NCBI GenBank assembly: GCA_044360315.1
Contig: JBIKKO010000004.1
Location: 1 to 62,017 of the forward strand
Length of the DNA stretch: 62,017 nucleotides
Reading direction: 5' to 3'
DNA from: Oligoflexales bacterium
GTDB taxonomy: Bacteria > Bdellovibrionota_B > Oligoflexia > Oligoflexales > RGVZ01
A model generated the notes under the pieces. That model worked only from the letters and a program-made list of their open reading frames with translations. It was not told the DNA's origin and ran no database searches. Every line of letters begins with the position of its first letter. The first letter of the stretch is position 1. Shown here one piece after another: positions 1-62,017 of the stretch. Both the position numbers and the translations under genes were made by a program.

Positions 1-17
1 TTGCAGGGCACTGGGTC

Positions 18-1661
18 TTGCCGTTCTCCGAGCAAAATCTTAGGGCTCTATGTGTTTCGAGGGGCTGGCGCCCCACGTGGAGTAATCCAAAGGGCGACAT
101 AAAGTTGTGGCAGGCCTTAAAAGGTGACGTCTATTCTGCCACCACATCGCGGTTATGGTGGCCAGTGTTGCTCGTGATGCTTTGTCTTCGGCTATGGTCG
201 GCGGCACATGTCCCTTTTGGTAATGATGAAGCTTATTACTGGGATTGGGGACGTCGCTTGGATCTCAGTTTTTTTGACCATCCTCCGTTCGTTGGTTGGA
301 TGGCGTGGGCCTCAAGGCTGGCGACTTTTTCGTGGTTTGAAGGCCCAATTCAAGGACGCTTACTCAGTCCGTTTCTTCATTTGCTAACCACGTTGATGTT
401 TGGCGCCATGGTAGTGCGCTTGATGCGTCGCGTTTTGTCGAATCTAGAGTCGCGTGTGGTTTTGTTGATATCACAGCTTGTTCCGGCTTTTTCTCTTGGT
501 GGCATGATGCTCATGCCAGATATCGGTTTGATGCTTTTCATGACAGCGGCAGTGTGGCTTGTTTTAGCCATAAGTCGTCGAGAGTACATTCCCTGGTGGA
601 TCGGCATAGTCTTGGGCTTGCAAGTCGGAGCCGCAGGCCTCAGTAAGTATCATGCGGCTTTGCTTGGCGGCGGTTTGATCTCTTGGTTGATGTATGATCG
701 TCGTGAGCGACTCAATCGGGAATGGTCATTTTGGTTTATGCTTCTGACCACTTGTATGTTGGTCATTTCTCCTGTTCTCATCTGGAATGCAACCCATGAC
801 TGGGTATCGTTTCGATTCCAGGCTGGCCGTGGACTGTCCGGCGGAGGTTTGCGAGTGACACCAGCCCTTCGGACGATCGTGGGAGAGTTGGTATTTCTAG
901 GGCCAGCCGTGATAGCAGGTCTTTGGCTTCTGTGGAAAAAACGCCGTGAGGTACAAGTTGATGGTGTGAGAACGATCCTGTGGACCTCTGTGCCGATGCT
1001 CCTAATTTTAAAAATATTTTCATTCTCATCTCAAACCTTGCCCCATTGGTCCATGCCCTCATTTTGGCTTCTGTCGGCATTGATTGTTCCTATTCTAGCC
1101 GACTCAGCATTGATTCGCTGGACAGGTAGGATTTATGGGGTGTTATTTTGTATTGCGATACCAATCTTTATGTCATCTCCTGAGGCGCGACGAGCCTTGT
1201 TGCGTTGGACGGGTGATCGTCCTGGTGGACTCGGTGAGTTAACTCTTTGGGATCATGCTGCGCGCGATCGAGACCTGTTGAGTTGGATTTATGATCGATC
1301 TTGGATTGTTGGACGTGTGCCGAAAGACGAATCGTGTGAGCGGGACGTGGTTTTTGCTGCCCCTCGCTGGTTTACGGTTGCGCAGGCAGCCGCTAATCTA
1401 CCACGAAAGCCCGTCGTTGAAACATTAGATCAAGATCACAGGTCCTATTATCACGATCGAGATCGGTCTTCGCTTGAAGGCTGTCCCGTGGTGGTTTTAT
1501 CTGAATCAAGCCATTGGAAAGACCACGGTTGGAATGGTCTGATCAAGATGTATGAGTCGAAACAGTTTTACGTGGACGGCCATCGCGACCGACTTTTAAC
1601 TATAGGGCGAGGTGTGTTTTTGCGTGATCCACGTCATGATGAGGCATCATCAAAAGAATAG
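18..1661 (+). CDS. Glycosyltransferase family 39 (ArnT/PMT-2-like) integral membrane protein
   Basis: N-terminal 'NDEAYYWDWGRRLDLSFFDHPPFVGW' motif, many TM segments, 'GLSKY' and 'WNATHDWVSFRFQ' motifs. The true start may lie downstream of 18. Confidence 0.85.
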   Translation: MPFSEQNLRALCVSRGWRPTWSNPKGDIKLWQALKGDVYSATTSRLWWPVLLVMLCLRLWSAAHVPFGNDEAYYWDWGRRLDLSFFDHPPFVGWMAWASRLATFSWFEGPIQGRLLSPFLHLLTTLMFGAMVVRLMRRVLSNLESRVVLLISQLVPAFSLGGMMLMPDIGLMLFMTAAVWLVLAISRREYIPWWIGIVLGLQVGAAGLSKYHAALLGGGLISWLMYDRRERLNREWSFWFMLLTTCMLVISPVLIWNATHDWVSFRFQAGRGLSGGGLRVTPALRTIVGELVFLGPAVIAGLWLLWKKRREVQVDGVRTILWTSVPMLLILKIFSFSSQTLPHWSMPSFWLLSALIVPILADSALIRWTGRIYGVLFCIAIPIFMSSPEARRALLRWTGDRPGGLGELTLWDHAARDRDLLSWIYDRSWIVGRVPKDESCERDVVFAAPRWFTVAQAAANLPRKPVVETLDQDHRSYYHDRDRSSLEGCPVVVLSESSHWKDHGWNGLIKMYESKQFYVDGHRDRLLTIGRGVFLRDPRHDEASSKE

Positions 1662-2165
1662 GGATAACCCAGCTCTTGCGCCGAGACCTGAGTAGGATTG
1701 ATCTGTTTTTTTCATCGTATATTGAACCCTAGTTGAAATTGAGATCCCTTCACTCAAAAAATATGCAAACTCAGGGCCGAGTTTGACAGCGTAGCTTGAG
1801 TTTTTTTTAAACCCATCGTTTTCCTGACCGTACGAGAATCCCGAGAATATATTCAGAGCAAATCCAGCTCCTGGCTCCATGATCCAATACTTTAAAAGCG
1901 CTCCTAAGCTTATGGACTGTGTGGTGTATGACGAGGTTGTCTTTCGGGAAAAGTCCAGGTCCCCGCCAACATTAACGGATCCATATGGCACCAAGTAAAG
2001 ACTCTCTAGAGACATGGTGCTGAGGCTACCAGATGGAGACTGTAAAGAATCGTACATGAAGGAAAACCCTAGCTCCCGGGACGATGCGCCCTTTGCGTAG
2101 GCCGTTATTTGCGCCGTGAGGATGATGCTGACTAGTGTTATGGTAGCGAAACGATTGATCATCAT
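1650..2165 (-). CDS. Outer-membrane beta-barrel protein (OmpA-like/porin-type 8-stranded barrel)
   Basis: Signal peptide, alternating amphipathic beta-strands and C-terminal Phe (GLSLFF, BAM signal). Confidence 0.65.
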   Translation of the reverse strand: MMINRFATITLVSIILTAQITAYAKGASSRELGFSFMYDSLQSPSGSLSTMSLESLYLVPYGSVNVGGDLDFSRKTTSSYTTQSISLGALLKYWIMEPGAGFALNIFSGFSYGQENDGFKKNSSYAVKLGPEFAYFLSEGISISTRVQYTMKKTDQSYSGLGARAGLSLFF

Positions 2166-2457
2166 GTTGATTTAGCCCCCAGAATGCTCTTGTATACATT
2201 GTATCGCACTTGTCTTTAAAATTCTATGTTGGTGATGGGTGGTTTTGGGTTTGATACTAGGGCCAGAGGGCCAGGTTATCGCTCAAAACTACGAACTGGA
2301 AAAACCTGTGACTTACTTGGGATAGGGCTCAATGGAAGCTCTTTGTAGCATGGCGCGCGCAAATGAATATCTACCGTTCCTAATGGCTATCGCTACGGTT
2401 TGGTCTTTCCAAACTGTAAGCAGCTTGTGATATGATATTGGGGCGGAGGTTGTCACA

Positions 2458-3357
2458 ATGAGCGCGTTGAAGTGGGCTGCGTATTTAAGTGCTCTTTTAG
2501 CTGTGGCTAAAGGTTTCGCATTTATATGGACAGGATCGGTGGTCGTTCTCGCAAGTTTTTTGGATTCGACCGTTGATTCAATACTGTCCTTTGTTAATTT
2601 TAAAATCTCAAAGTTGTCTCAAGAGAGTCCAGATCGTGAGCACCCCTACGGTCATGGCGGATTTGAGGTTTTGACATCGTTAGTGCAAGGGGTTTTGATT
2701 GCGGGTTCTGGTGTTCTTGTATTGTTTCAGTCTGTTGATCGGATTTTTTCACCAAAAAGTATCGAAAACCTCACTGTCGAACGATTGCCGATCGCCATTA
2801 TCATTATGGTCGCCTCGACGCTGTCTGCATTTATCATTTCGATGATCTTACAGCGTTCACGTAAAGAAATGCAAAAGAAGGATCTGCGTAGTCTTAGTTT
2901 AGAGGCTGACTACGCCCATTACTCGGGAGACGTTTTACAAAATGTGGTGACTATTATTGGAATATCTCTTTCCTGGTGGCTAAAGACGCCTTGGGCGGAC
3001 GTTGGCGCCGGCGTGGTCGCCGGGTTGATCTTGTTACGTGCCGCTTATCCACTGCTGCAGGGCAGTCTTAGGGACGTGATGAATATGGAGTATGATCCCC
3101 GCCTTCGCCTTCAGGTACAAAAGATTGTTGTGAACTCAGGAATACCTGAGATCAGAGGTATGCATCGTCTTCGAACAAGGACGCTCGGTCCCAACCGATT
3201 TGTGGACTTTCATTTGAAGCTACCAAATCAAATGCCTCTGATTCAGGCCCATGAAATTGGGTATCGCATCGAGTCACTCATCCGGCGAGAGATACCAGGT
3301 GTTGATATACTCATGCATTTGGATCCCGAGGCGGAACCTGATGATGACCTGTTTTGA
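2458..3357 (+). CDS. Cation diffusion facilitator family transporter (FieF-like)
   Basis: 'DSTVD', 'PDREHPYGHG', 'AHYSGD' and C-terminal 'HLDP' motifs; six TM helices plus a dimerisation domain. Confidence 0.92.
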   Translation: MSALKWAAYLSALLAVAKGFAFIWTGSVVVLASFLDSTVDSILSFVNFKISKLSQESPDREHPYGHGGFEVLTSLVQGVLIAGSGVLVLFQSVDRIFSPKSIENLTVERLPIAIIIMVASTLSAFIISMILQRSRKEMQKKDLRSLSLEADYAHYSGDVLQNVVTIIGISLSWWLKTPWADVGAGVVAGLILLRAAYPLLQGSLRDVMNMEYDPRLRLQVQKIVVNSGIPEIRGMHRLRTRTLGPNRFVDFHLKLPNQMPLIQAHEIGYRIESLIRREIPGVDILMHLDPEAEPDDDLF

Positions 3358-3406
3358 AGATCCCATAGATTTTTGTTAGGAATCATACCGTTTATAGGAG
3401 TTACTC

Positions 3407-4294
3407 ATGTCAAAATCAAAAAATGTCCAATGGGGTGCGTGGGTCGCCGGTATTGCCATGATCACGACGATCATCCTAGTGTTCAAGTTTAGATATGAAA
3501 GTTCTGATCAAGATATGACGCGAGGTGGGGTGCAAAACAATAGTGAAGAAAGGGTCTCGCCGGTAGCCAATGAATTATCACCGGATGTTCAAGATGAGGC
3601 TAAGGCAGGACTTGACCGAGCAGATCGCGCAGCTGAATCGACTGAGTCAGTGACTTCGACAGTTCCACAAAGCATTGATTCAAACTCTGAAAAAACGCAC
3701 TCGGTAGTGTCCAACGGCGCGGAGCAGTCGCATTCTCCGATTGGAGTAGGATCTGCTAGCCGCGATACCGCCAAAGAAGACGGAGCTGGTCACCCGGGAG
3801 CAAAGCTCAAGGTTCCAGAGACTGGCGGGTCTGCAAAGACAAATTTAAGAGTATTTCCGGGGATTCAACAAAAGCAGGGACGTATCATGGTGCGAGATCT
3901 AAAGATACAGTCTATGGATGAGTCCGACGAGATAACTGTCGTGTTGGAGAAGTTTCAAACAAAAGACCTCTCATCTTGTCGACTATGGCTAATCGGTGAA
4001 TACGTCCAACGTGGTACGGCAGGTATCATGTTTGTCCCGAGTCACGAAGCATTAGAGATTGCGTCAGATGGGGTTCCGTCACAGACTAAAGTTGGGACTA
4101 AGGTGATTATTGGAACAGTAGCGGAAAAAAAACTTGTCTTGCGTCGGCCTGGCTTCGAGGGTGAAGAGCTTGTGGCAGTCCGAGTAGGCGTCTGGGATGA
4201 AAACACTCAAGCGCTCCATTCGGCTCGTGCCTCCGTTAAGGATTTAAACAAAAATAGAATAGGCGCACCTCGTGCCAAGGTTAATGTTAAGTGA
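3407..4294 (+). CDS. Hypothetical membrane-anchored protein (N-terminal TM, low-complexity linker, C-terminal beta-rich domain)
   Basis: 295-aa ORF with RBS AGGAG and a single hydrophobic N-terminal helix. Confidence 0.7.
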   Translation: MSKSKNVQWGAWVAGIAMITTIILVFKFRYESSDQDMTRGGVQNNSEERVSPVANELSPDVQDEAKAGLDRADRAAESTESVTSTVPQSIDSNSEKTHSVVSNGAEQSHSPIGVGSASRDTAKEDGAGHPGAKLKVPETGGSAKTNLRVFPGIQQKQGRIMVRDLKIQSMDESDEITVVLEKFQTKDLSSCRLWLIGEYVQRGTAGIMFVPSHEALEIASDGVPSQTKVGTKVIIGTVAEKKLVLRRPGFEGEELVAVRVGVWDENTQALHSARASVKDLNKNRIGAPRAKVNVK

Positions 4295-4320
4295 ACGTGC
4301 GCGTGTTTTCGAAAGATCGA

Positions 4321-4701
4321 TCAATGAATATTAAATCGGTGTCCTTTCCAATTGTATCCTGAGTTAAGGTTAGGGTCATGTTTTGATGTTTCTGCAGGTC
4401 CAATCGGCTTTAGCGTGATACTCTTAAAAAACTCTGCCGTCGAGCGTATCTCTTGCTGGAGTGAACAGCGGATATTGCGATGAGCCAAAGCGTAAAAGCT
4501 ATCGTGGCTAGCGGGATTGTACTCTTGCATCGCTTCAAACAGGCCGGTTAATGCAGCTGCAATCAAGTCCTCGCGATCAAGGGGAATATGGCTATTTTGT
4601 TGAATTTGTGCCACCGACCATTTGATAATCGGTGCGAATTCGATCATGATAGCTTCCCGGTCTAAGGTATTTGAGATATTGACGTGCATGCTTTTTCCCA
4701 T
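4321..4701 (-). CDS. Small protein resembling sigma-70 region 2 (FliA/WhiG-like) with no region 4
   Basis: 'EFAPIIKWSV..I......LDREDLIAAALTGLFEAMQEYNPASHDSFYALAHRNIRCSLQQEIR' follows the FliA region-2 pattern. Good RBS (AACAGGAGA) 7 nt upstream of ATG. Confidence 0.6.
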   Translation of the reverse strand: MGKSMHVNISNTLDREAIMIEFAPIIKWSVAQIQQNSHIPLDREDLIAAALTGLFEAMQEYNPASHDSFYALAHRNIRCSLQQEIRSTAEFFKSITLKPIGPAETSKHDPNLNSGYNWKGHRFNIH

Positions 4702-4708
4702 ATCCCAG

Positions 4709-4790
4709 TCTCCTGTTCAAAGGTGACAACTCGTGTCCTGATGTCTTTAAAGAAAGACTCGGATGTGTCGTTGATCCATTGAACAGGAGA
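4709..4790 (-). promoter_or_regulatory. Putative RBS-sequestering 5' leader structure of the sigma-2-like gene
   Basis: Perfect 12-bp inverted repeat TCTCCTGTTCAA (4709-4720) / TTGAACAGGAGA (4779-4790). On the minus-strand mRNA the 3' arm is the SD itself. Confidence 0.55.
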
Positions 4791-4856
4791 AATTTCTGAC
4801 GTTGTTTTAGGCTATTGGAGGCTTCCCTTAAGTTATCCGTGATCTAGCTTCAAGGA

Positions 4857-5834
4857 TCACCGGGCCCTGGCTGGCTTTTCCCCGCCCCGAGGCATTACCG
4901 TCTCGAGAGGGGGTGGGGCGGAGCGGTCGCTAGCTTTCAGCCGCCTTAATGTGATATTCGCAACCCGTTTGACGTCTCCTGCATGTTGCAGTCTTCCATC
5001 TGCGTCATTTACGATTGCCTGCAGCAGGTCTATAGCTTTTTTGTCGTTGTTCAGTCCATTTTTATAGACCAAAGCCAATTGGTAGATGGCTTCAGCACGA
5101 TCTGGTTCAGAATTGATTAGATCCTCAAATGTTTTTTTTGCGTTTCCCCATGCTCCGGTTCGAGCCGCAGCAACGCCATAGCCGTATTGCGCATCAAAGC
5201 ATTTTCGACAGCGACTTGAAACTTGGTTGAAAGATTGTAGGGCGGCAGTGGCGTCTCCCAGATCTAATAGTAAGTAGCCCATATTTAAGCCGGCCGCATA
5301 CTGATTTCCATCACTCTCGATCGATCGACGAAACCAAGTTAGTGCGTCGTCATAATCACTGCGACGATTGGCCGAGGCCAGCATCGTGCGCAGACCAATA
5401 AGGTTCATGGCGTCCCCATTGGAAGGCTCAATTTTTAGTACCTGTCCAGCATAGTAGGCGGCCATCTCGTAGTTGCGACCGACCGCGTAAGCAGCCCCGA
5501 GTGCGAGCAAAATACCTGGGTCGCCAGGTTGGAGTTCCAATAGCTTACGCGCCTCCGTGATGGCCCCTTGCCATTCCCCTGAGGCGATCATTCCGGAGAC
5601 TTTTCCAGAGGATGCCTCTGTTGAGTCACTTTGGTTTATCCAATATTTCGAACCAGACTTTGATAGGAGAGGCTCTTTTGCGCCCGCTTGTACGACGATG
5701 GACTCCCCTGTTGACCTTGCAAACTCACGTTTACGCACAGGAGATAGTCCTGAAGACTCCTTTTTGTTGTTGTCGGGAGTCGTTGCACATGCAAAGAGCA
5801 TAAGGTTTGCTGCAATCAAGGTAATGACTTTCAT
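4857..5834 (-). CDS. TPR-repeat lipoprotein, AglT/GltE-like
   Basis: Lipobox LFA-C after MKVITLIAANLM (ATG at 5834 with RBS AGGAG), multiple TPRs, and position directly downstream of an AgmU/GltD-like gene. Confidence 0.7.
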   Translation of the reverse strand: MKVITLIAANLMLFACATTPDNNKKESSGLSPVRKREFARSTGESIVVQAGAKEPLLSKSGSKYWINQSDSTEASSGKVSGMIASGEWQGAITEARKLLELQPGDPGILLALGAAYAVGRNYEMAAYYAGQVLKIEPSNGDAMNLIGLRTMLASANRRSDYDDALTWFRRSIESDGNQYAAGLNMGYLLLDLGDATAALQSFNQVSSRCRKCFDAQYGYGVAAARTGAWGNAKKTFEDLINSEPDRAEAIYQLALVYKNGLNNDKKAIDLLQAIVNDADGRLQHAGDVKRVANITLRRLKASDRSAPPPLETVMPRGGEKPARAR

Positions 5835-5845
5835 ACTGAGTTCTC

Positions 5846-8485
5846 CTATCGAGCTTGCCATTGAATGAAGTGGCCCATAGACTCTTCAGTGAAGCGAGGA
5901 TGACTCCAATCCCCACCGTTTTGCCATAGGATGGCCGTCGTCCACTCCGGATTTGTAGAACCCGAATTTGCAAGCTCTAAAGCTTTTTCATCAGTTTCAA
6001 TAATTTGTTTTTCTACAGACTCGATAATGGATTTCTTTCTATTTTGAAACGTAGTGACTTCCTCTGGAGCTAGGGTCTTTGCGATTTCAAGTTCGCTGTA
6101 AGCAGCAAGAAATCGTTCTCCCAAGCGTGCCGTACGATGTAGAGCTGGCGCACACCAGCCAGTACGCATCGTTAAACACGCGGAACGATATTGCTGATCG
6201 AGATCTTTAAACTCCTTGTAACCTCGTTCTAACTCGCTCAGGGGATCTCGCGTGCCAAGGCTGAAGACGGATTCTTTGAAGCGGTTGGCTGCTAAAGATT
6301 CTGCAAGTAAAAAGGAGATCTCGCTGATGACCTCAGCTACGCCAACGGCGCTCTGATCGAGCTTTGAGACATTAATTTTAACTCCTTCAAGAGCCTTCGT
6401 TTTTTGCTGTTCATGATAAATGCGAGCCTTTACGGATAACGCTATTGCTGTGATGATCGGATCGTTTTTGAAAGATGCACTGATTTTATCTGCAGCCCGA
6501 ATCGTCGACTCGTGGGCCCCATGACGAACGCTAGTATCCAAGAGTCGCCTCGCCACATCTTGGCGACTACCCTCATCCAGATCAACACGGCCGACAAGGA
6601 TCGTCATCGTTCGTATCGCTGAGTCGTAAATGGCTCGGCCCATGTATAGATCTGTCAATGATTGCAAAGACATAATAGTCTGTGAATCTTTCGGGAATTC
6701 TAACGCATGTGTTTCGAGGAAATACATGACATGGTCTTCCCAAGTCAAGGCCAGGGACCAAGATCCCCCTTGAGTTAAAGCTTCGGCCCTGAACTTTGAT
6801 TTTTTGTGCATCTTTGTGAAAGCAACCATGGTTGTGATAGAGTTTCGAAACTGCTTGTCACCGTGATAGGAGACCGCAAGGTTATAGAATCCTTGGTCGT
6901 GACGTCCATCTCCACGCCAACCCTTTACGTATTCATCAAGCTTTAAAATAGCCGTCTTAAAGTCTCCGTTTTCTTTGGCCTGTGAGCCGCCTTCTAGTAA
7001 AGCCAAGCCCAAAATATCTTTGGGACGAGAGATTTTTCTGCCGGAGATCGCAGTGAGATTTGCCTTAGTGAGGAGTCGACCGAGAGACTCAAGCTCTGTC
7101 CATGATTTTGCTGTGATGTGTGTCTCTGTGATCCAGCCGGCGGCGCGAGAGGCATGTGCGCCCGATGGAAATTTCTGAAGACGATCTGTCCAAAGTGTCA
7201 TGGCCTCATTCGGTGCACCGTTTGCAATATCAAGAAGTCCTATGTGGGCGGCTGTCTCCCAGTCTGTTGCAGTGCCGCGATCAATTTTTTTGAACATTCC
7301 AGCTAGGACAACCCGCGCCTCGGTTGCGGACTTTGGGGGATTGGTCCACGGTACAGCAGTTGGCCAGTCTGCAACGATGGTTTGACTGCGGATTGCCTTT
7401 TTCCAAATATTGATGGATTGATCTCCTGTCAAATCGGTGGCAACTCCAGCATAGATGTTAGCTGCGGCTTTGTGGTTGTTCCCTAGGAACTGAATATCAC
7501 CAGCGGCAAGGGTTACCCGCTGTTTTTCTCTTTCTTCAATATTTGTTTCCCTATATTTATCGATTGCTGCCAAGGCGTCTTTGCGCTGTGCAAGACTTGC
7601 CTTTCTCGACGAGGCATCTTTGATTAAATTATCAATCAGATCTTTGTGGATTCTTTTTATGGTCTCTAGAGTTTGTTCGGCGCGTGCTTCGTTATCCGCG
7701 CCTAAGAATTGCTTGTCTTGATATTTTTCTGCTGCTGAAATCAGAGTGGTCTGCCATCGACGAACATTTTTATCTTTCCGATAGGCGGACCTCGACATGT
7801 CTATTAGTCTTAGGTCGATTGCAGCCCCCGTTGGTGAACCATTGAACGCAGCTGCAAGTGAGCGATAGCGCTTAAACGATCCCGACTCATTCCCCTTTTG
7901 CCAGTCGTAGATAGCCTGTCGTTCAGCGATTGATTTAGACAATTCTGATTGCTTTTGCGCCTTGATATCAATGGGTGGTGACGACCAAGGAGCATTTACT
8001 CCTTCAATTCTTCGCCAGATGGTAACGGCCTGACGTGCTACAGCCTCGTGCGTCGCATCGTCAACCTTACTTGCCGTATTGCATGCAGACAGTAAATGCT
8101 GTCTCCAGTTTCCTGTCGCCTTTCCAGCTTTTGCCCCTGTGGACGATAGTCCACCAGTAATACGCGCTGCGGTTAACTCTGCAAATATTTTCGCCTCTGG
8201 GCTAATACGGTTTGCAGCCTGTCGCAGTGTGGCTAACTCTTTCACTTGCTCTGAAGGCCTTAGGGACTTGCCTAAGCGCGCCAATGACTCGCGAAAGGCC
8301 GTCGATGGGTTTTTGGACGGTTTGCCTTCCTTCGCCGATTCTTTCGTATCCGCAAGATCTTTTGGGACAGGCGGCATCTTCCAAGACATCTCTAGGGGAA
8401 GAATAGGTCGAAACGACTGTTGTGCGAAGCTTGGTAGGCTAGGCATAAAGATCATAATCGCGACGATTTTGAGTGTTTGCAACAT
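5846..8485 (-). CDS. Large secreted TPR protein, AgmU/GltD-like (adventurous gliding motility)
   Basis: Signal peptide and TPR-like helices. The C-terminal 'WCAPALHRTARLGERF...EEVTTFQ...EKQIIE.DEKALELA..GSTNPEWT' resembles the AgmU C-terminus as I recall it. Confidence 0.65.
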   Translation of the reverse strand: MLQTLKIVAIMIFMPSLPSFAQQSFRPILPLEMSWKMPPVPKDLADTKESAKEGKPSKNPSTAFRESLARLGKSLRPSEQVKELATLRQAANRISPEAKIFAELTAARITGGLSSTGAKAGKATGNWRQHLLSACNTASKVDDATHEAVARQAVTIWRRIEGVNAPWSSPPIDIKAQKQSELSKSIAERQAIYDWQKGNESGSFKRYRSLAAAFNGSPTGAAIDLRLIDMSRSAYRKDKNVRRWQTTLISAAEKYQDKQFLGADNEARAEQTLETIKRIHKDLIDNLIKDASSRKASLAQRKDALAAIDKYRETNIEEREKQRVTLAAGDIQFLGNNHKAAANIYAGVATDLTGDQSINIWKKAIRSQTIVADWPTAVPWTNPPKSATEARVVLAGMFKKIDRGTATDWETAAHIGLLDIANGAPNEAMTLWTDRLQKFPSGAHASRAAGWITETHITAKSWTELESLGRLLTKANLTAISGRKISRPKDILGLALLEGGSQAKENGDFKTAILKLDEYVKGWRGDGRHDQGFYNLAVSYHGDKQFRNSITTMVAFTKMHKKSKFRAEALTQGGSWSLALTWEDHVMYFLETHALEFPKDSQTIMSLQSLTDLYMGRAIYDSAIRTMTILVGRVDLDEGSRQDVARRLLDTSVRHGAHESTIRAADKISASFKNDPIITAIALSVKARIYHEQQKTKALEGVKINVSKLDQSAVGVAEVISEISFLLAESLAANRFKESVFSLGTRDPLSELERGYKEFKDLDQQYRSACLTMRTGWCAPALHRTARLGERFLAAYSELEIAKTLAPEEVTTFQNRKKSIIESVEKQIIETDEKALELANSGSTNPEWTTAILWQNGGDWSHPRFTEESMGHFIQWQAR

Positions 8486-8555
8486 AGGAGACTCTCCAAG
8501 ATTTTATCGAAAATCGCAGATGGGTCTTCGGCAGATCTTGTCAAAATCCCGAGTC

Positions 8556-8583
8556 TTGACAGTGAGCGTGTGTGCTCTTTAAT
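8556..8583 (+). promoter_or_regulatory. Candidate sigma70 promoter for pilT
   Basis: TTGACA (8556-8561), 16-nt spacer, TTTAAT (8578-8583). A back-to-back TTGACA lies on the minus strand at 8539-8544. Confidence 0.35.
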
Positions 8584-8730
8584 TGTATAACTTCTCGAAA
8601 TGAATGGTGGATTTCTATTTACCTTGCCAATCTGTCTAAACTTCTACACAGATCATCCGATGCCCCTCGCAAGCCGACCGAATAAAATTGTCTGCCATAT
8701 TTGCAACATTCGGCGAAAGTAGAGGATCTG

Positions 8731-10965
8731 ATGATTCAAAGATTAAGAGCAGTATTAACGTCAGCTCTCGCTCGTCAATCTTTACGTGTGCGGTTTGCAG
8801 CCGGCGAAGCTCCTGAGTGGCTTGAGTCAAATCAGAATATCGCATCTGATGGTGGTAGCTCGATTGTGGAGTCAGATCTTCGAGCGGTCTTAGCGTTTGT
8901 GCTACCTGGTCAAGTAATTCCGACATCTGGTGAGCTTACCGGTGCGCTTAATGTTGGCGCTCAAGGAATTTTAAAAGTTCGCGTTTTGACAACTCCAGTG
9001 CTGACCATCTTATTTTACCCGCCCTTGGGGTATAGTCTTTTTAATGAGGATATGAAGCCAACCGCCCCGTTGATGGCAGGTCCAAGGCCGGACATAGACA
9101 TGGGTATCCCGAAGACGCCAGACGGTCCGCCTAACCATCCGACCGAGCAGTCAACTCCTCGAGGTGATAGTAAGATTCCGTTTACCCCAGACCCTGGACT
9201 TTTTGCTCAGCCAATAATTGCCAACCGCGGCGCGCAGAATCAAGCTGAGGCTAACCTTTCGATTTCTACCCTCCAAGGTCAAAATTCGGTAGCGCAGCAA
9301 ATGGATGGTGTGAAGGCTTCAATGATTACTAGCGAAGCCGTGGATACTGAACGTCAAATTGCTACCATGCAATCTGATGATGGTCCGCCAGTTGGCGTTA
9401 TGATGCCTCCGCCACCTCTCGTAAATCGTCAATCCCAAGTCGTCACTGCTCAACCAGTTGATAGCATTCATATGCAAACTGAGTCCAACAGCTCTTCGCA
9501 TAACAGCTCGTCTACCCCTTCTTCATCCAAAGATTCAGGGAAGCGCGAAGGTCGTCAGATCGAAGTGGTGGAGGCAAAAGTTGATCAGATGTTTCGGGTT
9601 ACTGTGGGTCCCAAGAAGAGTGTCGGGAAGCAATCTGAGACGTCATCACAAAATGTCCAGTCTTCTGATCCGCAAATTCCTGCGGTGAATGCGTTCCATC
9701 CAGTCGCGCAGCCACTAGAACATCAGAAGTTATCGTCAGTGCCCCCAGCCGGACCTCCCCCGATTGGAGAACAGTCATATCGAGCGGAATCGTCAGCAGC
9801 GATTGCTGGTGCCAAGGCGGCTGAAGAACCTACGGTTGTTTTTGCAAATTCTGAAGCCTCTGAAGGTAGTTTAAGTCACGGCAACAACCCGATTGACGGG
9901 CTGCTGCGCGAGATGGTAAAACTTAAAGCGTCAGATATGCACTTAACGATAGGGCAGCCAGTGATCTTCCGTATTCATGGAGATATCACTCGGATGAGCC
10001 AGGATCATATCACATCAGATATGATGGAAAAGTTCGTTCTTCCGACCATGCCTCCGCGTAATCGCGGGGAATTCTCGAAAATCAACGACTCTGATTACGC
10101 CTATGAATTATCTGGGATAGGTCGATTTAGGATGAATGTTTTCCGTGATCGAAACGGGGTGGGTGCCGTTTTAAGGCACATACCTTCGCAGATTCTTACC
10201 GCTGAGCAGTTGAACCTTCCTCCAGCAATCTTAAAACTTTGTACGCTTAATAAGGGACTTGTTCTGGTGACCGGGCCCACCGGTAGCGGAAAGTCCACGA
10301 CCCTTGCGGCAATGATCGATACGATCAACAAGAGCAGGAAAGAGCACATTTTAACGATCGAAGATCCAATTGAGTTTGTTCACCCTCAGCAGCAGTGTCT
10401 CGTCAATCAGCGTGAAGTTCATAAGCATACTGGCTCCTTTGCTCGGGCGCTCAAAGCAGCCTTGCGGGAGGATCCGGATATTGTTCTGATCGGTGAGATG
10501 CGCGATCTTGAGACAATTGCAATCGCTATCGAAACGGCTGAAACCGGTCACCTTGTTTTTGGAACTCTGCACACGACGACCGCTATGTCGACAGTTGATA
10601 GAATCATCGATCAGTTTCCCGCAGATCGACAAGCGCAAATCCGGACGATGTTGTCAAGTTCTCTGCGAGGTGTAATTGCGCAAACACTCCTTAAGAAGAA
10701 AGGCGGTGGTCGTGTCGCAGCTCATGAGATTTTGGTCTCAAACGATGCCGTCGCTGCTATGATACGTGAAGGCAAAATACAGCACTTAGGAAATCATATG
10801 ATGACGCAGAAGCAGGACGGTAATCAGCTGCTAAACGATGCCTTACTGAAGCTAGTTCAAGACGGCGTTGCTGATGCGCAAGAGGCGTACTTTAAAGCGG
10901 TGGATAAAAACTCATTTTTAATGATGGCAAAACAGCGCGGTATAAAGATCATTGAGGCGGCCTAA
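8731..10965 (+). CDS. pilT: Type IV pilus retraction ATPase PilT with a long N-terminal extension
   Basis: Walker A GPTGSGKST, EDPIE Asp box, Walker B LIGEMRD, TLH His box and an AIRNLIRE-like helix (AVAAMIRE). ATG at 8731 follows RBS AGAGGA. Confidence 0.9.
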   Translation: MIQRLRAVLTSALARQSLRVRFAAGEAPEWLESNQNIASDGGSSIVESDLRAVLAFVLPGQVIPTSGELTGALNVGAQGILKVRVLTTPVLTILFYPPLGYSLFNEDMKPTAPLMAGPRPDIDMGIPKTPDGPPNHPTEQSTPRGDSKIPFTPDPGLFAQPIIANRGAQNQAEANLSISTLQGQNSVAQQMDGVKASMITSEAVDTERQIATMQSDDGPPVGVMMPPPPLVNRQSQVVTAQPVDSIHMQTESNSSSHNSSSTPSSSKDSGKREGRQIEVVEAKVDQMFRVTVGPKKSVGKQSETSSQNVQSSDPQIPAVNAFHPVAQPLEHQKLSSVPPAGPPPIGEQSYRAESSAAIAGAKAAEEPTVVFANSEASEGSLSHGNNPIDGLLREMVKLKASDMHLTIGQPVIFRIHGDITRMSQDHITSDMMEKFVLPTMPPRNRGEFSKINDSDYAYELSGIGRFRMNVFRDRNGVGAVLRHIPSQILTAEQLNLPPAILKLCTLNKGLVLVTGPTGSGKSTTLAAMIDTINKSRKEHILTIEDPIEFVHPQQQCLVNQREVHKHTGSFARALKAALREDPDIVLIGEMRDLETIAIAIETAETGHLVFGTLHTTTAMSTVDRIIDQFPADRQAQIRTMLSSSLRGVIAQTLLKKKGGGRVAAHEILVSNDAVAAMIREGKIQHLGNHMMTQKQDGNQLLNDALLKLVQDGVADAQEAYFKAVDKNSFLMMAKQRGIKIIEAA

Positions 10966-10994
10966 TAAAACGCCGTTGAGGGGGCGGGCTTTTT

Positions 10995-12011
10995 ATGAAA
11001 CTTAACTTTAAAGAACTACACAGCGACTACATAAGGCGTCGTATTGATCCTGAGATTGTTCAGGTGTCGCTCCTTGCTCTTCTTGCGGAACAAAGCTTTC
11101 TCACTCAGTATTCAGAACTGATGCCAGTGACTATCGTAACGACTTCCGGTCAAGTTCTTCGCGGTGAGATGGCTGTTAAACAAGGAAAAGTTGTGTTTGT
11201 AACGACTGGTAGCACTCGTCACATCCGCAACCAGCAGGTTGTGCTCGTCGTATTCAAGCTACATGGAAAAGATCGTTGTGCCCAATGTCAGGTTAAACAT
11301 GTCTATGCGTCTAAACTTGAACTCTCAGGTGTTGACCCCAGATACTATCAGCGCTTTCGATTTAGTGCCGCAGGTATACTGACCACAGTTCCTCGAGAGA
11401 TCATGGAGGGTTTGCTTGACGGGGGACAAGTGATTCAGCGTCGATCGAGGGAAAGAGATCGTGATAGTAAGGTGGAGTATCTTTGCCGCGACTTGATTAC
11501 TGGAGACGGGGGCGCTATCTCCGACTTTGGCTTTGAACAGCCCATGGCTCCGATTCGTTTTACTGATTTATCTCTAGGAGGTTGTTCAATTTTTTTGGCA
11601 AAAGGCTACTTTGATCCAGAGATTGCTCGTCAGCTGGCCTATGTTTCGTTTTCCTTGCAGTCAGGGCGCAGGGCTGCAAGGATTGATGCTTTTATAACGA
11701 CCAAGTATCTACGAAAGCGGGGGGATGGAGCATTGTTGCATTGTGCCTTTCTAGAACCACTGACAGATCTACCTCAGCCGCTGGTCGATATGTCGCGCGA
11801 GGTTAGGTTTTATCTAGGAGGTATGATTTCAGTTAGTATCGCTGGTATGTTGATTAAGCATGGCGATTCGGCTCGTTTGCCCTTGGGTACACATCGAATT
11901 CGCTACATTAGTGATTGGGGTGACGTACGGTACTCGTTTGTGACGATTGGGCCAACGACCGGTAGCGTCATCAAGATTTTTGCTGACCGCATCATCCAAG
12001 ACTCTGCTTGA
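10995..12011 (+). CDS. PilZ-domain protein with YcgR-like N-terminal part and a small C-terminal beta domain
   Basis: RxxxR (RYYQR) and DxSxGG (DLSLGG) c-di-GMP-binding motifs. Confidence 0.6.
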   Translation: MKLNFKELHSDYIRRRIDPEIVQVSLLALLAEQSFLTQYSELMPVTIVTTSGQVLRGEMAVKQGKVVFVTTGSTRHIRNQQVVLVVFKLHGKDRCAQCQVKHVYASKLELSGVDPRYYQRFRFSAAGILTTVPREIMEGLLDGGQVIQRRSRERDRDSKVEYLCRDLITGDGGAISDFGFEQPMAPIRFTDLSLGGCSIFLAKGYFDPEIARQLAYVSFSLQSGRRAARIDAFITTKYLRKRGDGALLHCAFLEPLTDLPQPLVDMSREVRFYLGGMISVSIAGMLIKHGDSARLPLGTHRIRYISDWGDVRYSFVTIGPTTGSVIKIFADRIIQDSA

Positions 12012-12060
12012 TACACGATGTTTCTTGATCCTTAAGTGTCTTTAAATCGTTAAAACGCGT

Positions 12061-12231
12061 CTAGTTCGACGTGTTGCTAGTTGTGCTAATGTTTGCGTTG
12101 TGACTGTCGTAGCATTTTTCGACATCATCACGAGTAAAAAACTTCTGTTTACACGTTTTGCAGACGTATTTCGCGCCGTCACGCTTAAATTTTTCGCTAG
12201 GCTCTTTGTCATTCTTGGGATTCATATTCAT
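12061..12231 (-). CDS. 56-aa zinc-finger protein (absent from the ORF track)
   Basis: Manual translation MNMNPKNDKEPSEKFKRDGAKYVCKTCKQKFFTRDDVEKCYDSHNANISTTSNTSN*. It carries Y-x-C-x2-C-x3-F-x5-V-x2-C-x3-H, has GGAG upstream, and is co-oriented after the peptidase gene. Confidence 0.7.
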   Translation of the reverse strand: MNMNPKNDKEPSEKFKRDGAKYVCKTCKQKFFTRDDVEKCYDSHNANISTTSNTSN

Positions 12232-12272
12232 AGCTTGTCATACTCCAAATCACAGAAGAAGGTTCGTTTTAT

Positions 12273-13739
12273 TTAATGATAGTGGGGACTCATGAGACTA
12301 TGCCACATCGAATTAAATACCGATCCCGTGCACCCATAATGGGCTCCGGGATAGTCCCCAGACCAGTTCCAGCTTGAGTTGAACAAATCGATGTGCGTGT
12401 ACGGCCCGTGGGCAAATTCCTTGAGGAAATGAGCCGCTACATTCGAGCCACCACCCATGGAAGCGTGTGACGGCATTCGACCCATGTTGGTTAGATCGGC
12501 TGCATTGGTTTTGTTTCCATTGAGAAATGGTAAGAATTCATCCCAGAAAGAAAACGCCTCGCCAAACTGATCGCCAGAACTTGTTAGATCTTGTTTGAAC
12601 TTTGCCGATGAAAAATGTACCGGAGTAAAAAAGTTTGTGAACTGACGTAACGAGGCGGTGGTTAGAGTTGCCACGGAAATGACCTGGCTCGGCGAGAATT
12701 TTTCAAAAATGTACGACATAGCGTCAGCCAAAATAAGTCTTCCCTCGGCATCTGTGTGCTCAATAATGACCGATGTGCCCTGGCGTGACTTGATGATCGA
12801 TCCAGGCTTCATTGATCTGGAGTCGATGGCATTTTCGCATGTTGGTATGGCCAAAACGATAGGTTTATTATAGCCGCTGCGGATTAAACCCATAAATAGT
12901 TGGGCCGTCAGGGCTGCTCCACCCATGTCGTTTTTCATACAATTTACAAAAGATTCGTGAGGTTTGAGATTTATCCCCCCGGTGTCAAACGTAATACCTT
13001 TGCCGATCAAAACCAGTGGTGATTCCTGTCCCGTAAGGTTTTTACTTAGAATGTGTAAACGAGGCGGAGACTTTTTTGCTCCCTGACCAACGGCAAGCAG
13101 CAAGTTCATGGATTCGTCTTGGAGCGCGCTTTCCTCAAGGGTTAAAAAGCCACAGTCATTGCCTCGAGCAAAGCTTTGAAGTCTTTCGCCTATCTCAATA
13201 GAGGTCAACACGTCGGGGTTTTCGTTAACCCAGCGCCGATACTCTAACTGGTGCTCAAAGCGTAATCTATAGTGTGGATCACTTTGCGTAAGTTGCTCTG
13301 GGTTCGCAGCAAAAACGCGCACACTCTCCCATTTGCTGGACGTGTAGAGTGGACCTGAAAACATTGTTACGAGGTCCTCGGTTCGAACAAGGTCTTCTGT
13401 TGTGCAGTCTTGATCGAGAAACACTAGGAGTTTTTTACTAGAATACATGGATTGAAGACTTTTGGCCCAATCGTGAAACACCCAGCGGCGCTCTAGGGTG
13501 TTTTGACCGGGTTTAGAAAATATTGGTAGAACCCAGGGCCGGTCGCTTTGCCCGAAAAATCCTGAATGAGCAACAAGATAGTGATGTTTACGCTGCAGTG
13601 GCGCAAATGCCTTTGGAATAAGGGTATTCAAAAGAGAAGATTGAGAGCCAGAGGCTGTTAGAATCACACAGAGCTCATCCGCCGCTACTGTTGTCGAAAG
13701 GGACGAAGCACTGAGCCGCTCAATCGTAAATGAATTCAT
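12273..13739 (-). CDS. Leucyl aminopeptidase family M17 (PepA/PepB-like)
   Basis: KGITFDTGG, MKNDMGGAA and (H)TDAEGRL motifs. ATG at 13739 with AGGAG is preferred over TTG at 13802. Confidence 0.9.
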   Translation of the reverse strand: MNSFTIERLSASSLSTTVAADELCVILTASGSQSSLLNTLIPKAFAPLQRKHHYLVAHSGFFGQSDRPWVLPIFSKPGQNTLERRWVFHDWAKSLQSMYSSKKLLVFLDQDCTTEDLVRTEDLVTMFSGPLYTSSKWESVRVFAANPEQLTQSDPHYRLRFEHQLEYRRWVNENPDVLTSIEIGERLQSFARGNDCGFLTLEESALQDESMNLLLAVGQGAKKSPPRLHILSKNLTGQESPLVLIGKGITFDTGGINLKPHESFVNCMKNDMGGAALTAQLFMGLIRSGYNKPIVLAIPTCENAIDSRSMKPGSIIKSRQGTSVIIEHTDAEGRLILADAMSYIFEKFSPSQVISVATLTTASLRQFTNFFTPVHFSSAKFKQDLTSSGDQFGEAFSFWDEFLPFLNGNKTNAADLTNMGRMPSHASMGGGSNVAAHFLKEFAHGPYTHIDLFNSSWNWSGDYPGAHYGCTGSVFNSMWHSLMSPHYH

Positions 13740-14041
13740 AGGTTGAAATCTCCTTTTGAAAAATTCGGCGACCAGTGTCCTCTTTTTTTGAATGCTTTGC
13801 AATTACTGGGATCCGCAAAGGGGATTTTCCCGTTTGCCCCTCCCCATTTTATGGGCGGATTTGCCGATATTTGGTCGTGACACAAGGAATTTGAGGTTGT
13901 CGTGGTCAATTTAGAGGCGTTCGGTCAACATTTGTCCGTATGGTCTTGGAAGGCTGTGGGGGATGTGTTAAGACAAAGAACTTAGGTCAGTGGTTTGACT
14001 TTTAATTTTGTTATTAAATTCGGGCATTTGCGAGATATTCT

Positions 14042-14671
14042 ATGGTGCACTCGTCGGACCCCAACTCCTTGAAAGGCAAAGGCCAGGCTTGGAGTCTTGT
14101 TAAGGCTTCAACGATCGCCTACTCGGTGATGGCGGTCGTGGGCTTTGAGATTTGCTGGTGGTATCACAAGAGCGTAAAAACTCTCATGGGTCCATTGACT
14201 TATGACCACCGTTCGACGGCCGCAATCATTGTGGCAGCGATCGTATTTTTGATGCTCGTCCAGAAACTTATGGAGGATTTTTTTCCAACATATGGAGCAT
14301 TCAAGCGTCGAATGTCAGCGATTTTTTCTGGCTTGGGATGGTTTGGTGTTTTTTGGTTGGCTTTGATTTCGTCCTTTGGTGAGGAACTCTTGTTTAGGGG
14401 AGCGATTCAGCCATTTCTTGGCCTCTGGTTTACGAGTCTAGTGTTCGGGTTGTTGCACCTCGATCCAGAGGGTGGCGTGTCGGCGTGGACCGTTTGGGCA
14501 ATGCTGGCTGGAGTTGTGCTTGGAGCTGCGACAGAGGTGACTGGTTCATTATGGCCTGCGGTCGTGATTCATTTTGTCATTAATTTGGTCGGTCTTAGGT
14601 CTCTCGCAAAATCAGAACCTAAACCCATGAAGTCGACTCAAGACATAGCTGGAGGTCAGGGCAGATCATGA
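14042..14671 (+). CDS. CPBP family (CAAX-type) intramembrane glutamic endopeptidase
   Basis: EELLFRG, FGLLH and HFVIN motifs with TM helices. Confidence 0.88.
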   Translation: MVHSSDPNSLKGKGQAWSLVKASTIAYSVMAVVGFEICWWYHKSVKTLMGPLTYDHRSTAAIIVAAIVFLMLVQKLMEDFFPTYGAFKRRMSAIFSGLGWFGVFWLALISSFGEELLFRGAIQPFLGLWFTSLVFGLLHLDPEGGVSAWTVWAMLAGVVLGAATEVTGSLWPAVVIHFVINLVGLRSLAKSEPKPMKSTQDIAGGQGRS

Positions 14672-15132
14672 TCAAAGGGCATCCGGAGATCTGTTTGTTC
14701 AGGCCTGAAATCCCGCAGAATACAGGCAATATTGGTCGGTTGGTGGCAGCGACGCAAAGTCGACTGCATTTGGTTAGGCCCTTTGGATTTTCGTCTCACG
14801 ATCGGAATTTACGACGCGCGGGTCTCGACTATTGGCCATTCCTTGATCTTGAAATTCACGACGATCTCGAGGTTCTTATTGACAGATTTGATGGTCGATT
14901 TGCTTTTTTTAGTGCTCGTGCAACCACCTGTTATACGGAGTTACCAATAGAGGCCGATCTTCTAATCTTCGGACAAGAAACGAAGGGATTACCGCCTTGG
15001 GTCTTTCAGCGCTGGCCTAGCAAGGCATACCGGATCCCCATCTTTCATCAGGGGGTGCGCAGCTTGAATTTAGCCAATGCAGTCAGTATTGTGTTGTATC
15101 ATCAGTTGATGAAAAAAAGGGGGCACAAGTGA
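14668..15132 (+). CDS. trmL: tRNA (cytidine/uridine-34 2'-O)-methyltransferase TrmL
   Basis: PEIPQNTGNIGRL, LRRAGLDYW, FGQETKGLP and RSLNLANAV SPOUT motifs. Confidence 0.93.
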   Translation: MIKGHPEICLFRPEIPQNTGNIGRLVAATQSRLHLVRPFGFSSHDRNLRRAGLDYWPFLDLEIHDDLEVLIDRFDGRFAFFSARATTCYTELPIEADLLIFGQETKGLPPWVFQRWPSKAYRIPIFHQGVRSLNLANAVSIVLYHQLMKKRGHK

Positions 15133-16244
15133 GCGACATTCGAGAGCCGTCTAACGGGTTTTTGGAAAGATTTTTTACACCAGCCTTGTTTAAAGCACGT
15201 AGTTACGTGCTGGAGACCCATGACGTTAGAGTAAAGCTTGATCAAAATGAAAGCCCATGGGATTGGCCCGCAGACGTCAAGGATGCGGTGCTGGATCGTT
15301 TGAAGGGCATGCCTTGGAATCGTTATCCCTCCGCTTTTGCTGATGATTTGTCAGCCAAAATCGCAGCAAAGTTGGGCGTTTCCTCTAAACATCTGTTATT
15401 GGGTCCAGGGTCAAATTATCTGATTGCTTTGATCCTACAAACATTCAGTCGTTCCATTCAAGGCAATGTGATCTTGGCGCGCCCCTCGTTTCCTCTCTAC
15501 GAAAGCCAATGCCAATATGAAGGGATACCGTATCAAGTTTGGCCCCTTACCAGTGACCTAGAGTATGATGTGAAACTTCTTCCAGAGATGTTGCCTGGTA
15601 GTATGGTGGTTTTTGCCTCGCCAAACAATCCCGTAGGTAATGTTTTAAGGCGGGATATTCTTAAAAAGCTATTACAAGACTATCCTGACGTTTTGTTTGT
15701 TGGTGACGAAGCCTACTGTGAGTTTGCCGATGAATCTTATACAGATCTGTTGCGGGAGTTTTCCAATTTGATCCTGGTAAGGACTTTTAGCAAAACCCTC
15801 GGCGCTGCAGGAGTGCGACTTGGTTATGTATTGGGAGCCGCAAATGTTATTGAGTTGCTGCGTAAACCGCGCGTGCCATTTTTACTCAATCAGTTTACGA
15901 TCGCTGCCGCAAACGAGGTGATGGATAATCCAGCGATGACACATGTTTTCGAAGGGATTGTTGCCAATGCTATCAGTGAGCGCGACCGAGTTTACAAGTT
16001 TCTTTGTCGTGAGTCGTCGCGCCTAAAATTCACGGTTAAGCCTAGCCAAGCAAATTTCCTCTTGTTGCGATGGGCTGATAATAGTGGATCTGGAAATGCG
16101 TACCAACATCTGATAAAACATAGTATATTGGTCCGAAATGTATCAGCTGCACCAGGTTTAACTGGGTGTTTACGGGTATCGATTGGTACGGTTGAAGAGA
16201 ACGATCTGTTGAACAAAGCATTCTCATCCATGATGCCAGTTTAA
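15129..16244 (+). CDS. hisC: Histidinol-phosphate aminotransferase-like PLP enzyme (stand-alone HisC paralog)
   Basis: KLDQNESP, NRYP, SPNNPVG, DEAY, RTFSK..GAAGVRLGY and LRVSIGT motifs. Confidence 0.8.
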   Translation: MSDIREPSNGFLERFFTPALFKARSYVLETHDVRVKLDQNESPWDWPADVKDAVLDRLKGMPWNRYPSAFADDLSAKIAAKLGVSSKHLLLGPGSNYLIALILQTFSRSIQGNVILARPSFPLYESQCQYEGIPYQVWPLTSDLEYDVKLLPEMLPGSMVVFASPNNPVGNVLRRDILKKLLQDYPDVLFVGDEAYCEFADESYTDLLREFSNLILVRTFSKTLGAAGVRLGYVLGAANVIELLRKPRVPFLLNQFTIAAANEVMDNPAMTHVFEGIVANAISERDRVYKFLCRESSRLKFTVKPSQANFLLLRWADNSGSGNAYQHLIKHSILVRNVSAAPGLTGCLRVSIGTVEENDLLNKAFSSMMPV

Positions 16245-16278
16245 TCGCTATACCAATTAGCGTCTGACTGCGTCTAAG

Positions 16279-16893
16279 CTAGTTTTTTTTAGTGGCACGT
16301 TGCACTAGTATCTTTTCAATGTCGCTCCAGTTGAGGTTGCGATCGGCGAGAAGGACAGTCAGATGATATATCAAGTCTGCGCATTCGCCGAGAAACTCCT
16401 GATCGCTGTCGTTCTTGCTAGCAATAACCACCTCAACAGCCTCTTCTCCTAATTTTTTAGAAATCTTGTCTCGACCTTGAGCAAAAAGTTTTGCCGTATA
16501 AGAGGCCTGTGGGCTTGCGCTCCGGCGCTGATAAATCGTACGTTCTAGGTCTAAGATAGTTGTAAGTCCGTGGGTGCCGTTAGTTTTAAAACACGTCACA
16601 GTTCCTTCGTGGCACACGGGTCCGTTTGTAACTGCTTTAACGAGAACCGTATCTTTATCACAATCAAGCTCTAACGAATCAACGACAAGCGTATGCCCTG
16701 AGGTTTCTCCTTTTCTCCAGATTTGATTGCGTGTCCGTGAAAAGAATGTCACGAGTTTTGTGGTTTCGGTCAGGGCAAGTGATTCCTTGTTCATATAGCC
16801 CAACATCAGTACGCTGCCGCTACGCGTGTCCTGGACCACTGCCGGTATCAGTCCATTGATCTTATCCCAGTTGACCTGCTCGCTTAGGTTCAT
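16279..16893 (-). CDS. hisIE: Bifunctional phosphoribosyl-AMP cyclohydrolase / phosphoribosyl-ATP pyrophosphatase
   Basis: [27 protein letters not shown] and ECADL motifs. Confidence 0.95.
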
Positions 16894-17657
16894 AGTCTTA
16901 TCTCCAATTTTTGGTCTTTCAGGTAGTATTTGAGATCTGAAATTGAAAGCTCACCGCGATGAAAAATTCCAGCCGCAAGAGCCCCGTCAACATCGGTCGT
17001 TTGGAACAAACGAGCAAAGTCATCTTTGGATCCGGCTCCGCCAGATGCAATTAAGGGAAGTTGACAGATGTCGCGCGCCATTTTTAACTGCTTAAGATCG
17101 TAACCCGCCTTTGATCCATCTACATTCATACAATTTAACACGATTTCCCCAGCTCCCCGTGACTGAACCTCCGCAATCCAATCGGCTGTACGGTGCTTGG
17201 TGACTGCGATTGTTTTTTCGGATCCGGTATACTGATAGACCCAATAATCGCCATGTTCGTGACGGGAATCTATGCCGACGACGACACATTGGCTTCCAAA
17301 GCGCTGAGCAAGATCAGATATCAAACCTGGGTTACCAATTGCGGGAGAGTTGATTGAGATCTTATCAGCCCCAGCGTTTAAAATTTCCTCAGCATCCGAG
17401 ACGCTGCGGATGCCTCCTGCAACACAAAACGGTATGTCTAAAACCGCTGCGACCTGCTCAACCCAATTTCGATCTACCGTGCGTCGTTCGGCGCTTGCTG
17501 TAATGTCGTAGAATACCAGTTCATCTGCGCCATCGTCGCGATAGCGTTGTGCTAACTGAAGGATATCTCCGAGAATGACGTGATCCTTGAATTGAACACC
17601 TTTTACGACTTTTCCGTTATGAACATCCAAGCATGCAATAATACGACGTGTCAGCAT
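16890..17657 (-). CDS. hisF: Imidazole glycerol phosphate synthase cyclase subunit
   Basis: [25 protein letters not shown] and IASGGAG motifs. Confidence 0.97.
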
Positions 17658-18394
17658 GGAGAAACCTCGTAGGTCAGTAGATCTGCCATGGTGAATTGAC
17701 CCTCGTATAGAGACTTTCCTATTACGCAGCTCTCAATCCCGAGGTCACAAAGATCGGCAATCTCAGTTAGCTGCGCTATTCCGCCCGAGGCTTGAAGATT
17801 AAGTTTAGGGTAGCGATCGAGTAGCCGTTTATAGAATGTCTGATTGGAACCCTGGCGTGTACCGTCGCGTTCAATGTCTGTGCAAAGAATTCTTAGGGCC
17901 CCTAGATCCCGGTATTGATCAAGTAGATCCCAAATTGCTAGGTCGCTAGACTCTCTCCAGCCCTGATAGCAAACCTTAGGCCTGTCGCTATCACAATCCT
18001 TGCAGTCTAGGGCAAGGGTTATGCGATTGGCGCCGAATTCTTTAATGATGTCCACGGTGAGGTCTTTGTCCAGAGCAGCCAGGCTACCGATGATCACGCG
18101 ATCAACTCCGTTCCGAATGAGGTTTTCAACGCTGTCGATCGATCTTATGCCTCCTCCTACCTGAAGTTTCAAATCTGTTTGGGTACAAATTTCAATGATT
18201 GTCGGAAGATTTTTCTGTGTGCCTTGACTAGCTCCATCGAGATCGATGACGTGGAGGTGAGTAGCGCCAGCCTGCCTAAAGTCCAAAGCCACTGCTAGTG
18301 GATCTGTTGAATAGGTTTTGGCCGTCTCAAACAATCCTTTTGTCAGACGGACGGCTTGGTTGTTTAAAATGTCCAAGGCAGGATATATTTTCAT
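17651..18394 (-). CDS. hisA: ProFAR isomerase HisA
   Basis: [36 protein letters not shown] and QASGG motifs. Confidence 0.96.
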
Positions 18395-18999
18395 GGGATC
18401 TCCGTCATAGTTAAGAAATTTCTTAGAATGATTTCACCACTATATGAGGATTTTTCTGGGTGAAATTGGCAGCCAAAAAAATTTCTATGTTGAACGACAG
18501 CGGGTATTGGCTGTCCATATTTACTCCAAGCCTTGACCCATGGTCCCGATTCTGCTGCAAATGAATGTACGTAATACATGTAAGGATTTTTGGGTAAACC
18601 TCTACATAGTTGATAATCTTCATCAAAGTCAACGAGGCTGTTCCATCCCATGTGAGGTATCCGAATTTCTGCTGCCGTGCGCTTCAGCTTGTTAACACTG
18701 GCTGGGATAATGTCTAAGCAATCACAGTTGCCCTCTTCGGAACCTCGAAACAGTAGCTGCATTCCCAGGCAGATGCCTAAAACAGGTTGGGTGAGGCTCT
18801 TTAGCAGAAGGATCATATTGTCTTGTTTCAACGTCTCCATGGCATGGGATGCAGCACCAACTCCGGGTAGTATGACTTTATCGGCAGCTGCGATAATACG
18901 CGGGTCGGACGTAACGTTATAACGTTGTCCGAGGCGTTCTATGGCAAAGCACAGTGAGTTGATGTTCGTTCCACCAGTGTTTTTAATTACGGCAATCAT
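18391..18999 (-). CDS. hisH: Imidazole glycerol phosphate synthase glutaminase subunit
   Basis: LPGVG, GICLGMQ, PHMGWN and QFHPEKS motifs. Confidence 0.96.
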   Translation of the reverse strand: MIAVIKNTGGTNINSLCFAIERLGQRYNVTSDPRIIAAADKVILPGVGAASHAMETLKQDNMILLLKSLTQPVLGICLGMQLLFRGSEEGNCDCLDIIPASVNKLKRTAAEIRIPHMGWNSLVDFDEDYQLCRGLPKNPYMYYVHSFAAESGPWVKAWSKYGQPIPAVVQHRNFFGCQFHPEKSSYSGEIILRNFLTMTEIP

Positions 19000-20066
19000 A
19001 GGACTCCTTTCGTGGTGGGTAATTGACCCGGAGTAGCGATGGCGACGGCTTGTCGGAGTGCTCGTGCAAAGGCCTTGAAGCTAGCCTCTGCCATGTGATG
19101 ATTGTTACCCTGGCTGGTGGTGATGTGGAGGCTCATGCCTGCGGATGTCGCAAGGGATTCGAAGAAGTGTGGCACGAGTTCCGTTGCCAAAGTTCCAATT
19201 CTATCTGTTGTAAACGGGATTGCGATTTTCGAAAACGAACGACCACTTAGATCAATCAGAGCCTCGGCGCGACACTCGTCCATCGGGAGACAAAAACCAA
19301 AGCGTCCTATGCCCACTTTATTGGAGAGGGCTTTGCGCAAAGCACTGCCAAGAGTGATCCCTGCGTCTTCGATGCTATGGTGATCATCGATGTGTTGGTC
19401 TCCTTTTATGGAAACGGTTAGATCGATGCCGCTGTGACGTGTAAGCTGTTCTAACATATGGTCGAAGAACCCTATGCCGGTGTTTACGTGGGAAATCCCT
19501 GATCCATCGAGGTTTATCTCAACACTGATGACTGTTTCCTTAGTCTGCCTTTTAACGCTTGCGAGGCGAGGCTGATTGATTAAGTCACTGGAAATTTTCT
19601 CCCACGTCCAAGGTCCCCCGCCGGTGTTCAAATGATAAGATTTGACGCCCAGAGCGTTTGCAAGTTCAACATCTGACGGTCTGTCTCCAACGACAGCGGA
19701 GCGCTCCCAGTCAATGGAAGCATCCCGAAGGTAGGGTATCAGTAGGCCGGTTTTAGGTTTGCGACATGGGCAGTCATCACCTTTAAAGTGAGGGCAAATC
19801 AGTATGTCTAAGAATGTCACACCCTGGCTTGTAAACACGTTAAGGATGAAGTCGTGTACCGGTTGAAACATGGCGTATGGGAACGAAGCCGTACCAAGTC
19901 CATCTTGGTTGCTAACCATAACCAATAAGTATCCATGGTTTTGCAGCCGAAGGAGGGCTGGTATGACTCCCTCGACGAGTTTGACCTTGTCTAGACGGTC
20001 GACTTGAAAATCTTCTGGCTCTTTGACTAGTGTTCCGTCACGATCTATGAATAAAATTTTACGCAT
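18996..20066 (-). CDS. hisB: Bifunctional histidinol-phosphatase / imidazoleglycerol-phosphate dehydratase (HisNB type)
   Basis: N-terminal HAD domain FIDRDGTL..C.CRKP and C-terminal IGPD motifs DDHHSIED and NNHHMAE. Confidence 0.97.
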   Translation of the reverse strand: MRKILFIDRDGTLVKEPEDFQVDRLDKVKLVEGVIPALLRLQNHGYLLVMVSNQDGLGTASFPYAMFQPVHDFILNVFTSQGVTFLDILICPHFKGDDCPCRKPKTGLLIPYLRDASIDWERSAVVGDRPSDVELANALGVKSYHLNTGGGPWTWEKISSDLINQPRLASVKRQTKETVISVEINLDGSGISHVNTGIGFFDHMLEQLTRHSGIDLTVSIKGDQHIDDHHSIEDAGITLGSALRKALSNKVGIGRFGFCLPMDECRAEALIDLSGRSFSKIAIPFTTDRIGTLATELVPHFFESLATSAGMSLHITTSQGNNHHMAEASFKAFARALRQAVAIATPGQLPTTKGVL

Positions 20067-21147
20067 ACAGCGCCCTTTCCCATGCTTGCCAAGCGCTGAG
20101 TAGTATAGAGTTTTCTGCAGCGCTTCCTACAGTGATCCTAATGCAGTCTTCTAGAAGTGGATGACCAGACCAGTCGCGCAACACGATGCCCCGGGATCTA
20201 AGATGCGCCAAAATCGATCGTGCGTGTTTAGGTGCCTTCACAAGAAGATAGTTACTATCGCTTTTAAACACTGTGTCGACTGATTCTAAAGTCTTAAGTT
20301 GATCCTCGAGCACTGCCCGATTGACAAGGATCTGTTGAACGCGATTTTTCATAGCCGTGACTCCGTCGTCATTAAGTTGCGCTACAATCATGTCGCGTAC
20401 AGGTACGCTGATAGGGTAGGGCGCCCGAACTTTCTCAAGGACTGCGGAGGCTTCCTGCGAACTAATAGCGACCCCAAATCTTGCTCCAGCCATAGCCCAC
20501 GCCTTTGAAAATGTTCGTAGGACAACAATGTTGGGATAAATTTTAATGAGGGTGGTAGCGCTTTGTTGTGAAGAAAATTCGATATATGCCTCGTCTATGA
20601 TCAGAAGACGATTGGGTCCAGCGATCTGGGCGATGACTTCGATGTCTTTCAAGGAGAGGGTCTCGCCAGTTGGATTATTGGGACGGCAAAGGAAAAAGAC
20701 TTTAACTGAAGAATCATTAAGCTCTAAACGTAGTTGTTCGATATTTAGAGTGAATCCATTCTCATTGAGTCGCATCGGGACATGGCGCTTTAGGGCGCCC
20801 TGTAAATCAGTGGCAACATCATACATGCCGTAAGTCGGTGGGCAGCTTAGAACCACATCTTTTGATGGTTCACAAACAATTCTGATCAGGATATCAATCG
20901 CCTCATCGGAACCTCGTCCCATAAAAATTTGGTTTGGGTTGACGGCGTAATATTCCGCGAGTAAAGACCTAAGATCTTCGGATTTAGGGTCTGGATATCG
21001 ATTGATAACCGGTAGTCGCGAAAATTCATCGGGGATCTCGTTCGCATCTAAAAAGATTGATCCAGTGGTCGCGAGGCTGCGAGCGCTACTATAAGCTTTC
21101 ATCGAAAGGATGTTTTTTCTGAATATTTTATCGACTTCAAATGTCAT
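20059..21147 (-). CDS. hisC: Histidinol-phosphate aminotransferase
   Basis: LDANE, NRYPDP, GRGSDEAID, PNNPTG, DEAYIEF and RTFSKAW motifs; located in the his operon. Confidence 0.95.
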   Translation of the reverse strand: MTFEVDKIFRKNILSMKAYSSARSLATTGSIFLDANEIPDEFSRLPVINRYPDPKSEDLRSLLAEYYAVNPNQIFMGRGSDEAIDILIRIVCEPSKDVVLSCPPTYGMYDVATDLQGALKRHVPMRLNENGFTLNIEQLRLELNDSSVKVFFLCRPNNPTGETLSLKDIEVIAQIAGPNRLLIIDEAYIEFSSQQSATTLIKIYPNIVVLRTFSKAWAMAGARFGVAISSQEASAVLEKVRAPYPISVPVRDMIVAQLNDDGVTAMKNRVQQILVNRAVLEDQLKTLESVDTVFKSDSNYLLVKAPKHARSILAHLRSRGIVLRDWSGHPLLEDCIRITVGSAAENSILLSAWQAWERALYA

Positions 21148-22457
21148 TTGATTGATCTCGATTGCAGTTTGCTTAAGCGCTGGGAAACAGCATATTTATG
21201 TGCATCAAGTCCTTCGATCGCTGCTAAAGTCTCAACGGTGGGGCCAAGATTTCGTAAGCCGTCAGCTGTTAACTCCTGATACGTGATAAACTTCATGAAT
21301 GATTCAGTGCCAAGGCCAGAAAACGTGCGGCAAAAGCCATTTGTTGGGAGGACGTGGTTTGTTCCACTCGCATAATCACCGACAGACTCTGGAGTCCATG
21401 GACCAATAAAGATACTTCCAGCGTTGCGCACACGATTAGAAAACTGCTTGGCGTCTGCATGTAACAAGATAAGATGCTCCGGTGCATAGGAGTTGATGAT
21501 TTCGAGGGCTTCTAAGTCTCCATCTACAATGATAATTTTGCTCTGATCCAGAGCCTTGCTAGCGATGCTCTTTCGAGTTAGGCGAGTGAGCTGGTCATTT
21601 ATAGCTGAGAGAATGTCTTCGGCCTTCTTTTTGCTCAAGGACACTAAAATCACCTGCGAGTCAATCCCGTGTTCCGCTTGAGATAATAGATCAGCAGCGG
21701 CTGAGTCGGCATCTGACGTATCGTCTGCCACCACAAGGACCTCTGATGGTCCAGCGGGCATGTCAAGTGCGGCTCCCCCTGGATCAAGAGAAACGGCTAT
21801 TTTAGCGGCGGTTACCCAAGAATTTCCAGGTCCAAAAATCTTGTCAACTTTGGGTATCGACTCAGTTCCGTAAGCCATGGCTGCAATGGCCTGAGCTCCG
21901 CCCACAGCGAAAATCGAGCTAACACCACACAGATCAGCCGCTACCAAAATATGAGGGTTAACAGATCCATCTCTCTGCGGTGGAGTGCAAAGTACTCGCA
22001 TCTCACATCCAGCGATTTTTGCGGGAATAGCTAGCATGAGCACTGTTGATACAAGCGGAGCCGTGCCGCCTGGAATATATAGGCCCACTCTTTCGATAGG
22101 CAATGCGCGTTTCCAGCACATGACCCCCGGCGTCGTTTCAATTTGTATTGGTTCAGGTACTTGCCGCGTGTGAAACGTCGTGATCTGACTTGCAGCTCGC
22201 TTAATGGCCTCCAATTGGTTGTCAGATACGAATGCGTAAGCTTTGTCGATCTCATCACGAGTGACTTTAACGGTTCGTCTGTGAGCCTTATCAAGGCTCA
22301 GAGTGAGATCAAGCAGGGAGCTGTCTCCACCATGCTTGACAGAAGAAATGATAGAGAAGACAGTTTTTTCTTGATCCTGCGACTTGATCAAGTTCGGACG
22401 ACTCAGGGCAGATTGTCGTTCCTCGGTAGTCAATAATTTCCATTCAAGCGTGTACAT
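21144..22457 (-). CDS. hisD: Histidinol dehydrogenase
   Basis: GLYIPGG, FGPGN, DMPAGPSEV, QAEHG, APEHL and GDYASGTNHVLPT motifs. Confidence 0.98.
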   Translation of the reverse strand: MYTLEWKLLTTEERQSALSRPNLIKSQDQEKTVFSIISSVKHGGDSSLLDLTLSLDKAHRRTVKVTRDEIDKAYAFVSDNQLEAIKRAASQITTFHTRQVPEPIQIETTPGVMCWKRALPIERVGLYIPGGTAPLVSTVLMLAIPAKIAGCEMRVLCTPPQRDGSVNPHILVAADLCGVSSIFAVGGAQAIAAMAYGTESIPKVDKIFGPGNSWVTAAKIAVSLDPGGAALDMPAGPSEVLVVADDTSDADSAAADLLSQAEHGIDSQVILVSLSKKKAEDILSAINDQLTRLTRKSIASKALDQSKIIIVDGDLEALEIINSYAPEHLILLHADAKQFSNRVRNAGSIFIGPWTPESVGDYASGTNHVLPTNGFCRTFSGLGTESFMKFITYQELTADGLRNLGPTVETLAAIEGLDAHKYAVSQRLSKLQSRSIK

Positions 22458-22472
22458 CGCGTCATTCCAGTC

Positions 22473-23360
22473 CTATTCAATGATTTTCTCAATGGGGACC
22501 ACAAGAATCGATGATGCGCCAATCGCTTTTAAGCGTTCCATCGTTTCCCAAAATATGGACTCCTGAGCAACAGCATGAATAGCGACTTTGCCTTTTGTTG
22601 TAAGGGGTACTATGGTAGGTTCCTCCATTCCAGGGAGAATCGTTTTGATCTGTTCTATCTGATCAGACGGTGCGTTCATCATGATATACTTTGCGTTTTG
22701 TGCTTTGATGACTCCGTTCATGCGTTGCAGTAGCTGTGAGAGTATGAACTGTTTTTCTGTTGTCGCGCATTGCGTTTTGCCAATCAAAATAGCCTGACTT
22801 TGTAGCAGTGTGAAAGTCTCTTTGAGGCCATTTGCACGTAACGTCTCGCCCGTTGAGACTAAATCACAAATGGCGTCAGCTAGGTTGAGGGATGGCGTGA
22901 TTTCTACGGACCCAGAGACCGTGATAATGTTTGCTTGAACGTCATGACGCTTTAGGTAGCGACTGAGCGTCATGGGGTAGGATGTCGCGATAGATTTGCC
23001 TTGAAGATCTTTGACGGTATTTATTTTTTTTGATTCCGTAGCGGCGATGGAAAGACGACAATAACCAAAGTCTAATGCGCGAATTTCTTTTAACGCATTA
23101 GACGGGCATTTTTCCTCCATGACATTGCGACCCACGATTCCGATATCACAGACGTCGTTATTTACGTAGTCGGGAATATCATCGTCTCTTACCAGCATGA
23201 GCTCAATTGGGAAGTTATAGCTAGGAACAAGTAATCGATTCTTCTTTCTGTCCATATCAACGCCGCACTGTTCTAAAATACTCAAGGATTTCTCGCTAAG
23301 TCGCCCTGATTTTTGAATAGCGATGCGCAGTCGGCTAGTGCTTTGTATATCGAAGCTCAT
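22473..23360 (-). CDS. hisG: ATP phosphoribosyltransferase (long form)
   Basis: AIQKSGRL, VRDDDIP, IATSYP and GSVE..P....ADAICDLVSTGETL motifs plus the C-terminal regulatory domain. Confidence 0.98.
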   Translation of the reverse strand: MSFDIQSTSRLRIAIQKSGRLSEKSLSILEQCGVDMDRKKNRLLVPSYNFPIELMLVRDDDIPDYVNNDVCDIGIVGRNVMEEKCPSNALKEIRALDFGYCRLSIAATESKKINTVKDLQGKSIATSYPMTLSRYLKRHDVQANIITVSGSVEITPSLNLADAICDLVSTGETLRANGLKETFTLLQSQAILIGKTQCATTEKQFILSQLLQRMNGVIKAQNAKYIMMNAPSDQIEQIKTILPGMEEPTIVPLTTKGKVAIHAVAQESIFWETMERLKAIGASSILVVPIEKIIE

Positions 23361-23647
23361 CGTTTTTTAGCCTCACCTAGATTATCCAGAAGTTGATTAT
23401 AGCCGTCGGATCCCGACGACAGGCAGCGAGCCACGCGCGTGATAGTTGCGGTGCTGATGCCCGACATTTCGTTTATTTTACGGTAGGGGATGCCTTGTTT
23501 CAGTAGTCTTGCAACATGCCAGCGATCAGCCATCGCTGTCAGCTCTGTTGGTGTGCATAGGTCATCCAAAAAGCGCATCATCGAATTTGGGTCGTCTAGC
23601 TGAGAAAGAGCGTTACAGAGTTCCTTAATGCGTTTATCACCGGCCAT
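23357..23647 (-). CDS. TrpR-like (YerC/YecD family) putative histidine operon repressor
   Basis: 'FLDDLCTPTELTAMADRWHVARLL...PYRKI...GISTATITRVARCL..G..GY' pattern; first gene of the his operon. Confidence 0.9.
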   Translation of the reverse strand: MAGDKRIKELCNALSQLDDPNSMMRFLDDLCTPTELTAMADRWHVARLLKQGIPYRKINEMSGISTATITRVARCLSSGSDGYNQLLDNLGEAKKR

Positions 23648-23665
23648 AGCGATACCTTTCCTGAT

Positions 23666-23693
23666 TTAGTGTGCTAATGTGCTATTGCGTTAG
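23666..23693. promoter_or_regulatory. Candidate operator for the TrpR-like regulator
   Basis: Four xTAx cores (TTAG, CTAA, CTAT, TTAG) at exact 8-bp spacing, directly upstream of the RBS. Includes the imperfect palindrome TTAG-TGTG-CTAA. Confidence 0.5.
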
Positions 23694-23965
23694 AACAAAT
23701 TGACAGTAAATGAATTTATTCGGTCTGTCTAGTCAAATTTCAAATCGTCGTGTCTTTCGTTTCTTTCAATGACGCGGGCTCATGGTTGAATCTTTTCGAT
23801 CTGATTGATGTTTTTCTCTGTGCTCAGGCTGTTTGCATGGAAAACACCAGCCAAGATAAACAGGCCAAGGTCTAAAACATGACCATCCGACTACAGCGTT
23901 CACCAAGCGCCAGAATCCTTGGTGCTCGAGATCAAGTTAGTCAGCGACCCGTGTGAGCAGTTGGA

Positions 23966-24826
23966 TCATGGTTTGCAAAAATTGACGAGCACACTTTCGC
24001 CGAGGAATTTATAGCCTATTTTTTGATAGATTGAGTTAGACGTTGAATTGTTCAAATCTGTAAAGAGATTGCATCTTTTTCTGCCCTCTTGAAGTAAATT
24101 TTTAGAAAGCTGTGCAACGAGCCGACTGGCGTAGCCTTTCCCTCGCTGTTCTTTTGGTGTGTATACCAATGAGATTGTAGCTGCGTGTTTCGACTCCCGA
24201 CTTTTTGACGCAGTTGAGACAATCTCTCCTTCGCTGTTTTCCCAAAAGTACATTGAGCCATTCTCAAGTCTGCGTTCAACAATCTCCTTGCAACGGGCAA
24301 CTGGGTCCTTTTCATCGGGAAAGCAGTCATTAAAAAAGCCGAGTATGTACCTTTCGGCAATACCTCGACGGTCAGCTGTTGCGGTCGTTAGTTTACCATT
24401 GTCGTAGCTTGGCTCTTTAACGTCAGCTAGCTCGTAGATACCCTGATGCATTACCAATTGGCTCAACATACCCGAAATTTTAGCCCACTCATTAGCAAAC
24501 CTGAGGCAAGAATTCTTGGGGCCAGTCACTCCGGCAAGTTTAACGTCATCCTTCGCTAAATTCGTGACTAAGCATGCCAAAACCTCGTCAACCATCTCGG
24601 TGATGGCTAGGGGTCTGTCAGGGTCTGTCCTGATGGCTTGCCCAACGACGGAATTGTCTTTCAGAAGGGAAACGAACAATGGATCCTTGCAATCTAGAAA
24701 GTTCTTCTTGATTGAATCAGATAGCCCTAAAATAAGATTGTTCAGAGATTCGTTCTGAAGAAGATGTTCTTCGTTAAAGCTTAAAAACTGACTCACGTCG
24801 ACATTTCGAAAAAATTGAATACTCAT
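23966..24826 (-). CDS. GNAT family N-acetyltransferase
   Basis: C-terminal VYTP.EQRGKGYAS...LFTD..N.TSN.IYQKIGY motif. Confidence 0.9.
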   Translation of the reverse strand: MSIQFFRNVDVSQFLSFNEEHLLQNESLNNLILGLSDSIKKNFLDCKDPLFVSLLKDNSVVGQAIRTDPDRPLAITEMVDEVLACLVTNLAKDDVKLAGVTGPKNSCLRFANEWAKISGMLSQLVMHQGIYELADVKEPSYDNGKLTTATADRRGIAERYILGFFNDCFPDEKDPVARCKEIVERRLENGSMYFWENSEGEIVSTASKSRESKHAATISLVYTPKEQRGKGYASRLVAQLSKNLLQEGRKRCNLFTDLNNSTSNSIYQKIGYKFLGESVLVNFCKP

Positions 24827-24983
24827 AGATTCCTAAGTTTGAACCTGCCGCATGTAATGTACAGATTTTACAAATATGTGTAAGCTGGAGATATCAAAAA
24901 ATAAGTAGGGGTTCAACTGCAATTGGATGGCTTTTTCGTTATTTGGAGATGTTGCCAATTTTTTTTGAAAACAGGAGGACTTG

Positions 24984-25541
24984 ATGAACTTACCGACAGA
25001 CAACAGATTTTTTCAGAATGCTTGGGTTGTTTCTGATTTGCAAACATCGATCTTAGAGTGGGTCAATAAATTTGGAGTTGGCCCTTTTTATGTGATTCCG
25101 CAAATGGAACTTGCTAGTGCTGTCTATCGAGGAAAAGAAACGAGTTTAAAGTTTGGTGTTGCACTTGCTCAAGCGGGATCTGTTCAAATCGAGTTAATTT
25201 GCCAGAAGGACGATAATCCTTCAGCATTTAAAGATCTATATGCTGGTGGCAGAGAAGGTTTTCATCACATGGGCGTATTCACACGAGATTATGAAAAGGA
25301 CGTGCTCTATTACAGAAATCAAGGTTTTTCACTGGCGTCTGAGTGTACGGCGGTTTCCGGTGGAAAGTTCGCATATGTTGATACGAGCTCCCTGTTTGGT
25401 GTCATGATTGAAATTGTTGAAGAGTCGGAGCGTCTGAAAGGGCTCTACAAGATTGTTGCAGATGCCGCAGTCGGGTGGTCCGGGAAAGATCCTATTCGAG
25501 TCCTTACAAAAAATGGTTACGATGTGCCTATAAAAATCTGA
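24984..25541 (+). CDS. VOC family protein (glyoxalase / methylmalonyl-CoA epimerase-like)
   Basis: Q.AWVV.DL, QIELI, EGFHHMG and YVDT....GVMIEIVE motifs; RBS AGGAGG. Confidence 0.85.
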   Translation: MNLPTDNRFFQNAWVVSDLQTSILEWVNKFGVGPFYVIPQMELASAVYRGKETSLKFGVALAQAGSVQIELICQKDDNPSAFKDLYAGGREGFHHMGVFTRDYEKDVLYYRNQGFSLASECTAVSGGKFAYVDTSSLFGVMIEIVEESERLKGLYKIVADAAVGWSGKDPIRVLTKNGYDVPIKI

Positions 25542-26005
25542 GATAAAATGTCTGGGGTCTTGGGATTTGTGCATCTCAATTAAAGAAGTTGCTTCTTGTT
25601 GATGTTAGACCCCAGTCGCCTTAGCAGCGGGAGTCGTAACGCCCTGATCTTAAGTGAAAGGCATGGTGACCAAGGCAATGTCAAAGCGTAACAGAAAGCC
25701 TAACGATAGAGCGCTGAGCCCAACGAGGTGATGTATAGACCTTGATGTGTTTTGTGTGTAAGTTCTAAAAATCATGCAGAGTTTATCGGAAGTGGGGCGG
25801 CTGTTCTTTAAAGTAAATTTTTTAGTGAATTTGTAGGTTCCTAAGGGTGCGAATGTATTGGTCTTAGATTTCACTGTGGACTGGAAATTGAGACAAATTG
25901 GGCCGGTTGGCTGTTCTTAGACGTTGGCAAACTGATCTACAATCGGCGTATTTAGGACGTAGGTGGTGATGGTTCCTTTTTTGGTGAGCAGGGAATGTTG
26001 TGTAT

Positions 26006-26902
26006 TCACTCTTTGCCTGTAATGCAGCATTTTTTGTATTTTTTTCCGCTCCCGCAAGGACAAGGGTCGTTACGGCCTACTTTGATTTGATTGATCGGTT
26101 TTTCCGTTGAGAGATCTTGCTTTTGGGTTGAAGTGAGCTCTTCACGTTTCTCATAGATCTTTTTGATTGTTTCATGTCGTTTACGAAATCGTTCAAGTAC
26201 ATCTGGATATTCAAGCTTGAGCTGTGCAAAGAGTTCAAGCGGGTCGAGCTTGGCGTGTGGTTCACGATGAGACGTTACGATCTCTCCGGTGTTATAAGAT
26301 ACAGTTACCGTTGAGTCTATCTCGTCATACAGCAGGTCGTCATCTTCGGTTGTAGAAAAAAACTCCAAAGTTATATTATCACAACCACAGTGAGGGTTCG
26401 TGCAATAAAGATCAATGACGTCCGCGATAAGCCGTTTGGAAGCGTCTCGAGTCATATTGAAGGGCATAGCATGAGGAAAGAACTCGTTATAGGCGATTAC
26501 TTTCTTTTGCTCGTGACTTGGAGTCATTTGTTCTATCGGCATACCTTCGATGCTTGGGTCCTCACTGATCTTGTGCTTCATATCATAAAAAGCATCGTTT
26601 AACTGGCCCCAATCATTGTTTGTCAAGTTTTTGACAAGAGCTCTCGCAAAGTGATAGCTCTCTGGAGAAGAACCATCGGTTTCAGCGGCCTGTTCTCCGA
26701 ATATGTCAAGACCAAACTGTAGGGTCTTAGTGCCCTCGTCATCTAACGTGATCTCTGCGCGAATGATCGAGCAATTGCAATAGGGGGCAGGGCAAACAGT
26801 GATTGTGCCAACGCAGGGTTTGTTGGAATATTTGCCATGCGGGAGCTGAAAGCTAATGTTTAGCAGGTTATCTCTGCCGTCACTTTGGGTAATCGTCAAC
26901 AT
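26006..26902 (-). CDS. SEC-C motif protein with two internal C-x4-C-x-C clusters
   Basis: C-terminal [20 protein letters not shown]; internal CPAPYCNC and CTNPHCGC. Confidence 0.85.
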
Positions 26903-27040
26903 AGTCGCTGGTCCTCATAAAGTGTGTTACGGATGACTTGGTTACAGGTTTCATTGGTTCAATGAGCAGTGAATCATAAATTTTACCTGGAAATATTTGC
27001 CGAACTGCTCCCAAATAGCAATGATCAATCCTGATCGGCG

Positions 27041-27535
27041 CTACGAGGATTTGATCAAGAGGGCGTTGATTCCCATTTTTCGTAGACTGATCGCGGCACT
27101 CCAGGCATGTTCTGCGGTCGATGACAGTACAATAACTTGCGTGCAAGTTTTAAGAAATGGCAGCAGAGTTCCAGGGTTTTGCAAATGAAAGAGTCTAGCC
27201 GATGGATGCAGGGGATCTGTCTCAAAGGTCACATGAGGCCTCATATCGAGAATCACCGTTCCCTCTTTATTATCAATTGTTTCAAGGTCTGCAGTGGACA
27301 GCCAGAGGTCAAGGCTAAGTTCTTTGCATTCATCTATGATGGCAAAGATATCTTGAATCGGCATGCCCGATAGCCTTTCTAGGTCTCCGACGGTCGTTGG
27401 AACCTCTTCGCCTGCGCGTCGCAGAAGATCTGGGGGTAGAAGAAAGCGTTCTGTCAACAACACGTCGATAAAGGGTAGTCCAAGGTGTTCGAGTTTTGTT
27501 TCAGATCCGCGAGGCTGGATTTGGTTGGGTGACAT
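27041..27535 (-). CDS. Hypothetical protein with a C-terminal rhodanese-like fold lacking the active-site Cys
   Basis: 'VILDMRP...F....HPSA' and 'VIVLSSTAEHAWSAAISLRKMG' pattern; RBS GAGGAG. Confidence 0.55.
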   Translation of the reverse strand: MSPNQIQPRGSETKLEHLGLPFIDVLLTERFLLPPDLLRRAGEEVPTTVGDLERLSGMPIQDIFAIIDECKELSLDLWLSTADLETIDNKEGTVILDMRPHVTFETDPLHPSARLFHLQNPGTLLPFLKTCTQVIVLSSTAEHAWSAAISLRKMGINALLIKSS

Positions 27536-27937
27536 GTGCTCCTCATTATGGGATGATCAATGTTCGCCATTCTAGCAGATCAGTCGAGCTTGATGCCACA
27601 CGCAAGATAAAGTCGCGTAAAATGTGATTTGGAGACAAATTGTCCGCGGTTTTTCTGATCTGCAAGACGAGTGAGTCGTTTGGAGTCTATGGGTTTCGGA
27701 GGCGTTGTGTTGTCAGAGATTTTGTGCCTAAAAATTTGAATTTATTGATAATTTTTGTTCTTGCGTGTTTTGTCTAGTGACCTTAATTAAGCCTGGTGAC
27801 AGGATATTGAATCTAGGAGACGATTCGGCTAAGCGGAAGTCCATCGCATTTGGTGCGCAAATTTGGGTTCATGTCCTAAATGTGATGTAGTATCGCCCCC
27901 GCCCGGGTGTTTGGTAGTTTTTTGAGGAGTTGACTGT

Positions 27938-28462
27938 ATGATCATTATGCCTAATGCGTCGATTATAAAGTGGTGTGGCTATCAGCCAAAGCTTGGAAGC
28001 AATGTTTTTCTCGCGAGCGGAGCAGCTGTTATTGGACAAGTTGAGCTTGGTGATGACGTCAGTGTTTGGTTCAACACAGTCATCCGTGGTGATGTGAATA
28101 CAATTAGCATTGGGTCTCGCACAAATATTCAAGACAATACAACAGTTCACGTGACCTCAAAATATGGACCCACAAGGATTGGCAGTGATGTAACGATTGG
28201 GCACAATGCAGTGATTCATGCGTGTACCATTGAAGATGAGTGTTTGATTGGTATGGGGTCAACGATTCTTGACGGTGCAGTGATTCGCTCCCGGTGCTTC
28301 ATAGCGGCAGGATCTGTTGTGACTCCGGGTAAAGAGATGCCTTCAGGTATGATGGTCATGGGGTCTCCGGCAAAGCCCGTTAGGCCTTTGACGCCAGATG
28401 AGTTGCTATTTTTGAAACGCTCGGCCAAGGATTACGTGGAAACGGCTCAGAGTTACCGTTAA
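27938..28462 (+). CDS. Gamma carbonic anhydrase family protein
   Basis: Hexapeptide repeats with IRGD, NIQDN..VH and IGH..V.HAC motifs. Confidence 0.93.
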   Translation: MIIMPNASIIKWCGYQPKLGSNVFLASGAAVIGQVELGDDVSVWFNTVIRGDVNTISIGSRTNIQDNTTVHVTSKYGPTRIGSDVTIGHNAVIHACTIEDECLIGMGSTILDGAVIRSRCFIAAGSVVTPGKEMPSGMMVMGSPAKPVRPLTPDELLFLKRSAKDYVETAQSYR

Positions 28463-28778
28463 CGGTTTTTTGGGGTGCTGGTTGCTGTGGCGAGTTGTAA
28501 TGCTGCGTGAGATTAAGTTTAGCTGTTGAGGTGTTCCGTTTCTTGGTCAGGAAGAGATCCCCGAGGCTTGGCGCTGGGGATGACTTCGCTATATTTGATT
28601 GAACATTGACAGGCTGTGAAAATTTGGTTCGATACCAGATGTCGGTGTGTTTTAAAAAACTTGGCTCTAGTGTATCAAATATTCTTAAAAAATTCGGGGT
28701 GCTGTAATGTCTGGCATCATGGTTGAGGTCTCTCAAAATTGCTATTGGCACGATCTTAAAGTCAGAGTGCTTATTCAT
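28380..28778 (-). CDS. Possible hypothetical protein
   Basis: ATG overlaps the DUF503 stop (ATGAATAA), but there is no recognisable motif and the ORF overlaps the gamma-CA 3' end by 83 nt. Confidence 0.25.
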   Translation of the reverse strand: MNKHSDFKIVPIAILRDLNHDARHYSTPNFLRIFDTLEPSFLKHTDIWYRTKFSQPVNVQSNIAKSSPAPSLGDLFLTKKRNTSTAKLNLTQHYNSPQQPAPQKTVNGNSEPFPRNPWPSVSKIATHLASKA

Positions 28779-39030: not shown

Positions 39031-40011
39031 ATGGTCGCAAAAGTAGCGTTTGTCATGATGGTTCCATGGCTTTTGTGGTCGTGCCTTCCGCCGAAAGGCG
39101 GAGTATCGCGGTTAAGAAGCGGGGTTACGGTCTCACAATCTGTCACGATCACGCCTGATTCCGCAAGCTCGACGGTTATTGGCTTGGCACACAATTCCAG
39201 TGAGGGGAGACTTGAGCAATATAAAATGTCTTCGCTTGATGTTTCAGTACCAAAATCTAATGGGGTGATTGATCTGGAGGGTGATAGTAATACGGTTCGG
39301 CTCGCCCCCGTAAAGTTTAAAGTCTCCATGACAGCGGTAGATTCCGTAAGCTCGGCAAAGCTTGAGTGTTTGTCCCAAAAAGCAGACTTTGGGAAGTCAT
39401 CGATTCAATGCAGTAAACTAGGCGGAGTTAACTCTGGTGGCGATCCAAACATTTTGGTCGCAAATTTGATTATCCAAAAGAAGATTGGAATTTCTGCTGC
39501 GCTTGCTCAGTTAAAGGCAAATCATATGAAGGATAAAAATCCTTCACAAACCTTTGAGCAACAGTGGAAGTCCCTTGAGCGGAGTGTCATGCCTGGTGGC
39601 AAGCTTTATGGCAAGAAAGATGCGATTTTGTCCGAGATACTTGCGTTTAAATCCCCTATTAAGGAAGCCCTAGCTCAACGCCTCGCTGCTGCCATCATTG
39701 ATGTTTACCGCAGGGGTAATCAGACAGGCCAGCCACCCCAGTCGGGTCCTCTTAGTCAGGTGGATCATGAGATCGCTAAATACGTGCTGGAACAGCCAGG
39801 CGCGACCGTCACTGAGGCCTTATATTTTGTTGGAACTAATATCGTGAGGATTCCAAACTCAAGCGCAGCTCGTTGGACCAAGCTTGAGACAACAGCCACC
39901 ACGTCCCGTGGAGACGTGTATCTCTTGCGAGACCAGATTAATGCCTGGGGAGTTAATTTAGGCTATAGCCCAATGGTTGTAGCTGAGAAGGTAGCTAAAA
40001 ACACCAGGTGA
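39031..40011 (+). CDS. Hypothetical lipoprotein
   Basis: Lipobox LWS-C and RBS AAGGAG; starts 11 nt after the GP-repeat lipoprotein stop. Confidence 0.65.
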   Translation: MVAKVAFVMMVPWLLWSCLPPKGGVSRLRSGVTVSQSVTITPDSASSTVIGLAHNSSEGRLEQYKMSSLDVSVPKSNGVIDLEGDSNTVRLAPVKFKVSMTAVDSVSSAKLECLSQKADFGKSSIQCSKLGGVNSGGDPNILVANLIIQKKIGISAALAQLKANHMKDKNPSQTFEQQWKSLERSVMPGGKLYGKKDAILSEILAFKSPIKEALAQRLAAAIIDVYRRGNQTGQPPQSGPLSQVDHEIAKYVLEQPGATVTEALYFVGTNIVRIPNSSAARWTKLETTATTSRGDVYLLRDQINAWGVNLGYSPMVVAEKVAKNTR

Positions 40012-40056
40012 TAATTTAGTTTAGTCTTATGATAGTTTAGTGGGAGGCGCATCATG

Positions 40057-40788
40057 CTATTTTACAGAGATGGAGATCGAAGTGGGTTCTCCGCCCCGTA
40101 GCAGCTCCACCTCAATTGAGGATGTGTCTTTCAAGGACTTAAGTGTAGAAATGGCTCCAGCCACACTGTTAAGTTTTAATCCATTGAGTGACGTAATGAT
40201 GTCGTCGTCTCTTAGGCCGCCCTTTGTGAAAATGCTGTCTTCATCGATTTGATACAATCTAAAGCCTACAATTAGACCAGACTGCACCACAGGCTCAGCT
40301 GTGGCTTGCATGAGAATTTTTGAGAGGTCGTGGTTGGCGATTTTGTCGCGGTAAGTACTAGTCATTGTGACTTTACCATTTGAACGCTCAAAGCCATCTT
40401 CTTTGTAATTGCCGTTAGGGTTGACCGCTGGGCCACGCTGATCACTTGGCGATGATCGGAATTCGCCAGCAAATTTTTCCAAGTATACAAGATAGTGTTT
40501 GGCGTCTCGGGTGATGACGCGGATGTATTTCTCGGATACGTCAGTGACTTTATATTTTGTATCTATTATATGATTGATCTTAACCGCTGTTACCTGTCCG
40601 CTCGACAGAACCTTTACAAGAGCAACGTTGTTGTCGGGAGTTTTCTGAGCGATTGTGCCCATAATCAAAAACCCGAGTGTGTTGCCATCCACGGGCTTTG
40701 CTTTTTGTAGCAAGACTTGGCCGTTCAGTGGTAACGCCAAGGCGGCGAATACCAGCTGAATTGACCATCGCTTTGTGTGTCTAATCAA
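40057..40788 (-). CDS. GspC-like protein (HR domain plus C-terminal PDZ)
   Basis: 'LIMGTI.....NVALV' HR pattern and 'GFRLYQID.DSIF..GGLRDDDIITSLNG' PDZ pattern. Confidence 0.8.
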   Translation of the reverse strand: MIRHTKRWSIQLVFAALALPLNGQVLLQKAKPVDGNTLGFLIMGTIAQKTPDNNVALVKVLSSGQVTAVKINHIIDTKYKVTDVSEKYIRVITRDAKHYLVYLEKFAGEFRSSPSDQRGPAVNPNGNYKEDGFERSNGKVTMTSTYRDKIANHDLSKILMQATAEPVVQSGLIVGFRLYQIDEDSIFTKGGLRDDDIITSLNGLKLNSVAGAISTLKSLKDTSSIEVELLRGGEPTSISISVK

Positions 40789-40945
40789 AGTATGTAACCC
40801 TCTATGTCTTAAGGTCCTTTAGGGATATCGGCTGCGGAAGGAAGGAGTTAAGTGACCACACATTGCCCATAATCGCTAACGCATTGACTTTTATAGGTAA
40901 AGGGTTGAAAATGGGAGGAAATCTAACTTACAAAAGGGCCCTGTC

Positions 40946-41653
40946 ATGGTTGAGCGCAAGAAAATCCGGAAGCTTCTCAGCAATAAAGTCCAACAACTCA
41001 ACGAAGTGATTGCTGACATTGACAATATTTTAACTGAGATGGAGACAGAGTTCTACCGAGTTTGTATTTTTGGTTCTGCTCGGATCGGTGTTGACAGTCC
41101 TTTCTATCAGCAGGCTTACGAACTCGCCAAGGAGCTGGCGCGTCGCGGTGTTGATATCGTGACCGGCGGTGGCCCAGGATTGATGGAAGCTGCAAATCGC
41201 GGTGCTAAGGATGGCAGTAATTTGAGTCGATCAATTGGGCTGCCCATCGAGTTACCGTTTGAAACAGACGCCAATGCGCATTTAGATGTGAAGCATCATC
41301 ATCGGAGATTTTCGTCCAGGCTTGATGAATTTATGCGGATTAGTCATGCAGTTGTGATCACTCCGGGAGGGATTGGAACACTCCTTGAAATGTTTTATAC
41401 GTGGCAGCTGATGCAGGTTAACCACATCAAACCTCGTCCATTTATCCTTCTTGGCCATAGTATGTTTGATCCGTTGATAAAGTATCTGGAGGACGGCCCT
41501 GTTTCCTTGAATTTAATGAGCCGTGACGACATGCGCATGGTTCAGGTCGTGGATACGGTGGACGAGGTTGTTAAGTGCCTAGAACCTCATATTGAGCATT
41601 TTCGAAGACTTCACAGCGATACGCAAACTAAACCAGGACCAAAGAGACGATGA
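40946..41653 (+). CDS. LOG family protein (TIGR00730-like)
   Basis: FGSAR, TGGGPGLMEAANRGA and PGGIGTLLE motifs. Confidence 0.92.
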   Translation: MVERKKIRKLLSNKVQQLNEVIADIDNILTEMETEFYRVCIFGSARIGVDSPFYQQAYELAKELARRGVDIVTGGGPGLMEAANRGAKDGSNLSRSIGLPIELPFETDANAHLDVKHHHRRFSSRLDEFMRISHAVVITPGGIGTLLEMFYTWQLMQVNHIKPRPFILLGHSMFDPLIKYLEDGPVSLNLMSRDDMRMVQVVDTVDEVVKCLEPHIEHFRRLHSDTQTKPGPKRR

Positions 41654-42510
41654 TCAAGATTCTGAAGGTTTGTCGCGGAAGTTTGGTCATGTTGGCGATC
41701 TGCGCTATTTTGGTTCCGATCAACATGTTCCAATTACTGACGTTAGCTGTATTGCCTTTTGATCGAAAAGCGTTTATGCGCATCAATATGTCAGTTAAGC
41801 AGTTCTTCGGCGGCTTCGTCGTAGCTGGCGCGAGGCTGTGTGGAAATACGTTAGTCGTAACCGGTGAGCCTCCTAAGGCGGAAAACTCGCTTGTCTTTGC
41901 AAACCACCAGTCAATGAGTGATATCATTTTGATTTGGAGCTGGGCACATCATGTTGGGACGATTGGTTGGATTAAATGGTTTGCAAAAGATGTGCTGAAG
42001 TACATCCCAGGACTGGGGTGGGGCATGATGTTTTTAAATACATTGTTCGTAAAACGAGATTGGGCAAAAGACGCTGATTCTATTCGCGCAACATTTGCCA
42101 AGTTGCGTGATGGACAGCTGCCAACCTGGCTTGTGATCTTCCCTGAGGGAACTCGGATGAAACCGGCCAAATTTGCAACCAGTCGTGCCTATGCTCAGCG
42201 CAAGGGACTGCCTGTTTTAGATCATGTATTGATTCCCCGAGGTCGAGGAATTCATGCGTGTCTACAAGGGATGTCTGGTCATCTTCAAACGGTGTATGAT
42301 GTCACGATTCAATATGAGGGTGGTGCACCGCAACTTCTTGCCTTTTTTTTGAAGGGTGGCTACAAGGCGCGACTTCACGCAACACGGTATGACCCAGGAA
42401 CCCTTCCTGAGCGTGAGAGGGATTTGAATCAGTGGATTTTGGAAGTGTTTATGAAAAAAGATCAATTGTTGGCTCATGGTTTGGAGCGTTTGAGCCCACC
42501 TCCTCAATAA
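41650..42510 (+). CDS. Lysophospholipid acyltransferase (PlsC/YihG-like)
   Basis: NHQS..D and FPEGTR motifs; YDVTI.Y. Confidence 0.9.
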   Translation: MIKILKVCRGSLVMLAICAILVPINMFQLLTLAVLPFDRKAFMRINMSVKQFFGGFVVAGARLCGNTLVVTGEPPKAENSLVFANHQSMSDIILIWSWAHHVGTIGWIKWFAKDVLKYIPGLGWGMMFLNTLFVKRDWAKDADSIRATFAKLRDGQLPTWLVIFPEGTRMKPAKFATSRAYAQRKGLPVLDHVLIPRGRGIHACLQGMSGHLQTVYDVTIQYEGGAPQLLAFFLKGGYKARLHATRYDPGTLPERERDLNQWILEVFMKKDQLLAHGLERLSPPPQ

Positions 42511-42524
42511 TTAGGTTTAGTCGT

Positions 42525-42558
42525 CCAAGGCATTGATGCACTACATATAATGCCTTGG
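42525..42558. terminator. Possible bidirectional hairpin between convergent genes
   Basis: 10-bp inverted repeat CCAAGGCATT / AATGCCTTGG with a 14-nt loop; no strong U-tract. Confidence 0.35.
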
Positions 42559-42649
42559 TGGTCATGTTCAGTACATTTTGTGAATGAGATCTTCGTTGAC
42601 GTGCACCGGTTTGGAGGCGTTATTTGTTTTAACAGTTAAGCGGCATGAG

Positions 42650-43033
42650 TTACCCCAAAAGCCGAGCTAGATGCAAGGTGTTCATATACTCCTTTACATG
42701 AATAAAAACTCCATTTTTGATCTTGATGAGGAAATGGTACTTGTTTTGGTATCGCTTGCCGTTAGTATGAAGCCCGTCTGATTCGACTTCGGCAGCAACG
42801 GTATCTCCTTCGGCGATCATGCTTTTTACGGTCAACTTAAATCCGTCAGGGAAACCGCGCTGGATGTTTTGGACGATATTCATGTAAGCGCGCTTGTCCT
42901 TAAGTCCAGAAAATGGCAACTCCTCGGGAACCCACCATATTACATCATCAGATACCAGTTTGAAGGCGTCCTCGATCCGTCCATTTGAGACATTTGAAAA
43001 AAACTGATCTACAATTTCCTTAGGTTGCAACAT
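42650..43033 (-). CDS. SnoaL/NTF2-like (ketosteroid isomerase-like) protein
   Basis: 'DDVIWWVP..LPFSG', 'IAEGDTVAAE', 'Y.N.YHF' and 'VKEYMNT' motifs. Confidence 0.88.
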   Translation of the reverse strand: MLQPKEIVDQFFSNVSNGRIEDAFKLVSDDVIWWVPEELPFSGLKDKRAYMNIVQNIQRGFPDGFKLTVKSMIAEGDTVAAEVESDGLHTNGKRYQNKYHFLIKIKNGVFIHVKEYMNTLHLARLLG

Positions 43034-43181
43034 TTTATTAATCCTCATTATACAGGTGACGTTGGTTAGCCGAATCATAGATCTTCTTGTGACGTGTGTC
43101 TTTGATCTAGATCAATTTCCCGGGGGTTTTGTGAGAGAACACTTAAATAATTTAGCGGACTGGTTTATTGCGGTTGGCCGG

Positions 43182-43712
43182 ATGGAGCCTAAATATGTTT
43201 CCGAAATATTTGATAATTTTAGACCTGTCGAGTTAAAGGCAGGACAATATTTCGTGAGGGCAGGTGATTTGAATCCTGGCTTAGCATACATACAAAAGGG
43301 TTTGTTTAAGAGTAGCTTCGATACCCCAGATGGTAAAGAAGTGATTCAGGCCTTATTTGGAGAACGTGAGATAATGTGTCCCTATGCAGAGGTGGTTGGA
43401 GGCTATGAGGCCATGGCGCATATGATTGCAGTCGAGGATAGTTTGATCTACGTTATGGAAGCTCAGCGTTTTCGGCGGCTGTTAGAGACGCAACCATTTT
43501 TAGATCGTGCAGCACGGTTGCTTGCAGAGAAGTATTTGGTAGCGCGCGTCATGCGGGAAAGAATATTATTGATTGGTGATGCTAGGTCGCGATTGCAATT
43601 TTTCCGTGAAAATTTCGGAAAGTTTGAATCCAGGTTGAAGCGATCAGAGATAGCAGCCTTTGTCGGGGTCGATCCGGCAACGTTGAGTCGTATCGATAAG
43701 AGGCGTGATTAG
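43182..43712 (+). CDS. Crp/Fnr family transcriptional regulator
   Basis: cNMP-binding domain plus HTH 'IAAFVGVDPATLSRI'. ATG at 43182 is preferred over GTG 43056. Confidence 0.88.
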   Translation: MEPKYVSEIFDNFRPVELKAGQYFVRAGDLNPGLAYIQKGLFKSSFDTPDGKEVIQALFGEREIMCPYAEVVGGYEAMAHMIAVEDSLIYVMEAQRFRRLLETQPFLDRAARLLAEKYLVARVMRERILLIGDARSRLQFFRENFGKFESRLKRSEIAAFVGVDPATLSRIDKRRD

Positions 43713-43857
43713 ACTGGCGCTTTTAATTGTCATATCGCCATCAGCTCTAAGATGGGTCCTTTCTTTTTCCTATCTTAAAATGTTAGTATTGCTTAACTTA
43801 ACTTGTAGCATTCACAGGTTTTGACTTTGTAGAAGCGTAGTTTAAGGAAGCCAGCAC

Positions 43858-44313
43858 GTGCAAATTTGGATCGATAATGACGGATGCCCAGGCCGGATGA
43901 GAGATATTGTTTTCAAGGCTTCCATGCGCCTTTCGGTCCCTGTGATCGTCGTTGGCAATAGCTACATGCATGCACCTGCAGGTGGACTTATCAAAATGGT
44001 GGTGGTCCCCGGAGGTTTTGATGCTGCTGATCAATATATTATTGAGCACGTGGCTCCGGGTCATTTAGTTATAACGTCCGATATACCTTTGGCATCGGCC
44101 ATCGTTGCCAAGGGGGCGTTTGGCCTCAGTAGTCGGGGCGAAGAGTTTAATAAAGAGAATGTTCAGGAACGTTTAGCCATTCGCAATCTTTCTGCGGAAA
44201 TCCGCTCAACAGGAGCCTTGCCTGGCGGACCATCGGCCTTGGGTGCTCGTGATATTAGTAAATTTGCATCGGCGTTTGATCGTCTGATAACTAGACTTTG
44301 TAAATCATCATAA
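43858..44313 (+). CDS. YaiI/YqxD (UPF0178) family protein
   Basis: IWIDNDGCP, DAADQYI, VITSDIPLA and GGP motifs. Confidence 0.92.
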   Translation: MQIWIDNDGCPGRMRDIVFKASMRLSVPVIVVGNSYMHAPAGGLIKMVVVPGGFDAADQYIIEHVAPGHLVITSDIPLASAIVAKGAFGLSSRGEEFNKENVQERLAIRNLSAEIRSTGALPGGPSALGARDISKFASAFDRLITRLCKSS

Positions 44314-44359
44314 AACAATGACAGGTGATAATCTCTGATCTTACCGTCTGAGCCAGGTG

Positions 44360-44851
44360 TTACGAGCCAAATTTGATCCCGCATATTGTATATTCTATTG
44401 GCCCTTTGGGTGTGTGGGCTTCGGCAAAGTCGCCAACCTCTTTATTCATCAAAGCACGACCAAGTGGTGATAGCCAACTTATCCGCGAGGTTGACGGGTC
44501 TGCTTCATCTTCTCCCACAATAGACCAGGTTTTTTGCCGACCATCCTCATCGCTGATTGTTACGGTAGCGCCAAAAGATACTTTGTTTCCGCTTTGGAGT
44601 TTGGGATCGATGACTTTGGCTTTCTCGAGCCTCCCCTTCAAAAAATTGATGCGCCGATCAATTTCTCTAAGACGTCGTCTGCCGTAGATGTATTCTGCAT
44701 TTTCACTGCGGTCACCTTGGGCTGCCGCTGCAGCTATCTCATCCAATAATTTTGGTCGTTCCTGATCGGCTAGATGGCGCAGTTCGGCAAACAGGCGATC
44801 ATATCCAGACGGCGTGATGAGGTTTTGCTTTTTTGGATTCTCAGCTGGCAT
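44360..44851 (-). CDS. greB: Transcription elongation factor GreB
   Basis: GDRSENAEYIYGRRRLREIDRRI and ISWLSPLGRAL motifs. Confidence 0.93.
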   Translation of the reverse strand: MPAENPKKQNLITPSGYDRLFAELRHLADQERPKLLDEIAAAAAQGDRSENAEYIYGRRRLREIDRRINFLKGRLEKAKVIDPKLQSGNKVSFGATVTISDEDGRQKTWSIVGEDEADPSTSRISWLSPLGRALMNKEVGDFAEAHTPKGPIEYTICGIKFGS

Positions 44852-44863
44852 TATGACTCGTTA

Positions 44864-45340
44864 TTAAATGAAAAGTTGGACTATGAACAAGACGGCAGCC
44901 GCAAAGGCCCCAGCAATAATATCGTCAAAGAAAGTACCCCACGCACCAGGCGCATGCTCATCCACATAGCCGATCGGACCTGGCTTCCAGATGTCAAATA
45001 AGCGAAACAATAAAAATCCACCAACAATGTGTAACGTATCGAATGGAAACCATGCAAGCGTAACAAACATTCCAGCAAACTCGTCGATGACGATTCGAGG
45101 ATCGTCATGAGTGTTCCAAACCCTCTCGGTTATGGCTGTGGCCCAAAGTCCAACGACAGATACGAGCCCTATGAGTAAACCAGTTTGCAGGTGAGTCCAC
45201 TGATACTGGTGAAAGAGCCAGATAAACGGCACTGCAGCAGCAGAGCCGAAAGTCCCGGGAGCTTTAGGTGCGAGACCAGATCCAAATCCTGTGGCTATGG
45301 CAATTGCAAATCGATCGAAAAGAGATTTCATAAAGGCCAC
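44864..45340 (-). CDS. pgpA: Phosphatidylglycerophosphatase A
   Basis: APGTFGS, DDPRIVIDE, FRLFDIWKP and DDIIAG motifs. Confidence 0.95.
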   Translation of the reverse strand: MAFMKSLFDRFAIAIATGFGSGLAPKAPGTFGSAAAVPFIWLFHQYQWTHLQTGLLIGLVSVVGLWATAITERVWNTHDDPRIVIDEFAGMFVTLAWFPFDTLHIVGGFLLFRLFDIWKPGPIGYVDEHAPGAWGTFFDDIIAGAFAAAVLFIVQLFI

Positions 45341-45345
45341 TGGAA

Positions 45346-45882
45346 CTATTTGAATTTAATAAGTTCGGCGCCTGTCGATACGGTTTCGGCCTCTTTAGCC
45401 TTGATTGTATCGATGACACCGGCTGTGTGTGATACCACTCTATTTTCCATTTTCATGGCTTCGATAATCATCAGTGTATCGCCAGATTTAACTTCGTCAC
45501 CCGGTTTGACAAATACCTTCAATACCTTCCCCGTAATCTGGCTTCGAATCACTGCGGGTTTCTTTTTGGTGTTGTTTTCCCCTGATCCCAAGCCTGGGAC
45601 ATAAAGACTGACCGTAGCTTCAAGATTCGCAGGATGTCTAGCTCCTGACGCCGAAAATTCCGCGCTGACCGCCAGCTCACCGTCTCCGGCGAATCTTGTA
45701 ACTGTTCTTGTTCTGAGGTTTAGGGGCGTCCAGCCCGCGTTGTCATCGGGCATCAAAACAAACAATGTGCGGGTTTGCCGCTGCCATCGCAGCTTGACTG
45801 GCTTGCCGTCGATTGAGGCGTCAAATTCCGTGTTGTCTACGATGGTATCAGGGAGTTGAATCAGATGAGGTTTATCTGCCAT
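45346..45882 (-). CDS. Biotin carboxyl carrier subunit of an acyl-CoA carboxylase
   Basis: EAMKMEN biotinylation motif preceded by a BT-like domain. Confidence 0.9.
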   Translation of the reverse strand: MADKPHLIQLPDTIVDNTEFDASIDGKPVKLRWQRQTRTLFVLMPDDNAGWTPLNLRTRTVTRFAGDGELAVSAEFSASGARHPANLEATVSLYVPGLGSGENNTKKKPAVIRSQITGKVLKVFVKPGDEVKSGDTLMIIEAMKMENRVVSHTAGVIDTIKAKEAETVSTGAELIKFK

Positions 45883-45900
45883 TGTTACAGACCAATGCAT

Positions 45901-47469
45901 TTACAGACCTCCTTTTGTTATGGCGCTGACTCGTCCGCGGGCTCGCCATAGGCTCCCTGTCGCTTCAGATGTTTTGCCGGACGTTTGCGCTGAGGAACCC
46001 GCGCTCCCACGGGCTTGATCCTCGCTGGCTAAAACCGCAGCTAACAAGGCCGCCCTGGCGTTTAGGTCGCGATCATTGAGCGAGAAGGCATCTTTGAAAT
46101 AGGCGGCTTCCTTTTCAAGGAATCCTGTGTTGTGAGATCCCTCCAGGAAGGTCGGATGGCGGAGTACCGCTTCATGAAACTTTGCTGTGGTCGGTACACC
46201 GTCGATTTCAAATTCGGCTAAGGCACGTTTCATTCGTTCAATGGCAATCTCGCGGCTGGGGCCCCAGACAATAAGCTTTGCGACCATAGAGTCGTAAAAC
46301 TGGGGTATCTCATAGCCTGAGTAAAGATGGGAGTCGATGCGGACTCCTGGACCAGCAGGAAAACGAACCTGATTGACCCTTCCAGGTCCGGGCAGGAATC
46401 CCTTTGCTGGATCTTCAGCATTGATGCGTGCCTCGATAGCCCATCCGCGAAGCTTTATGTCTTCTTGTTTGAAGGGTAATTTTTCCCCGCAGGCAATCAA
46501 GATCTGCCAACGCACCAGATCCACGTCAGAGATCTCTTCACTAACGGTGTGCTCAACTTGAATGCGTGTATTCATCTCCATGAAGTAGACCTTCTCTGGG
46601 GATTCGCAGATAAACTCAATTGTGCCAGCAGACGCGTACCCGGAAGCCTTCGCGGCAACGACCGCTCGTCGCCCAATTTCAGCTCTCTGTTCTGGGTTCA
46701 AAAAAAGACTGGGTGCTTCTTCGATTAGTTTTTGGTGTCTGCGTTGGATTGAACAATCGCGTTCAAACAGGTGAATTCCATTTCCGTGCTCGTCAAAGAG
46801 TACTTGAACCTCAATGTGCCTTGGGTTTTCGATATAGCGTTCGCAAAAAACCGCCGGGTTACCAAAGTAGCTCTGTGCCTCTCTCGTGCACGCCGCAAAT
46901 GCCTCATCCAGCTCCTTCATGGTTCGAACCACTCGCATGCCTCGTCCACCGCCTCCAGCTGCGGCTTTTAAGATCATTGGAAAACCAATGCTTTTTGCAT
47001 GTTGCTGTAAATCTTCGACATCACGCAATGGGTTTTCAGATCCTGGAACACAAGGAACTTTGTGCTCCTTCATGAGGTGCTTTGCTGCGATCTTGTCGCC
47101 CATAAGGCGCATGGCCTTTGCCGACGGTCCTACAAACTTTGCCCCAGCATTTGTCACGGCGTCAGCAAAATCAGCATTCTCCGAGAGAAATCCATAGCCT
47201 GGATGAACCGCATCAGCTTTGGACGACTTCACAGCTGCGACGATGACCGGTATATTTAGGTAGGTCTCCGCAGGTGTGTTTCCTGGAAGACGCACGGCGT
47301 AGTCGGCTAGTTTTACATGCAGGGAAAACTGGTCTGCATCGCTATAAAGCGCCACTGTTTCGATTCCAAGATCTTGCGCTGCACGAATGATGCGTACAGC
47401 GATTTCACCACGATTCGCGATTAGAAGCCGTTTGATTGGTTTCTTCAATACTTTAGTGTCAATGGCCAT
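45901..47469 (-). CDS. accC: Biotin carboxylase subunit
   Basis: LIANRGEIA, HPGYGFLSEN, GGGGRGMR, RDCSIQRRHQK and FMEMNTRIQVEH motifs. Confidence 0.95.
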   Translation of the reverse strand: MAIDTKVLKKPIKRLLIANRGEIAVRIIRAAQDLGIETVALYSDADQFSLHVKLADYAVRLPGNTPAETYLNIPVIVAAVKSSKADAVHPGYGFLSENADFADAVTNAGAKFVGPSAKAMRLMGDKIAAKHLMKEHKVPCVPGSENPLRDVEDLQQHAKSIGFPMILKAAAGGGGRGMRVVRTMKELDEAFAACTREAQSYFGNPAVFCERYIENPRHIEVQVLFDEHGNGIHLFERDCSIQRRHQKLIEEAPSLFLNPEQRAEIGRRAVVAAKASGYASAGTIEFICESPEKVYFMEMNTRIQVEHTVSEEISDVDLVRWQILIACGEKLPFKQEDIKLRGWAIEARINAEDPAKGFLPGPGRVNQVRFPAGPGVRIDSHLYSGYEIPQFYDSMVAKLIVWGPSREIAIERMKRALAEFEIDGVPTTAKFHEAVLRHPTFLEGSHNTGFLEKEAAYFKDAFSLNDRDLNARAALLAAVLASEDQARGSAGSSAQTSGKTSEATGSLWRARGRVSAITKGGL

Positions 47470-47487
47470 AGTTGAAAATCCCTACCT

Positions 47488-49062
47488 TTAAAGAGGAATG
47501 TTGCCATGTTTACGTTTAGGTCCCTCTTCGCGTTTGGTGGAAGAGGCGCGTAGGCCCTTGATTAGATAGTCCCGAGTTTCCTCGGGAAGAATGACTGCGT
47601 CGATATAGCCTTTTTGGGCTGCGATGTAGGGGTTAGCAAACTTTTCAGAGTACTGTGCAATCACTTCGCTGCGCCGAGTATCCTGGTCGTTGGCTGCTTG
47701 AATCTCGTTACGGAAAATGATGTTGCAGGCCCCCGCAGCGCCCATGACAGCAATTTCTGCATTAGGCCAGGCAAGGTTTAGGTCTGCACCTATATGCTTG
47801 CTATTCATAACGTCATAAGCTCCGCCGTATGCTTTCCGCGTGATTACGGTTAGCTTAGGAACGGTCGCTTCGCAATAGGCATAGAGAAGTTTTGCTCCGT
47901 GCCGGATGATTCCGCCCTTTTCCTGAGCGGTTCCGGGTAGAAATCCTGGAACATCAACAAATGTAATAAGTGGTATGTTGAATGCATCGCAAAATCTTAC
48001 AAATCGCGCAGCTTTCACGCTGCTATTGATGTCTAGTACGCCGGCAAGGTGATTTGGATTATTGCCAACCACACCAACTGATTGTCCAGCAAGCCGCGCA
48101 AACCCTGTGATGATATGGGGCGCAAATTCAGGTTTGGTTTCAAAAAAACTTCCTGGATCAACAACGCAACGAATCACCTCAGCCATGTCATATGGAAGAT
48201 TGGGATTTGCGGGGACTATTTTATTAATTTTTTGTTTCGCCGTTTCAAGTTCACCCGAAAGGCTGGTATCAGTTGCAGGATCATTGGTCATAATCGCATC
48301 GTCAAGATTATTTGAGGGAATGTAACTTAACAACGCTTTTACCGCGATTAGCATATCCTGCTCAGATGCAAAGCGATTATCGGCCACGCCGCTGATCGCA
48401 GTGTGCGTGTGAGATCCGCCGAGATCATCAAACGTAACTTCTTCCCCTGTGACTGCTTTAATGACATCTGGACCTGTTATGAACATGTGGCTGGTGTTGT
48501 CGACCATGAATGTAAAATCGGTCATCGCTGGAGAATAAACGGCGCCACCTGCACACGGCCCGCAGATCAAAGAAATTTGCGGGATAACTCCTGAGCTCTT
48601 TACGTTACGATAGAAGATATCTGCATATCCGCCGAGGCTAGCAACTCCCTCTTGAATGCGAGCTCCGCCAGAATCATTGATTCCGATGATTGGGGCTCCG
48701 TTTTTAACGGCAAGATCCATGACCTTGCATATTTTCTTTGCCATGGTTAGCGACAGGGATCCGCCAAAAACAGTGAAGTCTTGCGAAAAAATATAGACGA
48801 GTCGGCCATCAATACGACCGAACCCGGTCACTACACCGTCACCAATAAATTTTTTATCCGACATCCCAAAATCAGTGCATTCGTGGGTGACAAATGCATC
48901 TAGCTCAACGAACGAGCCGGCATCTAACAGAAGATGAATGCGTTCACGCGCGGTCAGCTTGCCGCGTTTGTGCTGCTGAGCTTGTCTTTCTTTGCCTCCA
49001 CCATCAAGAGCCTTGGCCCTCATGTCGAGGAGTTTCGTTTTTGCTAACTCATTATCGAACAT
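47488..49062 (-). CDS. pccB: Acyl-CoA (propionyl-CoA) carboxylase carboxyltransferase subunit
   Basis: [37 protein letters not shown] and KHGNIPL motifs. Confidence 0.95.
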
Positions 49063-49093
49063 GTGATCACCCTTAGTTACTTTATGCAGTATT

Positions 49094-49849
49094 TCATCGG
49101 TATACCTGGCGACCCGGGAATTCAATCCAAATCGCATCTGTCAATAAACGTCGCTTTAAATCTTCAATTGGAGGCGCCTTCATTTCACCTCGCGGCACGG
49201 AGTTCGCGAGGGCCTTGTATACGACCTCAGCCTTACGGCCACCACTCCAAAGAAGTGAACCGTCATTGGTATCAACGAGTAAAATGACGATTGAACCGCT
49301 ACGGACCGAGTTAAGGATGCCACGATCATCTTCAATCCTGGTATTCATCGAGACGAGGATGGGAATCATGAGCGCGTCGGCACCCTTGGTTGCCTTTGAA
49401 AAGTTAGCGAGCCAAATTTGCCATGGACGCCGATCTTGAATACTTTTCACATAAAAGTCTGGAACTGTTTTACAATCTTGACAATCCGTCGCCAGTCCCT
49501 TCCATTCGGTGGCAAGGGATCCTTCAATCGGTAACGACAGGCCTGAGCTGGTGTACAACTTTTCAGTGAGCTTGGGACTTAGGCCGCGCATGTAGGGCTG
49601 GTTGTCAAACCCATCGGCAACATATTTATCGAAGTCGTCACACATGGTTGTGATTTCTGCTTCGGGCCTGTTTATAGGTTGATGATTCCTTATTCTGGTC
49701 GCAACATCGGGCCATCTTATACAGGACAGAAGAGCAATTCTTGCGGGAACGAAACCCTTGCGTGCAGGATTGATTCCAAAACGCACCTCCGGCTGGCTGG
49801 TGTGTAGGCAGGATGACAGTAAGGCAACAATGACCAGTAGACGTAGCAC
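49094..49849 (-). CDS. Hypothetical lipoprotein
   Basis: Lipobox LSS-C and RBS GAGGA; first gene of the carboxylase operon. Confidence 0.7.
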
Positions 49850-50070
49850 GCATGATCCTCAAAGGAGAAGTCAACGAAGCGAGACGTTACCAGATCAACG
49901 GGGGTCTGTGGAATGCGAAAAGCTGTAGACCAGTCTATAAATTGAGCATTTGTCGATTTTCTCAGTGCAGTGAGTGGATAACATTTGTGCTTGTGAACAT
50001 TTAACATTGATTCTTTAGTGACGCATAGAGGCAGCGCATTGGGCGAACGTCGCGTATCAGAGGGCCAGCC

Positions 50071-50223
50071 ATGAAGTCGATTCCTTGTTAAGTTATAGGT
50101 AGTTAAAGCTAGATCTGCCTCGTTTACTGCTCTCACAGCAGCGAGGTCACGGTCTTGAATGAATCCACTTGTGGTCAGAGTGAACGAGGCAGATCTGACC
50201 CGGTAGAAATGACCGACTTCCAT
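50071..50223 (+). ncRNA. Candidate structured RNA or 5' leader
   Basis: 18-bp stem 50111-50128 / 50179-50196 with one U-G wobble on the + strand; outer stem 50071-50079 / 50214-50223; asymmetric 31/17-nt bubble. Confidence 0.4.
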
Positions 50224-50283
50224 TTGGGTCCGATTGCAATAAAATGAAAGCAGTAAGATACACGTCCTTAGGAGTCTTAAGAA

Positions 50284-53200
50284 ATGATCTCACAAAGTCG
50301 TTATTATTGTCAGCTGAAGCTCATTTGTGTTTTGTTTGCGCTGGTCTCCTGTAAGACGCGGACGGAGGTTAGCAATGCGCCGCAGCCTGGGCAGTCAGAG
50401 CCATTTAAGACTGAAGATTATAATGCAGATATCACCAAGAAAGAGGATTCTGCAGATGATATCGAATTTCAGGCCGCTTCGACCAATGGAGTGGCTCAAC
50501 CGTGCTGCTTTAAACTAACGGCGACTGATGTGCGGTTTAATCTTTCATGGGGTCGCGTTACTGGGGTCTCCGGTTACAAGATCTTTAGGGGGACGAATGC
50601 TATAGCCATGGCAGAGGTGGCTAGCACGACTTCGACGAGCTGGCGTGATACGACGGTTGGACCAGGCGAAACCCGGTTCTATTACGTGCAGGCTTGGAAT
50701 GCCAGTGGACTAGGGACGCCGACCGCAACTCTTTCGGCTTCGAATCGGGCCAATTCTCCCACCAATGTGCGGGCTATATCAGTGCAACAGCGGATCCGTT
50801 TGGACTGGGACTTGATGCCGGTGGCTGCGAATTACCGCATTTATCGGGGGACCTCGGCAACCCGCCTTTCCCACGTCGCTTCTGTTGGCTCTGGAACGAA
50901 TACATGGGTCGATGGAGCGCTTGACACGAAAAAAACCTACTACTATCAGGTAACGTCTTTAAACGCGGCGGGAGAAAGCCCTAGGTCACCAGTCGTCCAG
51001 GTCAGGCCGGGATCTATTACTTTAGTTAACCTTATGGCGACTGTCGATGTGCAAACGGTAAAAATTTCTTGGCCACCTAGGGATAATGTAACGGGATACC
51101 GCGTGTACAGGCGGCAAGGAAGCGGTAAGGCAGCACGTCAGGGAGATACGACGGGCCTTGAATATATTCAATCTCAGCTCCCACCGCAAACAGATTACAC
51201 TTACTATGTGAATGCGTTGATAAACGGAGTGGAGATTCCACATTCAAATTCAACACCAGTCAAGACTGGGGGTTCTCTGCCTCCTGAACGAATTAAGTTG
51301 TCGCTTAACGTTGGCGTAGATCGCGTCACACTCTCCTATAACAGAATCACCGATGCGCAAGGTTACCGGATCGAGCGCCGGGGAGATGTTGGTGAATTTA
51401 AAGAGATAGCTACGAGTTCAGTGCTAAGTTGGACTGATACTGGTGTTACACCAGGTTTGCGTTATTTTTATCGCGTCACTGGGTATCGCCTTGATGGTCA
51501 GTTTAGCGTTTCAAATGAAGCGAGTGGAGTTCCTGGATCCGTCGCGGCCTCGGATGTGCGGTTTTACCGTGGTAAATCGTGTTCTGGGGAGTCTTTTGCT
51601 TTCGCCAATACCCAGACCAGCTGTGAGATCTTGGCATCATCAGTTGCTGGAAATGTTGAATCGATCAAGACAGGGTCTCGCTGTTTGAACACGGGCACAG
51701 TTTCGTTTTTGTCGGCATGTAATCTGTTCAAAGCAGGGTCTGATAACAACGCTGCTGAGCTTTACTCCAAGACTGATTGTTCGGCTTCTGCAGTCCTAGG
51801 ATTTGTTAATCAGACAACGAACTGCCAGGCCCTGGGACAAGTGGTAAGCGGAAATCCTTTGGTTCTTTCCGTGTCCTACATCGATAGTTCAACCTGTAAG
51901 CCGGTGACAAGTCAGTCGTTTGTCAATGCATGCTCAAACTATCGCTTGCGTCCTCCCGTCCTGACCGCAAGTAACTTTGGTGACTCCATCGGATTGACGT
52001 GGAGCACTACAATCGATGCTCAGAGCTACTCGCTTTATCGTCGCGCTGAAGACGAAGTTGCGTGGACTCGCGTCACGGAGACTTCCAACAACTCTTGGGT
52101 GGAGAGATCCCTAAGACGTGGGGTGTCATATTCGTGGTACGTCAATGTGCAGGCCCGAAATGGCGGCTATGTTTCCTCAAATATTGTATCAGAACGCTTA
52201 GTGGTGCCAGATGAACCTGGTTCTGGGACGCCTCGGGAGGTCGCGCTCTTTCGCTCAGATAGTTGCACTGGTTCAGCGTTAGCATTTATATCGCAGGGTA
52301 CAAACTGTGAACAGCTTGTACGGCAGATTGGAAATGATGCTGTATGGGGTGTCAGAGTGGGAGGCGTTTGCAAAAATATTCAAGATACGAGTCTTCTGAG
52401 TGGTTGCGAGCGATTTAAGGGTGCGGTTACTTCGAATTCTGTAGCTCTTAAAACAAGCTCTAACTGTGGTGGCGAACCCATTGCATATGTTTCTTCACAA
52501 ACAGAGTGTTCAAATCTCTCGGGGCTATATACCGGAAGTATCTATAGTGGAACGAATGAACTTACAGGGCAGTGTACCACGATTAGTTCAAGTGGTATCG
52601 TCCAGGCCTGTAACCAGTTAAAGCCAACGTTATCTGGAGCAAGTTTAGCGTTGCACTCATCGTCCAATTGTTCTGGTAATCCTCTAGCACTTTTTGATGA
52701 AACAGCTAATTGTGATGAAATTGGTTCCAGAGTCACGAGTACAGTTTACGGCGTGTCGGTTCGCGGGCAATGCCGAAGTATTTCGGGTAGCAGCGCCGCG
52801 TCAGCTTGTCAGCGATTTAAGGCAGCATCTAATTCCAACGCCGTGGCCTTGTTTCAGTCGAGCTCGTGCGGCTCCTCGTACGCTCTTGGCTATGTCTCGC
52901 CTGTTTCCAATTGTTCGATGTTTGGATCATTAGTTGACAGTACAGTCTATGGCATTGACTCGGGGAGTGGATGCCGTTCTATTGACAGAACGTCATCACA
53001 GAACGCTTGTGATCTTTATAAAAATTCAGGATCCCAAGCTAGACGAGTGGAGCTTTATTCGGATTCATCTTGTTCGAACAGATTTCTGGGTGCAATTGAT
53101 GAGCGGACGGACTGCTCTCGGATTTCGTCGACGATTACAGCATACGTTTACGGAGTGAAGAGAGATAATAAATGCTATTCGATCTCAAAGAATTCTCGCG

Positions 53201-54237
53201 AGGCATGCCAGGCATTTAAAGGCGGAGCAAATTTTGATGCCACATCCTTGTTCCAAAGCTATACGTGCAGTCAAAGCGAGTTGAGTGCGTTTGTTAGCAG
53301 TAACTCCAACTGTGAATCGGTTCAAGCGGGAAGTCCTAATGATTACGTCTACGCGATTCAAAATAGTGGATCATGCACTAGGGTCGACTCCACAAACGTT
53401 TTGCAAGCCTGTAATCTTTACCGATTTCGTGGGGGTTCGAATCAAGTAGAGCTCTATCGCTCGGACACATGTGCAAGCTCGCTAGTGGGGACCGTTCGCG
53501 AGAACACTGATTGCGAGCAGTTTGGGGCAACTAATTCATCGAACGTGTATGCAGTACGAATAGGCTCCCGCTGTGTGGATATTGCTGATACGACCTCAAA
53601 AAGTGCTTGCTATCGATTCCGCGACGGTTACAAAGACGATGCAACTATAGTTTATAGGTCAGATACCTGTAATGGGAATGCGCAAGCAGTGATTGCGCCA
53701 ACGACCAACTGTAGCTATTTGTCTCAATTTGTATCTGGCAACTCATGGGCCGTTGGAGGTAGTAGTCGCTGTGAAGATATTTATGACATGGACTTTAAAC
53801 AGGCTTGTGAACGCTATAAAAATACGATGAACGGAGTCGGTTTGTACGAGTCTGATACATGTTCATACTCCTATGTCGGCGCGGTTGCTCTTTCCACAGA
53901 TTGTCAGTCCTTTGGCTCTAACACAGCCTTCAGACTAGGAGCTGTGAAACGGCGTGGCGAAAGCTGTCTTGATGTGGATGATCGAAGTCTACTAAATGGC
54001 TGCGTGTCCTTCAAAGCGGGCGAAGAGCCTTTACCATACAGTTTTTATACATCGGATAACTGTTCTGGAAACACCCTCCAAGCATATGCTAACAATAGTA
54101 CGGATTGTCAGGCACTTCAAAATGCTGTTTCGAGCCGATACACTGAGTCTGTGAAGCGTGGAAACCAGTGTTATAACATTTCGGGAAAATCTCTTGGTCA
54201 AGCGTGCTCTAACATTAAGGTTGGCGTCGTTCAGTAA
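50284..54237 (+). CDS. Large surface lipoprotein with 5 fibronectin type III domains and 12 four-Cys repeats
   Basis: Lipobox LVS-C, FN3 signatures (W...Y.IYR...Y.Y.V) and 12 repeats parsed by eye. Confidence 0.85.
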   Translation: MISQSRYYCQLKLICVLFALVSCKTRTEVSNAPQPGQSEPFKTEDYNADITKKEDSADDIEFQAASTNGVAQPCCFKLTATDVRFNLSWGRVTGVSGYKIFRGTNAIAMAEVASTTSTSWRDTTVGPGETRFYYVQAWNASGLGTPTATLSASNRANSPTNVRAISVQQRIRLDWDLMPVAANYRIYRGTSATRLSHVASVGSGTNTWVDGALDTKKTYYYQVTSLNAAGESPRSPVVQVRPGSITLVNLMATVDVQTVKISWPPRDNVTGYRVYRRQGSGKAARQGDTTGLEYIQSQLPPQTDYTYYVNALINGVEIPHSNSTPVKTGGSLPPERIKLSLNVGVDRVTLSYNRITDAQGYRIERRGDVGEFKEIATSSVLSWTDTGVTPGLRYFYRVTGYRLDGQFSVSNEASGVPGSVAASDVRFYRGKSCSGESFAFANTQTSCEILASSVAGNVESIKTGSRCLNTGTVSFLSACNLFKAGSDNNAAELYSKTDCSASAVLGFVNQTTNCQALGQVVSGNPLVLSVSYIDSSTCKPVTSQSFVNACSNYRLRPPVLTASNFGDSIGLTWSTTIDAQSYSLYRRAEDEVAWTRVTETSNNSWVERSLRRGVSYSWYVNVQARNGGYVSSNIVSERLVVPDEPGSGTPREVALFRSDSCTGSALAFISQGTNCEQLVRQIGNDAVWGVRVGGVCKNIQDTSLLSGCERFKGAVTSNSVALKTSSNCGGEPIAYVSSQTECSNLSGLYTGSIYSGTNELTGQCTTISSSGIVQACNQLKPTLSGASLALHSSSNCSGNPLALFDETANCDEIGSRVTSTVYGVSVRGQCRSISGSSAASACQRFKAASNSNAVALFQSSSCGSSYALGYVSPVSNCSMFGSLVDSTVYGIDSGSGCRSIDRTSSQNACDLYKNSGSQARRVELYSDSSCSNRFLGAIDERTDCSRISSTITAYVYGVKRDNKCYSISKNSREACQAFKGGANFDATSLFQSYTCSQSELSAFVSSNSNCESVQAGSPNDYVYAIQNSGSCTRVDSTNVLQACNLYRFRGGSNQVELYRSDTCASSLVGTVRENTDCEQFGATNSSNVYAVRIGSRCVDIADTTSKSACYRFRDGYKDDATIVYRSDTCNGNAQAVIAPTTNCSYLSQFVSGNSWAVGGSSRCEDIYDMDFKQACERYKNTMNGVGLYESDTCSYSYVGAVALSTDCQSFGSNTAFRLGAVKRRGESCLDVDDRSLLNGCVSFKAGEEPLPYSFYTSDNCSGNTLQAYANNSTDCQALQNAVSSRYTESVKRGNQCYNISGKSLGQACSNIKVGVVQ

Positions 54238-54256
54238 TGATGAAGACCAAGTCGGC

Positions 54257-54324
54257 GTTTAATCTATCAAGTGAGTAGACCTCTTAGGGTAACCTAAGAG
54301 GTCTACTCACTTGTTTAATCTATC
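54257..54324. mobile_element. 44-bp perfect palindrome flanked by 12-bp direct repeats (possible MITE or IS scar; may also act as a terminator)
   Basis: GTTTAATCTATC (54257-54268), 20-bp arm, GTAA loop, 20-bp complementary arm, GTTTAATCTATC (54313-54324). Confidence 0.55.
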
Positions 54325-54613
54325 GGCCCGTGAACTTTTGCGGGATGTTAACTTCGACGGTGAAATGATCCGTCGCAGGACTTCTAACTTGCTGTAATAA
54401 TGGCGGCCGTTAAAGCAATAAACTCAATAGCAGCAAAGACTTTTTTAGAACGCACAGGTGCGCTCGTCATAGCTTGATTAGGCTCTACTCGAGCAGTCTT
54501 GGGTGGAATGTGTAACAAAGGAGCCACCTCTGGCGCATGCTGCCAATCAACTACTGACCAACAGCTGATTGGCGATCCCCGTTTACCGGACATGTTGCGT
54601 GGTTTTATCACAG

Positions 54614-55045
54614 TTATTCTACAGTGATACTTTTATCCAGATTTCTTGGACGATCGATATTGCGACCTAGTGTCTTTGCAAATTCATAAGCAAAAAGTTG
54701 CAGTGGTATGGTTGCAAGGTTCGGCGTAAACTCCTCTAAGGTGGTGGGAATCTGGATTGCCACATCACACAAAGATGCAGTTTCAACATCACAGTCGGAA
54801 ACGATCCCAATAATTCTTGCGCCTCTGGATTTTGCTTCGTGTATGTTGCCAATCATCTTGCTTGAGCCTTTGCCCTTGGGGGCGACCGCTATGACTGGAT
54901 AGCCAGGCTCAATGAGAGCCAAGGTTCCATGCTTTAACTCTCCGCCACCATACCCTTCGGCGTTTCTATAGGATAGCTCTCGCAGCTTTAGGGCGCCTTC
55001 GCATGCGGTTGGATAAAAAACTCCCCTGCCGATGAAGGCTAGGGA
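54614..55045 (-). pseudogene. glmS: 3' remnant of glutamine-fructose-6-phosphate aminotransferase (second SIS domain only)
   Basis: In-frame extension upstream of the listed ORF reads SLAFIGRGVFYPTACEGALKLRELSYRNAEGYGGGELKHGTLALIE...PRNLDKSITVE*. It is bounded by an in-frame TGA at 55046-55048 and has no start codon or RBS. Confidence 0.85.
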
Positions 55046-55078
55046 TCATCCCGATTCCTTGTCTTTTGAGCAATATGT

Positions 55079-56086
55079 TTACAAACGCTTAGTGGTTGAT
55101 GGTTTTTTGTGCCATTCAGTCGCCATCTTTGCAACGTGAGCAATGAATGCGGCGCGATTCTTGGCGTCCTTTGTGGATGTCTTGATGAAAACTGCCACCG
55201 CGAGCTGCTGTCCGCTTGGGCCGCGAAGGATGCCCACATCGTTGATCGCGGAGCTCATGCCGTTCAGGCTGATGCCTGTTCCAGTTTTGTGACCAATCGT
55301 CCAGTCTTTAGGGGTGCCTGCTCGCAGTCGGTCTTGGCCTGTTCGTGTTTCGCTCATGATATCCATGAGCTGGGTGGTTTGCTGTTTGGAAAGGAGTTCT
55401 CCTTTGGCCAGTTTCTTTAAAAATAGAGCCATAGCCATGGGCGTGGCTGTATCTCTGGGGTCGTCTAAATAGGCTGAAAAAGCTTTTTTGCGTAAGGCTG
55501 CTGGTAGGTTTTGAATCGCGCTCTCAAATTTATCTAAATCGGAGTACTCTGGTTTCCAACGAAGTCCCGAAGATTCCGATTGTAATTGACGTTCGTCTCT
55601 GTCGATCGATATCCCGCGGATGTCGTTGCGGTTGAGAAATTTATTTATGCTTGAGATGCCCCCTAAATGTTGAATCAGTAGGTCAACAGAAGTGCTGTCG
55701 CTGTCAATGATTGAGTGGCGTATTAGGTCGATAAGGCGAACTTTCATTTGACCTTGTTGTTTGACAAGATTTGAAAATTCCCGTGGGCCAGGGCTTGTAT
55801 CCTGGGGGCGCACAATAATTGTATCGTTTAAAGACATGGTGTTGCGATCTGCGGCATCCATGATTGCAGCTCCCACAATAAGCTTCATGACGCTTTGAAG
55901 TGGAAACAGGGATCCTCCGTTTACACAAGACGCAGTCGAGGAGTTGATATCTAAAACACAAGCACCCACCGGACCATCGGCAGTCTTAGCTAGACCTTGA
56001 AGTTGTTGCTCAAGTGTTTGGTTTTGCGAGAGGCCTGTTGGCGCGAATGATCCTAGTGCGATGGGTATGATAGTTAGAAATTTCAT
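55079..56086 (-). CDS. bla: Class A beta-lactamase-like protein
   Basis: Signal peptide, FPLQSVMK (SxxK), SDS at the SDN position, DRDE (E166), DPRDTATP and HKTG; RBS GGAGG. Confidence 0.9.
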   Translation of the reverse strand: MKFLTIIPIALGSFAPTGLSQNQTLEQQLQGLAKTADGPVGACVLDINSSTASCVNGGSLFPLQSVMKLIVGAAIMDAADRNTMSLNDTIIVRPQDTSPGPREFSNLVKQQGQMKVRLIDLIRHSIIDSDSTSVDLLIQHLGGISSINKFLNRNDIRGISIDRDERQLQSESSGLRWKPEYSDLDKFESAIQNLPAALRKKAFSAYLDDPRDTATPMAMALFLKKLAKGELLSKQQTTQLMDIMSETRTGQDRLRAGTPKDWTIGHKTGTGISLNGMSSAINDVGILRGPSGQQLAVAVFIKTSTKDAKNRAAFIAHVAKMATEWHKKPSTTKRL

Positions 56087-56376
56087 AAAAATGATCCTCC
56101 AGGCCGTGAATCCTAGCATAGCCTTTTAGTATCGAGCAAGTAGCCTGGCCTAGACGACGTTTCGCTGGACCTGTCTCAAGGGGGATTCGTTTAGATTAAA
56201 CGTGTTCACGCCTGTGCTATGGTAGGGCGTGACAAGAGATCAAACAACTGTTAATAAAACAGAGCTAGCGTTTGTTTGATGGTTTGCGCTTTCTTGGCTG
56301 TTTGAGTTCATACATCGAGGATGTTTCGTTGTGGATAAGTTTTACGCACTGCGCGTGATCGCGTCGGAGAGTCTCA

Positions 56377-57846
56377 ATGAATATGATCGATAGAGTTTAT
56401 GATCCTGAGTTAGTGCTTCAGATGGGTGAACAGCTGGCGTCTTGTCTGTCGGATTATTACAAATCCTGTCAGAGGATGGATGGTCCGACTGTTCCTTCGT
56501 TGGATCCGACTCGGTTTGTGGAAATGGCATCGCAGGCCTTAGACGGTAAACAAAACGCCTTTGATAGTTTGATTGCTATGGTCATGGCTGGCGCTCATCG
56601 GTTGCACGATCCGCGGTATATGGGCCATCAGGTGCCACCGGTTGTACCGGCATCTGCATTTTTTGATCTTCTAGGAAGAGCGTCAAATCAAGGGGCTGCC
56701 GTGTTTGAAATGGCTCCGTTTGGGACGGCTGCTGAAAAGGCTATTGTTCGTGCGTTGGGGCGTATGGTGGGGTGGGCTGATAGGGATTTTGCGGGGATTG
56801 GGACTCATGGTGGAACCCTAGCAAATGTCACGGCTTTACTGGCAGCCCGTAATATTCGCTATGAAACATTTTGGCGAAACGGCGTTGATCCTGATGTTCG
56901 TCTGCGGCCAGCTGTAATGACGAGTGCTGATAGTCATTATTGTATCGCCCGAGCTTGTGGAATTCTTGGCATCGGCACGTCACAGCTGTTGAAAGTGCCC
57001 GTTGATCAGTATCGTCGTATGAATTTACAGGCCGCGCGTCAGATGTTGAAGGATGCACGGCATAATGGTTTGGATGTTTTTGCGATCGTTGGCTCCGCAT
57101 GCACGACGCCCACTGGTTCGTTTGATGATCTTAAGGGCATTGCTGAGCTTGCTGAGGAATATGGACTTTGGTTTCATGTGGATGGTGCACACGGAGCAAG
57201 CTTTCTCTTCTCTGATCGGCATCGCAGCTTGTTGTCCGGTATTGAGTTTGCCGATTCTATTGCCTGGGATGCGCATAAAATGCTCTACGTCCCTGCTCTT
57301 TGCACCTATCTTTTATATAAAAATGCGCGGTATAGCTGGGATGCCTTTTCCCAAGATGCTCCATATCTGTTTGATTCAAAGGATCCTCAAGGAATGGCCG
57401 AATATGATGGAGGTCTTCGTACATTTGAGTGCACAAAGGGCGCGATCTCCCTAGGGCTTTGGGGTGTATGGAGTTTGTATGGGAAGGGCTTCTTTGCAAC
57501 TCTTCTTGATAAAGCGATCGAAAATACAAGAATCTTGTATAACCTTGTATGCGAGGCGAAAGACTTTGAGGCCGCCCATGATCCTCAGTGCAACATTTTA
57601 TGCTTTCGCTATGTGCCTACTGATGGAACGTCATTAACAGCTTCGGATTTATCTGCCTTGCAGCAAAGCATAAGGCGTCAACTGATTGAGAACGGTCAAG
57701 GCTATATCACGGGTACGCGGATTGACGGTGACTATTGGCTGCGTGTTACCGTGATCAACCCACAAACCGATCACGCTCACATAACTTCGATGTTGAATGA
57801 CATTAGATCCGCAGGTCTAAAGATGCTAGCAAGCGATCCAAAGTGA
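56377..57846 (+). CDS. Group II PLP-dependent amino acid decarboxylase
   Basis: YMGHQ, GGTLAN, SHYCI, G....GSFD, WFHVDGAHG and WDAHKML (PLP-Lys) motifs. Confidence 0.92.
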   Translation: MNMIDRVYDPELVLQMGEQLASCLSDYYKSCQRMDGPTVPSLDPTRFVEMASQALDGKQNAFDSLIAMVMAGAHRLHDPRYMGHQVPPVVPASAFFDLLGRASNQGAAVFEMAPFGTAAEKAIVRALGRMVGWADRDFAGIGTHGGTLANVTALLAARNIRYETFWRNGVDPDVRLRPAVMTSADSHYCIARACGILGIGTSQLLKVPVDQYRRMNLQAARQMLKDARHNGLDVFAIVGSACTTPTGSFDDLKGIAELAEEYGLWFHVDGAHGASFLFSDRHRSLLSGIEFADSIAWDAHKMLYVPALCTYLLYKNARYSWDAFSQDAPYLFDSKDPQGMAEYDGGLRTFECTKGAISLGLWGVWSLYGKGFFATLLDKAIENTRILYNLVCEAKDFEAAHDPQCNILCFRYVPTDGTSLTASDLSALQQSIRRQLIENGQGYITGTRIDGDYWLRVTVINPQTDHAHITSMLNDIRSAGLKMLASDPK

Positions 57847-58006
57847 GATTCATCATTTGCTCGAAGTGATTGAGTATTGATTGAAATCAGAAAGATAGGC
57901 CGAGTTAGGTCGCCTTTTGGGGCCTTGCGGCTCTAACCTGGTGCTAGCACGCCAAAGCCTAATTGAATCTTTAACAAATTGAAATTATTGAAATAATTAA
58001 AATATA

Positions 58007-58423
58007 ATGAGATTCCATGCCGTAGTCATGGAAAATCATCAATTAGACGATACTTTGATCGGGTTTAGTCTTCCTGGGTTTGTCAAAACAAAAAAGCGTA
58101 AAGCTACGTCGCGAGCAAAACATTATTTTTTTGATATTGGTGTCGTGAATTCTCTGTGCAACAGGGGTGTGATTGCTGAAAAGTCTGAGCTATTTGGGAA
58201 CGCGTTTGAACACTTTATAGTGTTGGAGGTTCGTGCTTACTTGAGTTATGCAAGAACGAGACTTGAGATGAATTATTGGCGATCGACTTCGAAGTTTGAA
58301 GTTGATCTAGTTATTGGAAATGGCGCTGCCATAGAAGTCAAGGCGACAGCCCTTGTTCAAGATAAGCATTTTAAAGGCCTTCGCGCCCTCAAAGAAGAGG
58401 GGCTTCTGAAGCGGTATATCTAA
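58007..58423 (+). pseudogene. Fragment of an AAA/DUF4143 ATP-binding protein (C-terminal part only)
   Basis: KHYFFDIGV, GNAFEHFI, YWR.....EVDLV and AIEVK motifs; no P-loop domain; the C-terminus appears cut short. Confidence 0.7.
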
Positions 58424-58440
58424 GCCGCAAAGTGTTGTTG

Positions 58441-59685
58441 CTAATGTGCTTGGCTGTATTGCTTGACGTGATTAAGTCGAGCCAGATATAGGGCAGAGGC
58501 ACAAACAAGCAAGATCATATAGCGCACCTCACTATCTTGAATAGCGTTTTGTGTAAGTCCACCCAGGGCGATGACGATCGGAGTTGTCAACATGGCCAGG
58601 CGATACCATGATTCCCCCGTTAGATTGACTTTAACCTGTATAAACCACCAGATGAAAAACGCGCATAGGGCAACCACCGAGATTAAGCCACCTTCGACGG
58701 AGGCTTGTAAAAACATATTGTGTCCTTCATACATGCGTTTGATGTGTCCTAATCCTATCTTTTCATAGAATGGTCGTCTCTCCGTAGCGGTTAATCCGGT
58801 GCCATGACCTAGGATAGGAGACTCTTTAAACATCTCCCAATGGGCATGCCAAAATGCTATGCGATCGTCCGCGTACGGTGTTTCTCTATCGCTCCGCTCT
58901 CCGGACAGTACCATGGTAAACTTTGACTCGATGGGGTTAGGTGTATTTAAAATGATTGTGGTAGTCCCTAGGGCTACGATGGAAGCTAGCAGGAGCTGGC
59001 GTTTTGGTAGAAGCTTAATCATTAAGAACAATATCGTGAATGCGCTAATGGTGATCACAGTGACCGATTGGGAGGCTAGGATCGTGATTCCTGTTCCTAT
59101 ACCAATGATTAAACTGCGCCAATCTTTGAGATGTGCCAACATTCGAGAGAAACTCCACGGCATGATGGCAAGACAGACGTAGGCAAGAGTCAGGGGGTGA
59201 CTATAAAACCCTTGCGCTCTTTTTATCTGACTTTGGATCTCTGATCCTTGAAATTTCCATCCGAAAATCACCTGAGACACTGCAACGACTGCTAAGACGG
59301 CTACAAGGAAGGTCGCAACATTTAGAAGAAAGGAGTGTTTAATATGGCTAGGGCGAATGAGTAATCCCATGACAATAATCACGCTGCAGAGTAAATGACC
59401 TGCTAGAAAACTCAAAGCGTCATCAGATGCGCCCCTGGCAATCGTCGCAGACGTAATTGGTATAATCATCATGAGCCAAATGGTTAGAAACTGCCAAAGA
59501 CTTGGTGGGATAGCGTCATTCAGACGACGATTTTTATGATTTCTCATTAGCGAGATCATAAAAACCAAAAGACCTAGGCCTAGGCCAATGTTTTGTCCGG
59601 CGACGCCAAGGGGGGCAACTAACAACGTGAAGAATGCGGCCGCTGTGTCGAGGGCATCATGCTTCGTTGGCTTTGGGATTGTCAT
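58441..59685 (-). CDS. O-antigen ligase family (Wzy_C) membrane protein
   Basis: RAQGFYSHP, R...W......F.ESPILGHG and HNMFLQ...EGG motifs; many TM helices. Confidence 0.88.
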   Translation of the reverse strand: MTIPKPTKHDALDTAAAFFTLLVAPLGVAGQNIGLGLGLLVFMISLMRNHKNRRLNDAIPPSLWQFLTIWLMMIIPITSATIARGASDDALSFLAGHLLCSVIIVMGLLIRPSHIKHSFLLNVATFLVAVLAVVAVSQVIFGWKFQGSEIQSQIKRAQGFYSHPLTLAYVCLAIMPWSFSRMLAHLKDWRSLIIGIGTGITILASQSVTVITISAFTILFLMIKLLPKRQLLLASIVALGTTTIILNTPNPIESKFTMVLSGERSDRETPYADDRIAFWHAHWEMFKESPILGHGTGLTATERRPFYEKIGLGHIKRMYEGHNMFLQASVEGGLISVVALCAFFIWWFIQVKVNLTGESWYRLAMLTTPIVIALGGLTQNAIQDSEVRYMILLVCASALYLARLNHVKQYSQAH

Positions 59686-59691
59686 AAACGA

Positions 59692-60375
59692 CTAACTCCG
59701 TGTGTGGTGATCTTGTCGAAGTCGAGGTAACTGCTGAGACCATGATGTAATTTGGCGACAAATCCACTTGTTTAGCAGTTTTTCTTGTTCTGCTTTGCTA
59801 AGTAGAAATTGGGATGGCGGTAGCAGCTTTCGAGCTCTAGTCGTCAGATTGTGGAGGGTTATGGCAGCGCAAACACTGATGTTGAGGCTTTCCACAATTC
59901 CAAACATCGGTATGGTAAAGCACATGTCAGCTTGGTTGCGCCACGCAAGGTCTAAGCCCTCATGTTCATTACCAAAGGCGACAGCGATGGGCTTATCGAC
60001 TGGGAGTTGATCTAGAGTGATGGCATTACCATGAGGGAATGCGGCTGCGACTAGATAGCCGCTTTGATGTAGTGATTTGATACACTCATCAACGCTTGCG
60101 TGTTTGGTGATGTCAATCCACTCGTCGACGCCCTTGGCTACACTCGAGGCGTTGAATTTATGAGTGAGCGAAACGACGTCGACATTTTGAATGCCAAAGG
60201 CTTCGGCCGATCTTATGCAGGCACTGACGTTGTGCGGTTGATGCACGTCTTGGACAATGAGCCGGATGTGGCTCGTTCTCTGAGCTGCTGTGGTTGACAT
60301 GCGCTGTCGCCGATTTTCAGTTAACTGAGGTGAAAGCAGCTGCCAAGCATCTTGAGGATAGTCTTGGCTAATCAA
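59692..60375 (-). CDS. trmH: tRNA guanosine-18 2'-O-methyltransferase TrmH family
   Basis: HQPHNVSACIRSAEAFG, FGNEHEG and IPMFGIVESLNISV motifs. Confidence 0.88.
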   Translation of the reverse strand: MISQDYPQDAWQLLSPQLTENRRQRMSTTAAQRTSHIRLIVQDVHQPHNVSACIRSAEAFGIQNVDVVSLTHKFNASSVAKGVDEWIDITKHASVDECIKSLHQSGYLVAAAFPHGNAITLDQLPVDKPIAVAFGNEHEGLDLAWRNQADMCFTIPMFGIVESLNISVCAAITLHNLTTRARKLLPPSQFLLSKAEQEKLLNKWICRQITSWSQQLPRLRQDHHTRS

Positions 60376-61238
60376 GATTCCGCCGTTAACTCGTGAGATT
60401 TTGGTTCAACGGCAAGGTCGACTTGGTCTTCGCCATCGACAAGTCTTCCTCCGATTCTCTCTAGGGCTTCACCGACGATTGGCCCAATAGAAGATTGAAG
60501 TAGGTGGCGATCTTCAGGTTGCGCGAGATGGCTAGAGGTTAGAATCCAGCTTGAAAGTTTACGTAATGCAACCTCCCAATTTTGATTTCGCTCGTCAGCC
60601 ATATCTCTAAGACTCTTCATGCTATGATAAAGTTGATCACTATGGACTAGGCGGCGGCGAAGGGTGTCAAGCTCTTTAGGATCGATAACCACCGCTTGGG
60701 ATCGTTTTTTTAGATCTTCTTCAAGTTCATTGATGCGTGCTTTGAGACGATTCAGGTCCTCTTGGCTTGCGGCGTGAGCTTTTCGTTGTGTAGCACTAAG
60801 TTCAGACTTGAGGCGATCACATTCGACCTCCAGGGTCTTTATAAGTTGCTCTTGATCTGCTTTTTCTGCCAAGAGAGTTTCTCGCTGACGGCTAAGTGTT
60901 TCATACTGGGCAAGGATTTGATCACGTTGAGCTTCAGTGTTGGTAAGTTTTCGCTCAATGAGGGACTGAGTATTGATAAGTTCGCCCATGATCTTCGCGG
61001 TTTTTCCGCCTTCGCTTTCATGATTTTTTTTCAACAGTTTGATCTGACGCTCTAGGTCGGATGTTGCTTCTGAAGCTGATGTTAATCGTTTTTTTGCCAT
61101 GCACAGTTCTTCGTACTGGAGTTCAAATTTCCGAGCTCCTTCCGCGAGAATTAATTGTAATTGATTGCTCTTTTTATAGTTTAAAAATGCCAGCAACGCG
61201 AAAATTACGATAAGTGATGCGGAGATAAAAAGCAGCAT
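60372..61238 (-). CDS. Membrane-anchored coiled-coil protein of unknown function
   Basis: N-terminal TM helix, long heptad-rich segment and RBS GGGAG. Confidence 0.75.
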   Translation of the reverse strand: MLLFISASLIVIFALLAFLNYKKSNQLQLILAEGARKFELQYEELCMAKKRLTSASEATSDLERQIKLLKKNHESEGGKTAKIMGELINTQSLIERKLTNTEAQRDQILAQYETLSRQRETLLAEKADQEQLIKTLEVECDRLKSELSATQRKAHAASQEDLNRLKARINELEEDLKKRSQAVVIDPKELDTLRRRLVHSDQLYHSMKSLRDMADERNQNWEVALRKLSSWILTSSHLAQPEDRHLLQSSIGPIVGEALERIGGRLVDGEDQVDLAVEPKSHELTAES

Positions 61239-61618
61239 AGGATGACTCCCCTGGTTTGAGCCTATTGACGTCGAAGCTGGTGTATCAGCGCCCCGTAGAA
61301 TACCTGACTTGATCTATCATTTAAAGCTGATGTTCCAAAGCGGCTGTTGAATCCTCACGCCAGTTGGGGTTTGCGGCAGCTGACGGGTGGGTGTCTGTCG
61401 TGACAGGTAAAACATGTATGATGGCCATTTTCATTAGGAAGTCTGTGGGGTTGCGTATATCTGATTTGATCTCGAATTGAAGGTTGGCTGTGAGCAGAAA
61501 CTCCCAATCACCGTGCGGTTCTGGGCAAAATTGTGACGTGGCAAGCCAGAGCGTTCGGCTGTTACACTTACAAAGAGGGTGGTTAGGTAAAGCTTGTTTT
61601 TCGATGACGGAGCCGTGA

Positions 61619-61695
61619 TGGAGCGGGTGAAGGGATTCGAACCCTCGACCTTCGCGATGGCAACGCGACGCTCTAGCCAACTGAGCTACACCCGC
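61619..61695 (-). tRNA. tRNA-Gly(GCC), CCA encoded
   Basis: GCGGGTGTAGCTCAGTTGGCTAGAGCGTCGCGTTGCCATCGCGAAGGTCGAGGGTTCGAATCCCTTCACCCGCTCCA; all stems pair and the anticodon is GCC. Confidence 0.98.
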
Positions 61696-61811
61696 ATGCT
61701 CCTCACAGTACCTGAAAACAGGAACCAAGGTTGTAAGCTAGGAGCAGCCAGCCGTCAAGAAAATTATACGGGTCCCTGGTTGTGGCTCGAGACTTCGTTT
61801 GGGAGGGTAAT

Positions 61812-62017
61812 ATGGATGTCATAAAACGGATTAACCATGCATGGAAGGCCGTCAATCCTTTTCGTAAAAACGGGGGGTTAGGGGATCAGGCGAGGACAGG
61901 TGAGGAAAGCCTGCGAGGGCGCAACCTGCTGAATTCGCATCGCACTCCCACCATTGACCGCTACCGGGTCATGGCTAACGACTCGAGTCTTGGAGATGTG
62001 TTTGAGCGTGTAGTGGG
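61812..62017 (+). CDS. 5' part of an unidentified CDS running off the window
   Basis: RBS GGGAGG, then ATG and an open frame MDVIKRINHAWKAVNPFRKNGG...LGDVFERVV to the window edge. Confidence 0.6.
   Translation, partial: MDVIKRINHAWKAVNPFRKNGGLGDQARTGEESLRGRNLLNSHRTPTIDRYRVMANDSSLGDVFERVV

Follow-up and report, generated by a model that had tools for sequence, protein, structure and literature searches.

The window analysed here, a stretch of 62,017 nt, is contig C252 of a fragmented MAG of 352 contigs and 3.9 Mb. In it the gene of an FN3 lipoprotein is followed closely by a hairpin with perfectly matching arms. On the other side of the hairpin are about 300 nt of non-coding DNA and then the 3' end of a glmS-like remnant. 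The remnant has the C-terminal SIS domain only and adjoins a class A beta-lactamase-family gene, the two together covering 54614-56119 (Pfam SIS, 4.6e-8; Beta-lactamase2, 7.4e-43). In the reading argued here, the features of the locus are:

50284..54237, + strand: gene for the FN3 lipoprotein (1317 aa), its stop codon 30 nt before the hairpin
54249..54662, no strand: 414-bp segment including the whole palindrome, absent from a co-occurring allele (joint 54248/54663)
54258..54267, no strand: left copy of the 10-bp sequence TTTAATCTAT, very probably a target-site duplication, matching 54314-54323 at 10/10 positions and directly 5' of CA
54268..54269, + strand: CA, the outermost 2 bases of the left inverted-repeat tip of a probable ISAs1-type MITE, from MITE tip sequences and occupied tips
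54270..54288, - strand: left arm, the final 19 nt of a group II intron in reverse complement (terminus ...CCTAAGAGGTCTACTCACT and the 3' strand of domain VI)
54280..54311, + strand: the final 32 nt of the intron in sense orientation, namely the domain VI distal stem CCTCTTAGG, the GTAA loop, the 3' strand and the terminus
54289-54292, + strand: GNRA loop GTAA, part of the intron sense copy
54312..54313, + strand: TG, the outermost 2 bases of the probable right MITE tip, from empty and occupied tip sequences compared
54314..54323, no strand: right copy of TTTAATCTAT, an exact match to the left copy

The repeat finder returned an inverted repeat with 21-nt arms at 54268-54288 and 54293-54313, 100% complementary around the 4-nt loop GTAA. 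It also returned a direct repeat, GTTTAATCTATC, identical at 12/12 positions between 54257-54268 and 54313-54324. The order from 54257 to 54324 is therefore GTTTAATCTATC, AAGTGAGTAGACCTCTTAGG, GTAA, CCTAAGAGGTCTACTCACTT and GTTTAATCTATC again. Folded as single-stranded DNA, the palindrome region reaches -25.2 kcal/mol (z = -8.1), and chance matches to the 20-mer arm numbered 0 in 100 shuffles.

Mis-assembly classically arises at palindromes and repeats, the MAG is in 352 pieces, and one of its contigs (C45) is seemingly mis-joined across an intron. These points would favour an assembly or library artefact, a chimeric fold-back formed at the intron end. Against this, 31-mers specific to the palindrome are present at flank-like depth in two other lake-water samples from separate studies (X2 and X3, available as Logan k=31 contigs). 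Record 8 of X2 (53900-54309) begins in the left flank, crosses the left arm and GTAA and covers 17 nt of the right arm, and record 16 of X3 (53936-54309) takes the same course as far as those 17 nt; both have 0 differences. The right junction is present in record 4 of X1 (54284-54692) and the left junction in X7 (54126-54276). At the point where the palindrome and the natural intron diverge they have 9 nt in common, and because this is far under any assembler's k, a de Bruijn artefact is not credible; the chance that the structure is an artefact of any kind is close to negligible. The exact palindrome and 12-bp direct repeat described in the earlier note are borne out by the repeat finder and by these independent assemblies, and the assembly artefact which that note had named as a possible undoing is not upheld.

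Is the hairpin simply the terminator of the lipoprotein gene? It resembles Rho-independent terminators in its GC-containing stem with a GNRA loop, in the TTTAAT behind it and in its position, 30 nt past a stop codon. Unlike them, it has a stem of 20-21 bp, far longer than is typical, and a weak T-run; its sequence is accounted for by its origin, and a deletion allele is without it. A terminator consensus scan flags 54268-54313, but at a rate like that in shuffled sequence (2 found vs. 1.0 expected). Judged from the sequence, the hairpin is possibly, at most, an incidental terminator behind the lipoprotein gene.

Or, is the palindrome itself a mobile element? A perfect palindrome flanked by a perfect direct repeat invites that view, and the earlier note had taken the 44-mer for a MITE of two abutting ends or for a palindromic element whose insertion duplicates 12 bp. 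The whole palindrome is present in 1 copy in the 3.9-Mb genome, and neither the 44-mer nor an exact 40-mer from it had any match in the scans of genome_contigs and metagenome_contigs; copies with different flanking duplications, sought in the genome and in both sets, were not found. Elsewhere in the genome the arm 20-mer occurs at three places (C45:11345, C300:44433 and C108:1136), each time singly and each time terminating an intron or a piece of one. Moreover, the arms are without the MITE inverted-repeat sequence for transposase binding. The 44-mer as a minimal mobile element is very improbable. The candidate of a self-mobile palindromic element was excluded by copy number.

The three other occurrences of the arm each start an identical 89-nt unit, which read on the opposite strand is domains V and VI of a group II intron. 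On C45, C300 and C108 alike this unit scores 44.4 bits against Rfam RF00029 (gathering score 40), in an alignment that includes the AGC triad helix, a bulged branch-point A in domain VI and, as the terminus, ...CUACUCACU. The Rfam scan of the window alone reached no threshold and gave sub-threshold miRNA-like hairpin noise only. Window positions 54280-54313 are 100% identical over 34 nt to all three contigs, these being the last 32 nt of the intron and TG, and the 11 nt of the left arm that lie outside this match are complementary to the intron's final 11 nt. GTAA corresponds to the tetraloop of domain VI, whose orientation shows that for 54280-54311 the sense strand is +. The 3' end of the intron is placed at ...CTCACT by seven related introns, which terminate in ...CTACTCAC(T/C) and are then followed by unrelated exons. 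We consider it virtually certain that the palindrome arms derive from the 3' terminus of a group II intron resident in this genome. The proposal that they are transposon ends fails on the 34-nt match, as does the expectation of a transposase with terminal repeats matching the arms, which match the intron and not the ISAs1-type repeat CAGGGCTACCGCATCTAAA.

Two of these three places, C300:44433-44521 and C108:1048-1136, are 89-nt intron 3' fragments cut at the identical base, among the final codons of the gene for the reverse transcriptase, and each is fused to a different MITE-internal sequence. The shared cut point suggests one ancestral deletion derivative, or a recombination hot spot.

The third place, on C45, is a full-length intron of 1922 nt that begins GTGCG (RF02005, 89 bits). 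It encodes a protein of 459 aa with RVT_1 (1.9e-29) and GIIM maturase (2.9e-4) domains and a TIGR04416 score of 294.7 bits; domain searches found no HNH or other endonuclease domain in it. The nearest relatives of the intron are in Oligoflexales and Oligoflexus MAGs. The duplication TGAATCAACC ties the 3' flank of the C45 intron to the right flank of a MITE on C320 (C45:11344-13447 and C320:1-251). Beyond the 5' end of the intron, C45 runs into a different MITE, where a second intron copy was probably collapsed or mis-joined by the assembler, since TGAATCAACC pairs the 3' flank with C320. The genome has at least 2 full-length introns.

The site that the intron occupies is the tip of a transposon. 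On C45 and C320 the 5' exon is ...TTTAGATGCGGTAGTCC, followed by the intron start GTGCG, and the genome has about 25 unoccupied copies that read ...TTTAGATGCGGTAGCCC or ...GGTAGCCC, then TG and unique DNA. Empty tips therefore have ...GGTAGCCC before TG, where occupied tips have ...CTCACT before TG. In occupied tips the order is duplication, CA, intron in reverse complement and GGACTACC..., so the intron lies between the terminal CA and GG of the tip (C45, C320 and L029), or between CC and TG on the other strand, 2 nt inside the tip. L029, a 97.5% identical intron from another metagenome, is set between ...GGTAGCCC and TG in the same way. The relatives L033, L034 and L035, with 65-73% protein identity, are located after ...GCCC tips, and the L034 intron is 2 nt inside a 115-bp mini-MITE. 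The homing site is common to related introns whose proteins are 65-97% identical, and several members of the lineage target the ...GCCC tips of ISAs1-like inverted repeats. The target of L033 resembles two abutting tips (CAAGGGCGATTAGATGCAATCGCCC).

The exon-binding sequence EBS1 is found at the homologous D1 position, a 6-nt stretch between ...GGTT and CCCAGCAG in a CC(C/T)AGCAG context. There it covaries perfectly with the six bases that end the 5' exon, as seen in 8 relatives (set examined: loci L029-L035, L110 and L135, from metagenome and genome contigs). A search for an exact complement in the C45 intron gave no match, and the position was taken instead from the covariation in the relatives. 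In the C45 intron EBS1 is GGGUAA, which by our reading pairs imperfectly with the tip, at 4-5 of the 6 positions.

The transposons themselves form a family of MITEs with tips CAGGGCTACCGC...GCGGTAGCCCTG (CAGG...CCTG), the inverted repeat being CAGGGCTACCGCATCTAAA, and lengths of roughly 150-490 bp. ISAs1-family elements have ends of CAGGG... and duplications of 8-10 bp (ISfinder). The genome contains 46 tip matches, and in run X1 the MITE depth is about 30-45 times that of the flanks, which corresponds to about 30-45 copies. MITEs end many of the contigs of the MAG, examples being C263:5884-6321, C101:9718-10076, C254:5208-5618 and C320:92-241. ISAs1-family transposase fragments are found within MITEs on C254, C281, C65 and others, and a decayed element of 949 bp between MITE-type tips (C49:200-1148) retains DDE_Tnp_1_assoc (1.4e-10) and NF033564 (4e-15). 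Intact ISAs1-family genes or elements are present at C205:415-1642 and C119:28844-30089. Among these the autonomous parent of the MITE was not found, the C205 and C119 elements having different inverted repeats and no clear duplications.

Where the flanks of MITE insertions can be compared, they carry 10-bp duplications directly adjoining CA and TG. The MITE on C263 is flanked by TGGTGTGTTG (10/10) and that on C101 by a 9/10 duplication. The left flank of C45 and the right flank of C320 have TGAATCAACC (10/10) across the intron. On C300 the duplication is CCTGTAATAT (10/10), and the left tip is capped by an intron 3' remnant in the order duplication, CA, 88 nt of intron 3' end, 13 nt, MITE body, ...CCTG and duplication, with the same 11-bp coincidence as in the window. 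C300 is a one-sided analogue of the window site, at which the duplication is likewise 10/10 and intron 3' ends cap both tips.

With this geometry the window sequence can be partitioned again, as TTTAATCTAT, CA, AGTGAGTAGACCTCTTAGG, GTAA, CCTAAGAGGTCTACT, TG and TTTAATCTAT. The meaningful split is into a 10-bp duplication and, adjoining it, a palindrome of 46 bp that runs from CA to TG. The direct repeat reaches 12 bp (G + 10 + C) because the G of TG and the C of CA coincide with the target's own neighbouring bases. The window keeps nothing of a MITE beyond these 2 + 2 nt, neither inverted-repeat body nor transposase remnant, and nothing but CA survives of the left MITE end. Since so little is left, the site is counted as a MITE footprint on its geometry, which is the same on C263, C101, C45/C320 and C300. 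On this footing TTTAATCTAT is very probably the 10-bp target duplication of an ISAs1-family MITE. The earlier note had called the direct repeat a transposon target-site duplication, and the shared 10-bp geometry supports it. It had also likened the duplication to the 10-13 bp of IS4-like groups; here the size was close, but the evidence points instead to ISAs1-family MITEs and to 10 bp.

How, then, could two facing intron ends have come to lie between the copies of a MITE duplication? The account that we favour, and consider fairly likely, is that a MITE with two inverted introns was collapsed by one deletion. An ISAs1-family MITE, or a full IS, would first have inserted with duplication of the 10 bp TTTAATCTAT. 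The endonuclease-less intron would then have retrohomed to a point 2 nt from the end of each tip, with ...CC on one side and TG on the other, EBS1 pairing to the terminal inverted repeat. This would have left introns in both tips in inverted orientation: duplication, CA, intron in reverse complement, MITE body, intron, TG and duplication. Long inverted repeats are unstable in bacteria through slippage or hairpin deletion of this kind. The structure of about 4.3 kb, with its inverted arms of 1.9 kb, would have lost its interior in one deletion between copies of CCTCTTAGG, either by replication slippage or by hairpin cleavage or processing followed by microhomology repair. The remainder would be CA, 19 nt, GTAA, 19 nt and TG between the duplications, which is a perfect 46-bp palindrome.

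The repeats for such a deletion are provided by the intron itself. Because domain VI is a hairpin, each inverted arm has both strands of its stem, and 9-bp direct repeats therefore stand 11 nt from the outer ends. We modelled an ancestor of 4302 bp (duplication, CA, reverse-complement intron, MITE body, intron, TG and duplication), with the C263 MITE as a stand-in for the missing body. Each arm of the model has CCTCTTAGG and CCTAAGAGG 11 nt from its outer end, making two pairs of 9-bp direct repeats; no direct repeat within 60 nt of the large inverted repeat's base is longer. If a deletion runs from the first CCTCTTAGG to the last one, what is left is window positions 54258-54323 letter for letter; if it runs instead between copies of the other 9-mer, CCTAAGAGG, the palindrome is unchanged apart from a loop in the opposite orientation. 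One slippage event, or one hairpin cleavage, would thus explain the perfection of the palindrome, its loop, the CA and TG and the duplication together. The occupation of both tips at this site is our inference, as is the route of the deletion. The imperfect pairing between GGGUAA and the tip counts against the two-intron account. Endonuclease-less introns prefer one strand at replication forks, and because of this preference the occupation of both tips would mean one insertion in the less favoured orientation. The genome showed no doubly occupied MITE, its assembly breaking at every intron and MITE copy.

One-sided intron-capped tips, by comparison, are what this genome does show, on C45/C320 and C300. 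They raise the alternative that only one tip was occupied and that the second arm arose by a fold-back template switch in replication, the MITE and intron body being lost in the same event. The nascent strand would have copied the duplication and CA, primed on the TG beside the intron 3' end, copied the intron end backwards through domain VI and come back via the 9-bp stem. The product would be identical, and CA/TG and the domain VI repeats would supply the microhomologies. This alternative needs two exact switches, the first on 2 nt of homology, where the two-intron account needs a single slippage between 9-bp repeats, and we think it unlikely.

Still less likely is abortive retrohoming, in which the reverse transcriptase would have copied the last 33 nt or so of the intron and the cDNA, snapped back on domain VI, would have been sealed into a staggered break with a 12-bp duplication. 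Snap-back synthesis by reverse transcriptases is well known, and the loop orientation suits a 33-nt intron-end cDNA with an 11-nt self-copied extension. However, the intron protein is without an endonuclease domain, so that a staggered bottom-strand cut is not expected, and self-copying from a downstream primer should give an inverted and not a direct flank repeat. It also leaves unexplained the match of the 10 bp and CA/TG to the other MITE insertions. Endonuclease-dependent TPRT with a 12-bp stagger was likewise dropped, given the missing domain and the 10-bp plus CA/TG geometry.

A deletion guided by domain VI might be expected to happen more than once. The pattern AGTGAGTAG-N10-40-CTACTCACT was searched in 131 genomes of the phylum and gave one further case, in another family and in the same order (G077:C165:9799-9840; locus L168, 1501-1542). 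This palindrome, AGTGAGTAGACCTCCTAAG TTGC CCTAGGAGGACTACTCACT, consists of head-to-head intron 3' ends flanked by CA...TA. By our estimate chance alone would produce the bare pattern about 0.5 times, and a control pattern matched once; we count the case as real because its interior is domain VI, that of G077's own degenerate intron, which has copies on C80 and C250. No recognisable duplication was seen at its flanks, and one flank is TA, not TG. It supports the recurrence of head-to-head 3' ends and not the full model of two introns and one deletion, and such recurrence would suit a systematic reverse-transcriptase artefact, as the snap-back alternative supposes, as well.

Each of the pieces is already known, as intron remnants, IS footprints and palindrome collapse, and the scar is a variant combining them. 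Bacterial group II introns are said, by Dai and Zimmerly in 2002, commonly to live inside other mobile elements. Remnants of such introns have been described in bacteria, e.g. the RmInt1-related FRE652 of Sinorhizobium (PMC4181065). The site described here is like these in being a non-functional group II intron piece inside a mobile element, with a full-length parent in the same genome. Unlike the known remnants, which are single, one-ended truncations, it has two facing 3' termini of 19 nt each in a perfect palindrome, and its host transposon is down to 2 + 2 nt and the duplication. With ISAs1 elements and MITEs it has in common the 10-bp duplication and the CA/TG termini, in the geometry of at least 4 other family insertions in this genome; unlike them, it is without the inverted-repeat body and internal DNA, and consequently without transposase recognition or movement. 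The sequence today is an immobile scar. Our literature searches gave nothing specific on group II introns that occupy ISAs1 elements or MITE tips, or that leave palindromic scars.

Slipped mispairing is a route by which long inverted repeats are deleted, the slip taking place between short direct repeats close to the hairpin base (work of Glickman and Ripley, Sinden, and Leach), and in E. coli palindrome instability is SbcCD-dependent. The proposed event would be like these deletions in having 9-bp direct repeats 11 nt from the base of an inverted repeat with 1.9-kb arms and, as in those cases, the leftover palindrome is short and under the usual threshold of instability. In contrast to them, the direct repeats come from the intron's own domain VI hairpin, which on the model would make the product predictable and, with G077, apparently recurrent.

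The wider proposal is offered tentatively, as a real possibility that we do not yet prefer to its negation. An endonuclease-less intron lineage may be specialised for insertion 2 nt inside ISAs1 tips, where it would split CA from the transposase-binding repeat, immobilise the MITE and build inverted pairs. These would collapse predictably at domain VI into palindromic scars and larger deletions, making the lineage a recurrent source of palindromes and fragility. If this is general, one selfish element disables another. The nesting would have three layers, the target, an ISAs1 MITE and a group II intron at the MITE cleavage tip, and it was decoded by asking which other sequences of the genome end with the arm sequence. 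A perfect palindrome with a flanking duplication need not mean a mobile element. As a footprint the domain VI collapse product would be predictable, so that past double invasions could be searched for systematically. The main value lies in the transposon-tip specialisation of the intron lineage and in this footprint, the palindrome itself being a dead scar and a marker.

Other states of the locus were sought in relatives and in lake populations. In 41 relatives and 22 family genomes the intergenic DNA at the orthologous locus could not be aligned and the intron was absent, and among these no allele with a MITE and two introns was found, the species-level relatives being without the intergenic DNA or the intron. 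Logan contigs from 12 runs contained no 56-bp skip of the kind that an empty site would give and no phased MITE or intron allele; these k=31 contigs end at the palindrome and at every repeat, and phasing over a 1.9-kb repeat is impossible with them. The empty allele with a single copy of the direct repeat, which the earlier note had proposed to look for, was thus seen neither among relatives nor in the 12 runs, and the Logan contigs gave no empty site for the C263 MITE either.

A shorter allele does occur in the lake population. Contigs spanning the joint 54248/54663 are present in at least four runs (X1, X5, X6 and X11), without microhomology at the joint. In addition to the palindrome, the allele drops the last 16 codons of the glmS-like remnant. 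The right end of the removed segment has the codons for ...PRNLDKSITVE, which we take to be the conserved C-terminal motif of GlmS-type proteins, and because the removed DNA encodes this native C-terminus the short allele is a deletion and not the ancestral state. We count the loss of the 414 bp as a sign of local fragility at the site. In X11 the short allele is linked to 4 SNPs at 54081-54134.
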